Of a stretch of DNA of 64,000 nucleotides, positions 1 to 64,000 are shown in pieces (positions within the stretch are counted from its first letter, which is position 1; each line of letters opens with the position of its first letter). The notes beneath the pieces were generated by a model. The model did not search any database, was not told the origin of the DNA, and saw nothing but the letters and a program-made list of their open reading frames with translations. The stretch is from Candidatus Shapirobacteria bacterium (lineage in GTDB: Bacteria > Patescibacteriota > Microgenomatia > UBA12405). The position numbers were made by a program, and so were the translations under genes. Location of the stretch: assembly GCA_041659325.1 (NCBI GenBank), contig JBAZYN010000001.1:366819-430818 (forward strand), in the 5' to 3' direction.

Positions 1-21
1 CCGTACTTTAATCTTCGGGAT

Positions 22-1011
22 ATGAACATATCACCGGATTTCCCGACCAGTATCAAAGAATTTATGGTTCATTACAACAAAATTACCGGTAATAAAGACA
101 AGATTGATGCTGTCGTTGCTCTGGATACAAACTTTCTCGTCGACCTCGTAAAAGTTCTCGGGCGGGTAGGTGTATCCGGATTCGGAAATTTTTCTGCCGA
201 ACCGGACAAGCGGTGCGACGGTTGTCCTCAGATCATCTACCAACTCGAATGGATCGCCGGACGGCCTAGAAATTATATAGAAACAGACCGCAAAGGTTTC
301 CTGGGGCCTCTCATGAACTCTCTTTTGTCAAACGCCATGGGTTCAGAAAAAAGCAAAATCGGTCCTCTGGCTCAGGCTGGATTTGACAATATCTTTCAAA
401 AACATATCCTTTTCTATTTCATCGACTCGGATATGCAAAATGCAGCCGAACTGGCAAACATTGGCGGAAAAATTGTTGATCCGGGATCCGACGTAGATTA
501 TTTTCACCTCAACGATGCCAATATGTCTTCGGCAAAAACCAACCTCTTCCTCCGTCAAAAAATCAAGCATGAGATTATCAGTAAAGATGGAAAAGTAGAA
601 CATAAAATTACCGTTACCTACATCAACCCCAGCAAAGGGTCCAATTGTAATTTGGAGAAGGGAGACCTCTGCCTGAACGCTTCCAAGTATCGAAATTGGT
701 TTAGATTTTACGTTCCGAAAGGTTCCACCATGGTCAAAATGACCGGGTCTGAGGTTGAGCCTGTTTTATACGAAGAACTCGGCAAACAGGTTTTTGAAGG
801 CTTTTACGGGAATCGGTTTTTCCTGGCTCCGGAATCCAGTGTAAAAACATCAATTCAATACACTAGCAGTATCCCGGCAAGCTCAAATTACACTCTATAT
901 CTCCAAAAACAACCAGGGACAAAAGCTACCGAATACGACCTCACGGTAAACGGCAAAAAACAGGACACTTTCAGCTGGGTGGCCGACAAAACAATCAAAC
1001 TAGCTCTGTAA
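22..1011 (+). CDS. Hypothetical protein, 5'-truncated by the window edge; no confidently recognised domain
   Basis: Long ORF running in from the window start with normal AT-rich codon usage. The next gene starts 3 nt after its stop. Confidence 0.4.
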   Translation: MNISPDFPTSIKEFMVHYNKITGNKDKIDAVVALDTNFLVDLVKVLGRVGVSGFGNFSAEPDKRCDGCPQIIYQLEWIAGRPRNYIETDRKGFLGPLMNSLLSNAMGSEKSKIGPLAQAGFDNIFQKHILFYFIDSDMQNAAELANIGGKIVDPGSDVDYFHLNDANMSSAKTNLFLRQKIKHEIISKDGKVEHKITVTYINPSKGSNCNLEKGDLCLNASKYRNWFRFYVPKGSTMVKMTGSEVEPVLYEELGKQVFEGFYGNRFFLAPESSVKTSIQYTSSIPASSNYTLYLQKQPGTKATEYDLTVNGKKQDTFSWVADKTIKLAL

Positions 1012-1013
1012 CA

Positions 1014-1574
1014 ATGAACCGTTATTCCAATACCCAGGGATTGGTTATCAACAAGAAAAGTATAAATGAAGCGGATATCCTGATAACCCTTCTAACCCCC
1101 GCCAAAGGCAAAATCACCGCTCTGGCAAAAGGTGTAAAAAACATCAAAAGCAGCCGAATCGGCAGCCTTCAACTAGGTAACCTGATAAAGGTAAATCTAT
1201 ACGCCAAAGATAATTTTAACTGGATTTCCGAAGCCCAAACAATTACTCAATTTCTTAGAACCAAAAAAAATCTTACCCAGGTAAATTTATTGTTCTACTT
1301 TTTGGAAATAATAAACACCCTGATTGCCGAAAATCAACATATACCCCAGGTTTTTGACATTTCCAAAAACATTATTGAATCCATCAACAAAAATCAGGTC
1401 AGCCAATATATTGAAAATGAAATCAAACTCCTACGAATTCTCGGATTCGGTGTCACCACGGAAATCGAAAAATCCTATCTGGCAAAAGACTACCGAACCA
1501 CCCAAAAATATGTAAAACAATATTTTGAATCAATTATTGAAAAACCATTAAAATCAAACGAATTATTCAGATGA
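1014..1574 (+). CDS. recO: DNA repair protein RecO-like (short form)
   Basis: N-terminal OB-fold pattern (GLVINKKSINEADILITLLTPAKGKITALAKGVKN) resembles the RecO N-terminus. 186 aa. Its TGA stop overlaps the next ATG. Confidence 0.5.
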   Translation: MNRYSNTQGLVINKKSINEADILITLLTPAKGKITALAKGVKNIKSSRIGSLQLGNLIKVNLYAKDNFNWISEAQTITQFLRTKKNLTQVNLLFYFLEIINTLIAENQHIPQVFDISKNIIESINKNQVSQYIENEIKLLRILGFGVTTEIEKSYLAKDYRTTQKYVKQYFESIIEKPLKSNELFR

Positions 1575-2932
1575 GATATAAGCTGATTTTTATTATTCTA
1601 TTTTTTACCACCTGTTTTCTTAGACTTTACAATATCCAAACCACGGCCAGGTTTACCAGAGACGAATCAAGCGATTTGGTAAATATAAAAAAAATTTATG
1701 ATGCCCGAAAAGTCACCCTCATCGGACCGATAGGGGAGGGGAATGTCGCCATATTTAGCTCGCTTACCTATTACCTTTGTCTGCCTTTCACCATCCTCTT
1801 TAACTTTGATCCCATCAGCCCCGTTATTGCCACCTCCTTTTTTGGGATTGTCACGGTTTTACTTATTTGGAAACTACTGTCTCTAACCAACTTCAAACAT
1901 CATTTATTGTTTCTGATTCCCGTTTTTATTTTTCCCTACCTTGAATCTTCACGTTGGGCCTGGAACCCGCACTTTATCCCTTTCTGGCAAGTAATCGGTC
2001 TAATACTTTTTTACCTGAATATCCCTTTTAATTTTCTTTTGTCCGGTCTCGCCTTTGGGCTAACTATTCACCAACACTGGTACGCTGCCTTTTCTTGTCT
2101 CGGGGTGGCAATTCTTTTGTTTGCCGAAACAAAAAAAATAAAAACTCTGATTAGCTTCGGCCTGGGTCTTACCGCCTCCATTTTTCCTTTTGCCCTTTTT
2201 GATCTGACCCATCCACCGGGTTTATTTTTTAGCCGAATGATCAACTTCACCCCCATCTCACCCGGTTTGACCAACACCAATATCATCTCAATTGCCGGTC
2301 AATTTTTCTCTTATCTCGTAAACAACAACAGGAATATCGGAATTATTGTTTTTATCCTGAGTCTTGGTCTGATTCTCTACCGACAAAATAAATACCTCAT
2401 CCCCATAATTTTTCAATTCATTGGTCTTTCTTTTATCTCCACTCCGATTGCCAATCGATATCTTCTGCCCGGCGTTCTTTTTTATATTCTTTGGCTATCT
2501 CAAAACATAAAACAGAAACTGACAAAAATTATAATTGTCATAATTCTGGTCACCAACATCTATTACCTGCCTAAAGTTTTTTCACAAAACGACTGGTCAA
2601 CCAATATCAAAGCCCTAAAACAAATAACAAAGCAAATCGCCTCAGAATCCAAAATTGATAATTTACCCTTTAATATAATTGTTCTCCAAAGTCAGGACGG
2701 CAACACCAAAGGCAGCCGTTTTCGCGACCTCCTCTCTCTTCAAAACATCACCCCTCTTCCCCCAAACGACTATGACAATCCCCGAAGTTTATTTGTCATC
2801 AGCCAGAATACCTGGGATAACTTAAAGACCGATGCCGCCTATGAAATCAACAACTTCCGTTCTGACACCCCCACCTCTTGGTGGAAAATCGACAATTCGG
2901 TTTGGTTTTTATATAAAGTAAACAAAAATTAA
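1571..2932 (+). CDS. Polytopic membrane glycosyltransferase, GT39/GT83 (ArnT/PMT-like) family
   Basis: Many TM helices. N-terminal LRLYNI...RFTRDESSDLV matches the ArnT/PMT 'RLxNLG...DEA' start. Confidence 0.5.
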   Translation: MRYKLIFIILFFTTCFLRLYNIQTTARFTRDESSDLVNIKKIYDARKVTLIGPIGEGNVAIFSSLTYYLCLPFTILFNFDPISPVIATSFFGIVTVLLIWKLLSLTNFKHHLLFLIPVFIFPYLESSRWAWNPHFIPFWQVIGLILFYLNIPFNFLLSGLAFGLTIHQHWYAAFSCLGVAILLFAETKKIKTLISFGLGLTASIFPFALFDLTHPPGLFFSRMINFTPISPGLTNTNIISIAGQFFSYLVNNNRNIGIIVFILSLGLILYRQNKYLIPIIFQFIGLSFISTPIANRYLLPGVLFYILWLSQNIKQKLTKIIIVIILVTNIYYLPKVFSQNDWSTNIKALKQITKQIASESKIDNLPFNIIVLQSQDGNTKGSRFRDLLSLQNITPLPPNDYDNPRSLFVISQNTWDNLKTDAAYEINNFRSDTPTSWWKIDNSVWFLYKVNKN

Positions 2933-2947
2933 AGGTATAATAGGCTC

Positions 2948-4264
2948 ATGGAGAATAATACAGATGACTTAGTAGCCAAAATTGTTTCCCTTTGTAAACG
3001 CCGGGGAATTATTTATCAAAACTCAGAAATTTATGGCGGCATTCAGGGATTTTATGACTTTGGACCCATCGGTTCCCAAATGAAACTTAATTGGAAAAAC
3101 CTTTGGTGGAGAGACAACGTCACCAGAAGGCGGGATGTTGTCGGAATCGACGGTAGTATTATTACTCACCCAAAAGTTTGGGAAGCCTCCGGACACGTAA
3201 AGAATTTTGGTGATATTTTGGTCGAATGCAAATCCTGTCACAAACGTTTCCGTCCTGATCTAATCGGTAATGTTGCTAAGTGCCCCGAATGCAGCGGCCA
3301 ATTCACCGAAGGTCGAAAATATAACATACTGTTTGAAACAGATATCGGTGTAATCGAAGGTGAAAAAATGCATGCTTATCTTCGGGGAGAGGCCTGCCAA
3401 ACAATTTATCTGGATTTCAAAAATATCGTTGACTCCTGCCGGGTTAAAATCCCCTTTGGCATCGCCCAAATTGGTAAAGCCTTCAGAAACGAAATTACCC
3501 CAAAAAATTTCCTTTATCGAACCCGGGAGTTCGAACAATGGGATATTCAGTATTTTGTCCACCCCTCCGAGATGGATAAATGGTACGAATATTGGAAAGA
3601 AAGCCGGATGAACTGGTATCGATCACTATTCAACAATTCCAAAAGTCTTCGATTCCGTGCCCACGAAAAAGATGAACTGGCATTTTATGCCCAAAAAGCA
3701 TTTGATATCGAATACCAAGCCCCGTGGGGTTGGGCCGAAATGGAAGGTCTTCACTGGCGCGGAGATTATGATCTGACGCAACACAGTAAATTCAGCGGAC
3801 AAGACTTAAGCTATGTCGATCCTGTCACCCATGAAAAATATTTACCCCACATCACTGAGTGTTCCGGGGGTGTTGACCGAAGTTTCTTTTTCATGCTTCT
3901 TGACAGCTACAATGAACAAACATTGGAAAGCGGAGAAACCCGAATCTTTTTGAAAATTAATCCCAAAATTTCCGCCTACAAAATCGCCATAATTCCCTTG
4001 GCTTCAAATAAGCCCGACCTTGTTAGTCTGGCAGAGACTATTTACTCCGAACTTAGCTCTAGATACTCCGTGGATTGGGACGACAGCAGTAATATCGGTA
4101 AAAAATACCGTCGCCAGGACGAGATCGGTACCCCCTGGTGTCTTGTGGTTGACTTCCAGACTCTTGAAGACGGTACGGTTACTATCCGGGACCGTGATAC
4201 CATGGAACAAATCAGAATCAACAAAGACCACGTCGATTCCTGGTTGCAGGAAAAACTTATCTAA
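2948..4264 (+). CDS. glyQS: Glycine--tRNA ligase (class II, dimeric GlyQS type)
   Basis: GFYDFGPIG, anticodon-binding C-terminus and class II motifs. 438 aa. Confidence 0.9.
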   Translation: MENNTDDLVAKIVSLCKRRGIIYQNSEIYGGIQGFYDFGPIGSQMKLNWKNLWWRDNVTRRRDVVGIDGSIITHPKVWEASGHVKNFGDILVECKSCHKRFRPDLIGNVAKCPECSGQFTEGRKYNILFETDIGVIEGEKMHAYLRGEACQTIYLDFKNIVDSCRVKIPFGIAQIGKAFRNEITPKNFLYRTREFEQWDIQYFVHPSEMDKWYEYWKESRMNWYRSLFNNSKSLRFRAHEKDELAFYAQKAFDIEYQAPWGWAEMEGLHWRGDYDLTQHSKFSGQDLSYVDPVTHEKYLPHITECSGGVDRSFFFMLLDSYNEQTLESGETRIFLKINPKISAYKIAIIPLASNKPDLVSLAETIYSELSSRYSVDWDDSSNIGKKYRRQDEIGTPWCLVVDFQTLEDGTVTIRDRDTMEQIRINKDHVDSWLQEKLI

Positions 4265-4283
4265 AACCTTTATAATCATTACT

Positions 4284-4928
4284 ATGCAAAAACAAAATCG
4301 AATAATAACTCTCAGCATTTTATCTCTATCAATGTTACTTCTTTCTGCCTGTGGAGCCAAAAAACCCGAATCCAATACCCAGCCAACCCCTACCGTCACT
4401 AAGTTGATTGAATTAACCCCGGAAGAACAACCCTACATTAAACTTATTCCCAGAGCCGATGGCCACGAGCTAAAGCTGGTCATTCAAAAACTAAACACCA
4501 ACATCAGTGAAATCGACTATGAATTAATCTATACCGCCACCGACAACGGCCAGGAGATTGAAAAAGGAGTAAGCGGCAACATGAAGGTAGAGGGTAAATC
4601 AGTTGAAAGGGATTTGCTGCTTGGAACTGCCAGTTGCACCAATGGCTGTAAATACAAATATGACACCGGTATCAGTCAGGGGACATTAATGCTAACTTTG
4701 GCCACTTCTTCCGGCCAGGTTTCGACTTTTGAGACCCCCTTTACCCTTAAATCAGCCGCCGCCCTAAAAACAGAAAAGGAAATTAAGCTCCCCACCGCAA
4801 ATTTTTCGGTTAAGGTCACACCAAAGACCGGAGAATACTATACCGTCATCAAAAACGCCCTTGTCTATTCTGTATTTTCCAGTAACACCAGCAATCCCCT
4901 GGTTAGCGAAACTCCGCTTGACAATTAA
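4284..4928 (+). CDS. Putative lipoprotein of unknown function
   Basis: Internal Met start of ORF 4020..4928, immediately after the glyQS stop. The signal peptide ends in the lipobox LLSAC. Confidence 0.5.
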   Translation: MQKQNRIITLSILSLSMLLLSACGAKKPESNTQPTPTVTKLIELTPEEQPYIKLIPRADGHELKLVIQKLNTNISEIDYELIYTATDNGQEIEKGVSGNMKVEGKSVERDLLLGTASCTNGCKYKYDTGISQGTLMLTLATSSGQVSTFETPFTLKSAAALKTEKEIKLPTANFSVKVTPKTGEYYTVIKNALVYSVFSSNTSNPLVSETPLDN

Positions 4929-4929
4929 A

Positions 4930-5799
4930 ATGCTCTATCACACCCCGGTTCTGGTTGAAGAGACAATCCAATTTTTCGACCCAAAACCTGGTCAGATATA
5001 TATCGACGCTACACTCGGAAATGGCGGACATACTATAGAAATTCTAAAAACCGGTGCTAAAGTTTTTGGCATTGACCAGGATCCACTTAACCTGAAAATT
5101 GCCACTACAAGAATCAGCGAGGCGAACCTTGATAATAAATTTATTCCTATCCACGGAAATTTTAACGATTTAGAAAATATATTTTCAAAAACTATTCAGA
5201 CTCCACCCGATGGTATCCTGTTCGATTTGGGATTAAGTCAAAACCAACAATTATCCCGAAACAGGGGATTCTCTTTTAATGACGATCTTTCTCTGGATAT
5301 GCGACTCGATCCCGAAAACCAGGAAATTACCGCCGAATATATTGTCAATACCTATTCTTTTGACGAACTTTACGAAATCTTTACAAAATACGCCCAGGAA
5401 ATATATAGTAAACCACTAATCATTAGAATTATAAAAGCCCGTCAAAAAAAACCGGTCAAAAACAGTTCTCAACTGGCAAATATTATCAGGGATTACTATC
5501 GGGAAAAACACAACCAGTCACGCATTGACCCAAGTACAAAAATATTTATGGCCCTAAGAATTGCCGTTAACAACGAATTTAGTAATCTCAAGTCAGCCCT
5601 AACTCAAGCCGTCAATATTTCAAAACCCCAAACCACCATTTGCGTTATTACCTTCCATTCCGGGGAAGATAGAATTATAAAACAGTTTATTAAAAAAAAT
5701 TTCCCAAACGCCCCCAAACCCATAATGCCTACTCAAAAAGAAATAACGAAAAACCCATTATCCCGCTCTGCCATCCTCAGATCGTTTAGAATTAGCTAA
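4930..5799 (+). CDS. rsmH: 16S rRNA (cytosine1402-N4)-methyltransferase RsmH (MraW)
   Basis: Start chosen at MLYHTPVLVEE, 1 nt after the lipoprotein stop. Has the DATLGNGGH motif and sits first in the dcw cluster. Confidence 0.9.
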   Translation: MLYHTPVLVEETIQFFDPKPGQIYIDATLGNGGHTIEILKTGAKVFGIDQDPLNLKIATTRISEANLDNKFIPIHGNFNDLENIFSKTIQTPPDGILFDLGLSQNQQLSRNRGFSFNDDLSLDMRLDPENQEITAEYIVNTYSFDELYEIFTKYAQEIYSKPLIIRIIKARQKKPVKNSSQLANIIRDYYREKHNQSRIDPSTKIFMALRIAVNNEFSNLKSALTQAVNISKPQTTICVITFHSGEDRIIKQFIKKNFPNAPKPIMPTQKEITKNPLSRSAILRSFRIS

Positions 5800-6062
5800 T
5801 GCCGATCAAAAATTTCTTAATCCTGTCGCTCGCTTTTTCACTCTTACTTCAGATATCTTTTTCCATTTATTACTCAAGTGAAATTACTACCCAAAATACC
5901 AACCACAAAAACCTATTGGAAAATATCGATAAATTAGAAACTGAACACCAGAATCTTCAAGCGATCCTGGCTACTGAAACCTCACTCACTAAGCTCGAGC
6001 CATACCTAATCGGGAAAAATTATCAGCCGATTTGGCAACTTATTGACTTAAATCAACCATAA
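5799..6062 (+). CDS. ftsL: FtsL-like cell-division protein (single TM plus coiled coil)
   Basis: 87 aa with an N-terminal TM and a leucine-rich coiled coil. Positioned between rsmH and ftsI with a TAATG overlap. Confidence 0.5.
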   Translation: MPIKNFLILSLAFSLLLQISFSIYYSSEITTQNTNHKNLLENIDKLETEHQNLQAILATETSLTKLEPYLIGKNYQPIWQLIDLNQP

Positions 6063-6063
6063 T

Positions 6064-7671
6064 ATGTATCAAAAGAGAGCTAAGACAGTTTTTCTGACAA
6101 TATTGTTAGCATTTTCCGCCATTATATTGAGATTATTTTATTGGCAAATCATAAAGGGTGATGAGTTCAGAAAAAAAGCAATACTTCAAACTTATAAACT
6201 TGAAAAAATCCTTCCGGCAAAAGGCACCATAAATTCAGCAGACGGCTACCCCATGGCTCTAAGTCAGGACATCTACCAAGTATCGATTTATAAACCAAAT
6301 CTTAAGACAAATATCGACAACGTTATCTACCAGATAAATCAATCTATTCCCAACCTTATAGACTCCACCCATCCAACGGTAAAATCATTCATTACAAACC
6401 AAAATATAAAATGGGTAGACCTGCCGACCAAAATCTCCAAAGACAAAGTTGAAAAAATTAATCTACCAGGAATTAGTTTCAAGAAATATCAATCAAGGTT
6501 TTACCCGGAAAATCACCTGGCAAAAAATATTCTTTCCGGCCTGGAAAATTATTATATTAAACAACTTGCCGGAAAAACCGGCTTTTCCTTAACCGCCAAA
6601 GATGCCGTCGGCAACATCCTTCTGACCAAAAAAAGCTGGAATAAACTGGCAGTAGATGGACAAAATTTGCATCTTTACCTAAACCGCGGTATTCAGTTAC
6701 AAACCGAGCAGCTGTTGTCAAAAGGGATAAGACAATTCTCGGCCGACTCAGGATCAATTATTATTATCGATCCGCAAACGGGGGGAATACTTGCCATGTC
6801 TTCCCAAGGGGCCACAGACTCGGCAATACTAAATACACCACAAAACACTACTATTTCTAATCTGTTCGAGCCCGGTTCTATCTTCAAGCCACTGGTTGTT
6901 TCCATGGCTCTGGACATAAGTGCAATTCAGCCCGACTATATCTGCACTAAATGCAACCAGACTATAACCTTCGGTGAATATACCATTGGAAACTGGGACA
7001 ATCAAATCCATCCCGACTCAACCCTAAACGATATTATCAAAAACTCCGACAATATCGGCATGAGCCATATTATTGCCCGGCTCAGACTCGATAATTTTTT
7101 GAAATACTACTCGGAGCTTGGTTTAACTCAAAAAACCGGAATAGACCTCCAGGGAGAAACAAAACCTGTCGCAAAAAAATACTGGAGTGATGTTGATCTG
7201 GCCACCGCCTCCTTTGGGCAGGGGATAGCCGTGACTCAAATTCAGATGGTTCAGGCTTTCAACACCATTGCCAACAACGGCATTTTGGTACCTCCGAAAC
7301 TCGTTAAATCAATTACTGAAAACAACAAAACCATCAAAACAGGTCAACAAAAAATCAAAAGAGTTTTTCAGGAATCAACCATAAAAGAAGTAAAATCCAT
7401 CCTTAAATTTGCAGTAGAAAACGGCGCTATTTCCGGATTGAAACCAAAACAAATGGAAGTATGTGCCAAAAGTGGTACTGCTCAAGTGGCTGTTAAAGGC
7501 GGGTATTCAGAAAGCTCAGGTATCGCCTCATACATCGGTTTCTCCCCCTGCCAAAATCCAAAGTTTACCATGATTGTCACCATCAACAACCCAAAAACAT
7601 CTTCCTGGGGATCGAGTACTGCTGCTCCGATATGGTTCGATTTGGCCAGTCGTATCTACAATTTGCTATAA
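6064..7671 (+). CDS. ftsI: Class B penicillin-binding protein (FtsI, transpeptidase)
   Basis: N-terminal TM plus SXXK (GSIFKP), SXN (NSDNIG) and KTG (AKSGTA) motifs. Confidence 0.85.
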   Translation: MYQKRAKTVFLTILLAFSAIILRLFYWQIIKGDEFRKKAILQTYKLEKILPAKGTINSADGYPMALSQDIYQVSIYKPNLKTNIDNVIYQINQSIPNLIDSTHPTVKSFITNQNIKWVDLPTKISKDKVEKINLPGISFKKYQSRFYPENHLAKNILSGLENYYIKQLAGKTGFSLTAKDAVGNILLTKKSWNKLAVDGQNLHLYLNRGIQLQTEQLLSKGIRQFSADSGSIIIIDPQTGGILAMSSQGATDSAILNTPQNTTISNLFEPGSIFKPLVVSMALDISAIQPDYICTKCNQTITFGEYTIGNWDNQIHPDSTLNDIIKNSDNIGMSHIIARLRLDNFLKYYSELGLTQKTGIDLQGETKPVAKKYWSDVDLATASFGQGIAVTQIQMVQAFNTIANNGILVPPKLVKSITENNKTIKTGQQKIKRVFQESTIKEVKSILKFAVENGAISGLKPKQMEVCAKSGTAQVAVKGGYSESSGIASYIGFSPCQNPKFTMIVTINNPKTSSWGSSTAAPIWFDLASRIYNLL

Positions 7672-8990
7672 TTAACCCAATCTCAATGTTTTTTCTCCAA
7701 AAAATAAAAAACCTGTTTTGGCACCTACCGAAAAGTATATTTTTTAACCTATATTACGGTCTCCCTTCGAGAAAACTAATATTAATCGGTGTTACCGGTA
7801 CGGACGGGAAAACTACTACTTGTACTTTGATTCATGAAATTCTGAAAAACAACGGCCTCCAATCCGGCCTGATAAGCACCATCCATGCCAAAATTGGCGA
7901 CAAAATTATCGAAACCGGACTTCATACCACCAGTCCGGACCCAAAATTAATCCAACAACTATTTCGCCGGATGGTCAAGGCCGGTCTTACCCACTGTGTA
8001 TGCGAAGTCACCTCCCATGCCCTGGATCAAAACAGGTTTTGGGGATGTCAGTTTGAAATATCCGCCATTACCAATACTTCCCATGAACACCTCGATTACC
8101 ACAAAACAATGGAAAATTATCTTCGCTCAAAAACGAAACTTTTCCGAATTTCTAATCACGCCATTCTAAATAAAGACGATCCTTCATACAACATTATTTC
8201 CCCCACCGTCACTGTCCCTCATAAAACTTATAGCATTAATAAAAAATCTGATTTTCAGGCGAAAGATATCACCATCAAAAAAACTTACATGGAGTTTATG
8301 GTCAATGGAGTCAAAATTAAAACCGACAGTAACTACCACTACCAAATATACAATATCCTTGCCTCATTGGCCGTTACTAAACACCTCGGAATAAACATCC
8401 ATACCGCCAAATCAACCATCGTAAAATTTCCCGAAACCAAAGGCCGCCGAGAAGAGGTTCCCAATGAATTTGGTATCAAAACTATCATCGATTTTGCTCA
8501 TACTCCCTATGCCCTGGAAAGTACTTTAAGCGCTCTTAAAAATATAACTCCAAACAATCTGATTGTAATTTTTGGGGCAACCGGTGGACGAGACAAAAGT
8601 AAAAGGCCACTTATGGGCAAAACGGTTTCCCATGTCGCCAATATTGCCCTTCTTACTTCCGACGACACCAGAAACGAAAAAGTTGAAGATATCAACGAAC
8701 AAATTATAAGTGGAATTGACAAGAATTTATCCGAATTATGGGACTACAAAGAAGTTCAGTCTCAAAATTTATATTCCAAAGTGACCCAAGCCGCAAGAAA
8801 AAAATTTACTTTTATGAATATCCCCAATCGCCAGGACGCTTTTAACATCGCCGCCAAACTGGCTCACCCGGGTGACACAATAGTCGCCTGCGGAAAGGGT
8901 CACGAAACAACTATTTTACACGGCTCAACCGAATATCCATGGTCAGAATCAGAAGCCTTCAGAAGTGCTCTTAGATTTCGAAATATCTAA
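7632..8990 (+). CDS. murE: UDP-MurNAc-tripeptide synthetase MurE-like Mur ligase
   Basis: P-loop GVTGTDGKTTT and C-terminal TSDDTRNE, which corresponds to the MurE 'TSDNPR.E' region. The N-terminal domain is unusually short. Sits in the dcw position after ftsI. Confidence 0.75.
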   Translation: MVRFGQSYLQFAIINPISMFFLQKIKNLFWHLPKSIFFNLYYGLPSRKLILIGVTGTDGKTTTCTLIHEILKNNGLQSGLISTIHAKIGDKIIETGLHTTSPDPKLIQQLFRRMVKAGLTHCVCEVTSHALDQNRFWGCQFEISAITNTSHEHLDYHKTMENYLRSKTKLFRISNHAILNKDDPSYNIISPTVTVPHKTYSINKKSDFQAKDITIKKTYMEFMVNGVKIKTDSNYHYQIYNILASLAVTKHLGINIHTAKSTIVKFPETKGRREEVPNEFGIKTIIDFAHTPYALESTLSALKNITPNNLIVIFGATGGRDKSKRPLMGKTVSHVANIALLTSDDTRNEKVEDINEQIISGIDKNLSELWDYKEVQSQNLYSKVTQAARKKFTFMNIPNRQDAFNIAAKLAHPGDTIVACGKGHETTILHGSTEYPWSESEAFRSALRFRNI

Positions 8991-8991
8991 T

Positions 8992-9582
8992 ATGACTCAA
9001 TACAACCTTCAAATTAATTCCCCCGTTGACGAAAACTACGAACATGGGTTTTTACCCCAAAGAAACAACAAAAACCTCTTTTATCAGGAAACTAGCTCAC
9101 GCTCAAATCTTCACCACTTCTCCCTCAGTTCAGAAAACAGAAGAATTATTTCTAAAACCACACAATATAACTACGACTTTCTACCGCTAGCTGATTTTAC
9201 CTATAGTCTGTCCATAAAAAAAACAATCAATACCTGGATTCACAAACTTGGCTGGATTTTTCCGATGGGTTCGGTAAAAACAATATTTAATAATCATATC
9301 TTTAATTACCTTTATATCTGGAAAAATGAGCAACAACAAGTTATTGCTTATTCGATATGTTATTTTTCTGAAAAAATTTCTCATATTGCTTACGTTTTTT
9401 ACGACCCCACTTATTCGCACACCAATTTCCCGATCAGATTAACTCTGCAAACAGTTATCGACAGCCAAAAGAGGGGACTCGATTATTGTTATCTGGGCAG
9501 GTTCTCAAAAGATTCTGGATACTATAAAAGAACCATGCCCGGCTTCGAATATTTTAAAGATAATAAATGGATTACATTATAA
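8992..9582 (+). CDS. Arginyl/leucyl-tRNA--protein transferase C-terminal (ATE_C/Bpt-like) domain protein
   Basis: C-terminal YLGRFSKDSGYYKRTMPGFEYF..W matches the Bpt/ATE_C signature (YLGYW..S.KM.YK..F.P.E...W). The ATG lies 1 nt after the murE TAA. The Cys-rich ATE_N region is absent. Confidence 0.5.
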   Translation: MTQYNLQINSPVDENYEHGFLPQRNNKNLFYQETSSRSNLHHFSLSSENRRIISKTTQYNYDFLPLADFTYSLSIKKTINTWIHKLGWIFPMGSVKTIFNNHIFNYLYIWKNEQQQVIAYSICYFSEKISHIAYVFYDPTYSHTNFPIRLTLQTVIDSQKRGLDYCYLGRFSKDSGYYKRTMPGFEYFKDNKWITL

Positions 9583-9621
9583 ACTTTAAGACTTTTAGAC
9601 TTTTAGACTTCATAAATTAAT

Positions 9622-10995
9622 ATGCATATTCACGTTATAGGGATTGCCGGTACCATGACTTGTCCCCTGGCCATCGCCTTAAAAAAAGCCGGTCACACTA
9701 TCACCGGATCAGACCAGGAAAAAATATACCCACCGATAAGTACAAATTTAAAAAATGCCGACATCCCCATAAACACCCTCAAGAACTTTAAAATTGTTGA
9801 TTTGGCAATTATCGGCTCTTCCTATTTATCGTTTTCTAACACAAAAAGCGAGTTTGATATCATAAAAAAACTTAATATCCCCTACATTTCCGCCACCAAA
9901 TATGTCGGCCAAAATATTGTCAAAAAAAATTCGATATTGGTCGTCGGCACCGGCGGCAAAACCACAATCACAAGTCTAATAACCTGGATCTTTCTGAAGG
10001 CAAAACTAAATCCCAACTATATGTTTGGAGGCCAAAGCCTAAACAAAATTCCCTCCCTCGATTTCACCACCGGGGACTGGTCGATTGTTGAAGGCGATGA
10101 ATCGATAAACGGACTAGATACTAAAGCAAAATTCCTTTACTACCCGGCAAAATATGTCATTCTAACCGGTGCTAATTGGGAACACAAAGAAAGCTACAAA
10201 AACGAATCTGACAATCTGGAGTCTTTTCGGACACTTATCAAAAAAATCCCTCCGGACGGGTTATTGATTACCAATTCGCTAGGACACAAAACCGAAACGC
10301 TCTCCCTAGCCTCACGAGCCAAGGTAATTTTTTATAATGGGCAAAAGTCAGATTACAAAATAATCAAAAAGGAAATATCTCAAATTTCAAAATTAACTTT
10401 TGTTACTCCTAAAGGCAATTTATCGATAAAAACCAGTCTTCTCGGTACATTTAATTTTGAAAACATCCTTGCCGCCGTCACTTTGTGCATGGAAATTGGA
10501 ATTAATCCCAAAATTATCCAAAAGGCGGTATCTTCCTTTAGGGGAATCAGCCGAAGATTGCAGAAAATTATTTCAAAAAACAACCTTCACTTTTACGATG
10601 ACTTTGCTCAATCTCCCGAAAGAATCAAGTCGGCACTCGACGCTGTCAAGCTTCATTTTCCAAATCAAAGAATTTTTGTTTATCTTGAACCTCACGCATC
10701 ATTTCTTCTCACCACATCCGGGCTTATCGGCCTTGGAAACGCCCTGTCGGATTGTACAAAAATAATTCTGTCAAAAATTCCATTCAAAACCAATATCCCA
10801 ATCTCTACTCGGGCTACGGCAAAACACTATTCCGACGAGATTGGTGATAACCTTATATATATTCCTCAAAACAAAGAGCTTTATAAATATTTCCATCAAA
10901 CGTTAAAACCAAACGATATTCTGGTTCACTTTAGCTCTGGAGGAGCAGAAGGTCTCAAAACCTTCAAAAAAATTACTAGTTATCGCACACAATAA
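9622..10995 (+). CDS. murC: UDP-N-acetylmuramate--L-alanine ligase (MurC/Mpl-type Mur ligase)
   Basis: N-terminal IGIAGTMTCPLAIALKKAGHTITGSD, P-loop VGTGGKTTIT, EGDESINGLD and GISRRLQ all match MurC motifs. Confidence 0.7.
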   Translation: MHIHVIGIAGTMTCPLAIALKKAGHTITGSDQEKIYPPISTNLKNADIPINTLKNFKIVDLAIIGSSYLSFSNTKSEFDIIKKLNIPYISATKYVGQNIVKKNSILVVGTGGKTTITSLITWIFLKAKLNPNYMFGGQSLNKIPSLDFTTGDWSIVEGDESINGLDTKAKFLYYPAKYVILTGANWEHKESYKNESDNLESFRTLIKKIPPDGLLITNSLGHKTETLSLASRAKVIFYNGQKSDYKIIKKEISQISKLTFVTPKGNLSIKTSLLGTFNFENILAAVTLCMEIGINPKIIQKAVSSFRGISRRLQKIISKNNLHFYDDFAQSPERIKSALDAVKLHFPNQRIFVYLEPHASFLLTTSGLIGLGNALSDCTKIILSKIPFKTNIPISTRATAKHYSDEIGDNLIYIPQNKELYKYFHQTLKPNDILVHFSSGGAEGLKTFKKITSYRTQ

Positions 10996-12324
10996 ATGTC
11001 AAGATACGTCATCAGTGGGGGAAAGCCACTATCGGGCGAAGTGTCCATTCGCGGCGCTAAAAATGCCAGCTATAAACAACTTATTGCCACATTACTCACC
11101 GCTAAGACTTGTCAATTAACCAATGTTCCTCAGATATCCGACATAAGAATAACCGAAAGCATTGCCAAAAGTCTTGGTTCCAAAGTTACCTATACCGGAG
11201 AGCACAGTCTGGAGGTAAAAACCCCAAAAATTACCAACTCAGCCGTCCCTATGGGAGTCGGTGAAAAATCAAGGTCGTCGTTTATGTTTGCCGCCCCTCT
11301 TTTGGTCAGAACCGGATCCGCCACCGTTCCGATTCCGGGAGGAGACAGGCTCGGTGCTCGACCACTAGACCGTCTTTTTGATTGCTACAGAACGATGAAT
11401 ATCCAAACCGAGGAATTCCCAAACAAAATTTTTTTTCGAACCGACAAGATAAAACCAACCCACTATACCTTTGCTAAACCATCCCACACCGTTACCGAAG
11501 TAATAATTATGACTGCCCTGGCCGCAACCGGAGAAACGATTATCGACAACGCCGCCAGAGAACCGGAAATCGATGATTTGATAAGCATGCTCAACTCTAT
11601 GGGTGCCACCATTCAGCGAGACCCAAAGAATTCCGGTCGGATTATCATCCAAGGTGGTAAGTCACTAAATGGAACCAACCATCAAGTCATCTCCGACAGA
11701 AACGAATCTGTCACTTTTGCCTGTGCCGCCCTTGCCACGAAAGGATCGGTAAATATTTTACGAATTGACCCAAAAATTATTTCTAAATTTTTAACTACCA
11801 TTGAAGCCATGGGAGCAAAAGTATATAGGGGAAAAGACGAAGTTGCCGTCACCTGGTATCAACCACTAAAAGCCATCGACATTGAAACAGAGCCGGAACC
11901 GGGATTTATGACCGATTGGCAGGCACTTTTTACTATTGTACTTACTCAGGCAGTCGGGTGTAGCAGTATTATCGAAAGAGTCCACCCGTCTCGATTCCAG
12001 CATATTAAAAATCTTGAAATCATGAATGCAAAAGTAAAATATTTTAATCCTGAAATCAACCACCCCGAAAACTATTACCACTTTAATCCGGAAAACGATC
12101 ACTCGGACTACTTCCATGGTGTCAAAATTTACGGACCAACCAAGCTAATCGCCAACAACTTTTCAATCAATGATTTAAGAGCCGGCGCATCGATCACTCT
12201 GGCGGCCATTACTGCTGAAGGTAAATCAGTGGTCGACGGGGTTGAATATATTGAAAGAGGCTACGAAAAACTAGCCGAACGTCTTTGTTCCCTCGGAGCT
12301 CAAATAGAGTATATTAAAACATAA
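10996..12324 (+). CDS. murA: UDP-N-acetylglucosamine 1-carboxyvinyltransferase
   Basis: ISGGKPLSGEVSIRGAKNAS N-terminus, EPT-fold length of 442 aa and dcw context. Confidence 0.9.
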   Translation: MSRYVISGGKPLSGEVSIRGAKNASYKQLIATLLTAKTCQLTNVPQISDIRITESIAKSLGSKVTYTGEHSLEVKTPKITNSAVPMGVGEKSRSSFMFAAPLLVRTGSATVPIPGGDRLGARPLDRLFDCYRTMNIQTEEFPNKIFFRTDKIKPTHYTFAKPSHTVTEVIIMTALAATGETIIDNAAREPEIDDLISMLNSMGATIQRDPKNSGRIIIQGGKSLNGTNHQVISDRNESVTFACAALATKGSVNILRIDPKIISKFLTTIEAMGAKVYRGKDEVAVTWYQPLKAIDIETEPEPGFMTDWQALFTIVLTQAVGCSSIIERVHPSRFQHIKNLEIMNAKVKYFNPEINHPENYYHFNPENDHSDYFHGVKIYGPTKLIANNFSINDLRAGASITLAAITAEGKSVVDGVEYIERGYEKLAERLCSLGAQIEYIKT

Positions 12325-13358
12325 TGACACATTTGTATTTGGGTTTGATGCTATTTTCGTTTCTTTCAACCAGTATTTTGGTGATTCCCTTTATTAACCT
12401 TTTATACAAGTTAAAATTTCAACGTCAAAAGCAAAAAACCCTTGATTTTCAAAATAAAAGAACTCCCATTTTTGACAAGTTTCATTCCCAAAAATCCGGA
12501 ACTCCGGTGGGAGGTGGACTTTTGATTATTCTCTCCGTCTGCATCCTTTTTATTTTTCTTTTCCCAATATTAAAGGTAGCCAAAATTTTTATCTCTAGCA
12601 ATTACCAAATTAATCGTGAACTGGAAATAATTTTCTTTACCTTTATCAGTTTTGGGCTTTTAGGTCTCTACGATGATGTGATGAAATTCTTTGGTTTCAA
12701 AAAAACAGGCTTTTTCGGGCTAAGAATGAAACACAAACTACTTTTGCAAATGTTTCTCTCTACCGTTATTTCGTTCATGATGTATTTTGGCCTAAACATC
12801 AACTTCATCTATATTCCTTTTTTCGGCGCCGTCAACTTGGGTCTCTTTTTTATTCCGATATCATCAGCCCTAATTATCGGTTTTGCTAATTTCTTTAATA
12901 TCACCGATGGTCTTGACGGCTTATCCTGTGGTCTTTTAATGATTGCTCTTTTTGCTTTTTGGGTACTAGCCGGAAACTCTCTGGACACTCCGATTTCTCT
13001 TTTTTTGGCTCTTTGGCTAGGAAGCTTGATTGCATTTTTGTATTTCAATATTTTTCCGGCCAGGCTATGGCTAGGCGACGTTGGAGCCTTATCGTTTGGG
13101 GCCACCTTCGCCGTGATAGCTCTGCTATTAGGCCGCGTGGTTCCTCTCCTAATCGTTGGCGCACCATTTATTGTAGAAGGGGGAAGTAGTGCTATCCAAA
13201 TAATTTCTAAAGTTTATTTCCACCGAAAACTTTTTCCGGCCGCCCCACTCCACCTCACTTTGCAAACCATGGGCTGGGAAGAACCAAAAATAGTCACCAG
13301 GGCTTGGCTAGCCGGTATTATATTAGCTATCTTTGGATTATGGTTGGGGCTAAACTAA
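12324..13358 (+). CDS. mraY: Phospho-N-acetylmuramoyl-pentapeptide transferase
   Basis: LGLYDDVMKFFG and NITDGLDGL motifs with ten TM helices. Confidence 0.9.
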   Translation: MTHLYLGLMLFSFLSTSILVIPFINLLYKLKFQRQKQKTLDFQNKRTPIFDKFHSQKSGTPVGGGLLIILSVCILFIFLFPILKVAKIFISSNYQINRELEIIFFTFISFGLLGLYDDVMKFFGFKKTGFFGLRMKHKLLLQMFLSTVISFMMYFGLNINFIYIPFFGAVNLGLFFIPISSALIIGFANFFNITDGLDGLSCGLLMIALFAFWVLAGNSLDTPISLFLALWLGSLIAFLYFNIFPARLWLGDVGALSFGATFAVIALLLGRVVPLLIVGAPFIVEGGSSAIQIISKVYFHRKLFPAAPLHLTLQTMGWEEPKIVTRAWLAGIILAIFGLWLGLN

Positions 13359-13933
13359 TTTCCTTGCTAGAAAAGGAAGTGAACAATTACCTAAGAATAC
13401 CTTACTTATATGGCGGCAAAAACACCTGGGAAGAAATCAAAAAGAATTTTTCAGAATACAAACAGCTCAAGAAAAACAAACAAGGAATAGACTGCTCTGG
13501 ACTGGCCTATCATCTCCTCGACTATTATTCAAAACTTTTGGGACTAGGCAGCATTTACGGTCATCTGATAGGCACCGAGGGTAAAAGAGGGGCTAGTCGA
13601 GTATCGGCCAATTTATTTACATCTCCCCCAAACTCATTTCCTTTATACACTTATTCCGACATCCGAACCGGAGATTTGATTAGGCTAGATTCCGGCCGAC
13701 ATATCTTGTTCGTCCTGGAATACAAAAAATCGCAAATTCGCTATGTTCACAGCAGCCACAAAACCAAAACTAGGGGGGTCCATTTGGGGGAAATTCAAAT
13801 TGTTGACCCCTCAAAAACCTTGGATCATCAAAAATGGAATGAAACCTACTCCAATGGAAAAAATTACTCCTCAATTTTCAACCAAAAAAATGGTGACGGA
13901 ATCTTTCGCCTATTTCTCTTCAAACAACTCTGA
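13340..13933 (+). CDS. NlpC/P60 family cysteine peptidase (peptidoglycan endopeptidase-like)
   Basis: YLYGGKN...GIDCSGLAY catalytic Cys motif with a downstream His. Internal Met start of ORF 13304..13933, overlapping the mraY end. Confidence 0.6.
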   Translation: MVGAKLISLLEKEVNNYLRIPYLYGGKNTWEEIKKNFSEYKQLKKNKQGIDCSGLAYHLLDYYSKLLGLGSIYGHLIGTEGKRGASRVSANLFTSPPNSFPLYTYSDIRTGDLIRLDSGRHILFVLEYKKSQIRYVHSSHKTKTRGVHLGEIQIVDPSKTLDHQKWNETYSNGKNYSSIFNQKNGDGIFRLFLFKQL

Positions 13934-14068
13934 TATCTTTAAAGGCTTCAAACCAACTATTTCAACCTCTGTCCCACACTCCTGACATTCGAGAATTTCA
14001 CCAACCTGCAAGACACCCTTTGTTTCTATTTCCGACTTACAATCTGGACAAAATATTTTATCTTCCAT
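13910..14068 (-). CDS. LysW-like zinc-ribbon amino-group carrier protein homolog (52 aa)
   Basis: Hand translation gives MEDKIFCPDCKSEIETKGVLQVGEILECQECGTEVEIVGLKPLKISELFEEK. The CPxC..EIE....GEI..C..CG.EVEIVGL.PL pattern closely matches LysW/ArgW. The C-terminus is EEK rather than the usual EDWGE. Too short for the ORF track. Confidence 0.5.
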   Translation of the reverse strand: MEDKIFCPDCKSEIETKGVLQVGEILECQECGTEVEIVGLKPLKISELFEEK

Positions 14069-14104
14069 AACAAAATTATATAATCAATAAACCTCAGTTA
14101 TTAT

Positions 14105-14926
14105 ATGACATCAACACCCCTAATAAAACTAGAAAACTTCTACCTGAAAAGAGAAGATAAAAATCAAACCGGTTCGATAAAGGACAGGGCAATATCACTG
14201 CAAATAGAAAATCTCGTTGGCAAAGGTATCTCGGCGGCGGTTATCTCCAGTACCGGCAACGCCGCCATTTCCGCTCTCTATTATTGCTCCAAATCAAACA
14301 TAAAACTGACCATCTTTCTTTCCCCAAAGATCAACCTGTCAAAACTATCACTCATCACTGAAAAAACAAAAAACTTTATCATTTCCGACAGACCAATTAG
14401 TGGTGCCTTTAAATATGCCAAAAAAACCAATAGCTTTTTGCTCCGACAATCCACCGATCCCATAGCTCAAATCGGCTATCAGTCGGTCGGCTTGGAGTTA
14501 TCAAAAGATATACCCGATATTACCAGCATATTTATGCCGGTTGGCAGCGGGACAACCTTGTTGGGCATTTCAAAGGGGCTCCCAAAAACTGTCAAAATTT
14601 TTGCCATTCAGCCCGCCTCTCACTGCCCCATCAGCCAAACATTTGACCCTCAATATATCAAAGAATCACACACCATCACCGATGCCCTATCCGTAAAACT
14701 TCTGCCCCTAAAGTCAGATATTTTAAAAACCATTACCGAGTCCGGTGGAGGAGGCATGGTTGTCCAAAACACAACGGTTGTTGAAACTCAAAAATTTCTC
14801 CTCACAAATAACATTTTTACTTCACCGGAAGGCGCCTTGGCCTTGGCCGGGTTCCTAAAGGCTGAAAAACTGGGAATCAAAGTTGGTGCCTACCCCGTAA
14901 TTATTTTAACGGGTGAACAAAGATGA
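14105..14926 (+). CDS. Fold-type II PLP-dependent enzyme, threonine-synthase/cysteine-synthase-like (short form)
   Basis: TPLIKLENFYLKREDKNQTGSIKDRA (PLP lysine), SSTGNAAISA, GSGTT and ESGGGG...SPEGALALAG match the ThrC/CysK family. 273 aa. Confidence 0.65.
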   Translation: MTSTPLIKLENFYLKREDKNQTGSIKDRAISLQIENLVGKGISAAVISSTGNAAISALYYCSKSNIKLTIFLSPKINLSKLSLITEKTKNFIISDRPISGAFKYAKKTNSFLLRQSTDPIAQIGYQSVGLELSKDIPDITSIFMPVGSGTTLLGISKGLPKTVKIFAIQPASHCPISQTFDPQYIKESHTITDALSVKLLPLKSDILKTITESGGGGMVVQNTTVVETQKFLLTNNIFTSPEGALALAGFLKAEKLGIKVGAYPVIILTGEQR

Positions 14927-16038
14927 CATCAAATTTGCTATCCGCTCTAAACCAATCTCCATACTACTATTTCTTCCTGGTTGTCGACGACTCGCTTAGA
15001 ATCTCCCTCCCGCAGCTAAAATATTTCACCCCGGTAAACTCCAATCAGTTCGACAATGAACTTAACTCAGGTAAGCTTCTTTCAAATCCAAAAGTAAGGG
15101 ACTTTATAGAAACTACCTCAAAAAAACACCATAAATTACCGGCAATTATCCCATTTAAACCATCCGCCAAAATCGATTTTATCTGTAAAAATAGAAATTG
15201 GCTTAAAGTCAGTAATGACAGTAGCTTAAACCGTGTAATTGAGGACAAATTAAAATTTCCGCTAATCTGTAAAAATCACGATATTCCGATTTTGCCGTTT
15301 ATTATCGACAAGCTAAATAGATTATCTTTTGAAAAGGCCAAAAACCTACTCGGCCCCGAACTTATAATCCAAACTCACTTTGGTTGGGCCGGTAAATCCA
15401 CTTTTCAGGCAGATTGCTTTGACCATCTCAAAAAAACAATTCCACCCGACACTGTTGTAAAATTTTCACCCCACCTCAAAGAGAGTTACACCCTTCTAAA
15501 TAACTGCTGCCAAACTAATAAGGGGCTAATCCAAAGTCCACCGGCAGTTCAATTTACTGGGATTAGGTCGCTGACTACCAATCCTTTCTCCACCGTCGGA
15601 CGTCAATGGCCATCCTTTGCCCCCCCCGATATTATCGACCAGACTTTCAAAATTACCCAAAAATTTTCCGACTATCTTGAAAAGAAACACTATAAAGGTT
15701 TCTTTGGTCTCGACTTTATTGTTGATCAAAACAAAGTATACCTTCTCGAATGCAATCCCAGACTAACCGCCTCATTTGCCTTTTATACCCAAATTGAGCT
15801 GAAAGCCAATTTAAATCCGCTTTTCCTTTTTCACCTTGCCGAATTTAGTCTTAAAAACTATCTCTTTGACATCACCACCGAACAGACACGTTTCAAAAAC
15901 CCAAAAATCATCGGCACTCAACTTACCAGAAGAAGCGAGTCAGGCAAAATAGACGGAAAATACGAAACCAATAATTTTATCGTTACCTCTCCCAAAAATT
16001 CAACTATAAAAAATGAGATCATCTCCAAAATCAACTAA
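14923..16038 (+). CDS. ATP-grasp family ligase (CPSase/L-amino-acid-ligase-like C-terminal motif); not a canonical Ddl
   Basis: LIIQTHFGWAGKSTF (ATP-binding) and GFFGLDFIVDQNKVYLLECNPRLTAS (ATP-grasp C-terminal). No Ddl-type N-terminal GEDG motif. Confidence 0.6.
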   Translation: MTSNLLSALNQSPYYYFFLVVDDSLRISLPQLKYFTPVNSNQFDNELNSGKLLSNPKVRDFIETTSKKHHKLPAIIPFKPSAKIDFICKNRNWLKVSNDSSLNRVIEDKLKFPLICKNHDIPILPFIIDKLNRLSFEKAKNLLGPELIIQTHFGWAGKSTFQADCFDHLKKTIPPDTVVKFSPHLKESYTLLNNCCQTNKGLIQSPPAVQFTGIRSLTTNPFSTVGRQWPSFAPPDIIDQTFKITQKFSDYLEKKHYKGFFGLDFIVDQNKVYLLECNPRLTASFAFYTQIELKANLNPLFLFHLAEFSLKNYLFDITTEQTRFKNPKIIGTQLTRRSESGKIDGKYETNNFIVTSPKNSTIKNEIISKIN

Positions 16039-17173
16039 GCAAACTCTCCGGCTCTCCCCGATTGTTATTTTAACCTTCATCCTTATTCTGATCGGGTTTC
16101 TATTTATTTCCATTTCGTCTTTAACCGAAGCCAGTAGTACTATCGGGGATAAATTTTTCTTTTCAAAAAAGCAATTAATCTGGATTGTAATCAGTTGGGT
16201 AGTATTCTTTGTCACCTCAAAAATACCCCTCGAAACAATAAAAAAGGCCTCTCCCATTCTTTACTTCTCATCATTATTTTTGTTATTTTTGGTGTTAATT
16301 CCCCAACTCGGAAACAAGACCCTGGGCGCCAGACGATGGCTCGACATCGGCTTTACCGAAATTCAACCTTCAGAGATTTTGAAGCTATTTTCAATAATCT
16401 ATTTTGCCAAACTATTTTCTCAAGCCGATAAAAGAACTATCAAAAACTTATTGCTCTACCTGGGAATTCCCTTTGTATTAATCATTGCCCAACCAAACCT
16501 TAGCACTGCCATTCTGATCTCTGCCATTGTTATCACTATTTACTACCTTTCCGGAGGAGAAATCATTCATCTTTTTACCCTCGGTTTTTTTGCTACCATA
16601 GTTAGTTTTTTACTGGTTATCTCTTCTCCATATCGAATGGCCAGACTTCAGGGACTGTCTACCGGTTCTTACCATAGCAACCAAATCATTATGGCGCTCG
16701 CTTCGGGAGGAATATTTGGAAAAGGGTTTGCTAATTCCGACCAGAAATATCGTTTTCTACCCAAAATATCAACGGATTCCATCGTCGCAGTAATCGGCGA
16801 AGAAACAGGAATTATCGGCATTATAACGGTCATTTTACTGTTTATTTTTCTGATCGTAAATATATTTAAAATTGCCAATAGTTCCAAAGATTCATTTGAG
16901 TCACTCCTGATCTCGGGAATCGGCTGTTGGATTGCATTCCAAGCGTTAATTAACATTTCGGCCATCGTCGCTCTCATCCCCCTAACCGGAGTCCCTCTTC
17001 CCTTCATTTCCTACGGAGGATCATCATTAATTTCCCTCATGTCTGCCATGGGGCTAGTCTACAATATCGAAAGGAATAGACCAAAACTGCTATACTACTC
17101 TGCCGATGACAATATACAAAAAGAGAGTAAAAACCATCTGCATAACCGGCACCCACCACACCCCCGCAGTTGA
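16013..17173 (+). CDS. ftsW: SEDS-family peptidoglycan glycosyltransferase FtsW
   Basis: RRWLDIGFTEIQPSE, PKISTDSIVAVIGEE and PLPFISYGGSS motifs. dcw position before murG. Confidence 0.8.
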   Translation: MRSSPKSTKQTLRLSPIVILTFILILIGFLFISISSLTEASSTIGDKFFFSKKQLIWIVISWVVFFVTSKIPLETIKKASPILYFSSLFLLFLVLIPQLGNKTLGARRWLDIGFTEIQPSEILKLFSIIYFAKLFSQADKRTIKNLLLYLGIPFVLIIAQPNLSTAILISAIVITIYYLSGGEIIHLFTLGFFATIVSFLLVISSPYRMARLQGLSTGSYHSNQIIMALASGGIFGKGFANSDQKYRFLPKISTDSIVAVIGEETGIIGIITVILLFIFLIVNIFKIANSSKDSFESLLISGIGCWIAFQALINISAIVALIPLTGVPLPFISYGGSSLISLMSAMGLVYNIERNRPKLLYYSADDNIQKESKNHLHNRHPPHPRS

Positions 17174-18203
17174 ATTAATCAAACAGCTAAAAGCGGATCC
17201 AAAAACTTTGTGGAATATAGAATATATTGGCCATATTTATCCCTCAGAAAATCATATTTTACACACCATAATTCCCAAGTTAAAGGTAAACTTTCACCAA
17301 ATTGAAGGTGGCAAACTTGATCGACGATATTTACCAAATACCATTCGCGGTCTCCCCAAAACCATTAATGCCATTTTTTCCTCGTTAAAAATTATTAAAA
17401 AGATAAAACCGGACGTCATCGTTTCCTTCGGCGGATATATTTCTGTCCCGGTAATTATTGCCGGATATTTACAACACGTCCCATCTATTACCCATGAACA
17501 GACAACAACCATCAGCCTTTCCACAAGAATTAACAGTTTTTTTGTCAATAAAATTGCCCTCTCTTTTAAAGAACCTACCAACAATCCTAATCTCCCCCAG
17601 GACAAAACTGTCATTACCGGAAATCTTTTAAGGTCAGACATCTATCGGCAGAAATCCCCAAAATATAAAATCCTCAATAATGTTGTCAGCAAATACCCAC
17701 TGATTTACATTACCGGTGGCAATCAAGGCTCTTCTCCCATTAATTACATTATCGAAAAAGTTATAAGAAAAATAGCACAAAAATACACCATTATCCATCA
17801 TACCGGTAAAATTGATTATCCGCACTTTAAAGAAAAATTTGTTGGTGAAAAAAATTATTATCCAACTGAATTTGTTGATCTTGAAGACATTGGTTGGGTT
17901 TTAAACAATGCCAAAATTATCATAGGCCGATCCGGAGCCAATACCTGTCAGGAGATTGTTGCGCTTGAAAAAAAATCCATCCTCATCCCGCTACCTGTCT
18001 CACAACAAGACGAACAGCTTCTGAATGCTGTTTGGACCAAAAAAGCACTCCCGCTTCAAACTATTATTGTCCCACAGTCAAGACTGACAGCAACAAAAAT
18101 ATATAATTCTATAGCTGCTCTGGAAAAGATTCAGATGAACTCACCTTGCCTCCTCCCTAAACCAAATAAAAAAATTCTTAATCTAATTTATGAAATTATT
18201 TAA
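17106..18203 (+). CDS. murG: UDP-GlcNAc:undecaprenyl-PP-MurNAc-pentapeptide GlcNAc transferase MurG
   Basis: FGGYISVPVIIAGYL...THEQT and GRSGANTCQEIVALEKKSILIPLP match MurG. The N-terminal glycine loop is divergent (ITGTHHTP instead of GGTGGH). Confidence 0.8.
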   Translation: MTIYKKRVKTICITGTHHTPAVELIKQLKADPKTLWNIEYIGHIYPSENHILHTIIPKLKVNFHQIEGGKLDRRYLPNTIRGLPKTINAIFSSLKIIKKIKPDVIVSFGGYISVPVIIAGYLQHVPSITHEQTTTISLSTRINSFFVNKIALSFKEPTNNPNLPQDKTVITGNLLRSDIYRQKSPKYKILNNVVSKYPLIYITGGNQGSSPINYIIEKVIRKIAQKYTIIHHTGKIDYPHFKEKFVGEKNYYPTEFVDLEDIGWVLNNAKIIIGRSGANTCQEIVALEKKSILIPLPVSQQDEQLLNAVWTKKALPLQTIIVPQSRLTATKIYNSIAALEKIQMNSPCLLPKPNKKILNLIYEII

Positions 18204-18558
18204 AAAAATTTTTATTCTATTATTGCTTCCCGTCTTACTTGTTAGCAGTTTTGCAATTTTAATTAAATCCCAAAACATACCGCACCTGAATCCGATCTCC
18301 GGAAACAATAATTACCGCCAAAACCTGGAAAAAGCCTTTGTCCTGGCCGATATTAAACCACAAAAAATTACTCACCGGGAGTTTTTAAATGAGGTTGAAT
18401 TTTACCTCGATGATATTCTAATTATCCTCTCTACTCGAAAAGATCCATTTTGGCAAATTTCATCTTTACAAGATATTTTAAAAATAGCTAAAATTAACCA
18501 TCAGGTTATTACATTTATCGATCTGAGCTCTGCTCATCCGTATGCAACAACACTCTAA
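18190..18558 (+). CDS. Small single-TM protein at the ftsQ/divIB position (possible minimal FtsQ-like)
   Basis: 122 aa with an N-terminal TM, sitting between murG and ftsA. No recognisable POTRA motif. Confidence 0.3.
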   Translation: MKLFKKIFILLLLPVLLVSSFAILIKSQNIPHLNPISGNNNYRQNLEKAFVLADIKPQKITHREFLNEVEFYLDDILIILSTRKDPFWQISSLQDILKIAKINHQVITFIDLSSAHPYATTL

Positions 18559-19795
18559 AATCATAAATGGTGTCGATATCGGCACCACTAAAATTACGAC
18601 TATAATAGGACAATATTTTGAAAATGAAGATCGCTTTAATGTCGTCGCTGTTTCCTCTATCCCAAGCCTGGGTTTTCGAAAAGGACAAATTATCGACCTA
18701 GACCAAGCCACTCAAACCATTACACAAAGTATAGAATCTGCCGAGCGAATGGCTGGTTTTCAAATTAATGATGCTTGTGTCTCTATCGCTGCCAGCCACA
18801 TTGAATCCATAAATTCCCAGGGGGTCGTTGCCATCAGCGCCCAAAACGGCGAGATTGAACCGTCTGACATTGAAAGAGTAGTAGAGGCAGCAAAGGCCGT
18901 TTCTTTACCAGCCGGCAAGGAAATCATTCATGTTATTCCCCATATCTACACTGTTGACGGCCAAGAGGGAATCGTTGATCCGGTCGGAATGAACGGGATT
19001 AGACTCGAAGTGGAAGCCCACATAATTGTTGCCAGTAGCCCGGCTATCAAAAACCTTAAAAAATGTTTTACCGATATTGGAATCAATATTAATTCGCTCG
19101 TTTTCTCAGGGCTTTCAACAGCAAAAGCCGCTCTGACACCGACAGAAAAAGAACTTGGGGTGGCTCTTGTAGACATTGGGGGTACCATAACCACCATCAC
19201 AATATTCAGCGAAAGCGCTCCCGTCTATTCCGCGGTCATCCCCATCGGAGCAAACAATGTCACTAATGACCTTGCTATCGGATTACGTTTCTCCCTTGAA
19301 GACGCGGAAAAAATAAAATTAAAATTAGCAAAAATTATCGAAACCAAAAAGTACGAAAATGAGATTGAGCTTTCCCATTTCGGTATATTAAATGATGAAA
19401 AGAAGAAGATATCAATCCAAACTGCTGTTTCCGGCATTATAAAGCCGAGACTAGAAGAAATATTTAGCCTTATTTACAATGAAATCGGTAAAAGTGGTTT
19501 TCAAGAATCAATCCCGGCAGGGATAGTCTTGACCGGCGGTGGCGCTCTGACAGTAAATGCCAAAGACATATGTTCAAAAATCATTCCCTTGCCACTTCGT
19601 ATCTCCGAGCCACCTAAAGTCGGCGGCATCGTTGATGACATAATAAACCCATCCTTTACCAGTTCTGTCGGACTCCTTATGTATCATCTTGAAGAAAGTA
19701 AAAAAAATAATTTCTCCACCCTTAAGAAAATCAAAAAACCATCTATAAACCTCTTCGCCAAGATTAAAAGTTTACTGGAACCGATTCTACCTTAG
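18542..19795 (+). CDS. ftsA: Cell division protein FtsA (actin-like ATPase)
   Basis: [16 protein letters not shown] and [15 protein letters not shown] phosphate-binding motifs. 417 aa. Confidence 0.85.
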
Positions 19796-19803
19796 GTAAT
19801 TTT

Positions 19804-20946
19804 ATGGGTCTTATAAGAACGCTAAACGGGCAGTTTGCTAAAATTAAAGTTATCGGAGTCGGGGGTGGTGGTAATAATGCCATAAACTCCATAATTTCTG
19901 ATGATAGTATCAAGGGAGTAGAATTTATTGCCGTAAATACCGATTCACAAGTCCTCCTAAACTCTCAGGCATCGATTAGAATTCAAATCGGTGAAAAACT
20001 TACCAAAGGTTTGGGTGCCGGCGGCAATCCACAAATCGGCCAACAAGCCGCTGAAGAATCAAGAGAAAGAATCAAGGAAGCTTTGGCTGACACCGACATG
20101 GTCTTTATAACCGGAGGTATGGGAGGAGGAACTTGTACCGGTGCCGCTCCCGTCATTGCCCAAATAGCCAAAAAAGAACTAGGAATCCTGACCATTGCCG
20201 TAGTTACCAAGCCATTCCTCTTTGAAGGTAGCCGAAGAATGACCAACGCTGAAGACGGAATTACGGAACTTAGAGAAAACGTTGATACTTTAATTGTAAT
20301 TCCAAACCAAAAAGTTATGGATGTAGTCAACAGTAAAACATCCTTGCTCGAAGCCTTCAAAATCGCCGACTCGGTCTTGAACAAAGGCACAAAAGCTATT
20401 GCCGATCTCATCACCGTTCCCGGACTTATTAACCTCGACTTTGCTGACATAAAGTCCGTCATGAGCAACGCCGGATCGGCTCTTATGGGGGTCGGAGAAG
20501 CGCAGGGCGAACAAAAAGCAAAAGAAGCCGTGGAAGCTGCTATTGATTCACCCCTCGTTGACGTTGATATAAATGGTGCCAGGGGAGTTTTGATCAATAT
20601 CACCGGAGGACCTGATCTGACGATGGCTGAAATTGAGGAATCAGCAAAAACCATTACCGAACATACCTCACCAGAGGCAAACATTATTTTCGGAGCCACA
20701 GTCGATCCCGACTACAAAGACAAAATCAAAGTTACCGTAATCGCCACCGGTTTTGATACTAGCCGATCAAGAATCTACTCATCGCCAAAAGTTGTATCGC
20801 CGTTAAAACAACAAACCTTACCCACAGAACATCCCCCCGCCGCCAACCCACAAATCCAAAAGATACTTGAAGGCCAGGAAATCCCAAAAGGTATCGATAT
20901 TACTGATGAGTACGACATTCCGGCCTTTCTTAGGAAAAATAAATGA
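19804..20946 (+). CDS. ftsZ: Cell division GTPase FtsZ
   Basis: Tubulin signature [16 protein letters not shown] and an N-terminal [11 protein letters not shown]. Confidence 0.95.
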
Positions 20947-21938
20947 TCAATAAAAATTGGTTGCCGGTATTAATAACCCTTTGTATCTTGATGTCCATTA
21001 ATTTATTGATGGTCAGTTCTCTCGCCCCGGTCTATCTTTTCCGACAAATATTGGCCTGGGTAATCGGTATACTTCTTTTTTTTGTCGGAAAACAAATCAA
21101 CCCCAAAATAATGAGTATCTCAAAATTTCCGATATTCATTGTTTGCTGTTTCCTACTCGTGGTCCCGATTATTCTCAACAATATCACCCGAGGTTCCCGA
21201 AGATGGATTGATCTTGGTTTTACCTCGATTCAACCCTCAGAAATTGTAAAGCCATGGTTAATGATAAATTTAGCCAATTCCGCTCTTCCGTTTACTCATG
21301 CCATCCCGGTTGCAATTGTTATGGCCCAACCTGATCTCGGCAGTGCCATCTCTATTTTGTTTCTCATGATCCCAGTTGTTCTTTTCAACAAAAAACTAAT
21401 AAAAATATCGATCGTTTTGGGAATAATCGCGCTAGCAGTTTCACCGATTATTTATAAATATGTGCTTCATGACTATCAAAGAGATCGTATCATTAATTTT
21501 ATCAACCCAAACCAAGACCCTCTGGGTAAAGGCTATAATGTTATTCAGTCAAAAATAGCCATAGGTTCAGGAGGAATCTGGGGGAAAGGCTACAAAAAGG
21601 GAACTCAGGGGCAACTTCTTTTCCTGCCCGAAAAACACACCGATTTTATGTTTTCGGCCACCGCCGAAGAACTTGGGCTTTTGGGAGTAATAATTCTTCT
21701 GACTTCTTATTACATTCTCATAAACACCCTCATCAAAAAAGCTTTCGCTTCAAAAAATAAAGTTGGTCTCATTTTTACTCTCGGAATAACTATCCAAATA
21801 TGGCTACAAACAGTAGTCAACATTGGCATGAATATTGGCCTCCTGCCAGTTACCGGAATACCGCTGCCTTTTATTTCTGTTGGCGGATCATCGCTGATTT
21901 CATATTTATTTTCCCTGGGAATCATCTATTCATCCTAA
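20943..21938 (+). CDS. rodA: SEDS-family protein RodA-like
   Basis: [33 protein letters not shown] and [11 protein letters not shown] motifs. It is the second SEDS gene in the window. Confidence 0.75.
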
Positions 21939-21991
21939 AAGCGAATAATTAGTACTGGATAGTTAACTCCTATATGCTATAATCAAAAAGT

Positions 21992-22306
21992 ATGAAATAC
22001 GCGGTTATTGCCATTTCTGGCACACAATTCAAAGTCGAAGAAAATAAGACTATCACCATTGACAACCTCGATGCCAAAGAAGGCGATATGCTAACTTCAG
22101 ACCAGGTTCTTTTAACCGTCGACGGAGACAAAGTCACCGTCGGGACCCCCATTGTAAAAAATGCTTCTATAGAATACGAAGTTCTCAAAAATTATCAGGG
22201 AAAGAAGCTAAAAGTGTTTACCTATAAGTCTAAATCCAGATACCACAAGACAAAAGGCTTCCGCCACCAATTAACTGATGTAAAAATCACCAAAATAACT
22301 TTTTAA
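21992..22306 (+). CDS. rplU: 50S ribosomal protein L21
   Basis: MKYAVIAISGTQFKV...KVFTYKSKSRYHKTKGFRHQ. Confidence 0.85.
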   Translation: MKYAVIAISGTQFKVEENKTITIDNLDAKEGDMLTSDQVLLTVDGDKVTVGTPIVKNASIEYEVLKNYQGKKLKVFTYKSKSRYHKTKGFRHQLTDVKITKITF

Positions 22307-22328
22307 CATAACATTAAACTCATAAACA

Positions 22329-22586
22329 ATGGCACACAAGGCGTCACAAGGAAAAACAAACCAAAAAGCAAACCGTCCCGGGCAAAGACGGGGGATTAAA
22401 GTTTTTGGTGACCAAAAAATTGCCGTCGGTCAAATTATCGTAAGACAGGTTGGCAGCAAATTTCACATCGGTGAGGGAACCAAACTCGGAAAAGATTTCA
22501 CCGTCTATGCAGGAAGACCCGGTATTGTAAAATACTATTCTAAATACGGCAAAAAATATGTGTCGGTTGTAAAGGCCAAAAACTGA
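22329..22586 (+). CDS. rpmA: 50S ribosomal protein L27
   Basis: MAHKASQGKT...GQIIVRQVGSKFHIGEGTKLGKDFTVYA. Confidence 0.9.
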   Translation: MAHKASQGKTNQKANRPGQRRGIKVFGDQKIAVGQIIVRQVGSKFHIGEGTKLGKDFTVYAGRPGIVKYYSKYGKKYVSVVKAKN

Positions 22587-22646
22587 TTTAGTCTGTTCTA
22601 TTTTCACTCACTTTTTTCACGGGCAGTTTCATAGTAACCTTACTCT

Positions 22647-23501
22647 ATGAAACCAGTGACTCAAATTGCGACCAACCAGTTGGAACCAAACCCTCTTCAA
22701 CCCCGGGGGGTAATCAGTCCCGATTCAATTTCTGAGCTTATCGACTCGATTAAGGAACACGGCATTCTGGAACCTCTAATTATCGCCAAAACACCGGCCG
22801 GATTTCAGATAATTGCCGGGGAAAGGCGATGGCGCGCCGCCAGATATTTAAAACTCGAATACGTTCCGGCTATTATCAAAGAAACTAGCCCCCAACAAAT
22901 GTTGGAAATGGCTATCGTTGAAAATGTCCAACGCAAAGATCTCAATCCTATCGAACGGGCCAAGGCCTTTCATCGTCTCAAAGAAGAATTTAACCTGGAC
23001 AACCACCAGATTGCCAAAAGAGTCAGCAAAAGTATCCCCTATGTCATAAACGTTTTAAAACTCCTTACCCTCCCGGACGCCCTCAAAGACGGTCTGCTGT
23101 CCGGATTGATAAGCGAAGGTCACGCAAGAGCATTATCAGGTATCGGCGACACTAGACTTATGATTGAGGGTTATAAAATTGTTCTCAAAGAAAAAGCCTC
23201 TGTTCGTCGGGCCGAAGATATTGCCAGAAGGATGAGAAAAAAAATCGAAGAAGGCACCATCCCCATTAACAAAGAAAACCTGCCTCAGTTTTTAAAGTCT
23301 AAACTCGATAATATCAGCACCGACCTGGAAACAAGTTTCCGCGACAAACTGGCAAAGGTAAAAATCACTCAAACCAATATCCTAACCAAAGTTACTTTCC
23401 AATTCCGTGGACCAATTGATCAGCGATACCAAAATCTCCGGACTCTCTACAAACAAATCTGCGCAAAAGATATCCAGGAAGAAAACAAACCCGAAAATTA
23501 A
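22647..23501 (+). CDS. parB: ParB/Spo0J-family partition or nucleoid-occlusion protein
   Basis: ParB box IIAGERRWRAARY and HTH KDLNPIERAKAF. Confidence 0.8.
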   Translation: MKPVTQIATNQLEPNPLQPRGVISPDSISELIDSIKEHGILEPLIIAKTPAGFQIIAGERRWRAARYLKLEYVPAIIKETSPQQMLEMAIVENVQRKDLNPIERAKAFHRLKEEFNLDNHQIAKRVSKSIPYVINVLKLLTLPDALKDGLLSGLISEGHARALSGIGDTRLMIEGYKIVLKEKASVRRAEDIARRMRKKIEEGTIPINKENLPQFLKSKLDNISTDLETSFRDKLAKVKITQTNILTKVTFQFRGPIDQRYQNLRTLYKQICAKDIQEENKPEN

Positions 23502-24124
23502 AACCTGACCGCCGGAACAAAACCAAGTTTATCCAGTGGTTTGTAGATAAAAAATGCTTTCCCGATTATCAGCTCTTTTTTAATCGGGCCAAACTCCCTG
23601 CCGTCTCTGGAATGCGACCTGTTATCACCAAAACACAAATAATGCCCGGCCGGGACAGTCACTTCAACTCCCTCCACGCTATATGATCCGGCCGATGTCA
23701 CATAATCATCAGGCAAAAAATCCTGCTTTAAAAAACTACCATTAAGATATACCTGCCCACCGGAGACCTTTATCCTGTCGCCGGGAATCCCGATAATTCT
23801 TTTAATATACTCACACTCATCCTCAGCACACGGCTCCGATGGGGGAGCCTTAAAGACCACCACATCACCCCTTTTTGGATCAGAAAATTGGTATGTCACC
23901 TTGTCCGTCAGCAAATATTCCCTGTCCAAAAAGTTGGGCACCATCGAATTTCCCTTAACTTCATTCGGCTGGGCCACAAAAAGATACAGTAACACAAAAA
24001 CGGATAAGGCCAATACAATCGATTGGACAAACTCTAAAATAAAATTACCAACTGAAAAACCATTTTGCAATCTAAAATTAATCCTCATGAGCTTAAGTTT
24101 ATCCTCAAACATTGATATAATCAA
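23498..24124 (-). CDS. lepB: Signal peptidase I (S26 family)
   Basis: GNSMVPN (SMxP), KRIIGIPGD and GDNRSHSRDGR motifs. Confidence 0.85.
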   Translation of the reverse strand: MIISMFEDKLKLMRINFRLQNGFSVGNFILEFVQSIVLALSVFVLLYLFVAQPNEVKGNSMVPNFLDREYLLTDKVTYQFSDPKRGDVVVFKAPPSEPCAEDECEYIKRIIGIPGDRIKVSGGQVYLNGSFLKQDFLPDDYVTSAGSYSVEGVEVTVPAGHYLCFGDNRSHSRDGREFGPIKKELIIGKAFFIYKPLDKLGFVPAVRF

Positions 24125-24130
24125 GGCATC

Positions 24131-24204
24131 GGTTGTTTAGCTCAGTTGGTTAGAGCGCATCGTTCACATCGATGAGGTCAGAGGTCCGAGTCCTCTAACA
24201 ACCA
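24131..24204 (+). tRNA. tRNA-Val (anticodon CAC)
   Basis: Hand-folded cloverleaf: acceptor GGTTGTT/AACAACC, anticodon loop TTCACAT, T-arm AGAGG-TCCGAGT-CCTCT. Confidence 0.8.
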
Positions 24205-24307
24205 CCCAAATCCGACTGTAGACATCTCTGCCCCACTACTCCCACAAAACTATTCCTTTCACCGGTCAATCCCCCCCCAATTAACCGAATTATGCTAAAT
24301 TTAATCA

Positions 24308-24967
24308 ATGAAAATTCATTTGAAGATACTGTTTTCCCTGTTTTTATTTCTGGCTTTTTTAATCATCTTAGAGCCATATCTTCCGAAATTTCTTTCAAAA
24401 CAAAACCTAATCAATCCGGGCACTATCAAAGACGACTATGATAAAAATGCAAAAATTGCCATATTTAACAATCAAATTCTCTCCCCACCCCACGACTCCC
24501 CACCAACAAAGCTAGCAAACATTTTGGGTGATACAAACGAGTACAAAAGAATCGAAGTCGATTTAACCGCTCAAAGGGTTTATGCCTACGAAGGTAACCG
24601 CCAGGTCTATAATTTCCTGATCTCATCAGGCTCGTGGGACAGAACTCCAACCGGTACCTTTCGGATATGGACAAAAATTAGATCACAAAAAATGTCCGGC
24701 GGCTCAAAGGCGCTAGGAACTTATTATTATCTTCCGAATGTCCCATATATCATGTTTTTTTATAACGAAAAAACATCAAAGGCTATGGGCTACAGTTTTC
24801 ACGGAACTTACTGGCACAACAATTTTGGCGTACCCATGTCCCACGGTTGTATCAACATGAAAACACCCGAGGCCGCTCAATTATTCTCCTGGGCAGAAGT
24901 AGGGACACCAGTTACTATATCCGGAAAATATCAAACAGTCCTCCCCAAAGCACACGAAAAAAGCTAG
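24308..24967 (+). CDS. L,D-transpeptidase (YkuD domain) with N-terminal TM
   Basis: [21 protein letters not shown] catalytic His/Cys motif. Confidence 0.8.
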
Positions 24968-24968
24968 T

Positions 24969-27488
24969 TTATTTTATCTCTTTTGCCAACCGCGATATCA
25001 AAACCGAATCGAAAACTGAAACATAATTCGATTTTTTGAGATCAACCCCCATCTTTCCATAGACCTCTATCATTTTTTCATAATTTTGCGCCCCCAACAG
25101 GCTTAGACTGGCTCTTTTATTTAACAAACTATCAACTAATTTAACCTCAAAGCCACTACCCTTGTATAAAAAGGATGCCATCAGCCTATTATTTATTTTT
25201 TGGCCATAAATTGCCATATAGGAACGAAGATAACCGATTACTCGCCCCGACACCCTGTCCTCGTTCGTCTGTCGTCTGAAATCAGTTAACCTCTCGTAAA
25301 ATAAATTCCAATTTTTTTTCTTGAATGCACCGTAAGCTGACAATAAACTCTTATTTTGCGGATATTTTAACTTCAATAATGTCAGATCCCGATCCATCAA
25401 TTCAAAAATGGTTACGCCATTTTCGGTACTTGAAGCAACCTCCATCTTCTCCATATCAACTTTTAATTTTATTTCCTGCCCTCCTTCAATCTCACCTTCA
25501 ATATATTCCCAACTTTCCGCCCCAGAGGTATCACCCCACACTAAATGATATTCACCGCCATCGGCAATCCCCGTTAAATTAATCTTACAAAACCTGTAAC
25601 TATCTCCCACCACGATAAATCCCATCTCATCCATATTAAGAGTATCTCCATCACAGTCAAGCGACATGGTAGCCGGAGAACCAATAAAGAAAATTTTTGC
25701 GTTGTCATGATAAAAATCTGAAACTATCCCTATCGGGACCCCCAGTTCTAGTTCAGTTAATATCCTATCAATCAACACAGACGGAAGAACCCCATGATCA
25801 GACACCACTTCATCATGTATATCTCCGGGGAACACCGCACTCCGAAGAAGTACGGTTCCATCACCATTCCCGTATTTCCATCCTACCGGATGACCATCGG
25901 GCCAAATTCCAAACGACCGATCAATGATATTTCTACAAGTCAAGTTTATCCACTCTTCGGTTGATTTGCCAACCCCGGTCATTGCCTTAAATGGTAAAAA
26001 TATCGAGCTTGACCCGGCATTTTTCTGAGATAAATATTGATTCACCGTGCCCAACTCAGAGCAGGGAACAGATACATTATTCTTCTTGATAAAATCAAAA
26101 GTAGGCAAAATATCTTTCAAAACCGGAGCGTAACCTCTGATAGTTTCCAACTTAGTTTGATAGTTTTTTTTCTGAAGTTGGACCAATACGTTTAAAGCAA
26201 TATTATCCGGGCTAAAACCCTCTCCAATCTTTGCCCCGCTCCAAACATCATATGCCTTAACCGCGCCAAAGTGAGGACTGCCTAAACTTATAACTCTCCC
26301 CAACGACAAACTATCGCGATGATCCTGAGTCCATATCCGCGCGACTAACCCACCCAGACTATGACCTATCAAGTCCACCTTTTCTCCATCAGATATTTTT
26401 CCCGCAATAAAATTATTTAATTCCTCAACAATTTCGGAAACCGGCCGTCTCCAATCATAATTCCACACGAATAAATCCTCGTTTTCAACAAAACCTTTAT
26501 TCTTTAGCGCCAAAATTAAATTATCGTAGTTCCTTACAAAGGGGGTCATTCCCCATTCGCTATTTCCAACCGTTTTGTTGTATACCATCGCCTCTGAATT
26601 CCAACTCGCCCCTAATCCCGGGATAATTATAATTTTGTGTCGTGTGGTCGGTGTCGGAGTTGGTATTTCTGTCGGAGTTGCTGTGGGGGTTGGAGTACTG
26701 GTAGGTATTAACGTTGGAGTTAGTGTGGGCGTAGGAACTAGGGTAGAAGTCGGCGTAGGTGTTAAAGTTGAAGTAGGTGTGGGTGTCGATGTCTCCGTCG
26801 GAATAACAGTTGGAGTTTGTATATATATTTTTACACTGTCAATTTCAATTTGAGACCAACTTGTGTAATTCCCAAGTCGATTTCCAAACCAAATATTACT
26901 TGGAATACACTGTCCGCCATTTGAGCGATAAATAAATACATCGTTTATGGATACATCATAACTTGAACCCACTCCCAATATTTTTAAAGTATTCCAATCA
27001 TTTTTTGACAGACTAATCCTAGGGATAAGCACCCTACCGGCAAGATCATTTACCGCTTGAAAATTAACACAACCGTTCGTTCGGTCATAGAAATCATTAT
27101 AGTAAAACGCATCACCATTTATTGAAGAGTCACTCCATATTCCAAATTGAGAGTAGTTTCTACCGTCTAGTCCAGTATAACCAATTCCGATACCCACCCC
27201 AGAAGCACGTGAATCGGGAAACCTAAAAATAACCTCCATTCCGTAATCGAATGATGCCGGAAAAACGACTGCTGAATTTCCAATGACGTAAGGGAAAGAG
27301 GTTGATGTACTATACAAACCAAGTTTACCATCAACCTTAATCCAGCCATTGTTTTCTTGAAATGTCCAATTTTCTTCATTTTTTACATCAAAACTATCAT
27401 AAAATACGTCATTAGCAAAACAACGGGTGGAAAAAGTCGATGATAATATTAATAAAAAAAAGCCAACACTTAGTATTTTATTTAACAT
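24969..27488 (-). CDS. Secreted multidomain alpha/beta-hydrolase (lipase/esterase-like): lectin/LamG-like N-domain, Thr/Pro linker, then hydrolase
   Basis: Signal peptide. Roughly 50-aa (TPTPTSTL)n linker. Lipase nucleophile elbow DLIGHSLGGLVAR and PGLGASW. 839 aa. Confidence 0.6.
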   Translation of the reverse strand: MLNKILSVGFFLLILSSTFSTRCFANDVFYDSFDVKNEENWTFQENNGWIKVDGKLGLYSTSTSFPYVIGNSAVVFPASFDYGMEVIFRFPDSRASGVGIGIGYTGLDGRNYSQFGIWSDSSINGDAFYYNDFYDRTNGCVNFQAVNDLAGRVLIPRISLSKNDWNTLKILGVGSSYDVSINDVFIYRSNGGQCIPSNIWFGNRLGNYTSWSQIEIDSVKIYIQTPTVIPTETSTPTPTSTLTPTPTSTLVPTPTLTPTLIPTSTPTPTATPTEIPTPTPTTRHKIIIIPGLGASWNSEAMVYNKTVGNSEWGMTPFVRNYDNLILALKNKGFVENEDLFVWNYDWRRPVSEIVEELNNFIAGKISDGEKVDLIGHSLGGLVARIWTQDHRDSLSLGRVISLGSPHFGAVKAYDVWSGAKIGEGFSPDNIALNVLVQLQKKNYQTKLETIRGYAPVLKDILPTFDFIKKNNVSVPCSELGTVNQYLSQKNAGSSSIFLPFKAMTGVGKSTEEWINLTCRNIIDRSFGIWPDGHPVGWKYGNGDGTVLLRSAVFPGDIHDEVVSDHGVLPSVLIDRILTELELGVPIGIVSDFYHDNAKIFFIGSPATMSLDCDGDTLNMDEMGFIVVGDSYRFCKINLTGIADGGEYHLVWGDTSGAESWEYIEGEIEGGQEIKLKVDMEKMEVASSTENGVTIFELMDRDLTLLKLKYPQNKSLLSAYGAFKKKNWNLFYERLTDFRRQTNEDRVSGRVIGYLRSYMAIYGQKINNRLMASFLYKGSGFEVKLVDSLLNKRASLSLLGAQNYEKMIEVYGKMGVDLKKSNYVSVFDSVLISRLAKEIK

Positions 27489-27524
27489 AAAAAAATATTA
27501 ACTGACCAAACTATAAATAACAAT

Positions 27525-28622
27525 ATGAAAATCGCTGTATTTCACAATTTATACACAGGAGGTGCATTAAATTACATGAACAACCTCGTCAAATGTCTGT
27601 CTATACAAAATTCAGTCGATATATACTCTTTTCAAAAAACAACCCCAATTAATATAAAAAACGTAAAATACTACACATATGACTTAAACAAAACCAACAA
27701 CCTTTTTCAGCACCTATTCCAAGTTCTGGTTGAGTTGAGGATCAAAAACAAAATAATTGCAGAAAAGATAAATTCATCATCAAATTATGACCTAGTATTA
27801 ATATTCCCCTGCCTCATAACTCAATCTCCATTTCTACTAAGATACATCGATCAAAAAAAAATAAAAACCATCTACTTTTTTATGGAATCAAAAAGAGAAT
27901 TCTATGAAAAAACTACATATGACCACTGGTCTCTGAAGAGAATCATAGCCAGAATCATAAGGTGTCCAATCAAGCTCATAGATCTATCTAACTGTAAAAA
28001 ATCAAATATTATCGTATCTCTTTCTTGTTATTCATCGAATCTGTTGAAAAAAGTATATAAAAAAAAGTCATTCGTAATACATCCCGGTTTAATTAATATA
28101 AAACCAAAAACAAAATTTAAAAATAATAACCAACAATTTATCTCCGTTGGACTATTATCGGCAATAAAGGGTCATGATTTCTCGATACAACAAACTACAA
28201 AAAATAACTGCAATCTGCTGATTATTGGAAGAGAGAACAAAAATGAAATCATACCAACAAATTCGAGTAACACAAAAATTATACATACAGAAAACAATAA
28301 ACTAGTTTATAAATTAACCAAAAAAGCAACGTTTTTTCTCGCCAATCAAATTAACGAACCATTCGGAATTTCAACACTAGAGGCAAGTAGTTTAAATACT
28401 TTTGTGCTTGGCAAAAACGAAGGAGGTACACCAGAGATTGTAAGACACGGACTAAACGGCTTTTTATATCCTAGTAACCTCCCGCTTGCAATAAAAATAA
28501 CAAACAAATTTAAAAATATTAAACAACTTAGATATCAAAAAACATGTAAAATAAGTTGGAGTAAAACTACACACAACCTTCTTACCCTTTATCACCACCT
28601 AAAAAATGAGCCGACTGAATAA
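27525..28622 (+). CDS. Glycosyltransferase family 1 (GT4-like)
   Basis: C-terminal EPFGISTLEASSLNTFVLGKNEGGTPEIVRHGLNGFL matches the GT1 EX7E region. Confidence 0.65.
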   Translation: MKIAVFHNLYTGGALNYMNNLVKCLSIQNSVDIYSFQKTTPINIKNVKYYTYDLNKTNNLFQHLFQVLVELRIKNKIIAEKINSSSNYDLVLIFPCLITQSPFLLRYIDQKKIKTIYFFMESKREFYEKTTYDHWSLKRIIARIIRCPIKLIDLSNCKKSNIIVSLSCYSSNLLKKVYKKKSFVIHPGLINIKPKTKFKNNNQQFISVGLLSAIKGHDFSIQQTTKNNCNLLIIGRENKNEIIPTNSSNTKIIHTENNKLVYKLTKKATFFLANQINEPFGISTLEASSLNTFVLGKNEGGTPEIVRHGLNGFLYPSNLPLAIKITNKFKNIKQLRYQKTCKISWSKTTHNLLTLYHHLKNEPTE

Positions 28623-29394
28623 AAAAACACAAAATATTTCCCTTCTTCTTTTAACGAAAAACGAATCAGAAAATATAAAAATTAATTTTGACTGGCTTTC
28701 AGAATGTCCCACTATCAACGAGATAATCGTTGTTGACGATAACTCAACAGACGACACAAAGAAAATAATAAAATCACTCGAAACGAAAACTTTAACCGTC
28801 AAAATATTCAATAGGGGACTGGCAAACAATTTTTCGGCCCAAAGGAACTACGGCATTGAAAAAAGTAAAAATAACTGGATCCTATGGCTTGATGCTGACG
28901 AAAGACCAGACAACAAAATGATTAGCTTTCTTTCCTCCTTTGATTTTTCCGGCTCCAATTATTCTTTTGGACGAAACGACTTCTTTCTGGGCCACCAACT
29001 CAAACACGGAGAAACCGCTAATTTATCTTTTGTCAGACTGTTCGACAAAAAACATGGAACCTTTGTAAACCGAGTTCACGAAGTATGGAAATCCGACTTA
29101 CCAGTGAAACACACCAACTTTCACATTCTTCACCATCCTCACAAAACTTTTTACTCTTTCATCTCAAAAATAAATTTTTATACCACTATTCGCTCGCAAG
29201 AACTTTTCGATACTAAAGTAACCAGCAACATTTTTGAAATAATTTTCTATCCACTTGGTAAGTTTATCCAAAACTATATTCTACGCTTAGGACTACTTGA
29301 CGGAACCCCCGGAATCATTATGGCACTATCCATGAGCCTTCACTCATTCCTAGTCCGGGCAAAACTATGGCACTTGTATCAAACCTCTTATTAA
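28606..29394 (+). CDS. Glycosyltransferase family 2
   Basis: IIVVDDNSTDDT and WLDADE (DXD) motifs. Confidence 0.65.
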   Translation: MSRLNKKTQNISLLLLTKNESENIKINFDWLSECPTINEIIVVDDNSTDDTKKIIKSLETKTLTVKIFNRGLANNFSAQRNYGIEKSKNNWILWLDADERPDNKMISFLSSFDFSGSNYSFGRNDFFLGHQLKHGETANLSFVRLFDKKHGTFVNRVHEVWKSDLPVKHTNFHILHHPHKTFYSFISKINFYTTIRSQELFDTKVTSNIFEIIFYPLGKFIQNYILRLGLLDGTPGIIMALSMSLHSFLVRAKLWHLYQTSY

Positions 29395-30458
29395 TCGCCA
29401 TCTGTATTACATTTTATTACGGCCAGCTTCTAAGAATCGACTTTCATGGTATCTCTATCCCCGTTATTGATGTCCTAATTGTTTTCCTCGCTTCTGCCAA
29501 TTTGGTCTACCTCTATCGCCAAAAAAAACTAACAATAGCAAACCGTCCTCTCTTTGTTTTTCTGGTAATCGCCGTAATTACCTTTATCCCTGCCTATTTT
29601 AAGTTTCAAAGTTTGTCTCTGAAACCGATTATGTATCTCATTAGGTTAATTTCAATTTTTTCATTGTCTATTTTTTCTCATAGTCCCAAAATTACCACAC
29701 CTCTCGCCAAAAAATTTTTCCTTATCTGCCTTTTCGCAAATATAATTTTTGGGATTATTCAGTATATTTTTTGGCCGGATTTAACCTTTTTCAAATCTCT
29801 TAATTGGGACCCCCATCTTAACCGACTAGTTAGTACATTTTTTGATCCAACTTTTACCGGAATAATTTATCTTATTTTTCTAATCACCATATTTTTAAAA
29901 GAACTCTTTCCATTCAAACTCCCGGTATTGGCAATTACCTACCTTGCTATCGCTCTTACCTACAGCCGTTCAACCTTTCTCGCCTTTTTTATTTCCTTTT
30001 TTTATATATCTATTAAAAAAAGGAACCCAAAGATAATTATTTTCGCCACCGCTCTTCTGATTACCACCATCGTTTGTCTCCCGCATCCACCCGGAGAAGG
30101 AACTAATCTCGAAAGAACATCCTCTATTAAAGCCAAAATTGAAAATTACCACGAGGGGATAACTACTTATCTTCGATCTCCCATCATTGGCCATGGCTAC
30201 AACTTTCTGTCTCTGGTAAGACGTCCGATTCCGCAAGAATCATCTCATTCGTCTTCGGGTTTCGATTCGAGTCTGTTAACTGTTTTGACTACCACCGGCC
30301 CGATTGGGCTAATTTTTTTTGTTCTCGGACTTAAAAAACTATTCGCAAATGGGAGTCTAACTACAAAAACCGCCCTGATTTCAATACTCATACACTCCTT
30401 GTTTGCAAACTCTCTTCTCTATCCTTGGGTAATAATCTGTCTGTATCTTATCGCCTAA
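29367..30458 (+). CDS. O-antigen ligase/polymerase-like (Wzy_C-type) polytopic membrane protein
   Basis: At least ten TM helices with a periplasmic-loop YSRSTFLAF motif region. Sits with the GT genes. Confidence 0.4.
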   Translation: MALVSNLLLIAICITFYYGQLLRIDFHGISIPVIDVLIVFLASANLVYLYRQKKLTIANRPLFVFLVIAVITFIPAYFKFQSLSLKPIMYLIRLISIFSLSIFSHSPKITTPLAKKFFLICLFANIIFGIIQYIFWPDLTFFKSLNWDPHLNRLVSTFFDPTFTGIIYLIFLITIFLKELFPFKLPVLAITYLAIALTYSRSTFLAFFISFFYISIKKRNPKIIIFATALLITTIVCLPHPPGEGTNLERTSSIKAKIENYHEGITTYLRSPIIGHGYNFLSLVRRPIPQESSHSSSGFDSSLLTVLTTTGPIGLIFFVLGLKKLFANGSLTTKTALISILIHSLFANSLLYPWVIICLYLIA

Positions 30459-31174
30459 ATATCATAAGTAATATTTATCTTCTTTTTCGTTTCATTTCCG
30501 GCCAAATCCCTCGCCACTATCTCAATCTCATTTTTTCCGGCAGCAAGTTGAAACTTTAGCTTAAATTTTCCCTCATCATCAACCATAGCTACTCTATTAT
30601 TGACCAACACACTTGCATCTTTTTCTGCCTTTCCTACAATATCAAAATCAGAATAGTCGACCGTCAGTACATCCTCGCTAGGATTCATCATAACGATCTC
30701 TGCCGGTTGATTATCATAAACCACCGTCACCATTTTTGACATTTCACTGCTACCACCCTTCTCAGACATTGCCACAGCGCTAAAGCTATTCTCTCCATTT
30801 TCGAGGGCCACATCATCAAAAACAAAATCACCCTTATCTGTCATATCAACCTTACCGATGGAAACATCATTTTTTAATAGCTCCACAACGGTTCCAATCT
30901 CACCCAATCCCGAAATGGCAATGGTTGAACTGTTGGTCGCCTCATAAGGCATGATAATCCTCGGAGCCAACGGGGGAATAACTTTTTCTGTATCAACACC
31001 GGCATCCTTGTTTTTAAGGTCACCCAAAAATACGGAAAATTTGACCAAAAGAGGTAAACCAAAAGTGATCGTTAAAACAAACAACACTACTGTTATAAAT
31101 CCCAATAGTACAGTTTTTTTAGTAATCTGCTCTTCTTCTTTTCTCTCTAGTCTTGATCTTACAAACTCAGCCAT
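30455..31174 (-). CDS. Membrane-anchored protein with Ig-like (Big) repeats, unknown function
   Basis: N-terminal TM followed by beta-rich repeats, ending in an NEIEIVARDLAGNETKK Big-like motif. Confidence 0.4.
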   Translation of the reverse strand: MAEFVRSRLERKEEEQITKKTVLLGFITVVLFVLTITFGLPLLVKFSVFLGDLKNKDAGVDTEKVIPPLAPRIIMPYEATNSSTIAISGLGEIGTVVELLKNDVSIGKVDMTDKGDFVFDDVALENGENSFSAVAMSEKGGSSEMSKMVTVVYDNQPAEIVMMNPSEDVLTVDYSDFDIVGKAEKDASVLVNNRVAMVDDEGKFKLKFQLAAGKNEIEIVARDLAGNETKKKINITYDI

Positions 31175-31209
31175 AACAAGAATAGTTTAACATTTTATAT
31201 TTTTAATTG

Positions 31210-31282
31210 AGCCGAAGGGGAGAGTCGAACTCCCGACCCCGGCTTTACGAAAGCCTTGCTCTACCAACTGAGCTACTCCGGC
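31210..31282 (-). tRNA. tRNA-Thr (anticodon CGT)
   Basis: Reverse complement folds as GCCGGAG..TTCGTAA..TTCGACT..CTTCGGC. Confidence 0.8.
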
Positions 31283-31288
31283 ACTCAG

Positions 31289-31359
31289 AGCGGCTAGAGG
31301 GAATCGGACCCTCGACTAATCCTTGGGAAGGACTCGTTTTACCACTAAACCATAGCCGC
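31289..31359 (-). tRNA. tRNA-Gly (anticodon CCC)
   Basis: Reverse complement folds as GCGGCTA..loop TTCCCAA..GAGGG-TCCGATT-CCCTC..TAGCCGC with discriminator U. Confidence 0.8.
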
Positions 31360-31374
31360 AACGTCAATATTTTA

Positions 31375-31926
31375 TCACGGCAAAGCTAATTTAGTTCCCA
31401 CCTCGATAAAATTAGGATCAGAAATCAAGTTTCTATTCTGATTCCAGATATCCGACCATTTCATACCATCGCTATACAAATCAACCGAAATTCTCCACAA
31501 ACTATCTCCCTTCTTAACGATATACTCTCCCGATGGCCCGGGGGCCGCATCAACCGACAACAAACCCAACTCCTGTCCCACTGATAATAAATTAGCATCC
31601 GCAAGATTATTTCTCTTTGCTATTTCCACCCACTTATGGCCATTCCCATATATTTTTACAGCAATATCCCATAAATTGTCACCATTTTCAACCTTATAAT
31701 ATCTCCCGCCTTCCTCGTTTTTCACTTTAGTTTCAGTGGGGACAAGAGTTACATTATCTGCGACTGATATTTGATTGCTCACTCCAGGTACAGAGACATT
31801 CCCTTTTCTTCTCTGGATGAAATTAAATAATAAACCAATTACCACCCCGACAATTACCAGACCCAAAACCATACTCATCAAATCTTCTTTTGAACTATCA
31901 GTCAATAATTTATCTTTTCTCTTCAT
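31375..31926 (-). CDS. LysM-domain peptidoglycan-binding protein (two LysM repeats, N-terminal TM)
   Basis: YYKVENGDNLWDIAVKIYG and YIVKKGDSLWRISVDLY repeats. Confidence 0.7.
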   Translation of the reverse strand: MKRKDKLLTDSSKEDLMSMVLGLVIVGVVIGLLFNFIQRRKGNVSVPGVSNQISVADNVTLVPTETKVKNEEGGRYYKVENGDNLWDIAVKIYGNGHKWVEIAKRNNLADANLLSVGQELGLLSVDAAPGPSGEYIVKKGDSLWRISVDLYSDGMKWSDIWNQNRNLISDPNFIEVGTKLALP

Positions 31927-32041
31927 ATGTATACCCCAAAAATTATTAACACACTTTACACAATTTCAGTCCTATAGTCAATAAAATATTAACAAAATAG
32001 GTGACTCATTTTGCCTGTATAATCATAGTTAACCAAACAAT

Positions 32042-32980
32042 ATGACAGTTTCCATCATTATCCCAACATACAATCGGTCTATAACACTAAGAAAATGTCT
32101 TGACTCAATTAAGGCCCAAAGTTACGATCAAGACAAGATAGAAATTATCGTTGTCGACGACGGATCTACTGACAACACCAGTAAAGTCGTCAAAAATAAC
32201 ATCGGTTCCTTAAATATCGCATACTACTACCAATCAAACAGAGGGCCGTCTGCGGCCAGAAACCTCGCAATCCGAAAAAGTAAAAATAAAATAATTCTGA
32301 TAATCAACGATGACACGATATTATCAAAAGAAATGGTAGAGGAGCATGTCAGATTTCACAACAAATTTAAAAGCGAAAATTGTGCCATTTTAGGATATGT
32401 TGAATGGGATAATTCCATCAACCTTACCCCGTATATGAAGTGGCTCCAGGAAAAAGGACCACTTTTTGCTTACTATGAAATAAAGGGAATAAAGGCCAAC
32501 TGGGGATTTGCCTTCACCTGCAACATTTCTTACAAAAGAAAATTCCTGCTGAAGAATGGCTTATTTGATGAAGATTTTCCGTATGCTGCCTGGGAAGATA
32601 TTGAATTAGCCTATCGTCTCAGTCAAAAAGGAATGATTCTCTATTACAACAAAAAAGCCATCGGTTATCACCACCACTTCACCACTTTACAAAGCAGCCT
32701 TAGAAAAATGATTACCCAGGGGAAAAGCGCTATTATTATGTCTCAAAAAATTAAACAACAAGCCGATCTCCCACCAATCAGTAGAAAAATTATGGGAAAA
32801 AATCTGCAAAGACTTGATTCAATTTTCCTCAATAAACCCATTGCCTGGATTTTAGAAAAAATTGCCTTTTTTCTGGAAAACAAATTTATAATTAGCCCTT
32901 TATTTACAATCCTGCTACTCCACTATCGGCTAATCGGCAGAAAAGAAATGCTAAAAATCTATGCTCAAAAAGATAATTAA
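32042..32980 (+). CDS. Glycosyltransferase family 2
   Basis: VSIIIPTYNR...IIVVDDGSTDNT and a DXD region. Confidence 0.7.
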   Translation: MTVSIIIPTYNRSITLRKCLDSIKAQSYDQDKIEIIVVDDGSTDNTSKVVKNNIGSLNIAYYYQSNRGPSAARNLAIRKSKNKIILIINDDTILSKEMVEEHVRFHNKFKSENCAILGYVEWDNSINLTPYMKWLQEKGPLFAYYEIKGIKANWGFAFTCNISYKRKFLLKNGLFDEDFPYAAWEDIELAYRLSQKGMILYYNKKAIGYHHHFTTLQSSLRKMITQGKSAIIMSQKIKQQADLPPISRKIMGKNLQRLDSIFLNKPIAWILEKIAFFLENKFIISPLFTILLLHYRLIGRKEMLKIYAQKDN

Positions 32981-34073
32981 TATCGTAAGAGGATCCTTTA
33001 GGCCTAAAAAGATTAACCAGATAATTTTTTTTATAACCGGAAATTGCAATCTAAAATGTCAACATTGTTTTTATTGGAAGAATTTAAATGATCAAGAAGA
33101 TATATCAATTGACAAAATTAAAAAGTTAAGCCTATCCCTGCCAAAGTTTAATTTCCTTCTTCTGTCAGGAGGAGAACCGTTTCTAAGAAAAGAAATCGAA
33201 GAAATTATCGACATTTTTTCCAAAAACAATTTCATCAAGGCAGTGGCGATACCAAGCAATGGTTTTGCTGTTGACTTAACCATCAAAAAAATTAAACTCC
33301 TGACAACAAAATTTCCAAACATCAATTTCTATATAAATTTTTCTTTGGACGGCCTTAAAAAAACACACGAAGAAATCAGGTCTGTTAAAAACAGCTACAG
33401 AAACGTCATTACCTCTATAAAAAGGGCGGGGGTGGTCTCCCAAAAAACACCAAATCTTTTTATTGGTATAAACTCCGTTATCAGCGCCAAAAACATTGAT
33501 CAAATTGATCCGCTCATAAAAAAACTCAAAATAATAGGAAGAAAATGGAATTATAAACACTATTTCGAAATTATTAGGGGCAATCCTAGAATGCCGCTAA
33601 TAAAAAACCTCAATAGTGCCAAAGCAGAAAAGTTATTTTTCGGTACTATTATCGACTACCAAAAATATCTTTGGTCAAAGAACAACAATAGTTGGCTCAA
33701 TGCCTCGATTAATCGTCTTATCACCGAAATAAATTTTTATTTTCAATACAAACTTCAGTTAGACAACGTTTTTCGCCGCAAACCATGGCCCATGCCATGT
33801 ATGGCCGGTAAAACCATCATCACCGTTAACCATAGAGGGGAAATTGGTTCTTGTGAATTAAGAAAACCACTTGTTAACCTAAAAAATATTGAATATAACC
33901 TTGGTAAGTTCCTGAAAAGTAAAAAAATGAATCAAGAAATAATCTCGATTAAAAACGATAGATGCTTTTGCAGTCATATCTGTTTTATTAGTGAAAGCCT
34001 CTATAACAATCCAAAAACATTAGTATTCACTCAGCTTTACACTTGGTTAAAATATAGAATGTTTAACCCTTGA
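32961..34073 (+). CDS. Radical SAM enzyme with a C-terminal SPASM/twitch-like Cys cluster
   Basis: CNLKCQHC (Cx3Cx2C), a GGEPFL motif, and C-terminal PCMAG...GSCE...CFCSHIC. Confidence 0.7.
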   Translation: MLKKIINIVRGSFRPKKINQIIFFITGNCNLKCQHCFYWKNLNDQEDISIDKIKKLSLSLPKFNFLLLSGGEPFLRKEIEEIIDIFSKNNFIKAVAIPSNGFAVDLTIKKIKLLTTKFPNINFYINFSLDGLKKTHEEIRSVKNSYRNVITSIKRAGVVSQKTPNLFIGINSVISAKNIDQIDPLIKKLKIIGRKWNYKHYFEIIRGNPRMPLIKNLNSAKAEKLFFGTIIDYQKYLWSKNNNSWLNASINRLITEINFYFQYKLQLDNVFRRKPWPMPCMAGKTIITVNHRGEIGSCELRKPLVNLKNIEYNLGKFLKSKKMNQEIISIKNDRCFCSHICFISESLYNNPKTLVFTQLYTWLKYRMFNP

Positions 34074-34104
34074 AAAAACAAAAACAACAAGGGACAATAC
34101 ACAC

Positions 34105-34707
34105 ATGAATCACATCCAAAGAGAAAGGACCTTAGCCATTGTTAAGCCTGACGGCTTACAAAGATCGCTTGTCGGGGAAATAATGTCACGGATCGAAAGA
34201 ACTGGGCTGAAACTGGTAGCTGTTAAATTTGCCTTCGCTACCGAAGACCAGTGTTGGGAACATTACAACAAAAACGAAGAATGGTTCGCCTCCAAAGGGC
34301 AAATGACCGTTGACAACAGAACCAAAAACAATCTGCCTATTGAAAAATCTGCATCTGAATACGGAAAAGACATTATAAGAGCTAGTGTAAAGTTTATGAC
34401 CTCTGGTCCTCTCTTGATGATGGTTTGGGAAGGAAATCAAGCAGTAGGCATTGTCAAAAAGTTAGTTGGCGGAACCGAACCCCTAACCTCAGATGTCGGC
34501 ACCATAAGAGGGGATCTTACCCTTGACTCATATGAATTATCAAATCTAGACGGCAGATCCGTAAGAAATTTAATCCACTGTACTGACAAAGTTGAAGAGT
34601 CAAAAAGAGAAATCGATATTTGGTTCACCCCAACCGAAATCCTCAGCTACAGACTAATTGCCGATGAAATTCTCTACGACATCAACTTCGATGGCAAAAA
34701 CGAGTAA
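34105..34707 (+). CDS. ndk: Nucleoside diphosphate kinase (long form)
   Basis: ERTLAIVKPDGLQRSLVGEI, GTIRGD and NLIHCTD (active-site His) motifs. Confidence 0.85.
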   Translation: MNHIQRERTLAIVKPDGLQRSLVGEIMSRIERTGLKLVAVKFAFATEDQCWEHYNKNEEWFASKGQMTVDNRTKNNLPIEKSASEYGKDIIRASVKFMTSGPLLMMVWEGNQAVGIVKKLVGGTEPLTSDVGTIRGDLTLDSYELSNLDGRSVRNLIHCTDKVEESKREIDIWFTPTEILSYRLIADEILYDINFDGKNE

Positions 34708-34815
34708 CATCCTCAATTCAGTTAACCCAAATCACAACCTCGACTCCATCATATACTCTCATGGTGGATTTTAAAGAAAAAACAAAAAATCCGTCACATA
34801 GACGGATTTTATTTG

Positions 34816-34889
34816 CGGATCCAATGGGATTCGAACCCACGATCTTCCGCGTGACAGGCGGATGTGCTAGACCGCTGCACCATGGATCC
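34816..34889 (-). tRNA. tRNA-Asp (anticodon GTC)
   Basis: Reverse complement folds as GGATCCA..loop CTGTCAC..GTGGG-TTCGAAT-CCCAT..TGGATCC with discriminator G. Confidence 0.8.
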
Positions 34890-34967
34890 ACGCATTTCTG
34901 CCCTGATAATATATCAAAAAAAACACTCACAAACAACGGACAATTTACAAATGTTCTATAATCTTCC

Positions 34968-36017
34968 ATGAACAAAAAATTCTACCCGCTTACAAACTCC
35001 GAAATCGCAAAACACTTGACCGACATTGCCATCGCCTACGAGATAAAAAATAAAAATCGCTTTCGAATAACTTCCTACCAGAATGCAGCTGACACCATTT
35101 TAACTTATCCCAAATCTATTTTTGAAATCTGGAAAAAAGACAAAACGGATCTCGATAATATTCCCGGAATCGGATCAAACATAATGGAAAAACTTGACTT
35201 TCTATTCACCAACGGGAAACCACACCCAGCACTTAAGAAAGTATTTAAGGGCATCCACCCCTCAGTATTTCTGTTTGAACGCATAGACGGCATCGGCCCC
35301 AAAATCGCCTATAAACTAACCCAACATCTTAAATTTCCCAAAGACCCTGCTAAATCTATAGACAGACTTATCTTTTACGCACAAAAGGGCAAAATAAAAG
35401 GCATCCCTTCTTTTGGGGAAAAGTCAGAAAAATTAATACTCGAAAACACTCTGAACTATGCCGGCCGAAAAAACAGAATGGCCTTATCAACCGCACAAGA
35501 TATAGCCCAAAAGATAATCATTTATCTAAAATCAAAATTTCCGTCAACAGAGTTTGTCGCCCTTGGAAGTCTTCGCCGATTATCAGATACAGTCGGAGAT
35601 ATAGACATCGCCGGTAAAGGCAAAAACACAAAGGAAATTATTAATCATTTTATTAACTATCCGGAAAGCATCCAAACAATAGTTCAAGGGCCTAAAAAAG
35701 CATCTATCAGAGTAGAAAACGATGTTCGTATCGACATTATGATCGAACCACAAGAAATTTTTGGATCACTTCTCCAACATTTTACTGGCTCCAGGCAGCA
35801 CAATATTAATCTTCGAAAATATGCGCTTTCCCTTGGCTATAGCCTATCCGAATACGGGATAAAAGATACAAAAACAAAAAAAATACACGCTTTCGAGAAT
35901 GAAGTTGATTTCTACGAATTTCTTAAACTCTGTTTCATAAAACCGCAAGACAGACTGGGCAAAAACGAGATTGAAATTGCTCAAAAGTGCTATAATAAGA
36001 CTAGATTATCAAATTAA
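34968..36017 (+). CDS. DNA polymerase family X (Pol-beta-like core, no PHP domain)
   Basis: HhH IPGIGSNIMEKL, a second GIGPKIAYKL, and nucleotidyltransferase GSLRRLSDTVGDIDIAG. Confidence 0.65.
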   Translation: MNKKFYPLTNSEIAKHLTDIAIAYEIKNKNRFRITSYQNAADTILTYPKSIFEIWKKDKTDLDNIPGIGSNIMEKLDFLFTNGKPHPALKKVFKGIHPSVFLFERIDGIGPKIAYKLTQHLKFPKDPAKSIDRLIFYAQKGKIKGIPSFGEKSEKLILENTLNYAGRKNRMALSTAQDIAQKIIIYLKSKFPSTEFVALGSLRRLSDTVGDIDIAGKGKNTKEIINHFINYPESIQTIVQGPKKASIRVENDVRIDIMIEPQEIFGSLLQHFTGSRQHNINLRKYALSLGYSLSEYGIKDTKTKKIHAFENEVDFYEFLKLCFIKPQDRLGKNEIEIAQKCYNKTRLSN

Positions 36018-36029
36018 CTTTACAAAACC

Positions 36030-36614
36030 ATGCCACTTCTAATAATACTCGCCGTTGTTACCTTCATAGTTGTTTTCTTAATTTCATTCTTCAACCATCT
36101 ACGCGCAATCCAAATTCAAATTCAGGCATCAATTCAGGAAATCGGAAATCAACTAAAACGCCAATCTGACCTTATCCCCAACCTAGTGGAATCAGTCAAA
36201 GGCTATATGAAGCATGAAAAGGATATCTTTACCAGCCTAACGGACGCCAGACGTCTTATAAACCGGGCTTTGGAAACTAAAAACCCGGAACAAATCAACA
36301 AAGCCCAAGAATCAATTGGAAAAATCATTAAAGACATTTCCATCATTGTCGAAAGTAATCCGGAAATTAAAGCGTCGCAGGTAGTCGAAAATCTCATGAA
36401 CGAGCTTCGCGATACCGCCGACAAAGTAACCTATGCCAGAAGACTACTCATCGACCTCACTGCCGATTTCAATACTACCATCTCTACAATTCCGGGAGTC
36501 TGGATAGCTCCTATAATGGGTTTTAAAACAGAAAAAGGATTAAGCGTCCCCACCGCCGGAAAATTTCTTGAAGTTTCCGAAGAAGAAACACAAAAACCAT
36601 CGGTAAAAATCTAA
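36030..36614 (+). CDS. lemA: LemA family protein
   Basis: N-terminal TM and RRLLIDLTADFNTTISTIPGVWIA, typical of LemA. Confidence 0.7.
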   Translation: MPLLIILAVVTFIVVFLISFFNHLRAIQIQIQASIQEIGNQLKRQSDLIPNLVESVKGYMKHEKDIFTSLTDARRLINRALETKNPEQINKAQESIGKIIKDISIIVESNPEIKASQVVENLMNELRDTADKVTYARRLLIDLTADFNTTISTIPGVWIAPIMGFKTEKGLSVPTAGKFLEVSEEETQKPSVKI

Positions 36615-36618
36615 TTTT

Positions 36619-37494
36619 ATGCTTAATGTCTACGAACAGGTCAGAAATAACAAATCCAGATCCTCCACCATCATCGCCCTCTTTATAATTTTCATCATTT
36701 CCGTTGCAACGATAATTACATACGCCTTTGATTTAGACCCATCATTTGTAATTTTTGCCGTCATTTTTTCATGTTTTTCTTCAGTAATCAGCTATTTTTA
36801 TGGCGATAAAATAGTCCTCAACCTAAACAATGCCCACCCGGCCAAACGGGAAAAATATTTTGATTTTTATACTATAACAGAAAACCTTGCCATGGGAATG
36901 GGTATTCCAAAGCCACAAATTTATGTCATCGAAGACGAATCCCCAAACGCCTTTGCCACCGGAAAAGACCCCAAAAGTGCCGTAATTTGTGCCACTACCG
37001 GCCTTCTTAACAAACTCAACCGAACTGAACTTGAAGGTGTAATAGCCCACGAACTATCGCACATTCAAAACTACGATATCAGGGTAATGATGATTGTTAG
37101 TGTCCTAATCGGTACGATTTCCATCCTGGTAAATTTGGTTTCCAGAAATCGTCTCGGCAGAAACAGCGACCGTAAAAGCAACGGGCTCTTAATTCTATTA
37201 GGATTCATTCTCTTATTATTTGCCCCTTTAATCGGTCAAATTATCCAACTTGCCATCTCGAGAAGTAGGGAATTCCTGGCTGATTCTTCGGCTGTTAAAT
37301 TAACCCGTCAACCACAGGGATTAATTAATGCTCTCAAAAAAATATCCTCCGACCCCTCGGTTCTCGCCTCAGCCTCAACCGCCACCGCTAGCCTTTATAT
37401 CATAAACCCCTTTAAAAACAATAAAATCGCCAATCTTTTTTCTACCCATCCCCCTATTGAAAAAAGGATTACCGCCCTTGAGCAAATGCTCTAA
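36619..37494 (+). CDS. htpX: HtpX-like M48 zinc metalloprotease
   Basis: HELSHIQNYD (HExxH), TMs, and the LemA-HtpX pairing. Confidence 0.8.
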   Translation: MLNVYEQVRNNKSRSSTIIALFIIFIISVATIITYAFDLDPSFVIFAVIFSCFSSVISYFYGDKIVLNLNNAHPAKREKYFDFYTITENLAMGMGIPKPQIYVIEDESPNAFATGKDPKSAVICATTGLLNKLNRTELEGVIAHELSHIQNYDIRVMMIVSVLIGTISILVNLVSRNRLGRNSDRKSNGLLILLGFILLLFAPLIGQIIQLAISRSREFLADSSAVKLTRQPQGLINALKKISSDPSVLASASTATASLYIINPFKNNKIANLFSTHPPIEKRITALEQML

Positions 37495-37574
37495 GTCGCA
37501 AAATTCCCGCATATGGTGATTTTGATACACTTCCTCCAACTTTTAACTTTTGACTTTTAACTTTAGACTTACAT

Positions 37575-40500
37575 ATGTCTTTCGTCCATCTTCACGTCCA
37601 CACCGAGTATTCCCTGCTAGATGGCTTATCAAAAATTAAAAAGTTAACCAGTCTGGTAAAAGACATGGGAATGAATGCCCTGGCTATAACTGACCACGGC
37701 AATATGTATGGAGCAATTGAATTTTACAAATCTTGTCAAAAAACCGGTATAAAGCCAATTATAGGATGCGAAATGTATCTCGCTCCCACTAGTAGATTGG
37801 ACAAAAATAATGCCAGTCGAAAATCATCGCACCTCATCCTTTTGGCCAAAAATCTTCAAGGATACAAAAACCTAATGAAAATGGTCACCATTAGTTTTAT
37901 GGAGGGCTTTTATTACAAACCAAGAATCGATTGGGAAATCTTGGAAAAATATCACGAAGGAATAATATGTAGCAGTTCCTGCCTTGAAGGAGAAATATCC
38001 CAGCTTATCATCGACAACCGATACGATCAGGCTATGGATAAGGCCAAAAATTTCCATCAACTTTTTGGGCAAGATTATTATCTTGAAATCCAAAAGCACG
38101 TGGGACTAAAAAATCAGGATGTGGCCAATGAAAAGATCGTAAAAATCAGCCGTGAGTTAGGAATTCCACTAGTCGCAACCAACGATGCCCATTATCTCAA
38201 AAAAGATGATGCCTTCGCTCAGGACGTGCTGGTCATGATTAACACTCAAACCACCATTGACAATCAAAAAAGGCTTTCTATGTTTGATGTTCCGGATTTT
38301 TATATTAAAAGCCCGGAAGAAATGGCCGACCAATTTTCCCAATACCCCGACGCCATTGAAAATACACAAGTAATAGCCGATAAATGTAATCTTGAAATCG
38401 AAATAGGGAAGTGGTATTTCCCTAAATTCCCCCTACCTGAAGGAAAAACATCAGAGGAATATCTTAAAGAAAAAACCTTTCAAATGGCGAAAAACCATTA
38501 CGGAGAATTAAGCCAGGAAATAATCGATCGCCTCGATTTTGAGCTCAATGTAATTTGTTCCAAAGGTTACGCCCCCTATTTTTTAATCGAGGAAGATTTT
38601 ATCCGGTGGGCAAATGAAAATGACACATCCTCAAATACCAGAGGATCCGCTGCCGGCTCGTTAGTATCATTTGTCCTGGGAATCACTTCTGTCGATCCCT
38701 TAATCTATCAATTGCCCTTTGAAAGATTCTTGAATATGGACAGACCAACTCCACCCGATATCGATCTAGACATCGCCGACGACAAAAGACAGGGAATGCT
38801 ATACCACATAGTCGAACAATATGGCGTAAACTCCGTTGCTCAAGTATGTACCTTCGGACGAATGATGGCCAAAGGTGCTGTTAGAGACACGGCCAGAGTA
38901 CTTGGTTATGAATATGCGACGGGAGATAAAATTAGTAAATTGATACCTTTAGGCTCTCAGGGATTCCCGATGTCAATCGACAAAGCTTTAAATACCGCCC
39001 CCGATTTAAAAGCCATTTACAACACCGATCCAGATGCTAAAAAAATTCTTGATACCGCTAAACAAATCGAAGGCTGCGCCCGACATATAAGCGTCCATGC
39101 TTGTGCCATCGTTATTTCCCCGGACGAAATTACAAATTATTGTCCAACCCAAGTTGAAACTGGTGGTGACAAAACAATTACCCAATATGAAATGCATGCA
39201 GTCGAAGATGTGGGGTTATTAAAATTTGACATTTTAGGAATCAGGAATCTTTCAATTTTAGGCTCAGCCGTTGTCAATGTAAGAAAAACAAAAAACATTA
39301 ATATAGATCTCAGGAAAATACCTCTTGATGACAAAAAAACTTTTGAAATGCTTTCGATGGGAGGCACTATGGGAACCTTTCAGCTTGGAGGCGAGGGTAT
39401 GACTAAATGGTTAAAAGAACTTAAACCGGAGAGAGTCGAAGATTTAATGGCGATGGTTGCTCTCTATCGTCCTGGCCCCATGGCCATTATTCCGGAATAT
39501 ATCGCCAGAAAAAATGATCCCTCGAAAATCTCATACTTCGATCCCAAAATGGAAAAATACCTTAAAAAATCCTACGGCTTATTGGTTTACCAAGACGATT
39601 GTTTATACACCGCCATTGAGTTAGCCGGCTACAACTGGGTAGAAGTTGACAAGTTTCGAAAAGCCATCGGCAAAAAAATACCCGAAGAAATGGCTGCGCA
39701 AAAAGAGAAATTTATTCAGGGATGTATCAAAAACGGTTATACCCAAGAAAAAGCCGAAGAGATTTTTAGTTACATCGAACCATTCACTAGTTATGGATTC
39801 AATAAGGCCCACGCCGCCTCCTACGGTATGCTAGCTTATCGAACCGCATACATGAAGGCCAATTACCCGGTTGAATTTATGTGTGCTCTGCTTACCGCCG
39901 AATCAGGTGATATCGAAAAAGTTAGCGCTGGGGTAGAAGAATGCCGTAACATGAGTATAATTGTCAACCCTCCAGACATAAACCGCTCAGAAAATGGTTT
40001 TACAAACGAACCAAACGAACTTTCGAAAGAAGGAATGGCGATAAGATTTGGCTTAAGCGGAATCAAAAATGTTGGCAAAGCTGCAATTGATGATATCTTG
40101 TCAGAAAGGAAACAGAATGGTGAGTTTTATACCTTCACCGATTTCTGCCTAAGGGTGGATAGCCAAAAAGTTAACAAAAAAGTTTTTGAAAGTCTTGTCA
40201 AAGTTGGCGCCATGGACCAATTTGGAGAAAGAAACTCAATTTTAGTCTCAATAGATAAAACCCGGTCTGATTGCGAAAAACAAAACAACAAAAACAATAC
40301 AGGGCAATTCGGGCTTTTTGATGGTCCAAAAGATGAAAAAAAGAAAAATTCCGCTCCCCCGGACAGTTTCGCCCAGACAGAACCGATGAGTCAAAAAGAC
40401 AAACTGGCTCTGGAAAAAGAACTATTGGGTATCTATATAACCGAAAACCCAATTTCCAAAATGCTTGACCAATTTCAGCAAAACGGTTTTCCCAAAATCG

Positions 40501-40991
40501 GCGATATTACCGCCAAGGGTCCTGATATCACTGTTAAATTTGTCGGTATCATTAGTAAATACAAAAAAATAACCACCAAGAAAAATGGTCTTCCCATGGC
40601 CTTCTTAGCGGTTGAAGACGAAACGGGAAAGATTGAGGTTGTTGTCTTCCCTAAAATATTCGAAAAGTGTAACCAAATCTTAATCGAAAATAAGGCCATA
40701 TATATCGAAGGAAAAACTAATCTTAGGGAAGGCAATATTTCCATACTTGCCGATGTAATCGAAATCAGTCCTCCGCAAAACTCTCCCAAATACGATTTTA
40801 TTATCCAAGTTCCTCCAAACACTACTCAAAACCAACTTATGAATCTTAACAACTTGCTAAAGAGGAACCAAAATGGGCATAGGGGATTAATAATACTTGC
40901 TAGCGGGAAAAACATTCCGCTACCATATGGTGTAAACTACAATTCTGACCTTCAAAAAGAAATCAACAATATCCTGAATATTGATAATTAA
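37575..40991 (+). CDS. dnaE: DNA polymerase III alpha subunit
   Basis: PHP domain HLHVHTEYSLLDG. 1138 aa with palm, fingers and an OB region. Confidence 0.9.
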   Translation: MSFVHLHVHTEYSLLDGLSKIKKLTSLVKDMGMNALAITDHGNMYGAIEFYKSCQKTGIKPIIGCEMYLAPTSRLDKNNASRKSSHLILLAKNLQGYKNLMKMVTISFMEGFYYKPRIDWEILEKYHEGIICSSSCLEGEISQLIIDNRYDQAMDKAKNFHQLFGQDYYLEIQKHVGLKNQDVANEKIVKISRELGIPLVATNDAHYLKKDDAFAQDVLVMINTQTTIDNQKRLSMFDVPDFYIKSPEEMADQFSQYPDAIENTQVIADKCNLEIEIGKWYFPKFPLPEGKTSEEYLKEKTFQMAKNHYGELSQEIIDRLDFELNVICSKGYAPYFLIEEDFIRWANENDTSSNTRGSAAGSLVSFVLGITSVDPLIYQLPFERFLNMDRPTPPDIDLDIADDKRQGMLYHIVEQYGVNSVAQVCTFGRMMAKGAVRDTARVLGYEYATGDKISKLIPLGSQGFPMSIDKALNTAPDLKAIYNTDPDAKKILDTAKQIEGCARHISVHACAIVISPDEITNYCPTQVETGGDKTITQYEMHAVEDVGLLKFDILGIRNLSILGSAVVNVRKTKNINIDLRKIPLDDKKTFEMLSMGGTMGTFQLGGEGMTKWLKELKPERVEDLMAMVALYRPGPMAIIPEYIARKNDPSKISYFDPKMEKYLKKSYGLLVYQDDCLYTAIELAGYNWVEVDKFRKAIGKKIPEEMAAQKEKFIQGCIKNGYTQEKAEEIFSYIEPFTSYGFNKAHAASYGMLAYRTAYMKANYPVEFMCALLTAESGDIEKVSAGVEECRNMSIIVNPPDINRSENGFTNEPNELSKEGMAIRFGLSGIKNVGKAAIDDILSERKQNGEFYTFTDFCLRVDSQKVNKKVFESLVKVGAMDQFGERNSILVSIDKTRSDCEKQNNKNNTGQFGLFDGPKDEKKKNSAPPDSFAQTEPMSQKDKLALEKELLGIYITENPISKMLDQFQQNGFPKIGDITAKGPDITVKFVGIISKYKKITTKKNGLPMAFLAVEDETGKIEVVVFPKIFEKCNQILIENKAIYIEGKTNLREGNISILADVIEISPPQNSPKYDFIIQVPPNTTQNQLMNLNNLLKRNQNGHRGLIILASGKNIPLPYGVNYNSDLQKEINNILNIDN

Positions 40992-41056
40992 CCATTTTTA
41001 GGCTAGAATACCAAGGTTTTCTCTGCTATAATTAAAAACAATAAGAAATCAAAAAT

Positions 41057-41368
41057 ATGTCTCTAAAAATAACCCACAAAGACAGTACCTTTTTAGTAGG
41101 GGACACCGTAAAAGTCAACTACAAAATTAAAGAAAAAGACAAGGAAAGAATACAAGCTTTCGACGGAATAATCATTGCGATAAAGGGAATTGGCGACAAC
41201 AAAAATTTTTTAGTCAGAAAATCCGCGGCAGACGGAATATTCATAGAAAGAATTTTTCCAACAAATTCTCCCTGGATAGAGAGCATCAAAAAACTTAGGG
41301 GCCCAAAGACCACCATTAGAAGGTCAAAGTTATACTACCTCCGTAGTCCAAAAGCTAGAAAAATCTAG
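41057..41368 (+). CDS. rplS: 50S ribosomal protein L19
   Basis: GDTVKVNYKIKEKDKERIQAFDGIIIAIKG...RRSKLYYLR. Confidence 0.85.
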   Translation: MSLKITHKDSTFLVGDTVKVNYKIKEKDKERIQAFDGIIIAIKGIGDNKNFLVRKSAADGIFIERIFPTNSPWIESIKKLRGPKTTIRRSKLYYLRSPKARKI

Positions 41369-41382
41369 TTCCTTTTTTAAAA

Positions 41383-41458
41383 GGGTCCTTAGCTCAGTCG
41401 GTAGAGCAGTTGCCTTTTAAGCAATTGGTCGCGGGTTCGAGTCCCGCAGGGCCCACCA
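41383..41458 (+). tRNA. tRNA-Lys (anticodon TTT), with CCA encoded
   Basis: GGGTCCT..loop CTTTTAA..GCGGG-TTCGAGT-CCCGC..AGGGCCC-A-CCA. Confidence 0.85.
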
Positions 41459-41460
41459 AC

Positions 41461-42078
41461 ATGTCGCTCTATGGTCTAATTTTAGGAATAAGTTTTCTTG
41501 TTGGTATAAACTTTTTCTCCAAACACAATACTTCCGTCCCCAAAGACAAACTCAACCTTTTTATTGTTGGAGCCATAGCCTCTGCTATTATCGGAGCCAG
41601 GCTTTATCATGTTGTTGACCAGTGGAGTTATTACTCCAACAACCTTTGGCAAATACTTGCCACATGGAACGGGGGATTAGGAATCTTTGGTGGCATAATT
41701 GGTACAATAATATTCATCCTTCTATTTTCATTCTTATCCAAAATCTCTTTTTTGTCGATTACAGATTCCATATCCCCAGTCATCCCCCTGTGTCAGTCCA
41801 TTGGTAGGCTTGGAAACTTCGTAAACAATGAAATTCCTTCATGGTGGATAGAATCCTGTCTCAGCTTGGTTTTATTTTTCATTTTAAAAAAATCGAAAAC
41901 TCCGACTGCTCACTATCTAATTGGTTATGGATTAATCCGTTTTCTCTTAGAATTTATCCGCACCGACACCTGGCAAATATCCTCTCTCAAAATAGGCCAG
42001 ATGATCTCTGTCTTGTTTTTTCTTTCAGGCATCGCTATTATTTCAAAAAACACCAACTCCCGACACAAACAGTATTAA
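41461..42078 (+). CDS. lgt: Prolipoprotein diacylglyceryl transferase
   Basis: Internal start MSLYGL just after tRNA-Lys. Contains the GRLGNFVNNE Lgt signature. Confidence 0.8.
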   Translation: MSLYGLILGISFLVGINFFSKHNTSVPKDKLNLFIVGAIASAIIGARLYHVVDQWSYYSNNLWQILATWNGGLGIFGGIIGTIIFILLFSFLSKISFLSITDSISPVIPLCQSIGRLGNFVNNEIPSWWIESCLSLVLFFILKKSKTPTAHYLIGYGLIRFLLEFIRTDTWQISSLKIGQMISVLFFLSGIAIISKNTNSRHKQY

Positions 42079-42333
42079 TTCCCATGGCGGGTCCACCCAT
42101 CTCTCCAACCATCTTTTTAATCATACTACCGTCAAAACATTCTGCTCCGAACATCCATTTGATAAGCATTGGAAGCCCCTGAACCAGAAAACTCAGGCAA
42201 CCAATCTTATCAGGATTACTTCTTTGACTACAAACCAAACTCTGTAGGAAACTCTCTAAATATTGTCAATGCCACTGAAAAATCAATCGCATTAGACATC
42301 AAACATTTCAATATTTAATGCTAAAATCTAGCC

Positions 42334-43344
42334 ATGGATCAATTAAACCCCAGACCGCGGGTTCTCACTGGCGACCGTCCAACAGGTCCGCTTCATTTGG
42401 GTCATTATGTCGGTACCCTTAAAAACCGCGTCGCGTTGCAAAATAAATACGATTGTTTTTTTATAATCGCCGATTTGCACACCCTAACAACAGCCTCCAC
42501 CAAAGATAAAACTTCAACCATCAACGAAAGGGCCAAGGGGTTGGTTCTCGACTATTTATCGGTTGGAATCGATCCTCAAAAAAGCATTATCTATCAACAG
42601 TCCCGAATTCCCGAAGTAGCTTACCTATCACTAATTTTTTCAAATCTAATCACCGTTCCCCGCGCCCAACGAGTCCCCACCCTAAAAGATGTAATGCACG
42701 ATCTCCGTATCGAGCAACCTTCTCTAGGGCTTTTAAATTACCCCGTGCTTCAAGCTGCAGACATTCTTATGTGCAAAGCCAATCTGGTGCCCGTTGGCAA
42801 AGATCAGGAGTCCCATATCGAAATCGCCCGCGAAGTTGCCCGTGACTTCAACCGTCTTTTTGGCGAAATATTCCCCGTTCCCAAAGCGTTAATAGGCAAT
42901 ATCGGCACCCTTGTCGGTACCGACGGCCAAGCCAAAATGAGCAAGAGTGTCGGCAATTGTATCTATCTTTCCGACGACGAAGACACGGTTATCAAAAAGG
43001 TCAAGGCCATGTATACCGATCCCACACGTATAAAACCCACCGATCCCGGTCATGTTGAAAGTAATCCAGTCTTTATCTATCACGATGCCTTTAACGATAA
43101 CAAAGAAGAAGTTCAAGATCTTAAAGATAGATATACAAAAGGGCAAGTTGGCGATGTCGAGGTAAAAACAAAATTAGCCCTAGCTATAAACAAATTTCTA
43201 ACCCCCATCCGTGCTAAACGCTCTGAGTTTGAAGGCAATGATAGTCTGATTATTCAAATTATCGATGAGGGGAGTAAAAAAGCCCATGTCGAGGCGCAAA
43301 AAACCCTCAATGAAGTCCTGTCTGCCATGGGCATGAAAGACTAG
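42334..43344 (+). CDS. trpS: Tryptophan--tRNA ligase
   Basis: HLGH (HIGH) and KMSKS motifs. 336 aa. Confidence 0.9.
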
Positions 43345-43452
43345 AAAGACAATCAGGCAGAGACATTTACAACATATTTATAAGATCGCAGATTTGAAGG
43401 CAAACACCTATTCGATTCATTAATCTCAAAACTTACGACAAACTAGTTGAAA

Positions 43453-44112
43453 TCAGCCTTGTCTCGAACATAAATTTCTCCTGCTTTTGTATCTCTCCAA
43501 GTTTTCACTTGGAATTCTATCTGAAACTCCGGCCTCTTCAGCCTTTCGAAAAGTCCAATCGTCTAAAGTATCTTTTAACGCTCGCATGAAGGTATCATAG
43601 TCGAAAGGAGTGTCTTGTTTTTCTACAAAAGTATAGCGATAGTCACCTTCATCCCAAGTCTTTATATCAGCAATATCGTGCTGAAGCAAACATTCTAACT
43701 TATCTAAGGCATAAGCAAACTTCGCTTCAAGTGTTTGTTTTGCCTCAAACTCTTCCCAAAGAGCAATAATTTCTGAAGATGTTTCTGGACTAAGATTTTT
43801 AACTATTTCCCTTATCCCCTCAGATTCAGTTATTGGCTTAGCATCCTGTCTTTGGGAAATTTCGTGCGAAGGAATATCCCCCACAATTGCTTCTCCCAAA
43901 TCGTGAATAATAAGCATTTTTAAGACCCTCAGCTTATCAACTTTCTTTTTGACCTTGTCCATCAAGGTCAAAGCTACCAACAGGGTCATCCAGATATGCT
44001 CAGCAACACTTTCTCTGCGATCTGAATTACTGGTCCAACTATGACGAAGTTCTGTTTTAAGTTTCTCGGCAAGTTTATAAAACTCGAAAAATTTCTTTAT
44101 TTCTCCCTGCAT
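43453..44112 (-). CDS. HD-domain phosphohydrolase (YfbR-like 5'-deoxynucleotidase family)
   Basis: ESVAEHIW...IIHDLGEAIVGDIP. Confidence 0.7.
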   Translation of the reverse strand: MQGEIKKFFEFYKLAEKLKTELRHSWTSNSDRRESVAEHIWMTLLVALTLMDKVKKKVDKLRVLKMLIIHDLGEAIVGDIPSHEISQRQDAKPITESEGIREIVKNLSPETSSEIIALWEEFEAKQTLEAKFAYALDKLECLLQHDIADIKTWDEGDYRYTFVEKQDTPFDYDTFMRALKDTLDDWTFRKAEEAGVSDRIPSENLERYKSRRNLCSRQG

Positions 44113-44205
44113 TGATAAAATTCTAACACAAGAAAAGCGAAGTTAAGACTTTATTCACAATTCAGTAGAAATAGTGGCTGTATATTAAAACATCTTACAA
44201 TTTTG

Positions 44206-44279
44206 TGACTCCAGGGGGAGTCGAACCCCCGATTACCTGGATGAAAGCCAGGTGTCCTAGGCCACTAGACGATGGAGCC
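44206..44279 (-). tRNA. tRNA-Glu (anticodon TTC)
   Basis: Reverse complement folds as GGCTCCA..loop CTTTCAT..GGGGG-TTCGACT-CCCCC..TGGAGTC. Confidence 0.8.
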
Positions 44280-44351
44280 AAAAACAAACAGTCTATTTTA
44301 CCAAATAAATCAAAATTCCTCTACACAAGATGTTTGCCTTATACTTCAACC

Positions 44352-44972
44352 ATGCAATATCTTTTCCATGGCGACGATTACGGCACCAGCCGAATGGAGT
44401 TTAATCAGCATCTCGATAATTGCCAAAAAACAGAAATTCTTCGCATTGACAATAAACAAATTGACCTTGACAAAATCAATAATTTCATCAATGGCGCGTC
44501 CCTCTTTGGTGATCAAAAAATCCTCGCCATCTCTAATTTTTTTTCCATCTCCAAGCCGATTCTCGATAAACTGATACCCATGATTAGCCAAAGTGCTATC
44601 GATATTGTTATCTGGCAAGACAAAGTTCTTACCCAAGTTCAACTAAAAACCTTTCCCAAAGCAACCGTCTTTTCTTCAAAGCTCAACAATACGCTTTTCC
44701 AATGCCTAAATACAATCAAACCCAACAATCTTAAGAATTTTCTGACCTCATACGAAAAAGTCGACAAAGCCAGTATGTATGATTTATTTCTATATTTACT
44801 AAAAAATAACCTCAGAAAGCAGCTTATAGGGCCATCAAGCTTTAACCCCCGCATTCTAAAAACAACCTATCTTCAGCTAATTGAGCTCGATTACCAAAAC
44901 AAATCCGGTCAACTCACAATTCCAAAAGAAATCGCTCTGGTCAGAATCATAATAAACCTGATAAAGAATTAA
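44352..44972 (+). CDS. Hypothetical protein, possibly a DNA polymerase III delta (HolA)-like N-terminal domain
   Basis: Internal Met start after the tRNA. The N-terminal LFHGDD resembles the HolA 'lY.G.D' motif. Weak. Confidence 0.3.
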   Translation: MQYLFHGDDYGTSRMEFNQHLDNCQKTEILRIDNKQIDLDKINNFINGASLFGDQKILAISNFFSISKPILDKLIPMISQSAIDIVIWQDKVLTQVQLKTFPKATVFSSKLNNTLFQCLNTIKPNNLKNFLTSYEKVDKASMYDLFLYLLKNNLRKQLIGPSSFNPRILKTTYLQLIELDYQNKSGQLTIPKEIALVRIIINLIKN

Positions 44973-45001
44973 TAGCCATAATTCTGTTATCATTTTTATA
45001 G

Positions 45002-45370
45002 ATGTCCAAAATTGTCAGTAAACCATGGGGGAGAGAAATAATTCTCTCCGAAAGCAATCTGCCTTATACCGCCAAAATTCTTCAAATTTCCGGCGGCAAA
45101 AGGCTTTCACTTCAGTATCACGATCAGAAAACAGAAACCCTTGTTCTAGTCTCCGGAAAAGCCATATTATTACGTGGTCCCACCCAAAACAAACTGGAAA
45201 AAACCGAAATGACCCCCGATCAGGGCTATACCATTCAAAATATGGAGGTCCATCGCATCGAAGCTATAAGCGACTGTCGAATTTTTGAAGCGTCCACCCC
45301 GGAAATCGGCATTACCTACAGACTCGAAGATGATACCAACAGAACCAATGAAACATTAAATCATTTATAA
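45002..45370 (+). CDS. Cupin-domain protein (mannose-6-phosphate isomerase type II C-terminal-like)
   Basis: KPWGREI...LSLQYHDQKTETLVLVSG cupin motif. 122 aa. Confidence 0.55.
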   Translation: MSKIVSKPWGREIILSESNLPYTAKILQISGGKRLSLQYHDQKTETLVLVSGKAILLRGPTQNKLEKTEMTPDQGYTIQNMEVHRIEAISDCRIFEASTPEIGITYRLEDDTNRTNETLNHL

Positions 45371-45374
45371 AAAT

Positions 45375-47651
45375 ATGGAAACCCCAAACATCCTCTGGTT
45401 TAAAGAAATTACCAAAGACAGCATCCCCCAGGCCGGTGGCAAAGGTGCAAACTTAGGCGAAATGTATGGTCTCGACATTCCGGTGCCCAACGGATTCGTT
45501 GTCACCTCCGATGCCTATTTCCGATTTATAAAAGAAAACAAGCTTGATATCCAAATAAAAAATGCCCTCTCGGGAATCGATGTCGACGACCCAAACCAAC
45601 TCCTGTCCGCCTCGAAAAAAGCAAAATCAATCATAAAAAAAGGGAAGATAAGCCAGGCTCTTTCTATCGAAATCATGAAAGCCTACAAAAGACTTTCCGA
45701 CTATGGCGGCCTAAAAAACAGCCCGGTGGCGGTCAGGTCATCCGCCACGGCCGAAGACTTGCCCGACGCTTCTTTTGCCGGTCAACAGGAAACATTTCTC
45801 CATGTTGGCGGGGAAACAAACGTACTAAATCGTGTTCAGGACTGTTGGGCCAGTCTCTTTACTCCCAGGGCAATTTTTTACCGCGAAAAAAAGAAATTTG
45901 ACCACTTTCAAGTCGGCATTGCCGTCCCGGTGCAAAAGCAGATAAACTCAGAAATCTCGGGCATCGCCTTCACCATGAATCCGGTAACAAACGACAAAAC
46001 CCAAATTATTGTCGAAACTATCTGGGGGCTTGGAGAATACATTGTTCAGGGAAAAGTCACCCCCGATCAGGTGGTAATAAACAAACACGATTGGAAAATA
46101 CTATCCAAAAGTCACGTCAGCCAAGATACCCAACTCGTCGAATCTTCCGAAGAAACCAAAGAAACTCCCGTACCCAAAAGCAAGCAGGACAAAATCAAAA
46201 TAACCGATGATATGGCCCTCAAAATTGCCAAAATTTGTCAAAAGCTCCACAACCACTACGGCAAACCGCAGGATATCGAATTCGCCATAGAAAAAAATAA
46301 AATTTACATAGTTCAGACAAGGCCAATAACTACCTTCGTCGCCACCCAAAAAGAAATTGACAAGCAGGAATCCATCAAACAAAAGCCCGATCTCGTTGGG
46401 GATTCGGCCAGTCCCGGTCTAGCCTCAGGGGTTGTTGTCATAATCAAAAGCCCCAAAGAAATAGACCGAGTTACCAAAGGCCACATTTTGGTTACCTCCA
46501 TGACTTCTCCCGATTACGTTCCCGCCATGAAAAAAGTCAATGGAATAATAACCGACAAGGGTGGCCAAACCTCTCATGCCGCCATTGTTAGCCGGGAGCT
46601 CGGAGTTCCTTGTGTCGTTGGCACCAAAACCGCTACCAAAGATCTAAAAGAGGGTGATGTCGTTACCCTAAACGGTGCTACCGGCGAAGTCTGGAAGGGA
46701 AATTTAGTCACTGCGTCAAATGTTGTCATTACAACTCAACCGTCAGTAAACGGCAAGCCCCGAAAAACTGCCACCAAACTTTTTCTAAATCTGGGCGAGC
46801 CTGAATTAGCAAAAGTCATGTCCCAAAAAAACGTCGACGGTGTCGGTCTACTTCGGGCCGAATTTATGATTGCCAATATCGGCATTCATCCCAAAAAAAT
46901 GATCGCCGAAAACAAACAAAAAGAATACATCGACCAATTGGCAAAAGGGCTACTAGAGTTCTGCAAAAACTTTTCCCCGAGACCTATTATCTATCGGGCC
47001 ACCGATTTCAAAACCAACGAATACCGATTCCTAAAATGGGGAAAACTATACGAGCCTGAAGAGCCAAATCCGCTTTTGGGTTTCCGCGGTGCCGTCAGAT
47101 ATATCAACTCTAGTGACGTTTTTAATATGGAACTAGAGGCAATAAAATTAGTCAGAAACAAATACGGCTACAAAAACATTTGGCTCATGATTCCTTTTGT
47201 CCGTACTCCCCACGAGCTTGAAGAGGTAAAAAAAATCGTTACTGCCGCCGGGCTAATCAGATCTCCCTCATTTAAACTCTACATGATGGTCGAAATCCCT
47301 AGCAATGTCATCCTTCTGGACAAATTTATCGATGTCGGAATCGACGGAATATCAATCGGAAGCAATGATTTAACCATGCTCACCCTTGGCCTGGACCGGG
47401 ACAATCAGGAAGTCGCCAAAAACTTCAACGAAATGGACCCGGCCGTAATCTGGTCCCTCAAAAGAGCCGTCACCAAAGCCAGAAAAAGAGGAATCAATGC
47501 TTCTATCTGCGGCCAAGCCCCCAGTAATTACCCGGAATTAGTCGAAAAATTAGTCAAATGGGGAATTACTAGTATCTCCGTTAGCCCCGATGTTGTAGAG
47601 TCCACCCGAGATATTATCGCTTGGGCCGAGAAACGAAAAATAGAAAAATAA
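45375..47651 (+). CDS. ppsA: Phosphoenolpyruvate synthase (pyruvate, water dikinase) / PEP-utilising enzyme
   Basis: N-terminal GGKGANLGEM...GFVVTSDAY, mobile His domain GGQTSHAAIVSRELGVPCVVG, and a C-terminal PEP-utilisers TIM barrel. Confidence 0.8.
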   Translation: METPNILWFKEITKDSIPQAGGKGANLGEMYGLDIPVPNGFVVTSDAYFRFIKENKLDIQIKNALSGIDVDDPNQLLSASKKAKSIIKKGKISQALSIEIMKAYKRLSDYGGLKNSPVAVRSSATAEDLPDASFAGQQETFLHVGGETNVLNRVQDCWASLFTPRAIFYREKKKFDHFQVGIAVPVQKQINSEISGIAFTMNPVTNDKTQIIVETIWGLGEYIVQGKVTPDQVVINKHDWKILSKSHVSQDTQLVESSEETKETPVPKSKQDKIKITDDMALKIAKICQKLHNHYGKPQDIEFAIEKNKIYIVQTRPITTFVATQKEIDKQESIKQKPDLVGDSASPGLASGVVVIIKSPKEIDRVTKGHILVTSMTSPDYVPAMKKVNGIITDKGGQTSHAAIVSRELGVPCVVGTKTATKDLKEGDVVTLNGATGEVWKGNLVTASNVVITTQPSVNGKPRKTATKLFLNLGEPELAKVMSQKNVDGVGLLRAEFMIANIGIHPKKMIAENKQKEYIDQLAKGLLEFCKNFSPRPIIYRATDFKTNEYRFLKWGKLYEPEEPNPLLGFRGAVRYINSSDVFNMELEAIKLVRNKYGYKNIWLMIPFVRTPHELEEVKKIVTAAGLIRSPSFKLYMMVEIPSNVILLDKFIDVGIDGISIGSNDLTMLTLGLDRDNQEVAKNFNEMDPAVIWSLKRAVTKARKRGINASICGQAPSNYPELVEKLVKWGITSISVSPDVVESTRDIIAWAEKRKIEK

Positions 47652-48293
47652 TTACCCAAAAACAACCACCATCTCACCCTTCAATAGGCCGATTTTCCCG
47701 GGATTGATTACTTCCTCAAAATTTTTGGTCATCTCACGGCAAATCCTCATCTGAATTTTGTCCCCATATACCTCTCGTATTTCAGCCACTAATTTTTCCA
47801 CCCTAAAAGGAGACTCATATACAATTTTTACACCATCTACAGTCAAATATTCTTTCAAAACTTTAATTCTATCCCCTGATTTTTTGGGTAAAAAGCCCAA
47901 AAAACAAAATCTTCCCGCCGGTAAACCCGCCAACACCAAGGCATTAATAGCGGCACTTGGCCCGGGTATCGACGTATATTTTATACCCATCTCCTGGCAT
48001 TTTTTAACTAATTTCCATCCGGGGTCAGAGACAATCGGTGTCCCGGCATCGGTTACCAGTCCGACTTTCGACCCTACCCGCAATAGTTCTATTATTTGGG
48101 GGATCTTTTGTTCCTCAACTTCATCATAAAAAGAAATCATTTTCGGGTTATTTCTAATACCCAAGTTTTTAAGAAGCATCCCCGTATGCCGTGTATCTTC
48201 ACACAAAAGATAGTCCACCACTTCCAATGTTTCCACCGCCCGCAGGGTAACATCCTTAAGATTCCCAATCGGTGTGGCAATTATATACAACAT
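47652..48293 (-). CDS. rsmI: 16S rRNA 2'-O-ribose C1402 methyltransferase RsmI (tetrapyrrole-methylase fold)
   Basis: LYIIATPIGNLKDVTLRAVETLEVVDYLLCEDTRHT. Confidence 0.85.
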   Translation of the reverse strand: MLYIIATPIGNLKDVTLRAVETLEVVDYLLCEDTRHTGMLLKNLGIRNNPKMISFYDEVEEQKIPQIIELLRVGSKVGLVTDAGTPIVSDPGWKLVKKCQEMGIKYTSIPGPSAAINALVLAGLPAGRFCFLGFLPKKSGDRIKVLKEYLTVDGVKIVYESPFRVEKLVAEIREVYGDKIQMRICREMTKNFEEVINPGKIGLLKGEMVVVFG

Positions 48294-48749
48294 TTATATT
48301 TCTTTTAAATCAAAATTTTTAACTGTTTTTTTGTCGGCGTTAAAATGAAAAACCGCTTTAATACTGGTACCCCTCAAAACCACCGGCAACCAGTGTTTAT
48401 CTGTCTGCCACATCATTTCGTATGGTATTTTTTCAATATCAAACCACTCTGGCGCCATTTCTTCGCTTTCGCTTGGTTCTCCCTGCCACTGATAACACAA
48501 AAACAAATAAACAAAAACTTCAAAATCATCTTCAAAAACAAATAAAACTTCCCCTCTGGATTCTAGCTGCCCCAAATCAACTCCAAGTTCCTCTTTGGCC
48601 TCTCTCCTTGCCGCCTCAACTACAGTCTCGCCTTCCTGGATTTTCCCTCCGGTTCCATTCCACAAACCCACACCCAAACCTCTCTTCTTCATGGCCAAGC
48701 AAATTTTGTTTTCTTTTATCAAAAAACAATTGGTTACTACTTTTCGCAT
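48294..48749 (-). CDS. Nudix hydrolase
   Basis: Nudix box GGKIQEGETVVEAARREAKEELGV. Confidence 0.75.
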   Translation of the reverse strand: MRKVVTNCFLIKENKICLAMKKRGLGVGLWNGTGGKIQEGETVVEAARREAKEELGVDLGQLESRGEVLFVFEDDFEVFVYLFLCYQWQGEPSESEEMAPEWFDIEKIPYEMMWQTDKHWLPVVLRGTSIKAVFHFNADKKTVKNFDLKEI

Positions 48750-48768
48750 TTTTAATTAAAATTATCAA

Positions 48769-49107
48769 TTATTTTATCTCAAACTCTTCCCAAAACGAAT
48801 CAACCACATAAGTTTTTATCCCAATCGTCATTTTTTGTCCACCCAAATTCGAATCCATTATAACCTTTTTAATTCCCAGAGCCCAATCCTTTAGTAAATC
48901 CAAATTTTTTCTGGAGGTCTCACCTCTTATCAACACATCCCTTTTCCCCTCATAAAGCTGATACTCTTCAAAATCAACAATAATTTCGTCTACACCTTTA
49001 TGAAACAATTCCGCCGTAAGCCCCGCCACACCAGTCTTTAGATGCAAATAATTTTCACTCATTAAATTAGCCAGACTCTTTTTATACTTAAATGTAATTG
49101 ACGACAT
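48769..49107 (-). CDS. Hypothetical protein co-oriented immediately downstream of lexA
   Basis: 112-aa ORF only 2 nt downstream of the lexA stop. No recognised motif. Confidence 0.4.
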   Translation of the reverse strand: MSSITFKYKKSLANLMSENYLHLKTGVAGLTAELFHKGVDEIIVDFEEYQLYEGKRDVLIRGETSRKNLDLLKDWALGIKKVIMDSNLGGQKMTIGIKTYVVDSFWEEFEIK

Positions 49108-49109
49108 AA

Positions 49110-49736
49110 TTAATTAAATTGTCTAATAACCGCTACTACTTTCCCCCTGATCTCCACTTCTGTCACAAAAATAGGGGACATGGTTGAATTTGCCGGTTGA
49201 AGCCTGATTCTATTGGCCTCGCGATAAAACCTCTTCAAGGTGGCAAACCCATTTCTCAAAACCGCCACCACAATATCACCGTTGTTTGCCTCCTTCTGCT
49301 CACGTACCACCACATAATCACCGCTCAAAATCCCATCATCAATCATCGAGTCACCCTTTGCCTGCAACACATATGATCTTTCCCCGGGCCGTACCAGTCC
49401 GGAATTCACCATTAGCGTTGCATTTGGGTCAGTATACGGTTCAATGGGCGCTCCACAGGCAATATATCCCAAAACCGGTAGCTCAAAAAAATTCCTTTCT
49501 ATCTTAGCCTGACCCGCCTCGGTTCCGGTCACCTCAATCCCTCTCACCGCCCCCTTGTATCGCCTGATCAACCCCTTCTTTTCCAACACAGCCAAATGCT
49601 CGTGAACGGTAGCCAAAGAAGATAAACCCAAATATTGGGCAATCTCCGTCAATGTCGGTGCATAGCCAAATTTGTCAATATTCTTATTAATATAATCTAA
49701 AATTTGTTTTTGCCTTCTGTATATTACCGTTGCCAT
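49110..49736 (-). CDS. lexA: LexA-family repressor (S24 peptidase)
   Basis: wHTH TLTEIAQYLGLSSLATVHEHL and the S24 domain with GDSM Ser and LKRF Lys. The ORF extends to 49778; an internal Met is preferred as the start. Confidence 0.8.
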   Translation of the reverse strand: MATVIYRRQKQILDYINKNIDKFGYAPTLTEIAQYLGLSSLATVHEHLAVLEKKGLIRRYKGAVRGIEVTGTEAGQAKIERNFFELPVLGYIACGAPIEPYTDPNATLMVNSGLVRPGERSYVLQAKGDSMIDDGILSGDYVVVREQKEANNGDIVVAVLRNGFATLKRFYREANRIRLQPANSTMSPIFVTEVEIRGKVVAVIRQFN

Positions 49737-49815
49737 ATTCAAGATATTACGCGAATAATACCCGAAGTCAACTACCAAAACAAAACTGACTAAATGTTAT
49801 ATTTAAACATACATT

Positions 49816-51594
49816 ATGTTTGCCATTATTTTTCTCGCACTACTTATAGCCTTTCCATCCCCATCTTTCGCCGCCGGTGAGTTTAAATCAGTTCAGGAAA
49901 TAGTTTACAATGTCGATCAAGCCGGAAATGCCCTGGTTCAGGAAAAAATTACCCTGACAAACAATTTGTCCCAAATCTACATAAAAAAATATACTATAGA
50001 AATCAATGGATCCGATATAAAAAACATAGTTGGAAACGATGAATACGGAAATATTGTAATCACCTCCGAAACAAAAGGCGACAAAACCACTATCAATCTG
50101 GAATTAAACCAACCAGCGGTAGGAAAAGACAAGACAAACACCTTCAACCTTTCTTATTCCATGGGCAAATTTGCCATCCACAAAGGGAGTATCTGGGAAA
50201 TAAATATTCCCGAATACAATACTTTATCTGAAAACGATACCACCAGTGTCACCGTCAATACTCCCACCTCTTTCGGTAAATTATCATTTTCCTCCGTTGC
50301 GGCAAAAACCCTCCTCGCCTCCAACAACCAGAATCAAATCCAACTTTCCCCAAACCAGGCGGCCAACAAAAAAATCCTCCTGACCTTCGGTAATTTTCAA
50401 CTCTTCAACTTCGAATTAAAATATTTCCTCAACAATCCCTCCTCAGATACAATCAACACCGAAATTGCCATTCCGCCTACCACCGAAAGCCAATCAGTAA
50501 TATTTTCCGGCCTCACCCCCAGCCCAAACAATGTCTTGATAGACGCCGACGGAAACTGGTTGGCTCAATATCAGCTGTCTCCAAACCAAGAGATATCCGT
50601 TATCGCTTCCGGCCAGGTCAAAATTTCACCGCCATCCCCGCAGCAGGTAGATATAAACACCGAAATCTACACAAAACCCGAGTCCTTCTGGCCAACCGAC
50701 GATCCTACCATAGCAAGTATTGCCGAAAAACTAAAAACACCCAAAGATATCCACAAATATGTTGTCTTCGCCCTGTCTTATGACTACAAGAGAATCGACT
50801 CATCCGGCCGCAAAGGCGCCCTCGAAGCAATCCGTACCCCCGGTGAATCCTTGTGTACGGAATTTACCGACCTATTTGTTACTTTAGCCAGAGCCAAAAA
50901 AATCCCCGCCCGGGAAATCGAGGGCTTCGCCTACACCAACAATCCCAAAATAAAACCGACCAACACCAACGCCGACATTCTCCACGCCTGGCCGCAGTAT
51001 TGGGACAAATCAAAAAAGCTATGGGTTTCCATCGATCCCACCTGGGAAAAAACCACCAACGGAATTGATTATTTCACCAACCTCGATCTAAACCATTTTA
51101 CCTTTGTCATTCACGGATTAGACAGTCAATATCCGCCCCCACCCGGTTCCTACAAAGACAACAAAAATATAAAGACGGTTGATGTCTCTTTTGCCACCGA
51201 GGAGCTAGAGGAAAGTTTCTCTCCCCCCCAAGTTACCGCCTCCAAATACACTCCCCTCACTAATCCCCAAGTTGATATAAAAAATATAAACCCAAATCAA
51301 ATAGGGCAAATCGCCGTCTCCATTACCAATTCAAATTGGACCAAGACGATAAGCACTCTCCCTCCGTTTGGGAAATTAACCATCGACATTCCCAAAATGC
51401 CATTCTTAGTCTCCCTTCTGCCGATTAATCAAAAAACAAAAATTATGGTCTCATCAGACAAAATAGCCCCGACCGAATATCAAATTGTCTATCCTCCCCA
51501 CTTCCTAAATTTGGGGATTACTATCGGTATTCTTATGCTTACACTGGCTATTGGAGGTATAATAGTGACTGGTACAAAAAAACCAAAAATATGA
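49816..51594 (+). CDS. Secreted/membrane-anchored transglutaminase-like domain protein
   Basis: Signal peptide, a TGase-like core GESLCTEFTDLFVTLARAKKIPAR, and a C-terminal TM. Confidence 0.65.
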   Translation: MFAIIFLALLIAFPSPSFAAGEFKSVQEIVYNVDQAGNALVQEKITLTNNLSQIYIKKYTIEINGSDIKNIVGNDEYGNIVITSETKGDKTTINLELNQPAVGKDKTNTFNLSYSMGKFAIHKGSIWEINIPEYNTLSENDTTSVTVNTPTSFGKLSFSSVAAKTLLASNNQNQIQLSPNQAANKKILLTFGNFQLFNFELKYFLNNPSSDTINTEIAIPPTTESQSVIFSGLTPSPNNVLIDADGNWLAQYQLSPNQEISVIASGQVKISPPSPQQVDINTEIYTKPESFWPTDDPTIASIAEKLKTPKDIHKYVVFALSYDYKRIDSSGRKGALEAIRTPGESLCTEFTDLFVTLARAKKIPAREIEGFAYTNNPKIKPTNTNADILHAWPQYWDKSKKLWVSIDPTWEKTTNGIDYFTNLDLNHFTFVIHGLDSQYPPPPGSYKDNKNIKTVDVSFATEELEESFSPPQVTASKYTPLTNPQVDIKNINPNQIGQIAVSITNSNWTKTISTLPPFGKLTIDIPKMPFLVSLLPINQKTKIMVSSDKIAPTEYQIVYPPHFLNLGITIGILMLTLAIGGIIVTGTKKPKI

Positions 51595-51974
51595 AAAGAT
51601 TCCTCCGTCTTTTTCTCATAATCATCTTCTGTCTCATCACCGAAAACGAGATTTGGAAAAATCTTTCTTTCTCGCCGGTTGTTCCGACAATTATCAAGGT
51701 GGCTCTTGTTTTAACCATCTTCGAATTAGTCCTAAAGCCGATTATAAAAATTCTCCTTCTCCCCATAAACATTCTGACCTTGGGCACAATCAGGATTGTC
51801 ATCAACACCCTGGGCTTATATATCGCCATTTTTTTAATCAGCGGTTTTCAAATCAATAATTTCACTGCCTTCAATTTTAAGTTGGAAGGCTTTTTTGCCT
51901 ATCTTGCCAGTTCACTTACCATCAGTTTTCTGCTATATATATTCAATATAATTTTATACAGAAAAAAAAGTTAA
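51591..51974 (+). CDS. Small polytopic membrane protein (PF04020/'phage holin 4_2'-like fold family)
   Basis: KPIIKILLLPINILTLGTIRIVINTLGLYIAIFLISGF pattern. Confidence 0.4.
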   Translation: MKRFLRLFLIIIFCLITENEIWKNLSFSPVVPTIIKVALVLTIFELVLKPIIKILLLPINILTLGTIRIVINTLGLYIAIFLISGFQINNFTAFNFKLEGFFAYLASSLTISFLLYIFNIILYRKKS

Positions 51975-51975
51975 T

Positions 51976-52188
51976 ATGAAAACTACCCTGATAATTTTTC
52001 AAATAATACTATCCCTTGTCCTTTCCGTTCTCATCTTCCTTCAGCCAAACGACGAAAGCAACAGCCGGGGAAACATCATGTCATCGGTCGAGTATCAAAA
52101 AAGAGGCTGGGAAAAAACTTTATTTAGTCTGACCATAATCTGTCTGATTTTATTCCTAATTTCGTCAATTATTCAAACAATAATTTAA
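51976..52188 (+). CDS. secG: SecG-like preprotein translocase subunit
   Basis: 70 aa with two TMs and a central LQPNDES...G loop. Confidence 0.45.
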   Translation: MKTTLIIFQIILSLVLSVLIFLQPNDESNSRGNIMSSVEYQKRGWEKTLFSLTIICLILFLISSIIQTII

Positions 52189-52194
52189 CTCCTT

Positions 52195-53532
52195 TTGATC
52201 AAAAAACTCAGGTTTACCCTAGAACTCTATTTAAATTATCTGAAGCGAAACCTGGTCCTTCTCCTCGGCGGGTTCCTGGTCGGCTCTGTTTTTTTTATTG
52301 GCCGAAACCAGCTGATTACTTTCTATCAAAATCAGTTCAAATCAAATCGGATTATCGGCGTCGAAGGTCTCTCTACCTCCCAAAACCTCCCCTCAAACAT
52401 TTTGGAGAAAATCAGCTATGGCTTATTTATCAATCAAGAAAACGACCGCCCGGATCTTTCTCCGCTGGTCAAGTCCTTCGACATTCAAAACAACAACCTT
52501 GATTACATCATCGAGTTAAATGACAATATTTATTGGCATAGCGGCAAAAAATTTACCGCCGATGACATTTTTTATAATATTGCCGGAATCAAAATTGAGC
52601 CCATATCCGACACCTCACTAAAAATCAGTCTCAACAAACCCTTTACCCCCATCCTCTCTGCCCTAACCAAACCGCTTATCCAAAAAAATCTTGTCGGCCT
52701 GGGTGAATATTTGGTCAAACAAGTCACCCACAGCGAAGGCTTCGTAAAACAAATCACCATTATCCCCACCGACAAAGCCAACCGCACTTCAATCACCTAC
52801 AAGTTTTATCCCGATGCCGAAGGTGTAATCAATGCCTATAAACTGGGAGAGATTGATGAAGCCGCTACTGGCTTGCTCCCCCCCGAAATGACCTCCTGGG
52901 CAAACACAAAAATTACCCAAAAAATCCATTCCGACAAAAAATATGCCGCTGTTTTTATCAATACTGCCAAATACGATTCAAAGTCTACTCGCCAGGCACT
53001 CAGTTACGCCACCCCCAAAACCACCGACAGAAATGAAAGATGCTTTGGCCCGATTCCCCCAAATTCCTGGGCCTACAATCCCTCGGTCAAGGAATATACT
53101 TACAACCCGGCCCGCGCCAAAGAATTAATTGGCGACACCAAAATTGAACAATTGAATTTATCGGTCACCGATAGAACCCTTCTGCCAATTGCCGAAAAAA
53201 TCAGCTCCTCATGGGAGCAAAACCTGGGCATCAAAACAACAATCACCGTCGAAAACCAAATTGACAACCAAAATTACGACGCAATTTTGGCATATTCAGG
53301 CATCCCCTCCGACCCCGACCAATATACCTTTTGGCACTCTACCCAAACCGAAACCAATATCACCCATCTAAACAATTCCCGCATCGACAAGCTTCTGGAG
53401 GAGGGCCGCACCCAAACCGACATTACCGAGCGCAAAAAAACCTATCTCGATTTTCAGCAATTTCTCTCGGAAGAATCACCGGCCATCTTCCTTTTCTACC
53501 CCACCTCATTTACATTTTCCAGAATAAAATAA
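52195..53532 (+). CDS. Extracellular solute-binding protein, family 5-like (peptide/nickel SBP), N-terminal TM
   Basis: The SBP_bac_5-like central region is recognised only loosely. Confidence 0.4.
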   Translation: MIKKLRFTLELYLNYLKRNLVLLLGGFLVGSVFFIGRNQLITFYQNQFKSNRIIGVEGLSTSQNLPSNILEKISYGLFINQENDRPDLSPLVKSFDIQNNNLDYIIELNDNIYWHSGKKFTADDIFYNIAGIKIEPISDTSLKISLNKPFTPILSALTKPLIQKNLVGLGEYLVKQVTHSEGFVKQITIIPTDKANRTSITYKFYPDAEGVINAYKLGEIDEAATGLLPPEMTSWANTKITQKIHSDKKYAAVFINTAKYDSKSTRQALSYATPKTTDRNERCFGPIPPNSWAYNPSVKEYTYNPARAKELIGDTKIEQLNLSVTDRTLLPIAEKISSSWEQNLGIKTTITVENQIDNQNYDAILAYSGIPSDPDQYTFWHSTQTETNITHLNNSRIDKLLEEGRTQTDITERKKTYLDFQQFLSEESPAIFLFYPTSFTFSRIK

Positions 53533-53535
53533 CAT

Positions 53536-53697
53536 ATGACCAAATTCGAATTAGGTGCTGTTTTTATCTTTCTTTTGCTTTTGTCCTATGCCGGTTATCT
53601 CTCCTACCAGAGCATTGATTTTGATGTTCTCAAAAAACTCGAAGCCCAGCCTCTGGTTCTGCCACCTCCGCCCACCACTATACCGATTCAAAAATAA
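53536..53697 (+). CDS. Small TM protein (53 aa), hypothetical
   Basis: Hand-translated MTKFELGAVFIFLLLLSYAGYLSYQ... with a Pro-rich tail. Confidence 0.25.
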   Translation: MTKFELGAVFIFLLLLSYAGYLSYQSIDFDVLKKLEAQPLVLPPPPTTIPIQK

Positions 53698-53816
53698 TTT
53701 TGCCTCAGTTCTACATATCTTTTACGTATTAGCAGTCTTATACCCCAAGTGCTAACAACCCCCTCAATTTCCATATTCCAGACAGATAGGGCATATCCAA
53801 ATGGTAAAATACAACC

Positions 53817-55088
53817 ATGACCAATAATCTATATTGTTTCGCCCTCGGCACCAACCACTCCCTCTGCAAGGTCGAAATTATTAATGTCCTTTACCAAAAG
53901 GAAATTAGCTTCGAAATTATCGAGGCCTCGCAGGAAACTCTAATTATTAGCACCCCCATTGAGCTCGATCAAGTTATTTCCATAAACGACTTTGGCAGTA
54001 CCGCCAAGCTTATAAAAATCCACTCCTCCGCAGACCTTTCCGACTTTTTTTCTACCCCCCAAAACATCCTCGGCCCTTACCTTTTTCCCAACCAAACAAG
54101 TGACCATATTCAATCCGGCCTTAGCCTTTACGGAGCCGGATGCAAGTACAAGGATTTAAACAAAGCTTTTAGCTTAACGGGGGCTTTGGTCAGTGAAATA
54201 AAAAAATATTTGTCAAAGCACAATATAAAAAGTAATTTTCTGCCGATCAAAGAAAGAATTATTCCAACTGCTAGCGTAGACAACACCAAAATTCTCTCCA
54301 AAGGTTATGAGCTAGTGGTCGCTGTCGGCAAAGAAACAATCTATGTGGGCAAAACAATCGCCATCCAAGACTACAAAAGTTATAGTTTCCGCGATTACGA
54401 GCGGCCCGCCCGGGATTCCCGCTCCGGCATGACCCCGCCCAAACTTGCAAAAATGATGGTTAACCTTGCCCGAAAAACCACCGATCAGCCTCTTCTCGAT
54501 CCCTTCTGCGGCAGCGGAACCTATCTTATGGAAATGCTGTTATTGGGATTCAACCACATCACCGGCTCAGACATCGACCCGGTCGCCGTCGAAAACTCAA
54601 AAACCAATACCGAGTGGGTCTTAAAAAATTATCCGCAAATCGACAAAAGCTCAGAGGTTGGTATTTTCCAATCCGATGCCAAAAAAATATCGCAAAAAAT
54701 TGCCAAAAAAAGCATCGATGCCGTCATTACCGAGCCATATTTGGGTTCTCCAAAAGCCATCCGTTTCAACCCTCTGCAAATTAGTCAGGAAATCAAAAAG
54801 TTGGAGCTTCTATATTTAGAATCGTTTAAAGAGTTTTCTTCTATCCTTTCAAAATTCGGCACCATTGTCATAGTTTTCCCGGTCTTCAAATATAAAGATA
54901 GTTTCTATTACCTAGAAATTATAAATAATTTAAAGCAAATTGGTTTTGACCAAAAAAATTATCTGCCCGATAAATACGCCGCAGAGCAGGACAAGCTTCA
55001 TCTGACTCTCACCGATAGGGGAACCATCGTTTACTACCGCCCCGATCAAACAGTCTCCCGGGAAATCATCATCTTTTCCAAAAGATAA
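53817..55088 (+). CDS. THUMP-domain RNA (guanine-N2) methyltransferase-like
   Basis: SAM motif LDPFCGSGT and motif IV ITEPYLG (a D/N-PPY variant). Confidence 0.6.
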   Translation: MTNNLYCFALGTNHSLCKVEIINVLYQKEISFEIIEASQETLIISTPIELDQVISINDFGSTAKLIKIHSSADLSDFFSTPQNILGPYLFPNQTSDHIQSGLSLYGAGCKYKDLNKAFSLTGALVSEIKKYLSKHNIKSNFLPIKERIIPTASVDNTKILSKGYELVVAVGKETIYVGKTIAIQDYKSYSFRDYERPARDSRSGMTPPKLAKMMVNLARKTTDQPLLDPFCGSGTYLMEMLLLGFNHITGSDIDPVAVENSKTNTEWVLKNYPQIDKSSEVGIFQSDAKKISQKIAKKSIDAVITEPYLGSPKAIRFNPLQISQEIKKLELLYLESFKEFSSILSKFGTIVIVFPVFKYKDSFYYLEIINNLKQIGFDQKNYLPDKYAAEQDKLHLTLTDRGTIVYYRPDQTVSREIIIFSKR

Positions 55089-55250
55089 CCTCCCGTCTTG
55101 CCCTCCGTAGCCTTGGCGCAGGAGGGTCATTGCGCCTGTCCGCCTTTGGCGGAAGGAGCAAAGCGACGTGGCAATCCCTGCCTGCCGGCAGGCATGGTTT
55201 ACGGCAAGAAATACAAGACCGCCCCTCTCCCCATATTCATCCACAATCTT
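55089..55250. repeat. GC-rich structured intergenic element with the perfect palindrome CCTGCCTGCCGGCAGGCA and several hairpins (REP-like)
   Basis: Strongly GC-rich in an AT-rich genome. Contains GGCGCA-N10-TGCGCC, CCGCC-TTT-GGCGG and CCCTGCCTGCCGGCAGGCATGG. Lies between convergent genes. Related copies occur at 60.37, 62.2 and 63.93 kb. Confidence 0.6.
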
Positions 55251-55786
55251 CAAAAATACTCCCGAATCACCTCAAACATTTTTTTATGTCCCTGTTTATT
55301 TGGGTGAAGCCCATCCGCAAAATCCTCGGCCAATAACTTTTCCTGCAAAGAAATAAACCGGCCTCCCTTTTGTTGCGTAATTTTCTCAATAAGTTTATTA
55401 TATTCAGCCGTACTGTCGCAGCTAAATGGTTCATCCCCCCTCCAGTCGCCCAAAACCAGACCTACAAAATTTATGTCTTTTGTAAATCTACTCGCCGTAT
55501 CCACCAATTTTATTAGATTAACTACAAAAAGTTCAGGATTATAATCTTTTGTGTCGTTAATCCCTATAGCAAAAATAATCGAGTCAGGATTTCTTACCGA
55601 CGCCTCACCTTCAAACCGTTTCAAAACATCATCAGTCGTGTTTCCGCCAATTCCCAAATTAAATACATTAACAAAGCTATCAAAATATTTATTTTCCAAA
55701 TATCGTCTTAAAAGTTCCACCCAGCCGGCATTTACATAAGCAGCCTGGGCAACACTGTCTCCAAAAATACAATATGTTTTATCCAT
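55250..55786 (-). CDS. SGNH/GDSL hydrolase
   Basis: CIFGDSVAQ (GDS) and DGLHPNKQGH (DxxH). Confidence 0.75.
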   Translation of the reverse strand: MDKTYCIFGDSVAQAAYVNAGWVELLRRYLENKYFDSFVNVFNLGIGGNTTDDVLKRFEGEASVRNPDSIIFAIGINDTKDYNPELFVVNLIKLVDTASRFTKDINFVGLVLGDWRGDEPFSCDSTAEYNKLIEKITQQKGGRFISLQEKLLAEDFADGLHPNKQGHKKMFEVIREYF

Positions 55787-55822
55787 TTTTTAAAAAGATA
55801 ATCTATTCTACCAAAACCCCAT

Positions 55823-56263
55823 CTACTCTCCGGTTAGCCCCAGCCCCCAATCTATTGTTTCCACCCATTTTTTGGAAGTATTAGAATAATCAAGCGGCAA
55901 ACACACTAGTTCCTCCCTGCTAACCCACCTGATATTCATAAGTTCATCATCCTTATAGTCAATCTTTTCCCCATTCCACTCGACAACAAAAAACTTGCTA
56001 AATTCAGTTTGTTCGGGAAACCTAAAAAGATCACCCGACATTTCTCTAAAATTTTTTGGCTCAATCCCCAGTTCTTCTTGGACTCCCCGAACCAGTGCCT
56101 CTTCATACGACTCTCCCGAAATTACGTGTTCTCCCAAAAAACATATTTTCCCCGGATCTGTTTTTTTACTCATCGCTCTTTGGGTAATCAAAATCTTTTT
56201 TGCCTTCTTGTCAACCAAGGTAAAATGAACCGTACGATGAATTAGTTTAGGATCCTGTGACAT
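55823..56263 (-). CDS. Nudix hydrolase
   Basis: Nudix box GEHVISGESYEEALVRGVQEELGI. Confidence 0.75.
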   Translation of the reverse strand: MSQDPKLIHRTVHFTLVDKKAKKILITQRAMSKKTDPGKICFLGEHVISGESYEEALVRGVQEELGIEPKNFREMSGDLFRFPEQTEFSKFFVVEWNGEKIDYKDDELMNIRWVSREELVCLPLDYSNTSKKWVETIDWGLGLTGE

Positions 56264-56362
56264 TCCTCCCTGCTTGCCTGCCCCACCACTTCATCATTTT
56301 CATCAACCACATCAAATATTTCCATATAATCCTATTCTACCAAACAATGCTAAACTTATTTT

Positions 56363-57016
56363 GTGTTCCTTTCTACACTAATCGCCCTATCTTTTGTCAA
56401 TAATCTTTTCTCTCATCCTCCCAAAACTCCTCCCGCCCGCAACACCTACAAAATTATAGATGTAATCGACGGCGACACCATAATTACCGACAAATTCCAA
56501 AAAGTTCGTCTTCTAAGTGTTGACTCCTCCGAGTTTTCCCGTTGCGGCAGCTCTGAGGCCAAAAAACAACTTGAGACTTTAGTCAAGGGCAAAAATGTTT
56601 ATCTCAAAGAAATTATCGCCGACAAATACAGCCGTCTGGTAGCTCTCGTTTATGTCGGCAAAACTTTTGTAAACGGTGAGCTCGTCAAATCAGGGTGGGG
56701 GAGATACAACAGTATTAATTCCACCCAAAGCGATCTTCTTCTTTATTATTCCCAAGTCGCCCAAGCCAACAAATTTGGTGTTTTTAGTCCTCTCTGTCGA
56801 CAAACCGAAAATCCTACCAATTCCAAATGTATAATCAAGGGCAATGCCTCCCGAGACGGCCGGTATCTTTATTTCTTCCCGGGCTGCAGCGATTATTCCC
56901 GGGTTATCGTCGAAAAAGATCTGGGTGACCAGTGGTTTTGCACCGAGGCCCAAGCTCAAAAATCAGGCTATACCAAATCAGAAAATTGTTACAACAAAAC
57001 CTATAGTCAACAATAG
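56363..57016 (+). CDS. Thermonuclease (SNase)-like nuclease with a Cys-containing C-terminal extension
   Basis: IDVIDGDTIITDKFQKVRLLSVDSSE...YSRLVALVYVG. Confidence 0.7.
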   Translation: MFLSTLIALSFVNNLFSHPPKTPPARNTYKIIDVIDGDTIITDKFQKVRLLSVDSSEFSRCGSSEAKKQLETLVKGKNVYLKEIIADKYSRLVALVYVGKTFVNGELVKSGWGRYNSINSTQSDLLLYYSQVAQANKFGVFSPLCRQTENPTNSKCIIKGNASRDGRYLYFFPGCSDYSRVIVEKDLGDQWFCTEAQAQKSGYTKSENCYNKTYSQQ

Positions 57017-57033
57017 ATAGGTTACAATATCGT

Positions 57034-57237
57034 ATGAAAGATTTAAGAGAAGAACTGGCGAAACTCGAACATTTGCAGTGGACCTGTTGGTCAAAATTTA
57101 TGTTAAATAATTTAACTGAGGAAAATATCGCCAAGTGGAAAAAACAAATCAATACTCCATACAATGAATTAACTGACCAAGAAAAACAAAGCGATAGAAA
57201 ATGGGCTGACAAAGTTTTGGAAATTATCCAGAAATAA
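57034..57237 (+). CDS. Small coiled-coil protein, hypothetical
   Basis: 67-aa ORF with charged heptad-like sequence. Confidence 0.3.
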   Translation: MKDLREELAKLEHLQWTCWSKFMLNNLTEENIAKWKKQINTPYNELTDQEKQSDRKWADKVLEIIQK

Positions 57238-57303
57238 AAAAGTGTTGTAATCTGTACTTCTAGTTTTTTAGAAAACTTAGACTTAACCCTTCCGAATAAA
57301 GAA

Positions 57304-57792
57304 TCAAACTCCCCCTCTTTGGTCAACCAATCCGCCCAAATAATTCGCCTTGTATATTAACTTATCCCCCAAAAATATTTTTTCTTCCCCAAAAAATTTA
57401 TCCGCCTCACCCCGCCAGGTATTTGTGTAAACATATTCTCCTTCCCTAAATTCTTTCGGTCCCCTAAATGGATAATCAGCCGGCATAAGTTTCAGTGCAT
57501 CTCTCAAAATTCCGTAAACAGAATTGGTTTCAACTCCTTCCTCAACCCATCCATAATAAACCATCATCCAACAGGGCTTACCCTCGTAAAAAACAATGGT
57601 TCTCCCCCCATAAGGTTCGCCGCCAAAGAAATTGTCATGAGATCTCCATTCCCCCTTTTCAAACGGAATTGTGGTGGAGCCATCTGGCTCCTTTTCCCAC
57701 TTTTTCGTCTTACCACCGGCATAACCGGCATTGTTTGAATCGATAAGAAACTTTTTTAATGATTCAATATTCATTTTATTTTTGTGGTTCAA
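57304..57792 (-). CDS. Hypothetical cytoplasmic protein
   Basis: 162-aa ORF rich in Gly, Trp and Tyr. No confidently recognised family. Confidence 0.4.
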   Translation of the reverse strand: MNHKNKMNIESLKKFLIDSNNAGYAGGKTKKWEKEPDGSTTIPFEKGEWRSHDNFFGGEPYGGRTIVFYEGKPCWMMVYYGWVEEGVETNSVYGILRDALKLMPADYPFRGPKEFREGEYVYTNTWRGEADKFFGEEKIFLGDKLIYKANYLGGLVDQRGGV

Positions 57793-57939
57793 AAAAAGAC
57801 CTTTTGTTGGCTCTCGTTGATTATGTCACTACTTAGTTTAAGTAACAACTAGCTAGCAATTCAAATGCAGCAAAATTCCGACTGACCCAAAGTAAGTTCT
57901 AAAACGAATCCAGTTTGTATAATATAAATTTATATATAT

Positions 57940-59058
57940 ATGGAGAGACTACTAACTCGCAGAAATTTCTTAAGACTTGTCGCGAGTGCTGCTAGCGGAG
58001 TTGTTCTTGACGCCTGTAAACCAAGACCTAAGGCTGTCGAAGCCCCACCGACATCTGCCCCAACCAAAGTAGAACCTCCGAAGGCAGCCGCCACTATGGC
58101 CCCAAAAGAAGTGGAGACAAAAGATAACACCGCTAATACTGCTGTACCACAAGCTACCGAAGCACCAAAACCAACCAAAGAAACGTTCGTCGCAAAAGAA
58201 GTCCTTAATCCGGGCAAGTTACCGGAAAAATGGGGCTATTTTACCGGCCAGGGACCTAATGCTGACACTGCCTTCCAAGCCGCTAATTTTGGTACAGTTG
58301 GTCCGCTCGTTACCAAGTTTATGGGCATGGAAGACAAAGATCCCACCCTACCCCCAGATTTAATTGAGGCGGCATCGCTTTCTAAAAATAAAGAAAGCCA
58401 ACCAAACGGCGAAATAATTCTCTATGTTGAGTCTAGTAGTGAAACGGCTTGTGACCAAATCGCCGATGGAAAGATGGATGAATTCTTTACGCAATTAGGA
58501 GAAAATATTGCTGCAATTCACAAACGGGGGATTAAAGTAACTGTGGCAATCCTACCGGAAATCAATATGGGTGATCAAATCCAAAATCAATGTCCTAGAT
58601 TTAAAGAAGCATTCAGACGTGTTCACGATATTATAAAAAACAAAGCGCCCCATAATAGCCAAATGGCCCTATCTCTAAATTTTGCTACTTACCCATTAGT
58701 ACCTGAAAACGATCCTGAAACCTATTTTGCCAAAATAGAGGGACTTGTTGATCGAGTTATTGTCAGCGGTTTTAACTTTGATACTGACGAAATTCCCGAG
58801 AAAACTTTTAAGGAGGTGTATGGGCCGATTCTTGATCAAATTTCCCAATGGGGGGTACCTATCACTCTAAATACCGGTTGTGCGAAAAGACCTTATCGCC
58901 CTGATTGGATCAGGGCAATTCCGGGTGTCCTTGCTCAATATCCTAATGTCGATCAAGTTTCAGTTTTCGCACAAGACAAATTAGGTCAGGGGATTGAACA
59001 AAATTGGTCTTTTGGTGACCCGGAGTCTCAGAAATCATTTCGAGATATTCTCCCATAA
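57940..59058 (+). CDS. Secreted protein with a twin-arginine-type signal (TRRNFLRLVASAA); possible TIM-barrel glycoside-hydrolase-like
   Basis: Textbook Tat motif T-RR-NFL-R followed by a possible lipobox DAC. The N-terminus is GC-elevated. LPEINMGD might be an acid/base Glu. Confidence 0.5.
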   Translation: MERLLTRRNFLRLVASAASGVVLDACKPRPKAVEAPPTSAPTKVEPPKAAATMAPKEVETKDNTANTAVPQATEAPKPTKETFVAKEVLNPGKLPEKWGYFTGQGPNADTAFQAANFGTVGPLVTKFMGMEDKDPTLPPDLIEAASLSKNKESQPNGEIILYVESSSETACDQIADGKMDEFFTQLGENIAAIHKRGIKVTVAILPEINMGDQIQNQCPRFKEAFRRVHDIIKNKAPHNSQMALSLNFATYPLVPENDPETYFAKIEGLVDRVIVSGFNFDTDEIPEKTFKEVYGPILDQISQWGVPITLNTGCAKRPYRPDWIRAIPGVLAQYPNVDQVSVFAQDKLGQGIEQNWSFGDPESQKSFRDILP

Positions 59059-59072
59059 TAAGGCCATATACC

Positions 59073-59798
59073 TCAACCCATTTGAACCATATCCGTTACA
59101 GGTTTCCAGTCCAATCCTACTGAAACAATATCATAATTTTCTTCAAAATTTGTCAAACTGCCTGCGCTATCCAAATTTACTCTATAGCCAGCAGTTCCAC
59201 CTTCAACCAGAAACCTATCAGCGGCAGAATGTCCGACTGTGATTATTTTCCGATCAGGAAATCTTTCCACAAATTTTTTTGCAACTACGCCTTTATCTTC
59301 AGCTCCCAAGCATCCGGAAACCCCCGTCACTATACCATTTTTTTCCGTAAAGGTGTCTCCAATACAAAATATTCCTGATAAATTGTGTTTTCTGCATAAT
59401 TCCTCAACCGACCATTCTAATCCGCAAGAGACAAACACAATCGGAATCTTATTTTTTTTGCATATATTCAAAAAAGGTTCTCCGTTTGGATTCAAAACAG
59501 TGCCACCAATTAATTTTCTAATACTGTTTTTGATAACCTCAACCTTTAAACCTATCAAGAGTTCGCATAAAGCCCTAACTTGCTCTCGACCTTCACCGCT
59601 TTTCCCGTACGATAATTTCTCCTGGTTTACCGGATAATTATCCGAAAAATAATTCGTATTTAGCCTACTTACATGATCTCTGACAATACATTGGTCAAAA
59701 TCAGCTAAAACAATACACCCAGCATTTGGAAATTTTGATTTTATGTTATCAACAAGACCCTCTATTTTATTTTCCATCTCCTCATTATTTATTGCCAT
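59073..59798 (-). CDS. HAD-superfamily hydrolase-like
   Basis: Motif I LADFDQCIV and a downstream GDTFTEKNG. Weak. Confidence 0.4.
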   Translation of the reverse strand: MAINNEEMENKIEGLVDNIKSKFPNAGCIVLADFDQCIVRDHVSRLNTNYFSDNYPVNQEKLSYGKSGEGREQVRALCELLIGLKVEVIKNSIRKLIGGTVLNPNGEPFLNICKKNKIPIVFVSCGLEWSVEELCRKHNLSGIFCIGDTFTEKNGIVTGVSGCLGAEDKGVVAKKFVERFPDRKIITVGHSAADRFLVEGGTAGYRVNLDSAGSLTNFEENYDIVSVGLDWKPVTDMVQMG

Positions 59799-59897
59799 AT
59801 TCCCTGGTTACCCCACATAGATTCATTTCTAACCACAGTTAAGTTAAATAAGGTAATTTATTGTATCAAAGACTTAATTCAGACCTTTAATCCGCCA

Positions 59898-60311
59898 TTA
59901 TTTAATCAGGCTTAAATTTCCATTTACTACAATTGGGCTCATTGCCACTATCTCTGATTTATAGAACTCAATTTCTGGAATCGGGTTGTACAGAAAAATC
60001 TTCTTTCCTAAAATAAAACTATATCCCATTTCAATTAAAGTATTTCCACCTATATAGTTTTTAATGCCTTTTTTATCTAAATTTAAAACTAAGATTGCGT
60101 CAACGTCTTTTAAGCTTTCGCATAATTCAATCAACCCGTTATTATCATTCTTATCTTTTATTGTTAATCTGGTTATTTCTTCAATATCTTTTCCGGCGTA
60201 CCCTTTTGTGAAGCTTGAAATTACAACCTCGTGATTTATTTTTTCCAAACCAGATTTCAACTTCAACATTTCATCAGAAAAAACCATGCTACCAAGGATT
60301 GCTATTTTCAT
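59898..60311 (-). CDS. Nucleoside 2-deoxyribosyltransferase-like (SLOG superfamily) small protein
   Basis: IGGNTLIEMGYSFILGKKIF resembles the NDT 'G(T/S)xxExGxAxxxGKP' motif. Confidence 0.4.
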   Translation of the reverse strand: MKIAILGSMVFSDEMLKLKSGLEKINHEVVISSFTKGYAGKDIEEITRLTIKDKNDNNGLIELCESLKDVDAILVLNLDKKGIKNYIGGNTLIEMGYSFILGKKIFLYNPIPEIEFYKSEIVAMSPIVVNGNLSLIK

Positions 60312-60404
60312 TTTTCTTGTTGAGAGTATACCGAAAAATTCAAACTGTATTCATCAAATTGTAACACCCTGCCTGCCGGTTTACCCGCCGGGGTGGGCCT
60401 CTAA
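60305..60404. repeat. Copy A of a roughly 100-nt duplicated 5' leader/promoter element (about 90% identical to copy B)
   Basis: Direct alignment by eye with 62128..62226. Includes the ATGAAAAT start of the downstream minus-strand gene and a CCCTGCCTGCCGG GC-rich core. Confidence 0.7.
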
Positions 60405-60532
60405 GGGAGACTCGATTAAGAAATTATTCCAAGTTACAGATAGCGAAAACAAAATTTCAACAGTGCGGACCATTTTTTAATTTTTTGCGCGTGATTTCCG
60501 GATATCAATACACAATGAGATATAATTAACGC

Positions 60533-61153
60533 ATGGACAAAAGGGAAACAACACAATCCCCCTCCGACGAAACCAGCACATTTGATAATAAACAATATAG
60601 TGTTATCAAGACAGGAGTTCCTCTTACAGTAGACAAAGGCCTATATGGTAAAGGTTATAATTATACTGTCGATTTTGATAGCTCACCTACTCTTCAAGCA
60701 CTTTACCTTCAAGCGGAAACATTTTTTCGCACCGATAGTCTTTCTCCTCCACAAACTGTTCTTAATAAGTTAAAAGGAATCGTAGCCACAGCCTTTCCAC
60801 ACCAAGGCATTAATAAAGTTATTGACTTCGAAAGACAACTACGTAAGTCCAAAAATCCAGCTTCCCTGGAAGACTACGCCAAAAATGGTATCGGTAATTG
60901 TTCTCAAACCACGCTGACCTTAATTTTATTGTTCGAAAAACTTAGAGAAAAGGGGATGGCTCAAGGCGCTTTTACCTTAGAAGAAGCTGATTGGGAGAAC
61001 GAATTTACTGGCGGCGGACACACTTGGGCAAAATACTTACCGGAACAAGGAGAACCTGTCGTCGTGGATGTTGTTCGGGACTATGTAGGGAACGAAGAAG
61101 GTCATAAATCCATTTTGGAAACAGTAAGGTGGGAAACTCTTAGTGGCTACTAA
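60533..61153 (+). CDS. Cytoplasmic transglutaminase/papain-like (Cys-His-Asp) domain protein
   Basis: GIGNCSQTTLTLILLF (Cys), GGGHTWAKY (His) and VVVDVVRDY (Asp). No signal peptide. GC content visibly higher than neighbouring genes. Confidence 0.4.
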   Translation: MDKRETTQSPSDETSTFDNKQYSVIKTGVPLTVDKGLYGKGYNYTVDFDSSPTLQALYLQAETFFRTDSLSPPQTVLNKLKGIVATAFPHQGINKVIDFERQLRKSKNPASLEDYAKNGIGNCSQTTLTLILLFEKLREKGMAQGAFTLEEADWENEFTGGGHTWAKYLPEQGEPVVVDVVRDYVGNEEGHKSILETVRWETLSGY

Positions 61154-61300
61154 CAAAACATTTTAGTTTACCGTCGAGCCGAGCGCGGCACGCGCCACAT
61201 CAACCTGCTTCAATTTGCAGAAACTGTTAAGCAGTATGGCTACAGACTGTTCTATCCTTATAACTGAATTGTCTATATATCCCCAATGCTAACTTTACTT

Positions 61301-62134
61301 TTATTTTATTTGATTTAGCTTTCCAATATCTTTTTGTTGTACCATTAAAGTCTCGTCCATGGGCTTAAGAATAATTTTATTCAAAATAATGTTATTTTTT
61401 ATATCGACGTTTACAAGTAATAAATCTCCATTATATTTTCCAGCTATTATATAGCTTTCGTCATTTATAGTACTAATTGGAAATTTTGTTTGTGACTGGA
61501 TATCAGAGTAACCAATTCCATATGAGAGTAAAGTCCATATAATAATAAAAGCGGGATAGAAAACATAGTTAATTCTCAGGAACTTAGTAATAAAAGAAAT
61601 ATCAACATTTATATCTTTTTTCTTTTCTTTATTTGCTAGGTTCGCTTTAAAAATTTTTTCCGAGTACAAATTATATTTTGATAGGTAACTTTTTTCATTT
61701 GGATATTGAAAAAGTGGAATTACAAAAATATATATTATTAAAAGTAAAAAAATGAATAATATCAATGCCGATTTAAGTACGGGTAGGAGAATAGAAATAG
61801 ATAAAATTAGATAGGTAAAAATTATAAATACGGCCAAGACTGCAACAAATGCAAATATTAGATTTTTTTTAGTTAAAGGCTTAAATTCTTCGTCTTCTTT
61901 TTTATTTGGAGACTTTGTTGAGAGAAAAAATGAAAACATTAAGACAGCTAATACAAATAGCACCAACAAGGATGACAGAATTGCTGTTTCTGTGTTAACT
62001 TCTACGAAAATTACTGGTAAATTAAGAAAAGTATATTTACCCGTGAGATAGCAAAAAGCAGCAATATATCCAACTACAGGAATACTGATTATGGACAAAG
62101 TCTGACTTGAGTTCAAATCTGGAATAATTTTCAT
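61301..62134 (-). CDS. Polytopic membrane protein with a C-terminal soluble domain, unknown function
   Basis: About 6 TM helices. Starts ATGAAAAT inside repeat copy B. Confidence 0.5.
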   Translation of the reverse strand: MKIIPDLNSSQTLSIISIPVVGYIAAFCYLTGKYTFLNLPVIFVEVNTETAILSSLLVLFVLAVLMFSFFLSTKSPNKKEDEEFKPLTKKNLIFAFVAVLAVFIIFTYLILSISILLPVLKSALILFIFLLLIIYIFVIPLFQYPNEKSYLSKYNLYSEKIFKANLANKEKKKDINVDISFITKFLRINYVFYPAFIIIWTLLSYGIGYSDIQSQTKFPISTINDESYIIAGKYNGDLLLVNVDIKNNIILNKIILKPMDETLMVQQKDIGKLNQIK

Positions 62135-62226
62135 TTTTCTTGTTGATAGTATACCGAAAAATTCAAACTGTATTCATAAAACTATAACACCCACCCTGCC
62201 CGCTTACTCGCCGGGGAGGGCCTCTA
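62128..62226. repeat. Copy B of the duplicated 5' leader/promoter element
   Basis: See copy A. Confidence 0.7.
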
Positions 62227-62245
62227 AAGCCGGTAAGATACTAAT

Positions 62246-62920
62246 TTATACAGGAATATTGGCTATCATTTTGTCGATATATCCAATTGCTTGAACGGGC
62301 GTATCGACGAAATAAATCATATCATCTAGTACCTGTCGGATGAACCCCTCTTGTTTCATTCTCTTGAATTGATTTTTTAGACCATCGTAAAAGCCATCTG
62401 TATTTAAGACCACAATTGGTTTGTTATGCTGCTTTTGTTTTTTCAGCTCTAGTAGTTCAGTTACTTCATCTATTGATCCGATTCCACCGACCAGAAGCAC
62501 AAACGCATCACTTTTTTCAGCCATTAGAACTTTTCTTTCGGGCAGAGTTTTGGTTATATATACTTCACTTAAATCCGTGCTAACAGCATCTTTAATTATT
62601 TCAGTAGCTATCCCGATTAGCCTACCTTTTGATTCTCATACTGATGAGGCAAGAAATTTCATTAAACCGATGTCTGAACCACCATAGATAAGGCCGTACC
62701 CATGACTAACAACTACTTTTGCCAAATCTTGAGCATCCTTAATATATTTTTCTTCAACGTCATTTACGGAACAAAAAACACAGATATTTTTCCCCACGGG
62801 TAGATTATAGCGTAAAAACTTTTCTAATACCCATAAACAACATCTCCCTCTTTGGCCCCGGCAACCGAAATCTTCTTCCACTTGTCCGGGGTATAGTTTC
62901 TTAGACCAATCAGTAAACAA
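62246..62920 (-). pseudogene. LOG-family (cytokinin-riboside-5'-phosphate phosphoribohydrolase / TIGR00730-like, SLOG superfamily) gene interrupted by one in-frame TGA
   Basis: The N-terminal ORF has ICVFCSV...GLIYGGSDIGLMK. The C-terminal ORF has PERKVLMAEKSDAFVLLVGGIGSIDE. Hand translation shows both are in the same frame, separated by a TGA (..LASSV*ESKGRLIGIATE..). Confidence 0.6.
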
Positions 62921-63021
62921 TCTTTTTTGAAAATAAAGGCAACCGGAACATCTTTGTCATTGCCGACTTTCTTAAGAATATGGCTAGTATCCATATATAA
63001 TATTCATCTAAATATAAAGTG

Positions 63022-63093
63022 TTGCGGGACTAGGGCTCGAACCTAGAATATCCACTTCCAAAGAGTGGTGTCCTACCATTAGACGATCCCGCA
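63022..63093 (-). tRNA. tRNA-Gln (anticodon TTG) with a U1-A72 pair
   Basis: Reverse complement folds as TGCGGGA..loop CTTTGGA..CTAGG-TTCGAGC-CCTAG..TCCCGCA. Confidence 0.75.
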
Positions 63094-63810
63094 TTGTTTA
63101 TTAAAACCTTTAACCCATCCGGCAATTCTCCTATTTAAATCAGTGCTTCTTCTTACTCGCACACTTATTTGACCATGATAGTTCTGATCTACATTTTTTC
63201 TCATGGTCATGATTTTATTTTTCTTAAAATAAATCTTATCAAACTTACTTTTAGGATAACCCAATTCATTAGACCAATATTCTACAAATACATTCTTTGT
63301 TTCTTTAAATTTTTCATGGACATAAAGCTCCAAAACGATATCATCGTCAATAATCTTCAAATACTCTTTTAACCAAAAAATAAAAAACGACAACATCCTG
63401 GAATCAGAATTGCTAAATTTTATACCAACGGAAACATTAGTCTCTTTTTGTTTTTCACCTTCTGCCCAATACAACATTATTCCTGCCAACCACAAATCGC
63501 GATTACTTAGTTGACCAATATCACTAAATGTACTTTTATCAATAGCTTCAATTTTTTGCAACCTTTGTTTTCTCTTTTTCGCACCACCCCTCTGTATCGC
63601 TGACAGTTTACGTTCAGTTAAAGCTTGTTTTTGTTTTTTTGACAAGCCAACCGATCTTAGCCACTGAGACAAAGTAGATTTTGCCACTGGGACTTTTTTC
63701 AAAATCTGGGAATAAGATAAGCCATCTTTTCTCAAAGAAACCGACAAATTTTTAAGGTTCTTTTTTGCCATTAATAAAACCATTATAAATGTTTGTAGTA
63801 CATAGTACAA
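63079..63810 (-). CDS. HTH-domain protein with a LAGLIDADG-like (LAGIMLYWAEGEK) motif; possible homing-endonuclease-like or mobile-element-derived
   Basis: N-terminal HTH LSYSQILKKVPVAKSTLSQWLRSVG. Its last codons overlap the tRNA-Gln 5' end. Sits between two tRNAs. Confidence 0.4.
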   Translation of the reverse strand: MYYVLQTFIMVLLMAKKNLKNLSVSLRKDGLSYSQILKKVPVAKSTLSQWLRSVGLSKKQKQALTERKLSAIQRGGAKKRKQRLQKIEAIDKSTFSDIGQLSNRDLWLAGIMLYWAEGEKQKETNVSVGIKFSNSDSRMLSFFIFWLKEYLKIIDDDIVLELYVHEKFKETKNVFVEYWSNELGYPKSKFDKIYFKKNKIMTMRKNVDQNYHGQISVRVRRSTDLNRRIAGWVKGFNKQCGIV

Positions 63811-63830
63811 TGGTTCGCTTATACCAAAAG

Positions 63831-63912
63831 TGCCGATGAGAGGACTCGAACCTCCACACCTTGCGGCATACGCACCTCAAGCGTACGTGTATACCAATTT
63901 CACCACATCGGC
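63831..63912 (-). tRNA. tRNA-Leu (anticodon GAG), long variable arm
   Basis: Reverse complement folds as GCCGATG..loop TTGAGGT..13-nt variable arm..GGAGG-TTCGAGT-CCTCT..CATCGGC-A. Confidence 0.8.
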
Positions 63913-63924
63913 ATTAATTTATTT

Positions 63925-64000
63925 CAATGTGCCCCCTGCCTGCCGGCAGGCAGGAATTTCACTTACCCTGCCGTAGCATTGGCAAAGGCGGGCCACATCG
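63925..64000. repeat. GC-rich palindromic repeat (perfect 20-mer CCTGCCTGCCGGCAGGCAGG plus CCCTGCCGTAGCATTGGCAAAGGCGGG), truncated by the window end
   Basis: Same family as the element at 55089..55250. Confidence 0.6.

Follow-up and report, generated by a model that had tools for sequence, protein, structure and literature searches.

A Cys-less Bpt/ATE-family homolog between murE and a MurC/Mpl-type ligase gene in Patescibacteria: a candidate for tRNA-dependent peptidoglycan precursor synthesis

Why is a homolog of the Bpt/ATE aminoacyl-tRNA-protein transferases encoded among genes for peptidoglycan precursors? To our knowledge, enzymes of this family are known only as taggers of protein N-termini for degradation. 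The question arises from a 64,000-nucleotide stretch of a Candidatus Shapirobacteria genome (hereafter the window; Table 1), in which an earlier note, made from the sequence alone, had recognized such a gene, here called X. The open reading frame listed for X (8965-9582) opens with a GTG that falls inside murE, and the likely start is the ATG at 8992, 1 nt past the murE stop codon (TAA, 8988-8990); the 1-nt spacing given by the earlier note thus holds for this ATG but not for the listed start. The frame ends with a stop codon at 9580-9582 and encodes 196 aa. The C-terminal sequence, YCYLGRFSKDSGYYKRTMPGFEYFKDNKW, has the main elements of the Bpt/ATE signature (YLG..., YK, E, W), but reads MPGFE where F.P.E was expected, so that the hallmark first described there is present except for this element.

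Table 1. Position of X and of the neighbouring genes in the window.
Feature	Coordinates	Strand	Remarks
MurE-type ligase	7632..8990	+	lacks N-terminal domain 1 (UDP-binding)
X	8992..9582	+	predicted aminoacyl-tRNA transferase homolog of the Bpt/ATE family; 196 aa, Cys-less, N-terminally shortened
MurC/Mpl-family ligase	9622..10995	+	Mpl-like features; always follows X; fusion with X in P0122
NlpC/P60-like cysteine peptidase	13304..13933	+	DCSG motif; follows mraY in many related clusters
LysW-like zinc-ribbon protein	13910..14068	-	52 aa; module recurring with X homologs; linked to X by co-occurrence only
PLP-dependent (PALP) enzyme	14105..14926	+	like threonine synthase and serine racemase; recurring module; putative role
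ATP-grasp ligase	14923..16038	+	biotin-carboxylase/PurK-like structural class; recurring module; fills the usual murD slot; putative role

X is a true but very divergent GNAT homolog of the Bpt/ATE superfamily, in line with the identity first assigned to it. The Pfam ATE_C model matched the window protein with 23.8 bits (E 7.3e-5), under the gathering score of 25, and it matched 45 of 50 family members, the best at 3e-10; the hhalign alignment of the X family with genuine Bpt proteins covered residues 10-196 with a probability of 99.0% (E 4.9e-18). The AlphaFold model, a single 196-aa domain (pLDDT 91.9), had ATE1 as its top structural match (E 1.4e-8, TM 0.68), followed by MprF, FemX (a weaker match, TM 0.52-0.56) and Sba18, all four of them aminoacyl-tRNA transferases. 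Besides ATE_C, the earlier note had proposed the ATE_N and FemAB (PF02388) profiles, but these came back empty: ATE_N matched none of the 50 family members, nor did FemAB at E <= 0.01. The Leu_Phe_trans profile (Aat, PF03588) had no match in Pfam scans of X and its family. Against PDB sequences, a profile of close homologs gave no meaningful match, and a broader family profile gave weak matches to ATE1 and GNAT proteins at most.

Besides the GNAT core and the YLG...YK...E...W signature, X shares with Bpt and ATE1 (ATE_N plus ATE_C) a Tyr-Lys pair and a basic helix. Y178-K179 of X, invariant through the whole family in both alignments, align with Y223-K224 of Bpt and these in turn with Y303-K304 of klAte1. 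This pair stabilises the tetrahedral intermediate in tRNA-dependent transferases; klAte1 K304A and Y303F are inactive, and K304 is the counterpart of FemX K305 (PMC9351520). The helix reads SSENRR (residues 47-51) in X and SxxQKR in Bpt. However, X is shorter than these enzymes (196 aa against ~240-270 aa): the N-terminal ~40 residues, with the first metal-binding Cys, are absent, and Cys67, Cys70 and Cys73 of Bpt (CxxCxxC) align with K27, F30 and E33, so that all four ligands are missing. The Cys-rich ATE_N part had been described as lost, which is correct for the ligands and the N-terminus, but its C-terminal half is retained in Cys-less form. Another loss concerns the GFRRSG motif, the first Arg of which (R80 in klAte1, an identity confirmed from the chain numbering and the paper) is essential for acidic N-termini. 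The motif aligns with G19-F20-L21 of X followed by a 5-residue gap, with Leu21 opposite R80; since GFRRSG became GFL plus a 5-residue deletion, the Arg that serves acidic N-termini is gone. The aminoacyl pocket has I132, L150, T154 and C166 where ATE1 has S, S, E/D and Y and is thus uncharged, which makes Arg unlikely as the donor residue. Finally, X has a gap opposite H178 of klAte1, the His that contacts tRNA phosphates in ATE1 and FemX.

This last loss would fit a tRNA-independent GNAT, either an acyl-CoA N-acyltransferase acting on the precursor or a non-catalytic partner that replaces the domain 1 missing from the neighbouring MurE. Indeed, the GNAT model Acetyltransf_6 matched 17 of the 50 family members and Acetyltransf_1 a few, and distant members have an R/K-N-L-G-x-G loop similar to the CoA pyrophosphate loop. 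However, the best sequence and fold matches were all aminoacyl-tRNA transferases, with ordinary acetyltransferases ranking below them, and the Tyr-Lys pair, specific to tRNA-dependent transferases, is invariant. X homologs also exist without an adjacent MurE. We regard a tRNA-independent function as improbable.

The order murE-X-ligase was found in 84 of 84 Shapirobacteria/Patescibacteria loci (about 80 species), all selected for carrying X, and finding the same order in every one is far beyond chance. The earlier note had named absence or displacement of the gene in close relatives as evidence against its reading; because the arrangement is conserved in some 80 species, nothing of the kind is seen in the genomes that carry X. 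The distance from murE to X had a median of -4 nt and was at most 9 nt in 80 of 82 loci, and the tight coupling first noticed as a 1-nt gap in the window is thus borne out by a median overlap of 4 nt across loci. Conservation was 58% for X, 57% for MurE and 49% for the ligase. A fusion of X with the ligase occurs in one lineage (P0122), where three assemblies have it at the same position. A second CPR subfamily has the same cluster. A promoter and terminator scan, itself not above background, placed no + strand terminator between murE and the ligase; no tRNA genes were found near X. More distant homologs, at 26-31% identity, adjoin MurE-like or MurC-like ligases or MraY. Location in a peptidoglycan-precursor operon, as claimed for X, therefore holds throughout the 84 loci but not for the Verrucomicrobiae, whose homologs lie outside dcw clusters, behind an ATP-grasp ligase and an alanine racemase.

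JGI annotation pipelines label X arginyl-tRNA-protein transferase, and with its homology to Bpt it could be an ordinary arginyl/leucyl-tRNA-protein transferase of the N-end-rule type. We find this very hard to believe. NCBIfam arginyltransferase equivalog models gave 20-25 bits, about one tenth of their cut-offs (170-267), the Cys4 site is lost, and the pocket residues argue against Arg. X also lies in a peptidoglycan operon, in a fixed order in about 80 species, and not beside aat or clpS; in an A. baumannii record (locus L098), bpt is immediately preceded by a gene annotated as leucyl/phenylalanyl-tRNA--protein transferase. The change of the GFRRSG Arg to Leu, the fusion to a Mur-type ligase and the remote homologs beside Mur ligase genes likewise speak against N-end-rule tagging, which the earlier note had already disfavoured.

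The MurE-type ligase probably starts at the ATG at 7686. Its sequence begins at residue 95 of E. coli MurE, and it therefore has no UDP-binding domain; its DNPR motif reads DDTR, with the Arg retained. From its sequence, the downstream ligase looks more like Mpl than MurC. In blastp comparisons over five lineages it scored 136-198 bits against E. coli Mpl and 76-110 bits against MurC, and its best PDB match was Mpl of P. arcticus (3hn7), although some true MurC proteins score nearly as high. When Mpl-specific features were compared (GI(C/G)GTFM, the (S/T)AFFDKRSK insertion and residues of the C-terminal domain), the ligase was found to have an Mpl-only insertion (NGLDTKAKF) and the motifs GSD..YPPxST, DDFA and SSGG (SxGG). 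TIGR models gave 219 bits for murC and 165 bits for mpl, each below its own cut-off, and the assignment is ambiguous because the murC model scores higher. The placement of X between murE and murC thus stands as far as a MurE upstream and a MurC/Mpl-family ligase downstream are concerned, but the "murC" appears more Mpl-like and the MurE is truncated. A search of the window, of X loci totalling 1.46 Mb and of the second subfamily's clusters revealed no murD-like gene; murF and ddl are present in some of these murD-less clusters. The NlpC/P60-like peptidase, which looks cytoplasmic, probably starts inside its listed frame, and PgeF-like genes occur in some other clusters with X homologs.

We propose that X is a Bpt/ATE-derived enzyme recruited to peptidoglycan precursor synthesis, where it would aminoacylate an amine of the stem peptide from aminoacyl-tRNA, a reading to which we give about an even chance. 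Descended from the Bpt/ATE aminoacyl-tRNA-protein transferases, X would have kept the GNAT catalytic core, with the Tyr-Lys pair and the basic helix holding the tRNA acceptor end, and dropped both the regulatory module that binds metal and the pocket that receives acidic protein N-termini. Presumably made from one transcript with MurE and the MurC/Mpl-type ligase, it would take an amino acid, small or uncharged, from aminoacyl-tRNA and attach it to a stem-peptide intermediate made by MurE, at a free amino group; a free amine is present only once MurE has acted. The simplest candidate acceptor would be the diamino acid at position 3, through the amine of its side chain, and aminoacylation there would yield a branch or cross-bridge, as with FemX and MurM in Gram-positive bacteria. 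We infer the use of a charged tRNA as donor, the kind of amino acid, its acceptor and the point at which it is added, namely to a soluble UDP-linked precursor. FemX of W. viridescens acts on soluble UDP-MurNAc-pentapeptide.

The proposed job is that of the FemX, FemABX and MurM enzymes, which use aminoacyl-tRNA to aminoacylate an amine of a wall precursor, and X has in common with them the GNAT fold, the equivalent catalytic Lys with its preceding aromatic residue and a context of wall-synthesis genes. However, X is one small domain where these enzymes have two GNAT domains with or without a coiled coil, it has no FemAB match, it belongs to another branch of the superfamily, and its hosts are Patescibacteria, not Gram-positives. 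Other points also stand against our proposal: the counterpart of klAte1 H178 falls in a gap, the verrucomicrobial homologs are outside dcw clusters, and the window protein is below the Pfam gathering score. Moreover, the most constant neighbour and fusion partner of X is the MurC/Mpl-like ligase, which is not obviously needed for branching at position 3, rather than MurE or MurF. A direct substitution of MurD or MurF by X was rejected on reaction chemistry, because in those two steps a carboxyl group of the growing chain is activated, whereas the acceptor for an aminoacyl-tRNA transferase has to be an amine.

The constant ligase partner would find a place in another scheme, possible but doubtful in our opinion, in which the stem peptide is assembled off the sugar nucleotide by a tRNA-dependent route that bypasses MurD. 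MurE without domain 1 would take free D-Glu or a Glu-peptide and couple it to the diamino acid; X, by its ancestral habit of acting on N-terminal Glu, would then use aminoacyl-tRNA to add residue 1 (L-Ala, Gly or Ser) to the alpha-amine, and the Mpl-like ligase would load the finished peptide onto UDP-MurNAc. In a possible salvage variant, X would re-extend scavenged gamma-D-Glu-DAP peptides. The gene order equals the proposed order of reactions, X is fused to the ligase, and the ligase's blastp and PDB matches, its Mpl-only insertion and YPP, DDFA and SxGG motifs, the shortened MurE and the lack of murD-like genes in all the DNA searched are consistent with such a route; the peptidase and the PgeF-like genes elsewhere fit a theme of peptide handling. 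The Mpl-specific features of the ligase and the nearby NlpC/P60 peptidase also recall the Mpl recycling pathway; however, we know of no case in which Mpl partners a tRNA-dependent enzyme or replaces murC in a dcw cluster. Against the bypass, the TIGR murC model outscores mpl and some true MurC proteins nearly equal Mpl, murD and a canonical murC may be encoded in another part of the genome, and the Arg used for recognition of acidic N-termini is missing from X. For the Bpt/ATE family, an acceptor of D configuration would be a novelty, and we know of no MurE that acts on a substrate lacking UDP.

A different target altogether would be a protein: instead of a wall precursor, X would modify a Mur enzyme, a divisome protein or the LysW-like carrier encoded nearby, by adding an amino acid to a lysine or to the N-terminus. 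Characterised Bpt/ATE enzymes all act on proteins or peptides (PMC9351520), and the LysW-like carrier protein and an ATP-grasp ligase recur with X. We nevertheless give this little credit: the pocket for acidic N-termini is lost, the verrucomicrobial triad of ATP-grasp ligase, alanine racemase and X has no carrier protein, and X is fused to, and always beside, a small-molecule ligase, which indicates a shared metabolite. In different phyla, genes for an ATP-grasp ligase and a PLP racemase-type enzyme accompany the X homologs. The fold search with the ATP-grasp protein gave generic biotin-carboxylase and PurK matches only, and no specific relationship was found between the CPR and verrucomicrobial ATP-grasp partners. 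The pairing resembles Aslfm and Racfm of Enterococcus faecium (cited in PMC2922099), an ATP-grasp D-Asp ligase and a racemase for cross-bridge synthesis; the shared logic would be a D-amino acid made and then ligated to a wall precursor. However, the ATP-grasp enzymes associated with X are not detectably related to Aslfm or to each other, and the racemase types differ.

In our literature search, no paper described a Bpt/ATE-like gene within a dcw cluster or a fusion of one to a Mur ligase, and such a fusion does not appear in a published survey of Mur chimeras. As far as we know, tRNA-dependent wall chemistry has so far been known only for the Fem/MurM family in Gram-positive bacteria. X suggests an undescribed tRNA-dependent step in the making of wall peptides by uncultured tiny bacteria. 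The question is directly testable, since the three enzymes (X, the Mpl-like ligase and the MurE that lacks domain 1) are soluble and of small size and can be expressed and supplied with standard precursors. If our proposal is correct, aminoacyl-tRNA would have been recruited to wall synthesis a second time, independently, the Bpt/ATE family would gain its first non-protein role, and the wall chemistry of the Patescibacteria, almost all of which are uncultured, would become open to concrete study for the first time. If MurD is truly absent, these bacteria would have a natural alternative to the textbook Mur pathway; and if MurD is bypassed as outlined above, MurD and the classical MurC would be dispensable, and the tRNA-dependent route would lead to the stem peptide itself, beyond a side branch.

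The Bpt/ATE-family homolog (X hereafter), which is shortened and Cys-less, lies in a division and cell-wall cluster that runs rsmH, ftsL, ftsI, murE, X, ligase, murA and mraY, continues with an NlpC/P60-like ORF, a LysW-like zinc ribbon, a PLP enzyme and an ATP-grasp enzyme, and ends with ftsW, murG, ftsA, ftsZ and a RodA-like gene. It was proposed in the earlier note to start 1 nt after the murE stop; this fits a plausible ATG start but not the ORF as listed. A protein identical to X is recorded from a Candidatus Shapirobacteria MAG, as hypothetical at NCBI and as arginyl-tRNA-protein transferase at JGI. The tandem repeat in the X-ligase spacer is probably trivial. Upstream, the order is recO, glyS, a ~234-aa ORF and rsmH; glyS also precedes the cluster in three related loci (L001, L003, L085) and in a second CPR subfamily (L107-L115), which may reflect housekeeping synteny or be a clue to the donor tRNA. 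A 453-aa ORF between recO and glyS is missing from the equivalent position in L001, L003 and L085.

Features of the window and of loci around X homologs in other genomes (L-numbers; coordinates then refer to the locus)
Feature	Location	Position	Strand	Remarks
453-aa ORF	window	1571-2932		no Pfam or NCBIfam match
Glycyl-tRNA synthetase gene	window	2948-4264		just 5' of the cluster
murE	window	7632-8990		stop TAA 8988-8990
X, as listed	window	8965-9582		GTG start within murE
X, from ATG	window	8992-9582		196 aa
X-ligase spacer	window	9583-9621		39 nt; AGACTT(TT) x3 in tandem
MurC/Mpl-type ligase	window	9622-10995
Usual murD slot	window	13304-16038		NlpC/P60-like ORF, ribbon, PALP, ATP-grasp
LysW-like zinc ribbon	window	13910-14068	minus
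YkuD-type L,D-transpeptidase	window	24308-24967		90 bits; 3 kb past the cluster
X~MurC/Mpl-like ligase fusion (P0122)	L085; also L086, L087	8001-9938		645 aa
Distant X	L088			4-nt overlap with MurE-like gene; MurC-like gene downstream
Distant X	L090			between mraY and MurC-like ligase
Distant X	L092			divergent from MurC-like ligase
Distant X	L094			MurE, PgeF-like gene, LysW-like ribbon, X, MurC-like ligase, PALP, ATP-grasp, mraY
X-like + PPDK_N (ATP-grasp-type) + PEP-utilizer mobile domain (P0182)	L096	8001-10430		809 aa; MurE-like gene 4.4 kb upstream
Cu-oxidase_4 (PgeF/YfiH-type) genes	L092; L094	2498-3094; 2574-3443		adjoin distant X homologs and Mur ligases
PurD-like ATP-grasp, alanine racemase, X	L184; also L120-L183	4396-7804 (L184)		X 264-267 aa, last gene

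Taken alone, X scores just below the threshold of 25 for Pfam ATE_C (23.8 bits, E 7.3e-5) and reaches about one tenth of the cut-offs of the NCBIfam arginyltransferase models. At the level of the family the evidence for Bpt/ATE homology is decisive, and the identity first suggested from the C-terminal motifs stands: ATE_C matched 45 of 50 diverse members, and the family profile matched genuine Bpt, drawn from proteobacterial replicons, with 99% probability (E 4.9e-18; X 10-196 on A. baumannii Bpt 45-240). In a structure search with the AlphaFold model (pLDDT 91.9), the top matches were the ATE1 proteins of human, yeast and K. lactis, followed by aminoacyl-PG synthase domains of MprF, FemX of W. 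viridescens and Sba18, a tRNA-dependent peptide synthase. Plain acetyltransferases ranked below these aminoacyl-tRNA enzymes; that X is a non-tRNA GNAT, or an accessory subunit of MurE, is less likely.

Residues were mapped in two chained alignments, from X to Bpt and from Bpt to K. lactis ATE1 (klAte1), and read against published mutants (Kim et al. 2022, PMC9351520). Y178-K179, invariant throughout the family, is equivalent to klAte1 Y303-K304; the mutants Y303F and K304A have no activity, and FemX K305 is the counterpart of K304 (PMC9351520). A basic helix, SSENRR, resembles the SxxQKR helix of Bpt. X lacks the first ~40 residues, where the first cysteine lies, and has K27, F30 and E33 in place of the CxxCxxC cysteines. 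The GFRRSG Arg pair is also lost: the position of klAte1 R80, essential to recognise an acidic N-terminal residue (PMC9351520), is Leu21, followed by a 5-residue deletion, and the tRNA-phosphate His (klAte1 H178) faces a gap. The aminoacyl side-chain pocket is S, S, E/D, Y in ATE1 and A, A/S, Q, L/V in Bpt, whereas X has Ile132, Leu150, Thr154 and Cys166. By these residues X does not qualify as a functional Bpt or ATE1, although it retains the catalytic machinery. A conventional Bpt is a less likely reading, and Arg is an unlikely donor.

A scan taking one genome per species yielded 87 relatives, nearly all from MAGs of Shapirobacteria or other Patescibacteria. Many records carrying the Patescibacteria cluster (among L006-L083) are titled 'uncultured Gammaproteobacteria bacterium' and one Methanoperedens, evidently mislabelled or contaminated bins. 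The murE-X-ligase order, which the earlier note had wished to see compared among relatives, is conserved on one strand in 84 of 84 loci, with median distances of -4 nt between murE and X (<=9 nt in 80/82) and 4 nt between X and the ligase. Across X-bearing species, identity to the window proteins is 58% for X, 57% for MurE, 52% for FtsI, 51% for MurG and 49% for the ligase; X is therefore under a constraint typical of essential wall enzymes. In one lineage, X and the ligase are fused through a Pro/Ser-rich linker at the same chromosomal position in 3 assemblies, which may share one sample origin.

Distant representatives (26-31% identity) also adjoin wall genes, two further contexts being uninformative or having wall genes that are not adjacent. 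The second CPR subfamily has a window-like cluster with murF (once ddl) between murA and mraY. Near some distant homologs lie genes of the Cu-oxidase_4 family, which is reported to edit mis-made wall precursors in E. coli. Among relatives in soil and peat metagenomes, the most numerous are those of Verrucomicrobiae (>2,600 proteins); these share 22% identity with X and every hallmark motif, and their genes lie outside dcw clusters, in a triad with ATP-grasp and alanine racemase genes. Since this triad lacks dcw context, the trait shared by the family is an ATP-grasp ligase plus a PLP racemase-type partner, to which a MurE and a MurC/Mpl ligase are added in Patescibacteria. The neighbours point to peptide chemistry with D-amino acids and to the wall, and none to protein degradation. 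The wall role proposed at the outset, in place of N-end-rule tagging, is thus favoured, but its link to dcw genes fails for Verrucomicrobiae; modification of a protein by X is less likely.

The genes flanking X are themselves unusual. The alignment of MurE begins at residue 95 of its E. coli counterpart and, for every solved MurE structure, at domain 2; the UDP-binding domain is therefore missing, and orthologs in related loci are all ~437-443 aa. In place of DNPR it has DDTR, which keeps the Arg contacting the distal carboxylate. The placement between murE and murC was right upstream; downstream, the MurC/Mpl-type gene taken for murC looks closer to the tripeptide ligase Mpl than to MurC. In 5 lineages its score against E. 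coli Mpl is roughly double that against MurC, its closest solved relative is P. arcticus Mpl (3hn7), and the Mpl-specific insertion and motifs are present, although the TIGR murC model scores above the mpl model. Ligases beside distant homologs (L090, L094) are likewise Mpl-like. A MurD-like gene was found neither in the window nor in the 1.46 Mb surrounding X homologs, nor in the clusters of the second CPR subfamily; MurF-like and Ddl-like genes, also missing from the 64-kb window and the 1.46 Mb, are present in the latter clusters. The usual murD slot holds a module whose PLP enzyme is threonine-synthase/serine-racemase-like, found also in unrelated lineages (L090, L094, L108).

Taken at face value, these odd neighbours suggest the main rival reading, in which MurD is unnecessary: a free Glu-diamino-acid peptide made by the UDP-domain-less MurE would receive residue 1 on its N-terminal Glu through X, and the Mpl-like ligase would load the product onto UDP-MurNAc. 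This would account for the ligase, not MurE, being the constant and fusion partner of X, but it requires that murD be absent genome-wide, and we consider it rather improbable. An aminoacyl-tRNA transferase requires an amine acceptor, and in the canonical pathway the MurE product is the earliest intermediate with a free amine. The best-supported reading, to which we give about an even chance, is a Fem-like role in which X would take a small uncharged residue from aminoacyl-tRNA and move it onto the side-chain amine at position 3 in a soluble precursor. The YkuD-type L,D-transpeptidase past the cluster bears on the cross-linking of any modified or tripeptide-type stem.

In databases, X is called hypothetical or arginyltransferase, and no published description of the murE-X-ligase arrangement was found in full-text literature searches or in a survey of Mur chimeras. 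That the arrangement is something categorically new has a minority chance; more probably, X would represent a known kind of chemistry, tRNA-dependent work on the wall, carried out by another GNAT lineage.

Follow-up and report, generated by a model that had tools for sequence, protein, structure and literature searches.

What is a block of four unexpected genes doing between mraY and ftsW, in the slot that murD fills in a canonical dcw cluster? The question is raised by a 64-kb window from the ultra-small CPR bacterium Candidatus Shapirobacteria (the whole 64,000-nucleotide stretch of DNA analysed here), in which positions 13304-16038 hold four ORFs flanked by mraY (12324-13358, plus strand; PF00953) and ftsW (16013-17173, plus strand; PF01098, 5e-89). 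The first ORF, on the plus strand, opens with a TTG at 13304 and ends at 13933; it encodes a P60-like protein for which an ATG at 13340 is the start conserved in 68 orthologues, giving a gene of 13340-13933. Next come an acidic, LysW-like zinc-ribbon protein of 52 residues on the minus strand (13910-14068), a short fold-type II PLP enzyme of 273 residues, here called PALP (14105-14926, plus strand), and an ATP-grasp enzyme of 371 residues (14923-16038, plus strand). Between the LysW-like ORF and the PALP start lie exactly 36 bp (14069-14104), and the insert reported in the initial annotation is present with its flanking genes, its position at the murD slot and this gap. Its statement that murD and ddl are missing from the window is also borne out: MurE and MurC are the only Mur ligases there, and neither homologues of Ddl, MurB, MurF or MurD nor a MurI or Alr motif were found within the window. 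Two readings had been offered, namely that the insert makes an unusual dipeptide for the peptidoglycan stem in place of Ddl-type chemistry, or that an amino-group-carrier system is embedded in the division operon.

The gene order MraY-P60-LysW(-)-PALP-ATPgrasp-FtsW (type A) is found in 99 of the 169 CPR loci that carry the ATP-grasp gene, and most of the remaining loci have shortened versions of the same order. The arrangement, found again in 80 GTDB species and about 85 further loci (metagenome scan and contig look-ups), is far beyond chance. MraY lies directly 5' of the block in at least 99 loci, FtsW directly 3' of it in type A loci, and in all loci examined the LysW-like gene runs on the minus strand. 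Natural fusions join PALP to the ATP-grasp enzyme (P0400 and P0312) and the ATP-grasp enzyme to a P60 domain (P0380 and P0301); the P60-like gene is missing from the block in three type A loci (L091, L150 and L157). The four genes are, in short, a conserved module rather than a local oddity, inherited together as one block in about 170 loci from Microgenomates-type and other CPR bacteria. Concerns that they might be unlinked in relatives, or that the 52-residue ORF might be unconserved, can be set aside, since the genes remain together and the ORF is conserved. No transporter is conserved alongside the block, and no LysZ-, LysY-, LysJ- or LysK-type enzyme occurs within it, the enzymes conserved there being the P60-like protein, PALP and the ATP-grasp enzyme, with or without MurD. 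We found no earlier description of the module in the literature.

The strongest link between the module and a known pathway, overlooked in the initial annotation, is a MurD-type ligase that lies within the block in 23 loci, directly upstream of LysW(-). P60 precedes MurD in all 18 of these loci that extend far enough, giving the order P60-MurD-LysW(-)-PALP-ATPgrasp (type B). Scored against the TIGR01087 cut-off of 212 bits, the ligases of two loci reach 258 bits (L085, above the cut-off) and 186 bits (L090). In L085, MurD retains Asp182 and Lys348, residues of the D-Glu type, and would therefore need free D-Glu; the main type B MurD-like clade keeps the Lys, has Asn at the Asp182 position, and falls below the MurD cut-off. 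No MurD was found in about 140 type A loci, and in three loci (L081, L086 and L091) MurA, B, C, E, F, Ddl, MraY and MurG are clustered, yet there is no MurD. Either the block stands where murD canonically would, between mraY and ftsW, or a MurD-type ligase forms part of it, and it coexists with Ddl and MurF: a Ddl gene adjoins the module in 10 related loci (in L081, the sole one scored, at 325 bits against a cut-off of 262) and MurF does so in 24. Since sister lineages have genuine Ddl and MurF alongside the module, the reading in which it replaces Ddl-type chemistry is not supported. We conclude that the module is widely conserved, undescribed, and linked genetically to peptidoglycan precursor synthesis at the MurD step.

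The LysW-like assignment of the 52-residue protein, with an atypical tail, is well founded. The protein matches PF21344 (Zn_ribbon_LysW) at 5e-11 and 42 bits, above the gathering score of 27, and the LysW structures 3wwl (8e-8) and 5k2m (3e-7) in the PDB; orthologues in other lineages reach up to 48 bits on PF21344. Equivalog cut-offs are not attained (37 bits against 53 for TIGR01206 and 25 against 75 for NF041070). The protein ends in ELFEEK, and the terminal Glu-Glu-Lys recurs in about 145 orthologues (73 from Shapirobacteria and 75 others), none of which was found to have an EDWGE-type tail. This tail is nearly invariant in 124 distinct genes, which use all eight synonymous codon combinations for the three residues. 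Its fold, size, acidity, tail invariance and linkage suggest that the protein may be a swinging-tail carrier in the manner of LysW.

As initially described, the ATP-grasp enzyme carries an ECNPR motif (LECNPR) and lacks the Ddl N-terminal signature; we rejected its identification as Ddl because neither Dala_Dala_lig_N nor Dala_Dala_lig_C matches it. Structurally, the enzyme belongs to the acyl-phosphate-forming group of biotin carboxylase, PurK, PurT and the L-amino-acid ligases, outside LysX/RimK and Ddl; membership of the LysX/ArgX (RimK) family was likewise rejected. Its only NCBIfam match is PRK06524 (95 bits against a cut-off of 684) and its sole PDB sequence match is PurK 3orq (E 0.027). 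Near structural neighbours include BesA (L-propargylglycine--L-glutamate ligase), PGM1-type peptide ligases, and PylC, which was crystallised with L-lysine; the carboxylases BC (biotin carboxylase) and PurK stand just as near in fold. The bond made by BesA is a gamma-glutamyl one, PGM1 uses ribosomal peptides as ligation partners, and PylC acylates the N-epsilon of Lys. BesA, the PGM1/8ynd peptide ligases, PylC, BL00235 and BacD share only 9-13% sequence identity with the module enzyme, however, and all of them lack a link to a zinc-ribbon protein, mur genes or a P60 domain. Assignment to a housekeeping family (PurK, PurT or biotin carboxylase), which the initial annotation had asked to be checked, was rejected given profile scores below the cut-offs and the mur/fts context; the likeness to PurK and BC is real in fold only.

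PALP matches PF00291 at 2.5e-43 and its nearest solved relatives are threonine synthases (2zsj, 6e-13), in keeping with its earlier description as a short PLP enzyme of threonine-synthase fold. The PLP-Lys motif TGSxKDRA is kept, as are SSTGNAAIS and PVGSGTT. Relative to 2zsj, DPIAQIGYQ replaces NPYRIEGQ and STGNA replaces STGNT, at positions that we take to bind the substrate phosphate. The best NCBIfam models are all archaeal-type "threonine synthase" and all score far below cut-off (e.g., 48 bits against 167 for TIGR00260). With the phosphate-binding residues missing and the models so far from their cut-offs, threonine synthase was rejected as the identity of this enzyme.

The label NlpC/P60 peptidase is a tentative one for the first ORF: no Pfam or NCBIfam model matches the protein directly, but Cys52 (in GIDCSGL) and His121 are invariant in 33 orthologues, with His or Asp at position 137, and its profile gives a weak match to Spr/MepS (E 0.3) that aligns on the Cys and His motifs. 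Moreover, hhalign pairs it (probability 99.3%, E 8e-21) with the domain at the C-terminal end of P0380, an ATP-grasp fusion; that domain itself matches PF00877 weakly (E 0.003). In P0301, a member of the same ATP-grasp family is joined to a bona fide NLPC_P60 domain. The AF2 model (pLDDT 48) is too poor for a fold search. Reading the N-terminus by eye, we saw no hydrophobic stretch, signal peptide or membrane segment, from which it appears that the protein would act in the cytoplasm. NlpC/P60 enzymes classically cut gamma-glutamyl amide bonds.

We tentatively propose, with rather less than even confidence, that the four ORFs form one carrier-type amino-acid processing module that feeds or tailors the MurD (position-2) step, a role suggested by the conservation of the block, the presence of MurD within it, the fusions, the LysW fold, and tail invariance despite synonymous codon turnover, as well as by the peptide-ligase neighbours of the ATP-grasp fold, the apparently cytoplasmic P60-like protein, the D-Glu-type residues of the L085 MurD, and the MurL/MurD2 precedent discussed below. 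The ATP-grasp enzyme, as putative loading ligase, would spend ATP to join an amino-acid substrate to the tail of the zinc-ribbon carrier, either at a Glu in that tail or at the epsilon-amine or alpha-carboxylate of the terminal Lys. The PLP enzyme would convert the amino acid, possibly glutamate or a derivative of serine or phosphoserine, by racemisation or beta-replacement, and a putative cytoplasmic NlpC/P60-type cysteine amidase would release a product that feeds or tailors the MurD step, stem-peptide position 2 (D-Glu). Some observations run against this role, among them the P60-like protein's want of confirmation from Pfam or structure and its absence from three type A blocks, the equal nearness of the ATP-grasp fold to BC/PurK, and the Asn-bearing, sub-cut-off MurD-like clade. 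With an ATP-grasp enzyme of another type than LysX/ArgX and a tail other than EDWGE, the case for a carrier has to be made from the protein's features and linkage listed above. The idea of an amino-group-carrier system survives partly and in altered form, by analogy: the zinc-ribbon match stands, whereas the EDWGE tail and the LysZ/Y/J/K-type enzymes are missing. In addition, a fold-II PLP enzyme cannot use an amino acid with a blocked alpha-amine, so that canonical amino-group-carrier logic is not directly transferable.

Known systems provide partial parallels. LysW/ArgW systems (LysW with LysX/ArgX, LysZ/Y/J and LysK, including the Streptomyces AmCP secondary-metabolite pathways) likewise have a very acidic PF21344 protein of about 50-60 residues with a flexible acidic C-terminal tail, whose gene adjoins those of an ATP-grasp enzyme and a hydrolase able to unload the carrier; there too the carrier is always a polypeptide of its own, whereas fusions between the enzymes sometimes occur. 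They differ from the module in their ATP-grasp family, in the presence of LysZ/Y/J/K, and in an EDWGE tail whose terminal Glu carries the substrate on its gamma-carboxyl, in place of EEK. In the CysO-CysM-Mec+ and 3-thiaglutamate/pearlin pathways, an amino acid is built on the C-terminus of a small protein, a peptidase frees the product, and the carrier is regenerated; CysM, the builder in protein-thiocarboxylate-dependent cysteine synthesis, is a fold-II PLP enzyme. The module may resemble these pathways in its small-protein handle, fold-II PLP builder and dedicated peptidase, but has a zinc ribbon instead of a ThiS/MoaD or leader-peptide fold, a terminal Lys instead of Gly-Gly, ATP-grasp acyl-phosphate chemistry instead of E1-type adenylation or aminoacyl-tRNA activation, and a different pathway context. 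Xanthomonas MurL/MurD2 is an alternative, ATP-consuming D-Glu route for position 2 that is encoded next to murD and was recognised because the usual D-Glu-forming genes are missing (PMC8788868). The module would likewise be a non-canonical solution beside a murD-type gene; its partners, however, are an ATP-grasp enzyme, a PLP enzyme, a zinc ribbon and a P60-like protein, each of which can be recognised by fold or motif, whereas MurL reportedly has no known conserved domains (PMC8788868). MurD2 has Glu/Arg, specific for L-Glu, at the positions equivalent to E. coli Asp182/Lys348, unlike the L085 MurD.

The same genes could instead tailor the stem peptide directly, an alternative that we consider unlikely if by no means far-fetched. 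The PLP enzyme would make a D- or non-protein amino acid that the ATP-grasp enzyme ligates onto UDP-MurNAc-peptide or a side group of lipid II, for instance at the D-Glu alpha-carboxyl or the position-3 side chain (compare Asp racemase with Asl(fm), or MurT/GatD), with the P60-like protein trimming or recycling and the zinc ribbon serving as a subunit of accessory or regulatory function. This would suit an ATP-grasp fold of L-amino-acid-ligase type, its adjoining and sometimes fused fold-II PLP enzyme, the tight embedding among mur genes next to MurD, and the Fem/ATE-like transferases in the same clusters, which show that stem tailoring does occur in these lineages. A precedent is the Asl(fm)/racemase operon, reportedly described by Bellais et al. 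in 2006. The Asl(fm) D-aspartate ligase and aspartate racemase of Enterococcus and Lactococcus, which decorate the peptidoglycan precursor, also pair an ATP-grasp ligase with a D-amino-acid-making enzyme, but this racemase is PLP-independent and the system has no carrier-like protein or P60 domain and lies outside the murD slot. Direct tailoring gives no reason for a small protein that is universal, has its own gene and ends in an invariant EEK, nor for the fusion of a cytoplasmic cysteine amidase with the ligase. A further alternative, salvage of host muropeptides, also leaves the EEK tail unexplained. CPR bacteria are episymbionts that scavenge from hosts, and YkfC, a cytoplasmic NlpC/P60 enzyme, acts in murein-peptide recycling in Bacillus; in this reading, the P60-like protein would cleave imported stem peptides and the ATP-grasp and PLP enzymes would re-use or re-shape the pieces, with the zinc ribbon as adaptor. 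The sparse metabolism of these organisms, Shapirobacteria encoding few metabolic families (PMC6744442), and a MurC resembling Mpl agree with salvage, which is nevertheless very improbable given the lack of a conserved transporter and that recycling needs neither a PLP enzyme nor an ATP-grasp enzyme.

In type A lineages, including that of this window, murD might be truly absent and the module might both make and install the position-2 residue in place of MurD and MurI, perhaps with an ATE-like tRNA-dependent transferase and an Mpl-like MurC, e.g., by building a peptide off UDP-MurNAc and then ligating it. The block does fill the murD slot, MurD is missing from type A loci even where the other mur genes cluster, MurC scores nearly as well on the Mpl model, an ATE-like protein is fused to MurC in one locus (L089), and MurE lacks the UDP-binding N-domain. 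The module and MurD coexist in type B lineages, however, which argues that its ancestral role was not that of MurD, and murB, murF and ddl also lie outside the cluster in Shapirobacteria, so that murD may simply be elsewhere; we regard such replacement as quite unlikely. A fuller version for Microgenomates-type CPR bacteria, including this one, is decidedly unlikely: murD and the D-Glu genes would be absent, position 2 would be made and perhaps installed on the EEK tail of the LysW-like carrier by the ATP-grasp enzyme, PLP enzyme and NlpC/P60 amidase, and the precursor pathway, so rewired, would be completed by a tRNA-transferase-like protein together with the Mpl-like MurC. Finally, the fold would admit an ATP-grasp enzyme that acts as a carboxylase in the way of PurK and biotin carboxylase, making carboxyphosphate and then an N-carboxylated amine, with the terminal Lys of the small protein as a BCCP-like carboxyl carrier. 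This is extremely improbable, as sequence matches lie far under every family cut-off, the module has no linked partner of the carboxyltransferase or biotin ligase type, and neither the mur context nor the association with PLP and P60 proteins would be accounted for.

Within the carrier-type module that we favour, one specific scheme would tether L-Glu through its gamma-carboxyl to the tail Lys, epimerise it with the PLP enzyme, and release D-Glu stereoselectively for MurD, although we think this particular chemistry unlikely. Simple racemisation has no obvious need of a carrier, and the D-Glu idea and a second clue, which points to serine, imply different substrates. That clue comes from a single locus (L110), where SerA/SerB/SerC-type genes sit between PALP and the ATP-grasp gene, an insertion that hints at serine or phosphoserine as the substrate.

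RsmH (4861-5799), PBP/FtsI (6064-7671), MurE (7632-8990, plus strand), an ATE_C-like protein resembling arginyl/leucyl-tRNA-protein transferases (8965-9582, plus strand), MurC (9622-10995, plus strand), MurA (10996-12324) and MraY (12324-13358, plus strand) are encoded in this order in the window, which is from a Candidatus Shapirobacteria (CPR/Patescibacteria) genome. Four ORFs lie directly downstream of mraY where the initial annotation had placed them, and their translations and domain matches agree with its description. These are a P60-like ORF (13304-13933, plus strand; conserved start at ATG 13340), a 52-aa LysW-like zinc ribbon (13910-14068, minus strand) that matches PF21344 (5e-11) and solved LysW structures, a 273-aa PALP enzyme (14105-14926, plus strand) whose closest solved relatives are threonine synthases, and a 371-aa ATP-grasp protein (14923-16038, plus strand) with an LECNPR motif. 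FtsW (16013-17173, plus strand) lies directly downstream of the four ORFs and is followed by MurG, an FtsQ-like ORF, FtsA, FtsZ and a second SEDS protein. The 36-bp divergent gap reported between the small gene and that of the PALP enzyme is exact. Only two Mur ligases are encoded in the window, and a homologue search of all 64 kb found no Ddl, MurB, MurF or MurD, as had been claimed for murD and ddl; no MurI or Alr motif is present within the same 64 kb. All 2-kb bins of the window have a negative GC skew (-0.03 to -0.36), although almost every gene lies on the plus strand; AT skew is mostly positive.

When an ATP-grasp alignment was searched against one genome per GTDB species, 80 loci were obtained, most of which are labelled Shapirobacteria. 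The remaining labels (29 "uncultured Gammaproteobacteria", one "Methanoperedens", and a few Woesebacteria and Parcubacteria) are taken to be mislabelling because the gene order is the same in all. Every sufficiently long locus reads MurE, ATE-like, MurC, (MurA), MraY, P60, LysW(-), PALP, ATP-grasp, FtsW, MurG, FtsQ, FtsA, FtsZ. The ATP-grasp family reaches beyond these loci: an exhaustive HMMER search in 1.84 billion representative proteins gave 1194 matches at E<=1e-3, among them relatives 430-490 aa long. The GTDB scan, the contexts of the HMMER relatives and a metagenome scan together yield 169 loci, 99 of which have the order MraY-P60-LysW(-)-PALP-ATPgrasp-FtsW (type A); the remainder are mostly truncated copies. 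A MurD-type ligase directly precedes LysW(-) in 23 loci, 18 of them with the order P60-MurD-LysW(-)-PALP-ATPgrasp (type B), and six Woesebacteria-type loci have P60-LysW(-)-PALP-MurB(-)-ATPgrasp followed by Ddl or MurF. Other genes can be interleaved with the module, as in Woesebacteria-type clusters with a SAM-methyltransferase and an 81-aa ORF (L081:8142-8867 and 11342-11587) and MurB on the opposite strand. In another related locus (L101:5025-6728), a DMT/EamA-type membrane transporter, a 158-aa ORF and an 83-aa ORF, HicB-like by reading of its sequence only, lie between PALP and ATP-grasp. A literature search found no published description of the four-gene module.

The two CxxC pairs of the small protein and its tail, ...PLKYRELIEEK, are nearly invariant among 73 Shapirobacteria orthologues, in which the final residue is Lys without exception, position -3 is always Glu, and position -2 is Glu or, rarely, Gln or Thr. 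In a second set of 75 loci from outside the GTDB scan, several of them again Shapirobacteria-type, the protein ends in EEEK (52), VEEK (8), IEEK (7), FEEK (3), NEEK (1) or LEEK (1), apart from one EVEK, one EEKG and one sequence truncated at a contig end. Each of the eight synonymous ways of encoding E-E-K is used among 124 distinct gene sequences, so the tail is under selection at the protein level. Conservation and this synonymous codon turnover rule out a chance antisense ORF. A database search with the 52-aa protein, limited by its word index, gave 5 near-identical matches. The protein is strongly acidic (13 Asp+Glu and 6 Lys, counted from the translation). In every locus its gene is transcribed in the opposite direction to an operon that is otherwise entirely plus-strand. 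In the window it overlaps the 3' end of the P60-like gene convergently by 24 nt (13910-13933); promoter and terminator scans around it gave nothing above shuffled sequences.

The best match of the scanned ATP-grasp relatives is only NCBIfam PRK06524 ("biotin carboxylase"), far below its cut-off. Comparison figures are highest for BesA (23.7), PurK (23.4), PurT (23.4), PGM1 (23.1) and the L-amino-acid ligase BL00235 (22.6), and lower for PylC (21.0), Ddl (about 18), LysX/ArgX (16-17) and RimK (15.8); Foldseek agrees with this picture. By fold, the enzyme belongs to the acyl-phosphate-forming BC/L-amino-acid-ligase group, and it is not a LysX, a Ddl or a recognisable PurK. Two distant PRK06524-like paralogues were set aside as their contexts are unrelated, P0277 (locus L084) being next to glycosyltransferases and P0360 (locus L087) next to 7TM_transglut, ATPgrasp_ST, MATCAP, FGase and GNAT genes. 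The PALP enzyme retains the PLP lysine motif TGSxKDRA, SSTGNAAIS and PVGSGTT. Comparison with threonine synthase shows that it lacks the Arg and Thr with which ThrC binds the substrate phosphate, and with scores below every cut-off it is not a genuine threonine synthase. In the P60-like protein the Cys of GIDCSGL and His121 are invariant and position 137 is H/D, and its assignment to the NlpC/P60 family is probable. Its N-terminus, read by eye, has no hydrophobic stretch, which would place the protein in the cytoplasm.

Protein fusions join two pairs of the components. PALP is fused to ATP-grasp in P0400 (782 aa) and P0312, and ATP-grasp is joined to a genuine NLPC_P60 domain (PF00877, 70.6 bits) in P0301 (634 aa, Peregrinibacteria) and to a domain homologous to the P60-like protein of the window in P0380 (739 aa; hhalign 99.3% probability, E 8e-21). 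No fusion of the small zinc-ribbon protein was seen, and it is separate in every locus examined.

Two explanations had been offered for the block. The proposal that it replaces Ddl-type chemistry is ruled out because bona fide Ddl and MurF adjoin the module in Woesebacteria-type loci (325 and 288 bits, respectively, in L081); Ddl is module-adjacent in 10, and MurF in 24, of the 169 loci. The proposal of an amino-group-carrier system in the division operon fares better in part, in that the LysW zinc-ribbon domain is present, but a canonical LysW/AmCP system is rejected given that three of the four testable defining features fail. The canonical LysW tail is EDWGE, and the 52-aa protein scores below the cut-offs of the LysW equivalog models.

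Among the cytoplasmic Mur steps, only that of MurD is tied to the block: MurD lies inside the type B block and the type A block occupies the canonical murD site. Type A clusters that are otherwise nearly complete (L081, L086 and L091) lack MurD alone among the Mur ligases. The MurD of locus L085 scores 258 bits against the TIGR01087 cut-off of 212 and retains Asp182 and Lys348. The main type B MurD-like clade has Asn and Lys at these positions ("TNLYPNHL" at Asp182, e.g. L097:4453-5859), and its one scored member, in L090, reaches 186 bits against the same cut-off of 212; the amino-acid substrate of this ligase may be other than plain D-Glu. The closest precedent is the MurD2/MurL system, in which an alternative position-2 route is encoded beside murD and MurD2 has Glu and Arg at the positions of MurD Asp182 and Lys348 (PMC8788868). 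Similar logic is ruled out here, since the associated MurD lacks these L-Glu-type residues.

Because the block is tied to the MurD step, the most likely reading is that the four proteins form one module for stem-peptide position 2, in which the zinc ribbon would be a tail-presenting carrier, the ATP-grasp enzyme the loader, the PLP enzyme the transformer, and the P60-like amidase the unloader. The parts list and the linkage of its members are direct observations, from which we infer a covalent role, a step order and a product. BesA makes gamma-glutamyl amides, PylC acylates Lys N-epsilon, and NlpC/P60 enzymes classically cleave gamma-D-glutamyl bonds. In a chemically coherent version, which we nevertheless consider unlikely, L-Glu would be attached by its gamma-carboxyl to the terminal Lys at the epsilon-amine, the free alpha-centre would be epimerised by the PLP enzyme, and the NlpC/P60 enzyme would free D-Glu for use by MurD. 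A serine clue points away from this L-Glu/D-Glu version: in one of the 169 loci (L110:1933-4940), a fusion of SerB-like HAD and phosphoglycerate dehydrogenase (PRK11790, 604 bits) and a SerC-like aminotransferase separate PALP from ATP-grasp, hinting that the substrate is serine or phosphoserine.

Few bacterial pathways are as conserved as the cytoplasmic part of peptidoglycan synthesis, which is a major antibiotic target and from which documented deviations, such as MurD2/MurL and MurT/GatD, are rare. The module described here has four components, one of them protein-carrier-like. If the carrier mechanism is true, LysW-type carrier chemistry would extend beyond lysine/arginine synthesis and secondary metabolism to the cell wall, the tail (EEK), the ligase clade and the release enzyme all being new. 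It would also offer a concrete, testable handle on how CPR bacteria, whose metabolism is sparse, acquire or alter the residue at the D-amino-acid position of the wall. Standard annotation gives these genes as "threonine synthase/dehydratase", "ATP-grasp domain protein" and "hypothetical", labels that could lead the metabolic reconstruction of CPR genomes astray.

Other observations concern the mur cluster itself. The ATE_C-like ORF separates MurE from MurC in the window, and likewise in all type A loci that extend far enough upstream. In L089 (3331-5268), a 645-aa MurC carries an N-terminal extension of ~220 aa that matches ATE-like queries by tblastn, with no profile match listed for the extension, indicating an apparent ATE-like::MurC fusion. 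This fusion and the position of the ATE-like ORF beside MurC suggest that a tRNA-dependent step may be coupled to MurC. The MurE of the window lacks the N-terminal domain, which binds UDP in canonical Mur ligases: profile matches begin at ~92-98 of 486 residues, the P-loop is at about residue 55, and PF01225 gives no match in this protein. Its orthologues from other lineages, L081:3153-4373 and L086:142-1332, are only 396-406 aa. The MurC-type ligases all score below the MurC cut-off, with murC against mpl (tripeptide ligase) values of 219 and 165 in the window (9622-10995), 235 and 221 in L081 (5142-6467), and 292 and 254 in L086 (2143-3564), so that the Mpl model nearly equals the MurC model in the two related loci.

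What the first reader, a model, noticed from the sequence alone, without database searches (positions are those of the whole stretch)
59898..62920. Accessory islet combining two SLOG-superfamily genes, a cytoplasmic transglutaminase/papain-like protein, a multi-TM protein and duplicated leaders
Within 3 kb the window has an NDT-like small protein (59898..60311) and a LOG-family gene (62246..62920). Both belong to the SLOG/Rossmannoid nucleotide-processing superfamily seen in conflict and signalling systems.

They flank a GC-elevated cytoplasmic protein with a Cys-His-Asp transglutaminase/papain-like core and a polytopic membrane protein. Two Nudix hydrolases, an HD hydrolase and an SNase-like nuclease lie nearby, and tRNA genes bound the region.

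This composition looks more like a nucleotide-centric defence or conflict module, or its decaying remnant, than housekeeping metabolism.
Basis: partly seen in the sequence, partly recalled or inferred. Interest (0 to 1): 0.6.

Follow-up and report, generated by a model that had tools for sequence, protein, structure and literature searches.

The report
Variable gene patch beside tRNA-Gln
This 3-kb stretch of a Candidatus Shapirobacteria genome holds four unrelated small genes, one of them broken, in a variable AT-rich segment next to a tRNA-Gln gene, and nothing tested shows they form a defence system.

Summary
The sequence features are mostly real. The defence-module reading found no support.

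- **Source:** the window comes from a Candidatus Shapirobacteria (CPR) contig.
- **LOG gene (62246..62797, minus strand):** it is a canonical TIGR00730 LOG. It starts at 62797, not 62920, and an in-frame TGA at codon 54 interrupts it, so it is probably a recent pseudogene.
- **NDT-like gene (59898..60311):** it matches no Pfam model itself. It belongs to a family of more than 1,600 proteins in CPR bacteria and DPANN archaea, and most sampled members weakly match PF05014. That places it in the DrHyd superfamily, a sister of SLOG rather than SLOG itself.
- **206-aa protein:** it has a near-invariant Cys-His-Asp set placed as in the papain/transglutaminase fold. Its family is sparse and uncharacterised.
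- **Membrane protein:** no relative was found (an ORFan).
- **Duplicated leader:** a 101-nt, 90 %-identical leader precedes both the NDT-like and the membrane gene.
- **Defence and mobility tests:** the four genes have no PADLOC or phage match, apart from a weak DprA-like PHROG hit for LOG.
- **Linkage:** in 13 distinct related contexts, none of the four genes neighbours another.

The last seven genes (57.9–63.8 kb) form a low-GC3 block (p≈1.5e-5). Gene content next to tRNA-Gln differs in relatives. An accessory, decaying patch is therefore plausible. Interest is low.

The parts
59898..60311 (-). 137-aa NDT-like (DrHyd-type) protein, member of a large CPR/DPANN family
   Evidence: ORF. It is 100 % identical to a Candidatus Shapirobacteria hypothetical protein, and 1,662 homologues were found at E<=1e-3, typically 50-60 % identical. 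It has no Pfam hit itself, but 21 of 24 family members match PF05014 at E<=1, best 3.1e-06. The motif GGNTLIEMG with a nearly invariant Glu94 is conserved.
60304..60404 (-). Leader repeat copy 1: GC-rich element, promoter/5'-UTR-like stretch and the first 8 nt (ATGAAAAT) of the NDT-like gene
   Evidence: Repeat family D1, 101 nt. Its fold is no better than shuffles, z=0.19. Only the GC-rich distal part is shared with the upstream region of the 75 % homologue in L012.
60533..61153 (+). 206-aa cytoplasmic protein with a papain/transglutaminase-like Cys123-His163-Asp179 arrangement
   Evidence: Only 2 close homologues, but 208 representative clusters by profile search. C123, H163 and D179 are nearly invariant. 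In the AF2 model (pLDDT 93), Cys sits at the N-terminus of helix 123-139, His in strand 160-169 and Asp at the end of strand 176-179. The best PDB fold matches are the transglutaminase-like proteases TglA and VASH1/2, but they are weak (E 0.13-0.3). No Pfam hit.
61301..62134 (-). 277-aa polytopic membrane protein with no detected relative (ORFan); GC 0.27, GC3 0.23
   Evidence: ORF. Hydrophobic segments at 12-32, 41-76 and 86-146. It has the lowest GC3 in the window, z=-2.97. No relative was found in metagenome contigs by pattern scan, phages, plasmids or PDB. Pfam and NCBIfam gave only sub-threshold noise.
62127..62227 (-). Leader repeat copy 2, ahead of the membrane-protein gene and including its ATGAAAAT start
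   Evidence: Repeat family D1, 90 % identical to copy 1. Alignment. Fold z=-0.05.
62246..62797 (-). Canonical LOG (TIGR00730) gene of 183 codons, interrupted by an in-frame TGA: probable pseudogene
   Evidence: PF03641 E=1.1e-30. TIGR00730 132.1 bits against cut-off 96.35. Homologues up to 65 % identical start at the position of the GTG at 62797. No full-length identical product exists in the protein collection; the best match is 65 %.
62636..62638 (-). In-frame TGA at codon 54 of LOG
   Evidence: Translation, position. Homologues have Gln here in 9 of 11, and Arg and Glu in one each. All other invariant LOG residues downstream are intact. It is the only real gene in the window split this way.
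63021..63093 (-). tRNA-Gln(UUG), 223 nt upstream of the LOG start; the anchor of the variable segment
   Evidence: ARAGORN and Rfam 62.5 bits. In L017 a tRNA-Gln(UUG) lies 7 nt upstream of the NDT-like homologue.
63079..63810 (-). 243-aa ORF of unknown family between tRNA-Leu and tRNA-Gln; its 3' end overlaps tRNA-Gln by 15 nt; low GC3
   Evidence: ORF. Only weak helix-turn-helix matches, E~0.03-0.05. No PDB match. GC3 0.303.
63830..63912 (-). tRNA-Leu(GAG)
57940..59798 (.). Two further genes of the low-GC3 block: a 372-aa protein without Pfam match (+) and a 241-aa HAD-IB-like phosphatase (-)
   Evidence: GC3 0.340 and 0.298. Block statistics. HAD similarity: TIGR01488 E=6.3e-09, below cut-off, and PF12710 E=6.5e-04.

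Best explanation
The stretch is most likely not a functional module. It is the tRNA-Gln-proximal part of a compositionally distinct, variable segment of a Candidatus Shapirobacteria (CPR) chromosome. Four unrelated, independently inherited small genes happen to lie side by side there.

1. **137-aa protein.** It belongs to a large CPR/DPANN family distantly related to nucleoside 2-deoxyribosyltransferases. I infer that it cleaves or transfers the N-glycosidic bond of (deoxy)nucleosides or nucleotides for salvage, in organisms that commonly cannot make nucleotides.
2. **206-aa cytoplasmic protein.** It belongs to a sparse, uncharacterised family with a papain/transglutaminase-like Cys-His-Asp set. 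I infer a thiol peptidase, amidase or deamidase acting on an unknown intracellular substrate.
3. **Membrane protein.** It is polytopic and has no detectable relatives.
4. **LOG.** It is an ordinary TIGR00730 LOG (nucleoside 5'-monophosphate phosphoribohydrolase). A TGA stops it at codon 54, so it is probably a recently inactivated pseudogene.

The NDT-like and membrane-protein genes each sit behind a 90 %-identical 101-nt copy of the same upstream region and start codon. This looks like a recent local duplication that gives both the same expression signals.

Shown here: the domain and family assignments, the stop codon, the repeat, the composition shift and the lack of linkage in relatives. 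Inferred: the biochemical activities and the duplication history.
For: - **Organism and family sizes:**
- **LOG identity and interruption:**
- **NDT-like family:** 21 of 24 members match PF05014.
- **Cys-His-Asp family:**. One long member matches the transglutaminase-like DUF553 at E=3.9e-06, and 10 of 32 long members carry FHA domains.
- **No linkage:** NDT-like homologues sit in five unrelated contexts. LOG homologues sit in two. Homologues of the 206-aa protein sit in six. None of these contexts contains another of the four genes.
- **No defence or mobile-element signal:** no PADLOC hit for the four genes. Three have no PHROG hit, and LOG has only a weak DprA-like one, E=5.8e-06. No phage, plasmid or IMG/VR relative was found in the searches run.
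- **Composition:** low-GC3 block at 57940..63810, p=1.5e-5.
- **Variable content at tRNA-Gln in relatives:**
- **Biological setting:** CPR and DPANN commonly lack nucleotide synthesis and run nucleotide-consuming pathways (PMC6389311).
Against: - Presence or absence of the segment in close relatives could not be tested. The genome scan returned only two distant loci, 53 % and 36 % identical, without synteny.
- The window's own NDT-like protein fails every profile library, and its fold was not predicted.
- The membrane protein was searched only with low-sensitivity methods, so 'ORFan' is provisional.
- Two N-glycosidase-type genes within 3 kb, plus Nudix and SNase genes 3-4 kb away, could be more than coincidence.
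- PADLOC-DB dates from 2023 and does not cover every candidate system.
- The TGA could be an assembly error or a minority variant.
Confidence: 0.65

Rival explanations
1. The segment is the remnant of a small mobile or integrated element at tRNA-Gln. Genes of foreign origin were inserted next to tRNA-Gln. The 1.8-kb piece carrying the Cys-His-Asp gene and the membrane gene is bracketed by the 101-nt direct repeats, which would be recombination scars. The element is now decaying, hence the LOG pseudogene.
For: - Direct repeats of 101 nt and 90 % identity flank exactly these two genes.
- Seven consecutive genes up to the tRNAs have low GC3, p=1.5e-5.
- In L017, tRNA-Gln(UUG) is directly followed by the NDT-like gene with nothing between.
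- In L012 the 206-aa homologue abuts a tRNA-Gln(CUG) fragment without the membrane or LOG genes.
- One gene is an ORFan and one is a pseudogene.
Against: - No integrase, recombinase or transposase lies in the visible part. The only candidate, the 243-aa ORF, has weak helix-turn-helix matches only.
- The repeats are not derived from the tRNA. They are gene leaders that include a start codon, not typical attachment sites.
- Synonymous codon choice of the genes is typical for the window, z between -0.02 and 0.43.
- The searches run found no phage, plasmid or virus relatives.
- The window ends at 64000, so the far boundary is unseen.
Confidence: 0.2
2. One reading: a nucleotide-centric defence or conflict module, or its remnant. 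The NDT-like and LOG enzymes would make or destroy a nucleotide-derived signal. The Cys-His-Asp protein and the membrane protein would act as effectors.
For: - DrHyd and SLOG domains do occur in conflict systems (PMC9503650).
- A Cys-His-Asp protein and a membrane protein sit between them.
- The nearby Nudix and SNase genes have weak PADLOC similarities: PDC-S07 at 3.2e-11 and SNc+LTD at 1.4e-07.
- The region is compositionally distinct.
Against: - None of the four genes has a PADLOC hit.
- The LOG is the canonical TIGR00730 clade shared with Streptomyces and Amycolatopsis, and it is broken.
- The NDT-like family is a stand-alone 137-aa protein in varied housekeeping contexts, such as ThrRS, MiaB and glycosyltransferases.
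- Homologues of the 206-aa protein sit next to ribosomal-protein, NifU, POR, HD or methyltransferase genes.
- No pair of the four genes co-occurs anywhere else examined.
Confidence: 0.05
3. LOG is functional. The TGA would be an assembly or sequencing error, a minority allele, or read through. LOG and the NDT-like enzyme would then be ordinary nucleotide-salvage enzymes that simply lie near each other.
For: - Apart from the single TGA, every invariant LOG residue is intact. This includes the GGxGxxDE motif, Arg88-Lys89 and the C-terminal half.
- No other split gene is visible in the window.
- An Arg codon (CGA) at this position, as in one homologue, is one transition away from TGA.
Against: - The rest of the window reads well with the standard code, so TGA is a stop here.
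- The protein collection holds no full-length product for this gene, consistent with annotators not calling it.
- Reinitiation would give only a 92-aa C-terminal fragment.
Confidence: 0.15

Closest known systems
LOG / TIGR00730 family (PF03641; cytokinin riboside 5'-monophosphate phosphoribohydrolase type, SLOG superfamily)
   Same: The full-length profile match is above curated cut-offs. It is 45-65 % identical to Patescibacteria and actinobacterial LOGs. The GGxGxxDE motif and the Arg-Lys pair are conserved.
   Different: An in-frame TGA interrupts it at codon 54, where homologues mostly have Gln. No conflict-type partner domain or neighbour is present.
Nucleoside 2-deoxyribosyltransferase family (PF05014; DrHyd superfamily, which includes NDT-type enzymes)
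   Same: It has a similar small size. Most family members match PF05014 weakly. It has an Asp...GGNT-x2-E-x-G pattern with a nearly invariant Glu, at the place where NDT enzymes carry their catalytic Glu. The motif is; its role in NDT is from my own knowledge, not tested here.
   Different: The window protein itself does not reach any threshold. No solved structure is detectable by sequence. The family is confined mainly to CPR and DPANN, and its activity is unknown. It is not a SLOG domain but belongs to a sister superfamily (PMC9503650).
Transglutaminase-like / papain-like cysteine peptidases (PF01841 Transglut_core, DUF553; vasohibins VASH1/2; S. pyogenes TglA)
   Same: Cys sits at the N-terminus of a helix, followed by His and Asp on successive strands. 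The top PDB fold hits are TglA and VASH1/2. hhalign puts C123, H163 and D179 on the Cys, His and Asp-containing motifs of the window's bona fide Transglut_core protein. One relative matches DUF553 at 3.9e-06.
   Different: No significant sequence or fold score was obtained: Pfam gave none, Foldseek gave E>=0.13 and hhalign gave probability 1.5 %. The N-terminal beta-rich part and three-helix bundle have no counterpart in the hits. The family is stand-alone, or fused to FHA in 10 of 32 long members and to YfiH in one.
tRNA-linked genomic islands
   Same: It is adjacent to tRNA genes, deviates in composition, is flanked by direct repeats, and shows variable content at the same tRNA in relatives.
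   Different: No integrase was seen. The repeats are not tRNA-derived. It is very small, and its boundaries are not defined within the window.

Membership tests
LOG / TIGR00730 (SLOG superfamily) | Profile score above the curated cut-off | tested here: met
   TIGR00730 scores 132.1 bits against 96.35. PF03641 scores 107 bits against 27.
LOG / TIGR00730 (SLOG superfamily) | Conserved nucleotide-binding and catalytic motifs (GGxGxxDE/TxE, Arg-Lys) | tested here: met
   G104, G105, G107, D110, E111, T113, E114, R88 and K89 are invariant in the alignment and present in the window sequence.
LOG / TIGR00730 (SLOG superfamily) | Intact reading frame | tested here: not met
   In-frame TGA at 62636..62638, codon 54.
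Nucleoside 2-deoxyribosyltransferase-like (PF05014 / DrHyd) | Significant profile match of the protein itself | tested here: not met
   No Pfam family at E<=1 for the window protein. No NCBIfam hit.
Nucleoside 2-deoxyribosyltransferase-like (PF05014 / DrHyd) | Family-level relationship to PF05014 | tested here: inconclusive
   21 of 24 homologues match PF05014 at E<=1, best 3.1e-06. Some are pre-annotated PF05014 or named 'nucleoside 2-deoxyribosyltransferase' by their sources. A profile search against PDB sequences found nothing.
Nucleoside 2-deoxyribosyltransferase-like (PF05014 / DrHyd) | Rossmannoid fold with a catalytic Glu after the fourth strand | not tested
Only the conserved GGNT-x2-E motif is seen.
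SLOG superfamily (claim: both genes belong) | Both proteins are SLOG domains | tested here: not met
   LOG matches SLOG-superfamily models (PF03641, plus weaker matches to the SLOG models PF18306 and PF18171). The NDT-like protein does not. An A3-versus-A4 profile comparison gives probability 4 %. NDT-type (DrHyd) and SLOG are distinct superfamilies of one class (PMC9503650).
Transglutaminase-like / papain-like cysteine peptidase | Conserved Cys, His and Asp in that order, with Cys at a helix N-terminus and His/Asp on beta-strands | tested here: met
   C123, H163 and D179 are present in at least 90 % of 50 sequences and invariant in 32 long members.
Transglutaminase-like / papain-like cysteine peptidase | Significant sequence or fold similarity to known members | tested here: inconclusive
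Known anti-phage defence systems (PADLOC-DB 2.0) | Match of any of the four genes to a defence-system model | tested here: not met
   No family at E<=0.1, except a ZorB noise hit at 0.072 for the membrane protein.
Conserved gene module (any kind) | Recurrent neighbourhood of at least two of the four genes in other genomes | tested here: not met
   13 distinct contexts were inspected and none showed co-occurrence.
tRNA-linked genomic island | Adjacency to a tRNA gene and deviant composition | tested here: met
   tRNA-Gln lies 223 nt from the LOG start. The GC3 block has p=1.5e-5.
tRNA-linked genomic island | Integrase or recombinase, and repeats derived from the tRNA 3' end | tested here: not met
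   No recombinase family is present in the segment. The repeats show no similarity to tRNA-Gln beyond chance and give no tRNA model hit at E<=10. The sequence beyond 64000 is unseen.
tRNA-linked genomic island | Presence/absence polymorphism among close relatives | tested here: inconclusive
   Only distant relatives were retrievable. L017 and L012 show different content at tRNA-Gln genes, but they are 75-78 % identical at the protein level and are short contigs.

The most novel reading that the evidence does not exclude
The 1.8-kb piece bracketed by the 101-nt direct repeats carries the Cys-His-Asp gene and the ORFan membrane gene. It could be a recently inserted cassette without an integrase that brought or copied its own promoter-leader. 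In that case, sites next to tRNA-Gln in Microgenomates would be hot spots where such small cassettes accumulate and decay. The two-gene cassette could then be a toxin- or conflict-type unit of a kind not yet catalogued.
Probability: 0.08. Interest if true: 0.5.

Novelty: new member of a known kind. Interest (0 to 1): 0.22.

Why it matters
Mainly as a caution. In streamlined CPR genomes, several nucleotide-processing domains lying close together is expected from their dependence on salvage. It is not in itself a sign of a defence system.

Three by-products may be useful:
- A roughly 200-aa Cys-His-Asp family (208 representative clusters, often fused to FHA domains) has no Pfam model and gives a confident predicted fold.
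- A widespread 137-aa NDT-like family of CPR and DPANN has unknown activity.
- The locus is an example of a variable, low-GC3 patch next to tRNA-Gln, with a freshly interrupted LOG gene.

Tried and rejected
1. **Leader as a decayed tRNA-Gln copy (attachment-site-like).** Rejected. Local alignment scores against tRNA-Gln of the window and of L017 are no better than shuffles. No tRNA model hit appears at E<=10.
2. **Leader as a structured RNA or riboswitch.** Rejected. Fold z-scores are 0.19 and -0.05. Rfam gave no hit at gathering thresholds and only noise at E<=10.
3. **Leader as a widespread repeat.** Only two copies exist in the window. No exact 27-nt match exists in metagenome contigs.
4. 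**TGA recoding across the genome.** Rejected. No other real gene in the window is split by TGA, and lgt is intact.
5. **Synteny with close relatives through the neighbouring methyltransferase.** Only two distant loci were found, without synteny.
6. **Phage or plasmid origin.** The searches run found no tblastn or IMG/VR relatives. The A5 alignment was too diverse for a virus scan.
7. **First AF2 model from 3 sequences.** It was poor, pLDDT 54, and was replaced by the 50-sequence model.
9. **The 243-aa ORF as a LAGLIDADG-type or recombinase protein.** This was my own guess from the sequence. Pfam and PDB gave no support.
10. **Sigma-70 promoter and terminator scan.** It found no more sites than in shuffles.


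Full report
**Source and layout.** The 137-aa product of 59898..60311 (-) is identical to a hypothetical protein of a Candidatus Shapirobacteria MAG on a 573,898-bp contig. The same holds for the 206-aa product of 60533..61153. The window is therefore CPR/Microgenomates DNA. It has about 39 % GC and eight tRNA genes.

On the minus strand the local order is:
- tRNA-Leu(GAG), 63830..63912
- a 243-aa ORF, 63079..63810
- tRNA-Gln(UUG), 63021..63093
- LOG, 62246..62797
- leader copy 2, 62127..62227
- the membrane protein, 61301..62134
- the 206-aa gene on the opposite strand, 60533..61153
- leader copy 1, 60304..60404
- the NDT-like gene, 59898..60311
- a HAD-like gene, 59073..59798

**Checking the observation.**
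- **LOG identity.** The LOG assignment is solid. PF03641 scores E=1.1e-30, and TIGR00730 scores 132 bits against a cut-off of 96.
- **LOG frame.** Homologues that are 50-65 % identical start at the GTG at 62797. The gene is thus 183 codons with a stop at codon 54.
- **LOG stop position.** At that position 9 of 11 homologues have Gln, one has Arg and one has Glu. Every other invariant residue is retained. The collection holds no full-length identical product. No other real gene in the window is split by a stop. The simplest reading is a very recent pseudogene. An assembly error or minority allele cannot be excluded.
- **NDT-like protein.** It matches no Pfam, NCBIfam, PADLOC or PHROG model. It has 1,662 homologues, mostly 137 aa and 50-60 % identical, in Patescibacteria and in Aenigmarchaeota and other DPANN. 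Of 24 sampled members, 21 match PF05014 at E<=1, best 3.1e-06. The motif D-A-I-L-V-L-N ... N-Y-I-G-G-N-T-x2-E-x-G is nearly invariant. 'NDT-like' is therefore reasonable at family level. However, NDT-type (DrHyd) and SLOG are separate superfamilies of one Rossmannoid class (PMC9503650). A direct profile comparison of the two alignments is not significant, with probability 4 %.
- **206-aa protein.** It has no hydrophobic segment and no Pfam hit. It has only two close homologues. A profile search of 1.84 billion representatives finds 208 clusters at E<=1e-3.
  - Cys123, His163 and Asp179 are nearly invariant.
  - With 50 sequences AlphaFold gives pLDDT 93. Cys sits at the start of helix 123-139, His in strand 160-169 and Asp at the end of strand 176-179. 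This is the papain/transglutaminase layout.
  - Foldseek's best PDB hits are the transglutaminase-like proteases TglA and VASH1/2, but only at E 0.13-0.3.
  - The virus-structure library gives weak hits that include a papain-fold deamidase and a phage transglutaminase.
  - hhalign against the window's own Transglut_core protein (49816..51594) lines up the Cys-, His- and Asp-containing motifs without statistical support.
  - Among long relatives, 10 of 32 carry FHA domains, one carries a YfiH domain, and one matches DUF553 at 3.9e-06.
- **Membrane protein.** It has several long hydrophobic stretches. No relative was found by the methods still available.
- **Repeat.** The 101-nt repeat is the only long repeat in the window. 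It runs from a GC-rich element through an AT-rich stretch to the first 8 nt of each gene. It does not fold better than shuffles, matches no Rfam family, and is not tRNA-derived.
- **Other details.** 'GC-elevated' is true only relative to the neighbours. tRNAs lie on one side only. The HD gene is 16 kb away.

**Are the genes a unit?** I looked at the surroundings of homologues of three of the four genes.
- **NDT-like gene.** One homologue sits between a flavodoxin-like gene and glycosyltransferases. One sits between VIT1 and MiaB, near ThrRS and MiaA. One sits after a Bro-N gene and before an aminotransferase. One sits directly after tRNA-Gln and before a radical-SAM gene.
- **LOG.** Both contexts examined are unrelated to this one.
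- **206-aa protein.** Neighbours include ribosomal proteins S7/S12, a truncated tRNA, HD-methyltransferase-Nudix and NifU-POR. One contig of only 1 kb was uninformative.

In none of these places are two of the four genes neighbours. None of the four genes has a PADLOC hit. Three have no PHROG hit, and LOG has only a weak DprA-like match, E=5.8e-06. No phage or IMG/VR relative was found for the three genes searched, and no plasmid relative for the membrane gene. Only the neighbouring Nudix and SNase genes show modest similarity to PADLOC candidate models. The defence-module reading therefore lacks support.

**Is it accessory?** There is real but indirect support.
- GC3 of the last seven genes (57940..63810) averages 0.30 against 0.41 for the other 55 genes. 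No permuted order produced a block this low more often than 1.5e-5.
- The membrane gene is the most extreme in the window (GC3 0.227).
- In L017, whose NDT-like protein is 78 % identical, tRNA-Gln(UUG) is followed after 7 nt by the NDT-like gene.
- In L012, whose 206-aa homologue is 75 % identical, that gene keeps its upstream and downstream non-coding DNA. This includes the GC-rich element that forms the distal part of leader copy 1. It abuts a tRNA fragment whose D-loop, T-arm and acceptor strand match the L017 tRNA-Gln and whose anticodon loop reads CUG (read by eye).
- tRNA-Gln thus looks like an anchor next to which content varies.

Against a classical island, no recombinase is visible and the repeats are gene leaders rather than tRNA-derived sites. 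Close relatives could not be retrieved for a presence/absence test.

**Most likely explanation.** This is a variable, AT-rich chromosomal patch beside tRNA-Gln. It holds four independently evolving genes: a salvage-type NDT-like enzyme, an uncharacterised papain/transglutaminase-like protein, an ORFan membrane protein and a freshly inactivated canonical LOG. Two of them share a recently duplicated upstream region. CPR and DPANN organisms commonly lack nucleotide synthesis and consume nucleotides (PMC6389311). Stand-alone N-glycosidase, Nudix and HD genes are therefore expected housekeeping content. The biochemical roles remain inferred.

**Verdict.** The genes are new members of known kinds. 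Interest is low (0.22).

Noticed in passing
window 55178-55195, 63936-63953, half-site 60369-60379; L012 480-560: A GC-rich palindrome, CCTGCCTGCCGGCAGGCAGG, recurs in intergenic DNA. There are 5 matches to the 11-mer against 0.32 expected. A related GC-rich hairpin lies upstream of the 206-aa homologue in L012. It looks like a lineage-specific intergenic hairpin element or terminator.
   Followed up: partly
window 63079-63810 (-): A 243-aa ORF lies between tRNA-Leu and tRNA-Gln, and its 3' end overlaps tRNA-Gln by 15 nt. It has only weak N-terminal helix-turn-helix matches and no family or PDB match. It contains a LAGxxxxxAEGE-like stretch that I could not tie to any known family.
   Followed up: partly
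window 49110-51974: A LexA-like repressor (49110..49778) lies divergent from a 592-aa bona fide Transglut_core protein (49816..51594, PF01841 E=1.4e-12). A 127-aa holin-superfamily-IV-like protein follows (51591..51974).
   Followed up: no
window 57034-57792: A 67-aa ORF shows a weak RyR-domain match (E=2.4e-04). Next to it is a DUF5680 protein (57304..57792, E=5.5e-29).
   Followed up: no
window 57940-59058 (+): A 372-aa protein has a twin-arginine-like N-terminus (TRRNFLR) followed by a Cys (LDAC) and a Pro/Ala/Thr-rich linker. It matches no Pfam or NCBIfam family. It is the first gene of the low-GC3 block.
   Followed up: no
alignment A5, positions ~100-120 of the 206-aa protein: The stretch just before the catalytic Cys (consensus D-x-K-x-S-L-x-x-F) gives weak matches to EF-hand loops. 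Hippocalcin-type PDB chains score E 0.03-0.06, and one member matches EF-hand_7 at E=0.0017.
   Followed up: no
L003-L006 (loci of NDT-like homologue P0007): The NDT-like gene sits immediately upstream of a MiaB-type radical-SAM gene and about 3 kb from a MiaA (IPPT) gene. This is a possible link to modified-adenine (i6A) metabolism. It was seen in one lineage only.
   Followed up: no
L021 4466-6004 and L022 114-1652: A NifU gene carrying an intein with a LAGLIDADG domain lies directly upstream of a homologue of the 206-aa protein, and the two genes overlap by 4 nt.
   Followed up: no
L015 (CAYUUU010000046.1): This contig is labelled as an uncultured Gammaproteobacteria MAG. It encodes a 53 %-identical homologue of the window's CPR-type UPF0020 methyltransferase and has CPR-like gene content. 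The contig is probably mis-binned.
   Followed up: no
window 1-64000: GC skew is negative in nearly every 1-kb bin, and the cumulative skew falls steadily to -12. The whole window therefore lies on one replichore with no skew switch.
   Followed up: no

Follow-up and report, generated by a model that had tools for sequence, protein, structure and literature searches.

A 101-nt segment occurs twice in the 64,000-nt stretch of DNA analyzed here (the window), which belongs to a metagenome-assembled genome (MAG) of an uncultured Candidatus Shapirobacteria bacterium, and each copy runs into the start of a different, unrelated minus-strand gene. Copy A (60304..60404, minus strand) is located within the divergent intergenic region between an NDT-like gene and a gene for a 206-aa protein. 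Copy B (62127..62227, minus strand) begins 19 nt past the stop of a LOG-like ORF, and its opposite end is fused to the start of a multi-TM gene. We consider capture or reuse of a promoter, in a variable region 3' of a tRNA-Gln gene, to be a reasonably probable origin of this duplication.

A repeat search of the window yielded the two copies as one family, with 91 of 101 positions identical in an ungapped alignment and a spacing of 1823 nt. The initial annotation had described a segment of about 100 nt, duplicated at about 90% identity before two unrelated genes and ending each time in the start of a different gene, and both statements agree with our data. The sequence ATGAAAAT ends both copies and forms the start of the NDT-like ORF (A) and the multi-TM ORF (B); relative to the start codon, the repeat extends from −93 to +8 and thus includes 8 nt of coding sequence. 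The ten mismatches are found at 60324, 60355, 60359, 60361, 60370, 60371, 60378, 60380, 60385, and 60394 (copy A coordinates), the substitutions between the copies being G/T, C/A, T/C, G/A, T/A, G/C, G/C, T/C, C/T, and T/A. Their spread is uneven: one falls within the gene-proximal 51 nt and nine fall within the remaining 50 nt (binomial P = 0.0099). Searches for two core sequences of the repeat, one of 41 nt and a GC-rich one of 19 nt, allowing up to three mismatches, returned exactly two matches each in the window (shuffled sequences: 0.00 and 0.04), and nhmmer profiles detected no third copy of the whole element or of either half within the 64 kb (E > 1). No homology continues past the repeat ends, as 427 of 500 and 453 of 500 shuffles scored equally high for the 150-nt flanks. 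Homology outside the repeat, such as a remnant of the LOG 3' end ahead of copy A, was also considered and rejected as not significant.

The genes downstream of the two copies are unrelated. The NDT-like ORF (137 aa; 59898..60311, minus strand) follows copy A and belongs to a family called nucleoside 2-deoxyribosyltransferase by some sources; Pfam gave no direct match for the ORF itself, and a few of its 1662 homologues carry PF05014. The multi-TM ORF (277 aa; 61301..62134, minus strand) follows copy B. The two proteins have different homologue sets, and the 150 nt that extend from the repeat into each gene align at shuffle level. Between the copies lies the 206-aa ORF of unknown family (60533..61153, plus strand), with a TATAAT 6 nt ahead of its ATG. 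On the other side of copy B, we find the LOG-like (Lysine_decarbox) reading frame (62246..62920, minus strand), which contains an in-frame TGA at 62636-62638, and the tRNA-Gln(ttg) gene (63021..63093, minus strand).

In relatives, each of the three genes (NDT-like, multi-TM, and 206-aa) abuts a tRNA-Gln, and the NDT-like gene in L002 and the multi-TM gene in L011 follow it at a distance of at most 10 nt, which leaves no space for a promoter of their own. The multi-TM gene acts as a single-gene module that occurs in other contexts in relatives: L005 has it among clustered type IV secretion genes, and L011 directly 3' of the tRNA-Gln. Its orthologues start with ATGAAATT (L005) and ATGAAATA (L011), and their homology to the window ends 2–4 nt 5' of the ATG. 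The NDT-like orthologue in L002 (78% identical protein) has ATGAAAAT in common with copy A, and here homology begins 11 nt ahead of the ATG. The 206-aa protein has an orthologue in L047 (75% identical), where the upstream region is conserved as well: L047 is homologous to window positions 60367-61203 at 80.7% nucleotide identity, with 32 of 33 positions identical over the GC-rich part of copy A, and the homology stops at 60367, inside the repeat. Neither a multi-TM gene nor the proximal half of the repeat adjoins the 206-aa gene and GC half in L047.

The two halves of the repeat have distinct properties. The AT-rich proximal half of copy A (60304..60354, minus strand) comprises the start codon and two codons, a 13-nt A-rich leader region, a TATACT box, and AT-rich DNA upstream, and is identical to its counterpart in copy B (62127-62177) at 50 of 51 positions. 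The TATACT box (60325-60330 in A, 62148-62153 in B) ends 13 nt ahead of the ATG. The initial annotation had listed TATACT and TTGAAT hexamers in the shared segment, and both are present; a distance of just 7 nt, however, rules out TTGAAT as the −35 box of TATACT, so we rejected this pairing. The best −35 hexamers at a spacing of 17–18 nt from TATACT match at three of six positions, and a scan with the sigma-70 consensus called no site inside the element because a good −35 box and a TG extension are lacking. Promoters of this appearance would fit the genome. A −10 hexamer matching at least five of six positions within 45 nt of the start was found for 29 of 60 window genes vs. 21% in coding-sequence controls, and such hexamers end 5–34 nt ahead of the ATG, a range that includes the 13 nt of the element. 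Furthermore, Shine-Dalgarno sites are missing upstream of genes in this genome and A-rich sequence is found instead, as is also the case for the leader of the element. We infer that the proximal half holds a promoter for both genes. The promoter part of the earlier proposal is thus retained for the gene-proximal half, which looks promoter-like with its TATACT at a spacing common in the genome, whereas the idea of a 100-nt structured 5' leader is not.

The GC-rich distal half (60355..60404 in A, 62178..62227 in B, both minus strand) is identical between the copies at only 41 of 50 positions (approximately 82%). This natural contrast at a single locus, a constrained half next to a drifting one, likely marks out the functional promoter; the near-identity of the proximal halves could instead reflect recent gene conversion rather than selection. 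The GC half of copy A includes CCCTGCCTGCCGG at 60367-60379, an exact 13-mer that was lost in copy B with its nine differences and that represents the left arm of a palindrome family seen elsewhere in the window. A complete palindrome occurs at 63935-63954, a near-complete one at 55177-55196, and copy A has one arm; neither copy is itself palindromic. Besides the 13-mer, the GC half of copy A has further blocks in common with the GC-rich palindromic modules at 55176 and 63934 (z about 5), whereas copy B shows no significant similarity to them. Likewise, similarity to the L047 sequence is strong for the GC half of copy A (z = 14) vs. copy B (z = 3.3).

From these comparisons, copy A can be read as an ordinary divergent intergenic region of the NDT-like and the 206-aa gene, since its GC half is orthologous to conserved sequence ahead of the 206-aa gene in L047. 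Three pieces would make up this mosaic: ~11 nt directly ahead of the ATG that appear to be the NDT-like gene's own, AT-rich sequence of ~44 nt carrying the TATACT −10 box, and a GC-rich module from the DNA upstream of the 206-aa gene. Both sides of the junction at 60367 are present in copy B, which must therefore stem from an A-like template; this suggests copy A as the source and copy B as the derivative. Copy B would then be a secondary 101-nt copy of all three pieces, with its junction to the multi-TM gene inside the ATGAAA common to both start regions. In this way, a resident promoter together with a short A-rich leader and a start codon may have been supplied to the multi-TM gene, a horizontally mobile gene lacking a promoter. 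Mechanistically, a microhomology-mediated duplication or a templated insertion seems most likely, with a same-strand donor at a distance of 1.8 kb. Afterwards, the promoter-proximal 51 nt would have been kept near-identical in both copies, while the GC half of copy B, a mere passenger, drifted. Among the findings that count against this scenario, besides the missing sigma-70 consensus site, is that the GC half of copy A is closer to its L047 orthologue (97%) than to copy B (about 82%). Either the duplication is old, or the distal half of copy B is of separate origin. A broader scheme, which we regard as quite improbable, would make the region 3' of tRNA-Gln in Patescibacteria a site of module shuffling, in which single-gene modules that ride on the tRNA-Gln transcript in relatives are displaced by newcomers and re-equipped with a portable promoter segment, and in which the GC-rich palindromic modules with CCTGCCTGCCGGCAGGCAGG act as recombination junctions or tiny mobile insertions.

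Among other origins, we judge membership in a dispersed family unlikely, whether of mobile promoters or of REP- or MITE-like elements, whose additional copies would lie in the 90% of the genome outside the 64 kb. The similarity of copy A's GC half to the palindromic modules speaks in favor of such a family, as does the end of the independent Logan contig L001 at 60369, within the GC module: copies A and B have no 31-mer in common there, and a further sequence may therefore carry the same 30-mer (60369-60398). However, terminal inverted repeats and a target duplication are absent, neither half has a third copy in 64 kb, and copy B is not significantly similar to the other GC modules. The two core patterns, GTATACCGAAAAATTCAAACTG and TTAGAGGCCCNCCCCGGCGNGTAA, had no match in GTDB genomes, JGI metagenomes, or IMG/VR, collections from which the source contig itself is absent, so this result is silent on genome-wide copy number. 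Known small repeats that carry promoters include Correia elements, ERIC, and REP/REPIN (PMC3575422). Like these, the element is an intergenic repeat of ~100 nt that may supply a promoter, with a relation to palindromic modules in the GC half of copy A; unlike these and MITEs, it is not palindromic overall and is present in two copies in 64 kb. The sole internal inverted repeat (60305-60316/60333-60344) is not terminal, which, together with the unrelated flanks and the two copies only, led us to reject a MITE or Correia-like element.

Distinctly unlikely in our estimation is an origin of the copies as att-like or Campbell-type junction repeats from integration of a 1.7-kb segment carrying the 206-aa and multi-TM genes. 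This would account for two genes flanked by direct repeats, and it would fit a locus 3' of tRNA-Gln, with three genes that each abut tRNA-Gln in relatives as in islands grown by accretion, as well as the clustered type IV secretion genes around the multi-TM gene in L005. Several results argue against it. The initial annotation had suggested a recombination scar, with the segment between the copies as an insertion to be recognized by comparison with relatives. A duplication did take place, but the intervening segment is not simply an insert, as the 206-aa gene, its upstream region, and the GC half of copy A are contiguous there, with the multi-TM gene and the proximal half absent beside them. 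Furthermore, the identity profile (98%, then 82%) is unlike a short identical crossover core. The element shows no significant similarity to tRNA-Gln: among four tRNA-Gln sequences, the best z was about 2 (L002 only, with one gap scheme), and the window's own tRNA-Gln reached z ≤ 0.3. A decayed tRNA-Gln or att remnant, suggested by a by-eye likeness (a T-loop-like TTTGAAT, and CAACA after the acceptor stem), was rejected, since this likeness was not significant in shuffle tests (z about 0, apart from the value for L002). Pfam revealed no integrase or recombinase among eight ORFs at 57.3–63.8 kb, which include most neighbors; the sole NCBIfam match bearing on the integrase question was a faint one of a 243-aa ORF to a MobA-like helix-turn-helix.

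The initial annotation had also raised the possibility that two co-regulated genes share a riboswitch-like leader or a structured 5' UTR, which we regard as very improbable. The GC-rich core does stand out in a genome of 40% GC, and UUUGAAUUUUUC and GAAAAAUGAAAA could form a weak A-U hairpin across the start codon in both copies. However, no Rfam family matches the element at gathering score or at E ≤ 10 apart from an overlap with the SpF39 sRNA (E = 4.3; 24.7 bits vs. a cutoff of 60) that is mostly coding sequence, and searches with the related GC modules and L047 gave chance-level matches only. On neither strand does the minimum free energy of the element differ from that of shuffled sequences (z −0.86 to +0.22). 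The check for covariation proposed earlier likewise found none, with an RNAalifold covariation term of 0 and none of 21 pairs compensatory, although an alignment of two sequences has little power. Furthermore, the GC half is the less conserved half and, in copy A, belongs upstream of the oppositely oriented 206-aa gene. With TATACT as −10 box, only ~6 nt would be transcribed before the ATG, which places the GC-rich core upstream of the transcription start. Ordinary promoter reuse thus seems a fairly plausible description of the element, in preference to a riboswitch or structured leader. Finally, an assembly artefact, i.e., a repeat collapsed or made chimeric in the MAG, can practically be dismissed, as L001 independently reproduces 60369-63086 at 100% identity, including copy B and its two flanks, and ten differences with no common 31-mer make confusion of the copies in a de Bruijn graph unlikely.

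Promoter reuse of this kind has precedents. The survey of mobile promoters by Matus-Garcia, Nijveen, and van Passel (NAR 2012; commentary PMC3575422) collected similar upstream sequences (≥80% over ≥50 nt) of non-homologous genes within one genome, considering positions −150 to −50 in the complete genomes available in 2011; the families were mostly pairs with a mean identity of 92% and no associated mobile element (PMC3575422). The present repeat resembles these putative mobile promoter pairs in its 90% identity over 101 nt and its unrelated genes. It differs in that just 44 nt fall within −150 to −50, below the 50-nt minimum, and in that the −10 box, the leader, and 8 coding nucleotides are also part of it; in addition, the survey covered complete genomes, whereas our window comes from a MAG. 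For a reduced patescibacterial genome, such an event would mean that a gene moving as a bare ORF can gain a resident promoter and start region through a local copy of 101 nt. The Cit+ phenotype in the long-term evolution experiment with E. coli reportedly arose in a similar way, by an rnk-citT fusion with a promoter captured at a duplication junction. Tandem duplication is also reported to activate horizontally transferred genes (PMC11111574, PMC6614815). As in these cases, a gene without a usable promoter would have been set behind a resident one by local duplication, here with a fusion at ATGAAA. However, those events took place in the laboratory and the duplicated segment persists in full, whereas here only 101 nt are still duplicated, the copies have diverged by 10%, and the mechanism is inferred. 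The event is of a known type, and the locus adds an example to a known phenomenon without opening a new one.

Three further assignments were rejected. For a diversity-generating retroelement (TR/VR), the substitutions are not confined to adenines, no reverse transcriptase is found among the neighbors, and the repeat is mostly non-coding. An integron attC site requires core sites of the form RYYYAAC ... GTTRRRY in an imperfect palindrome; here, pairing between the AT-rich and GC-rich halves is absent, and GTTGAGA and GTTGATA misfit GTTRRRY. As for a terminator function of the GC half, no terminator-like site was called, and copy A has no upstream gene on the same strand; the GC half of copy B could still serve as terminator of the LOG ORF. 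Regarding the palindrome sequence, a literature search returned unrelated zebrafish papers only. As a separate observation, the palindrome CCTGCCTGCCGGCAGGCAGG is strongly over-represented in unrelated IMG/VR contigs, where it is located inside tRNA genes.

In the Candidatus Shapirobacteria MAG contig (573,898 nt) that supplied the DNA, a direct repeat of 101 nt occupies 60304–60404 (copy A) and 62127–62227 (copy B). The copies align without gaps at 91 of 101 identical positions, are spaced by 1823 nt, and form the sole long direct repeat of the window. On the minus strand, both terminate in ATGAAAAT, with which a 137-aa ORF (59898–60311) and a 277-aa multi-TM ORF (61301–62134), respectively, begin. 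Homologues of the former are named nucleoside 2-deoxyribosyltransferase by some sources (NDT-like gene). The borders of the repeat are sharp; over the 150 nt outside each end, the copies aligned no better than shuffles. Two core patterns, 41 and 19 nt long, matched only copies A and B within the window at up to three mismatches (0.00 and 0.04 matches expected), and nhmmer profiles built from the entire element and from each half revealed no third copy in the 64 kb. Since positions 60369–63086, spanning copy B and both flanks, recur at 100% identity in the independent Logan contig L001, the repeat is not an assembly artefact. The initial annotation, which had described a duplicated segment in front of two unrelated minus-strand genes, is confirmed by the identity, the sharp borders, and L001.

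The locus was compared with relatives, which in the protein collection are distant only (74–78% identity for each locus gene). The contig with the NDT-like orthologue (L002, 78% aa identity) is homologous over a stretch that begins 11 nt 5' of the ATG, closes with the stop codon, and includes ATGAAAAT; its upstream region lacks the element, and a tRNA-Gln(ttg) ends 10 nt 5' of the ATG. The orthologue of the plus-strand 206-aa gene (60533–61153; L047, 75% aa identity) shows homology to 60367–61203 (80.7% identity), comprising the gene and all of its upstream region as well as the GC-rich part of copy A, where 32 of 33 positions are identical across CCCTGCCTGCCGGTTTACCCGCC.G.GGTGGGC (z = 14 against shuffles). 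This homology ends exactly at 60367, and the sequence leftward is unrelated. These alignments imply that copy A is no foreign element but the regular divergent spacer separating the NDT-like and 206-aa genes, and that it is a mosaic, with the gene-proximal ~11 nt belonging to the former gene and the GC-rich end to the latter. The middle ~44 nt (60323–60366, TATACT box inside) are specific to this genome against the relatives compared. Copy B repeats this three-piece order in full, which implies that it was copied from an A-like template after the junction had arisen. The non-coding stretch 60405–60532 and its counterpart (L047:560–686), TATAAT box included, are ~80% or more identical, like the 206-aa gene itself.

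Two further contigs, L005 and L011, carry multi-TM orthologues (73–74% aa and 80–82% nt identity), both starting with ATGAAAT, and homology covers the ORF only, from 2–4 nt 5' of the ATG to 15–60 nt beyond the stop. In L005, the gene is flanked by genes for a Y-family polymerase and an SRAP protein, with type IV secretion genes adjoining; in L011, it follows ~2 nt after a tRNA-Gln(ctg). Among these relatives, the multi-TM gene moves as a bare ORF, and in L011 the preceding tRNA leaves no space for a promoter. That its protein identity trails nucleotide identity suggests relaxed or diversifying selection. The proximal border of copy B falls inside ATGAAA, which is native to the NDT-like and multi-TM genes alike, and this points to a microhomology-mediated event. 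Copy B could have formed by unequal recombination, through a tandem duplication trimmed at a later stage, or as a short insertion templated by a donor at 1.8 kb distance. As a result, the multi-TM gene now shares its putative promoter, leader, and start with the NDT-like gene. Promoter capture via local duplication is well known from experimental evolution.

Promoter reuse is the closest described phenomenon to this pair. Upstream sequences common to unrelated genes of one genome, termed putative mobile promoters, form >4000 families, mostly pairs, with a mean identity of 92%, and usually involve no known mobile element (PMC3575422). The present pair fits this description and would be a further instance of known promoter reuse; however, it lies nearer the start codon than the −150 to −50 of the survey.

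The ten differences between the copies are unevenly distributed, with one in the gene-adjacent 51 nt (98% identity) and nine in the distal 50 nt (~82%; binomial P = 0.0099). The proximal half is AT-rich and reads ...ATGAATACAGTTTGAATTTTTCGGTATACT(C/A)TCAACAAGAAAAATGAAAAT on the minus strand; the distal half has ~70% GC, compared to 40% for the window. In the GC half, copy B is ~82% identical to copy A, whereas the L047 orthologue reaches 97%. Should the GC half of copy B be drifting neutrally, the proximal 51 nt would be predicted to show ~9 differences; only one was observed, which argues that the proximal half is constrained in A and B alike. An alternative explanation for the near-identical proximal halves is recent gene conversion. 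Both copies also contain a mini-ORF, ATGAATACAGTTTGA (four codons, M N T V stop; 60336–60350 and 62159–62173, minus strand), in a fully conserved block 24 nt 5' of the main ATG; it probably reflects chance.

The repeat may also belong to a dispersed family, since the search for copies covered about 10% of the genome. Hints in this direction are that L001 ends at 60369, where A and B have no 31-mer in common, and that the GC half of copy A is related to other GC-rich modules; the lack of terminal repeats and target duplication, and of two core patterns in GTDB genomes, JGI metagenomes, and IMG/VR, speaks against it. The recombination scar considered initially stands as a duplication from an A-like template, but its version as an integration scar around the 1.7-kb segment is weakened by the L047 homology, which takes in the 206-aa gene, its upstream region, and the GC part of copy A, by the lack of an integrase (Pfam) in the neighbouring ORFs examined, and by the lack of significant similarity between the element and tRNA-Gln. 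DGR, attC, and MITE readings each fail their own defining features.

The proposed promoter function gained support in a modified form. A sigma-70 consensus scan found no site inside the element, and TTGAAT is ruled out as a −35 box because only 7 nt separate it from TATACT. A −10 hexamer (at least 5/6 matches, ≤45 nt from the start codon) precedes 29 of 60 genes, compared to 21% of coding-sequence controls, often with TGn ahead of the hexamer. In nine genes, including the 206-aa gene (TATAAT 6 nt 5' of the ATG), the hexamer ends 5–8 nt 5' of the ATG, implying leaderless or nearly leaderless transcripts; in others, the distance reaches ~30 nt. Shine-Dalgarno sequences are absent upstream of this genome's genes, and the final bases 5' of the ATG are A-rich. 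The element fits this pattern: its TATACT, after which CTCAACAAGAAAA follows, ends 13 nt 5' of the ATG. If TATACT is the −10 box, ~6 nt would be transcribed 5' of the ATG, and the GC-rich core would lie upstream of the transcription start. The suggested structured leader or riboswitch found no support: the element had no Rfam match at gathering score or E ≤ 10, neither strand folded more stably than dinucleotide shuffles (minimum free energy z −0.86 to +0.22), and the consensus fold, of little power with two sequences, contained no compensatory pair (covariation term 0). Furthermore, conservation is lower in the GC-rich core, the sole part that could fold stably, than in the other half.

Each of the three genes has a tRNA-Gln as its neighbour in one of the relatives: the NDT-like gene in L002, the multi-TM gene in L011, and the 206-aa gene in L047 (tRNA-Gln(ctg), 73 nt past the gene's 3' end). 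At 59898–63093, the same three genes are lined up 3' of tRNA-Gln(ttg), and a Nudix-like fragment (62824–62994) and a broken LOG gene lie there as well; this stretch beside tRNA-Gln resembles a variable hot spot. The LOG-like frame (Lysine_decarbox; 62246–62920, minus strand) contains an in-frame TGA at 62636–62638, which marks a pseudogene or stems from a sequencing error; recoding is unlikely because the remaining window reads well in code 11.

Regarding GC-rich modules, the palindrome CCTGCCTGCCGGCAGGCAGG is complete at 63935–63954 (module 63934–63955) and has one mismatch at 55177–55196 (module 55176–55197); six matches with up to two mismatches were found, against 0.4 expected. Its left arm CCCTGCCTGCCGG is exact in copy A (60367–60379) and L047, where a 19-nt insert separates the arms (L047:494–533). 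The 20-nt palindrome is exact in 35 IMG/VR stretches (L012–L046, for example L032 and L018; GC content 0.38–0.68), and some contigs carry it several times; two composition-matched control palindromes had no match in IMG/VR. At L036:2284 it sits where ARAGORN places the variable loop of a tRNA-Met, and at L043:515 it splits a tRNA-like D-arm; its flanks are often short direct repeats of one another. One possibility is a tiny hairpin that is mobile or has been selected convergently. The module directly 5' of tRNA-Leu (63913–64000, truncated by the window end) has no Rfam match, and its fold far exceeds shuffles (z ~ −3.5). A second hairpin type (55100–55127 and 63966–63993) has a conserved 14-nt loop, GTAGCNTTGGCNNA, and stems that differ yet still pair (CCCTCC/GGAGGG and CCTGCC/GGCGGG).
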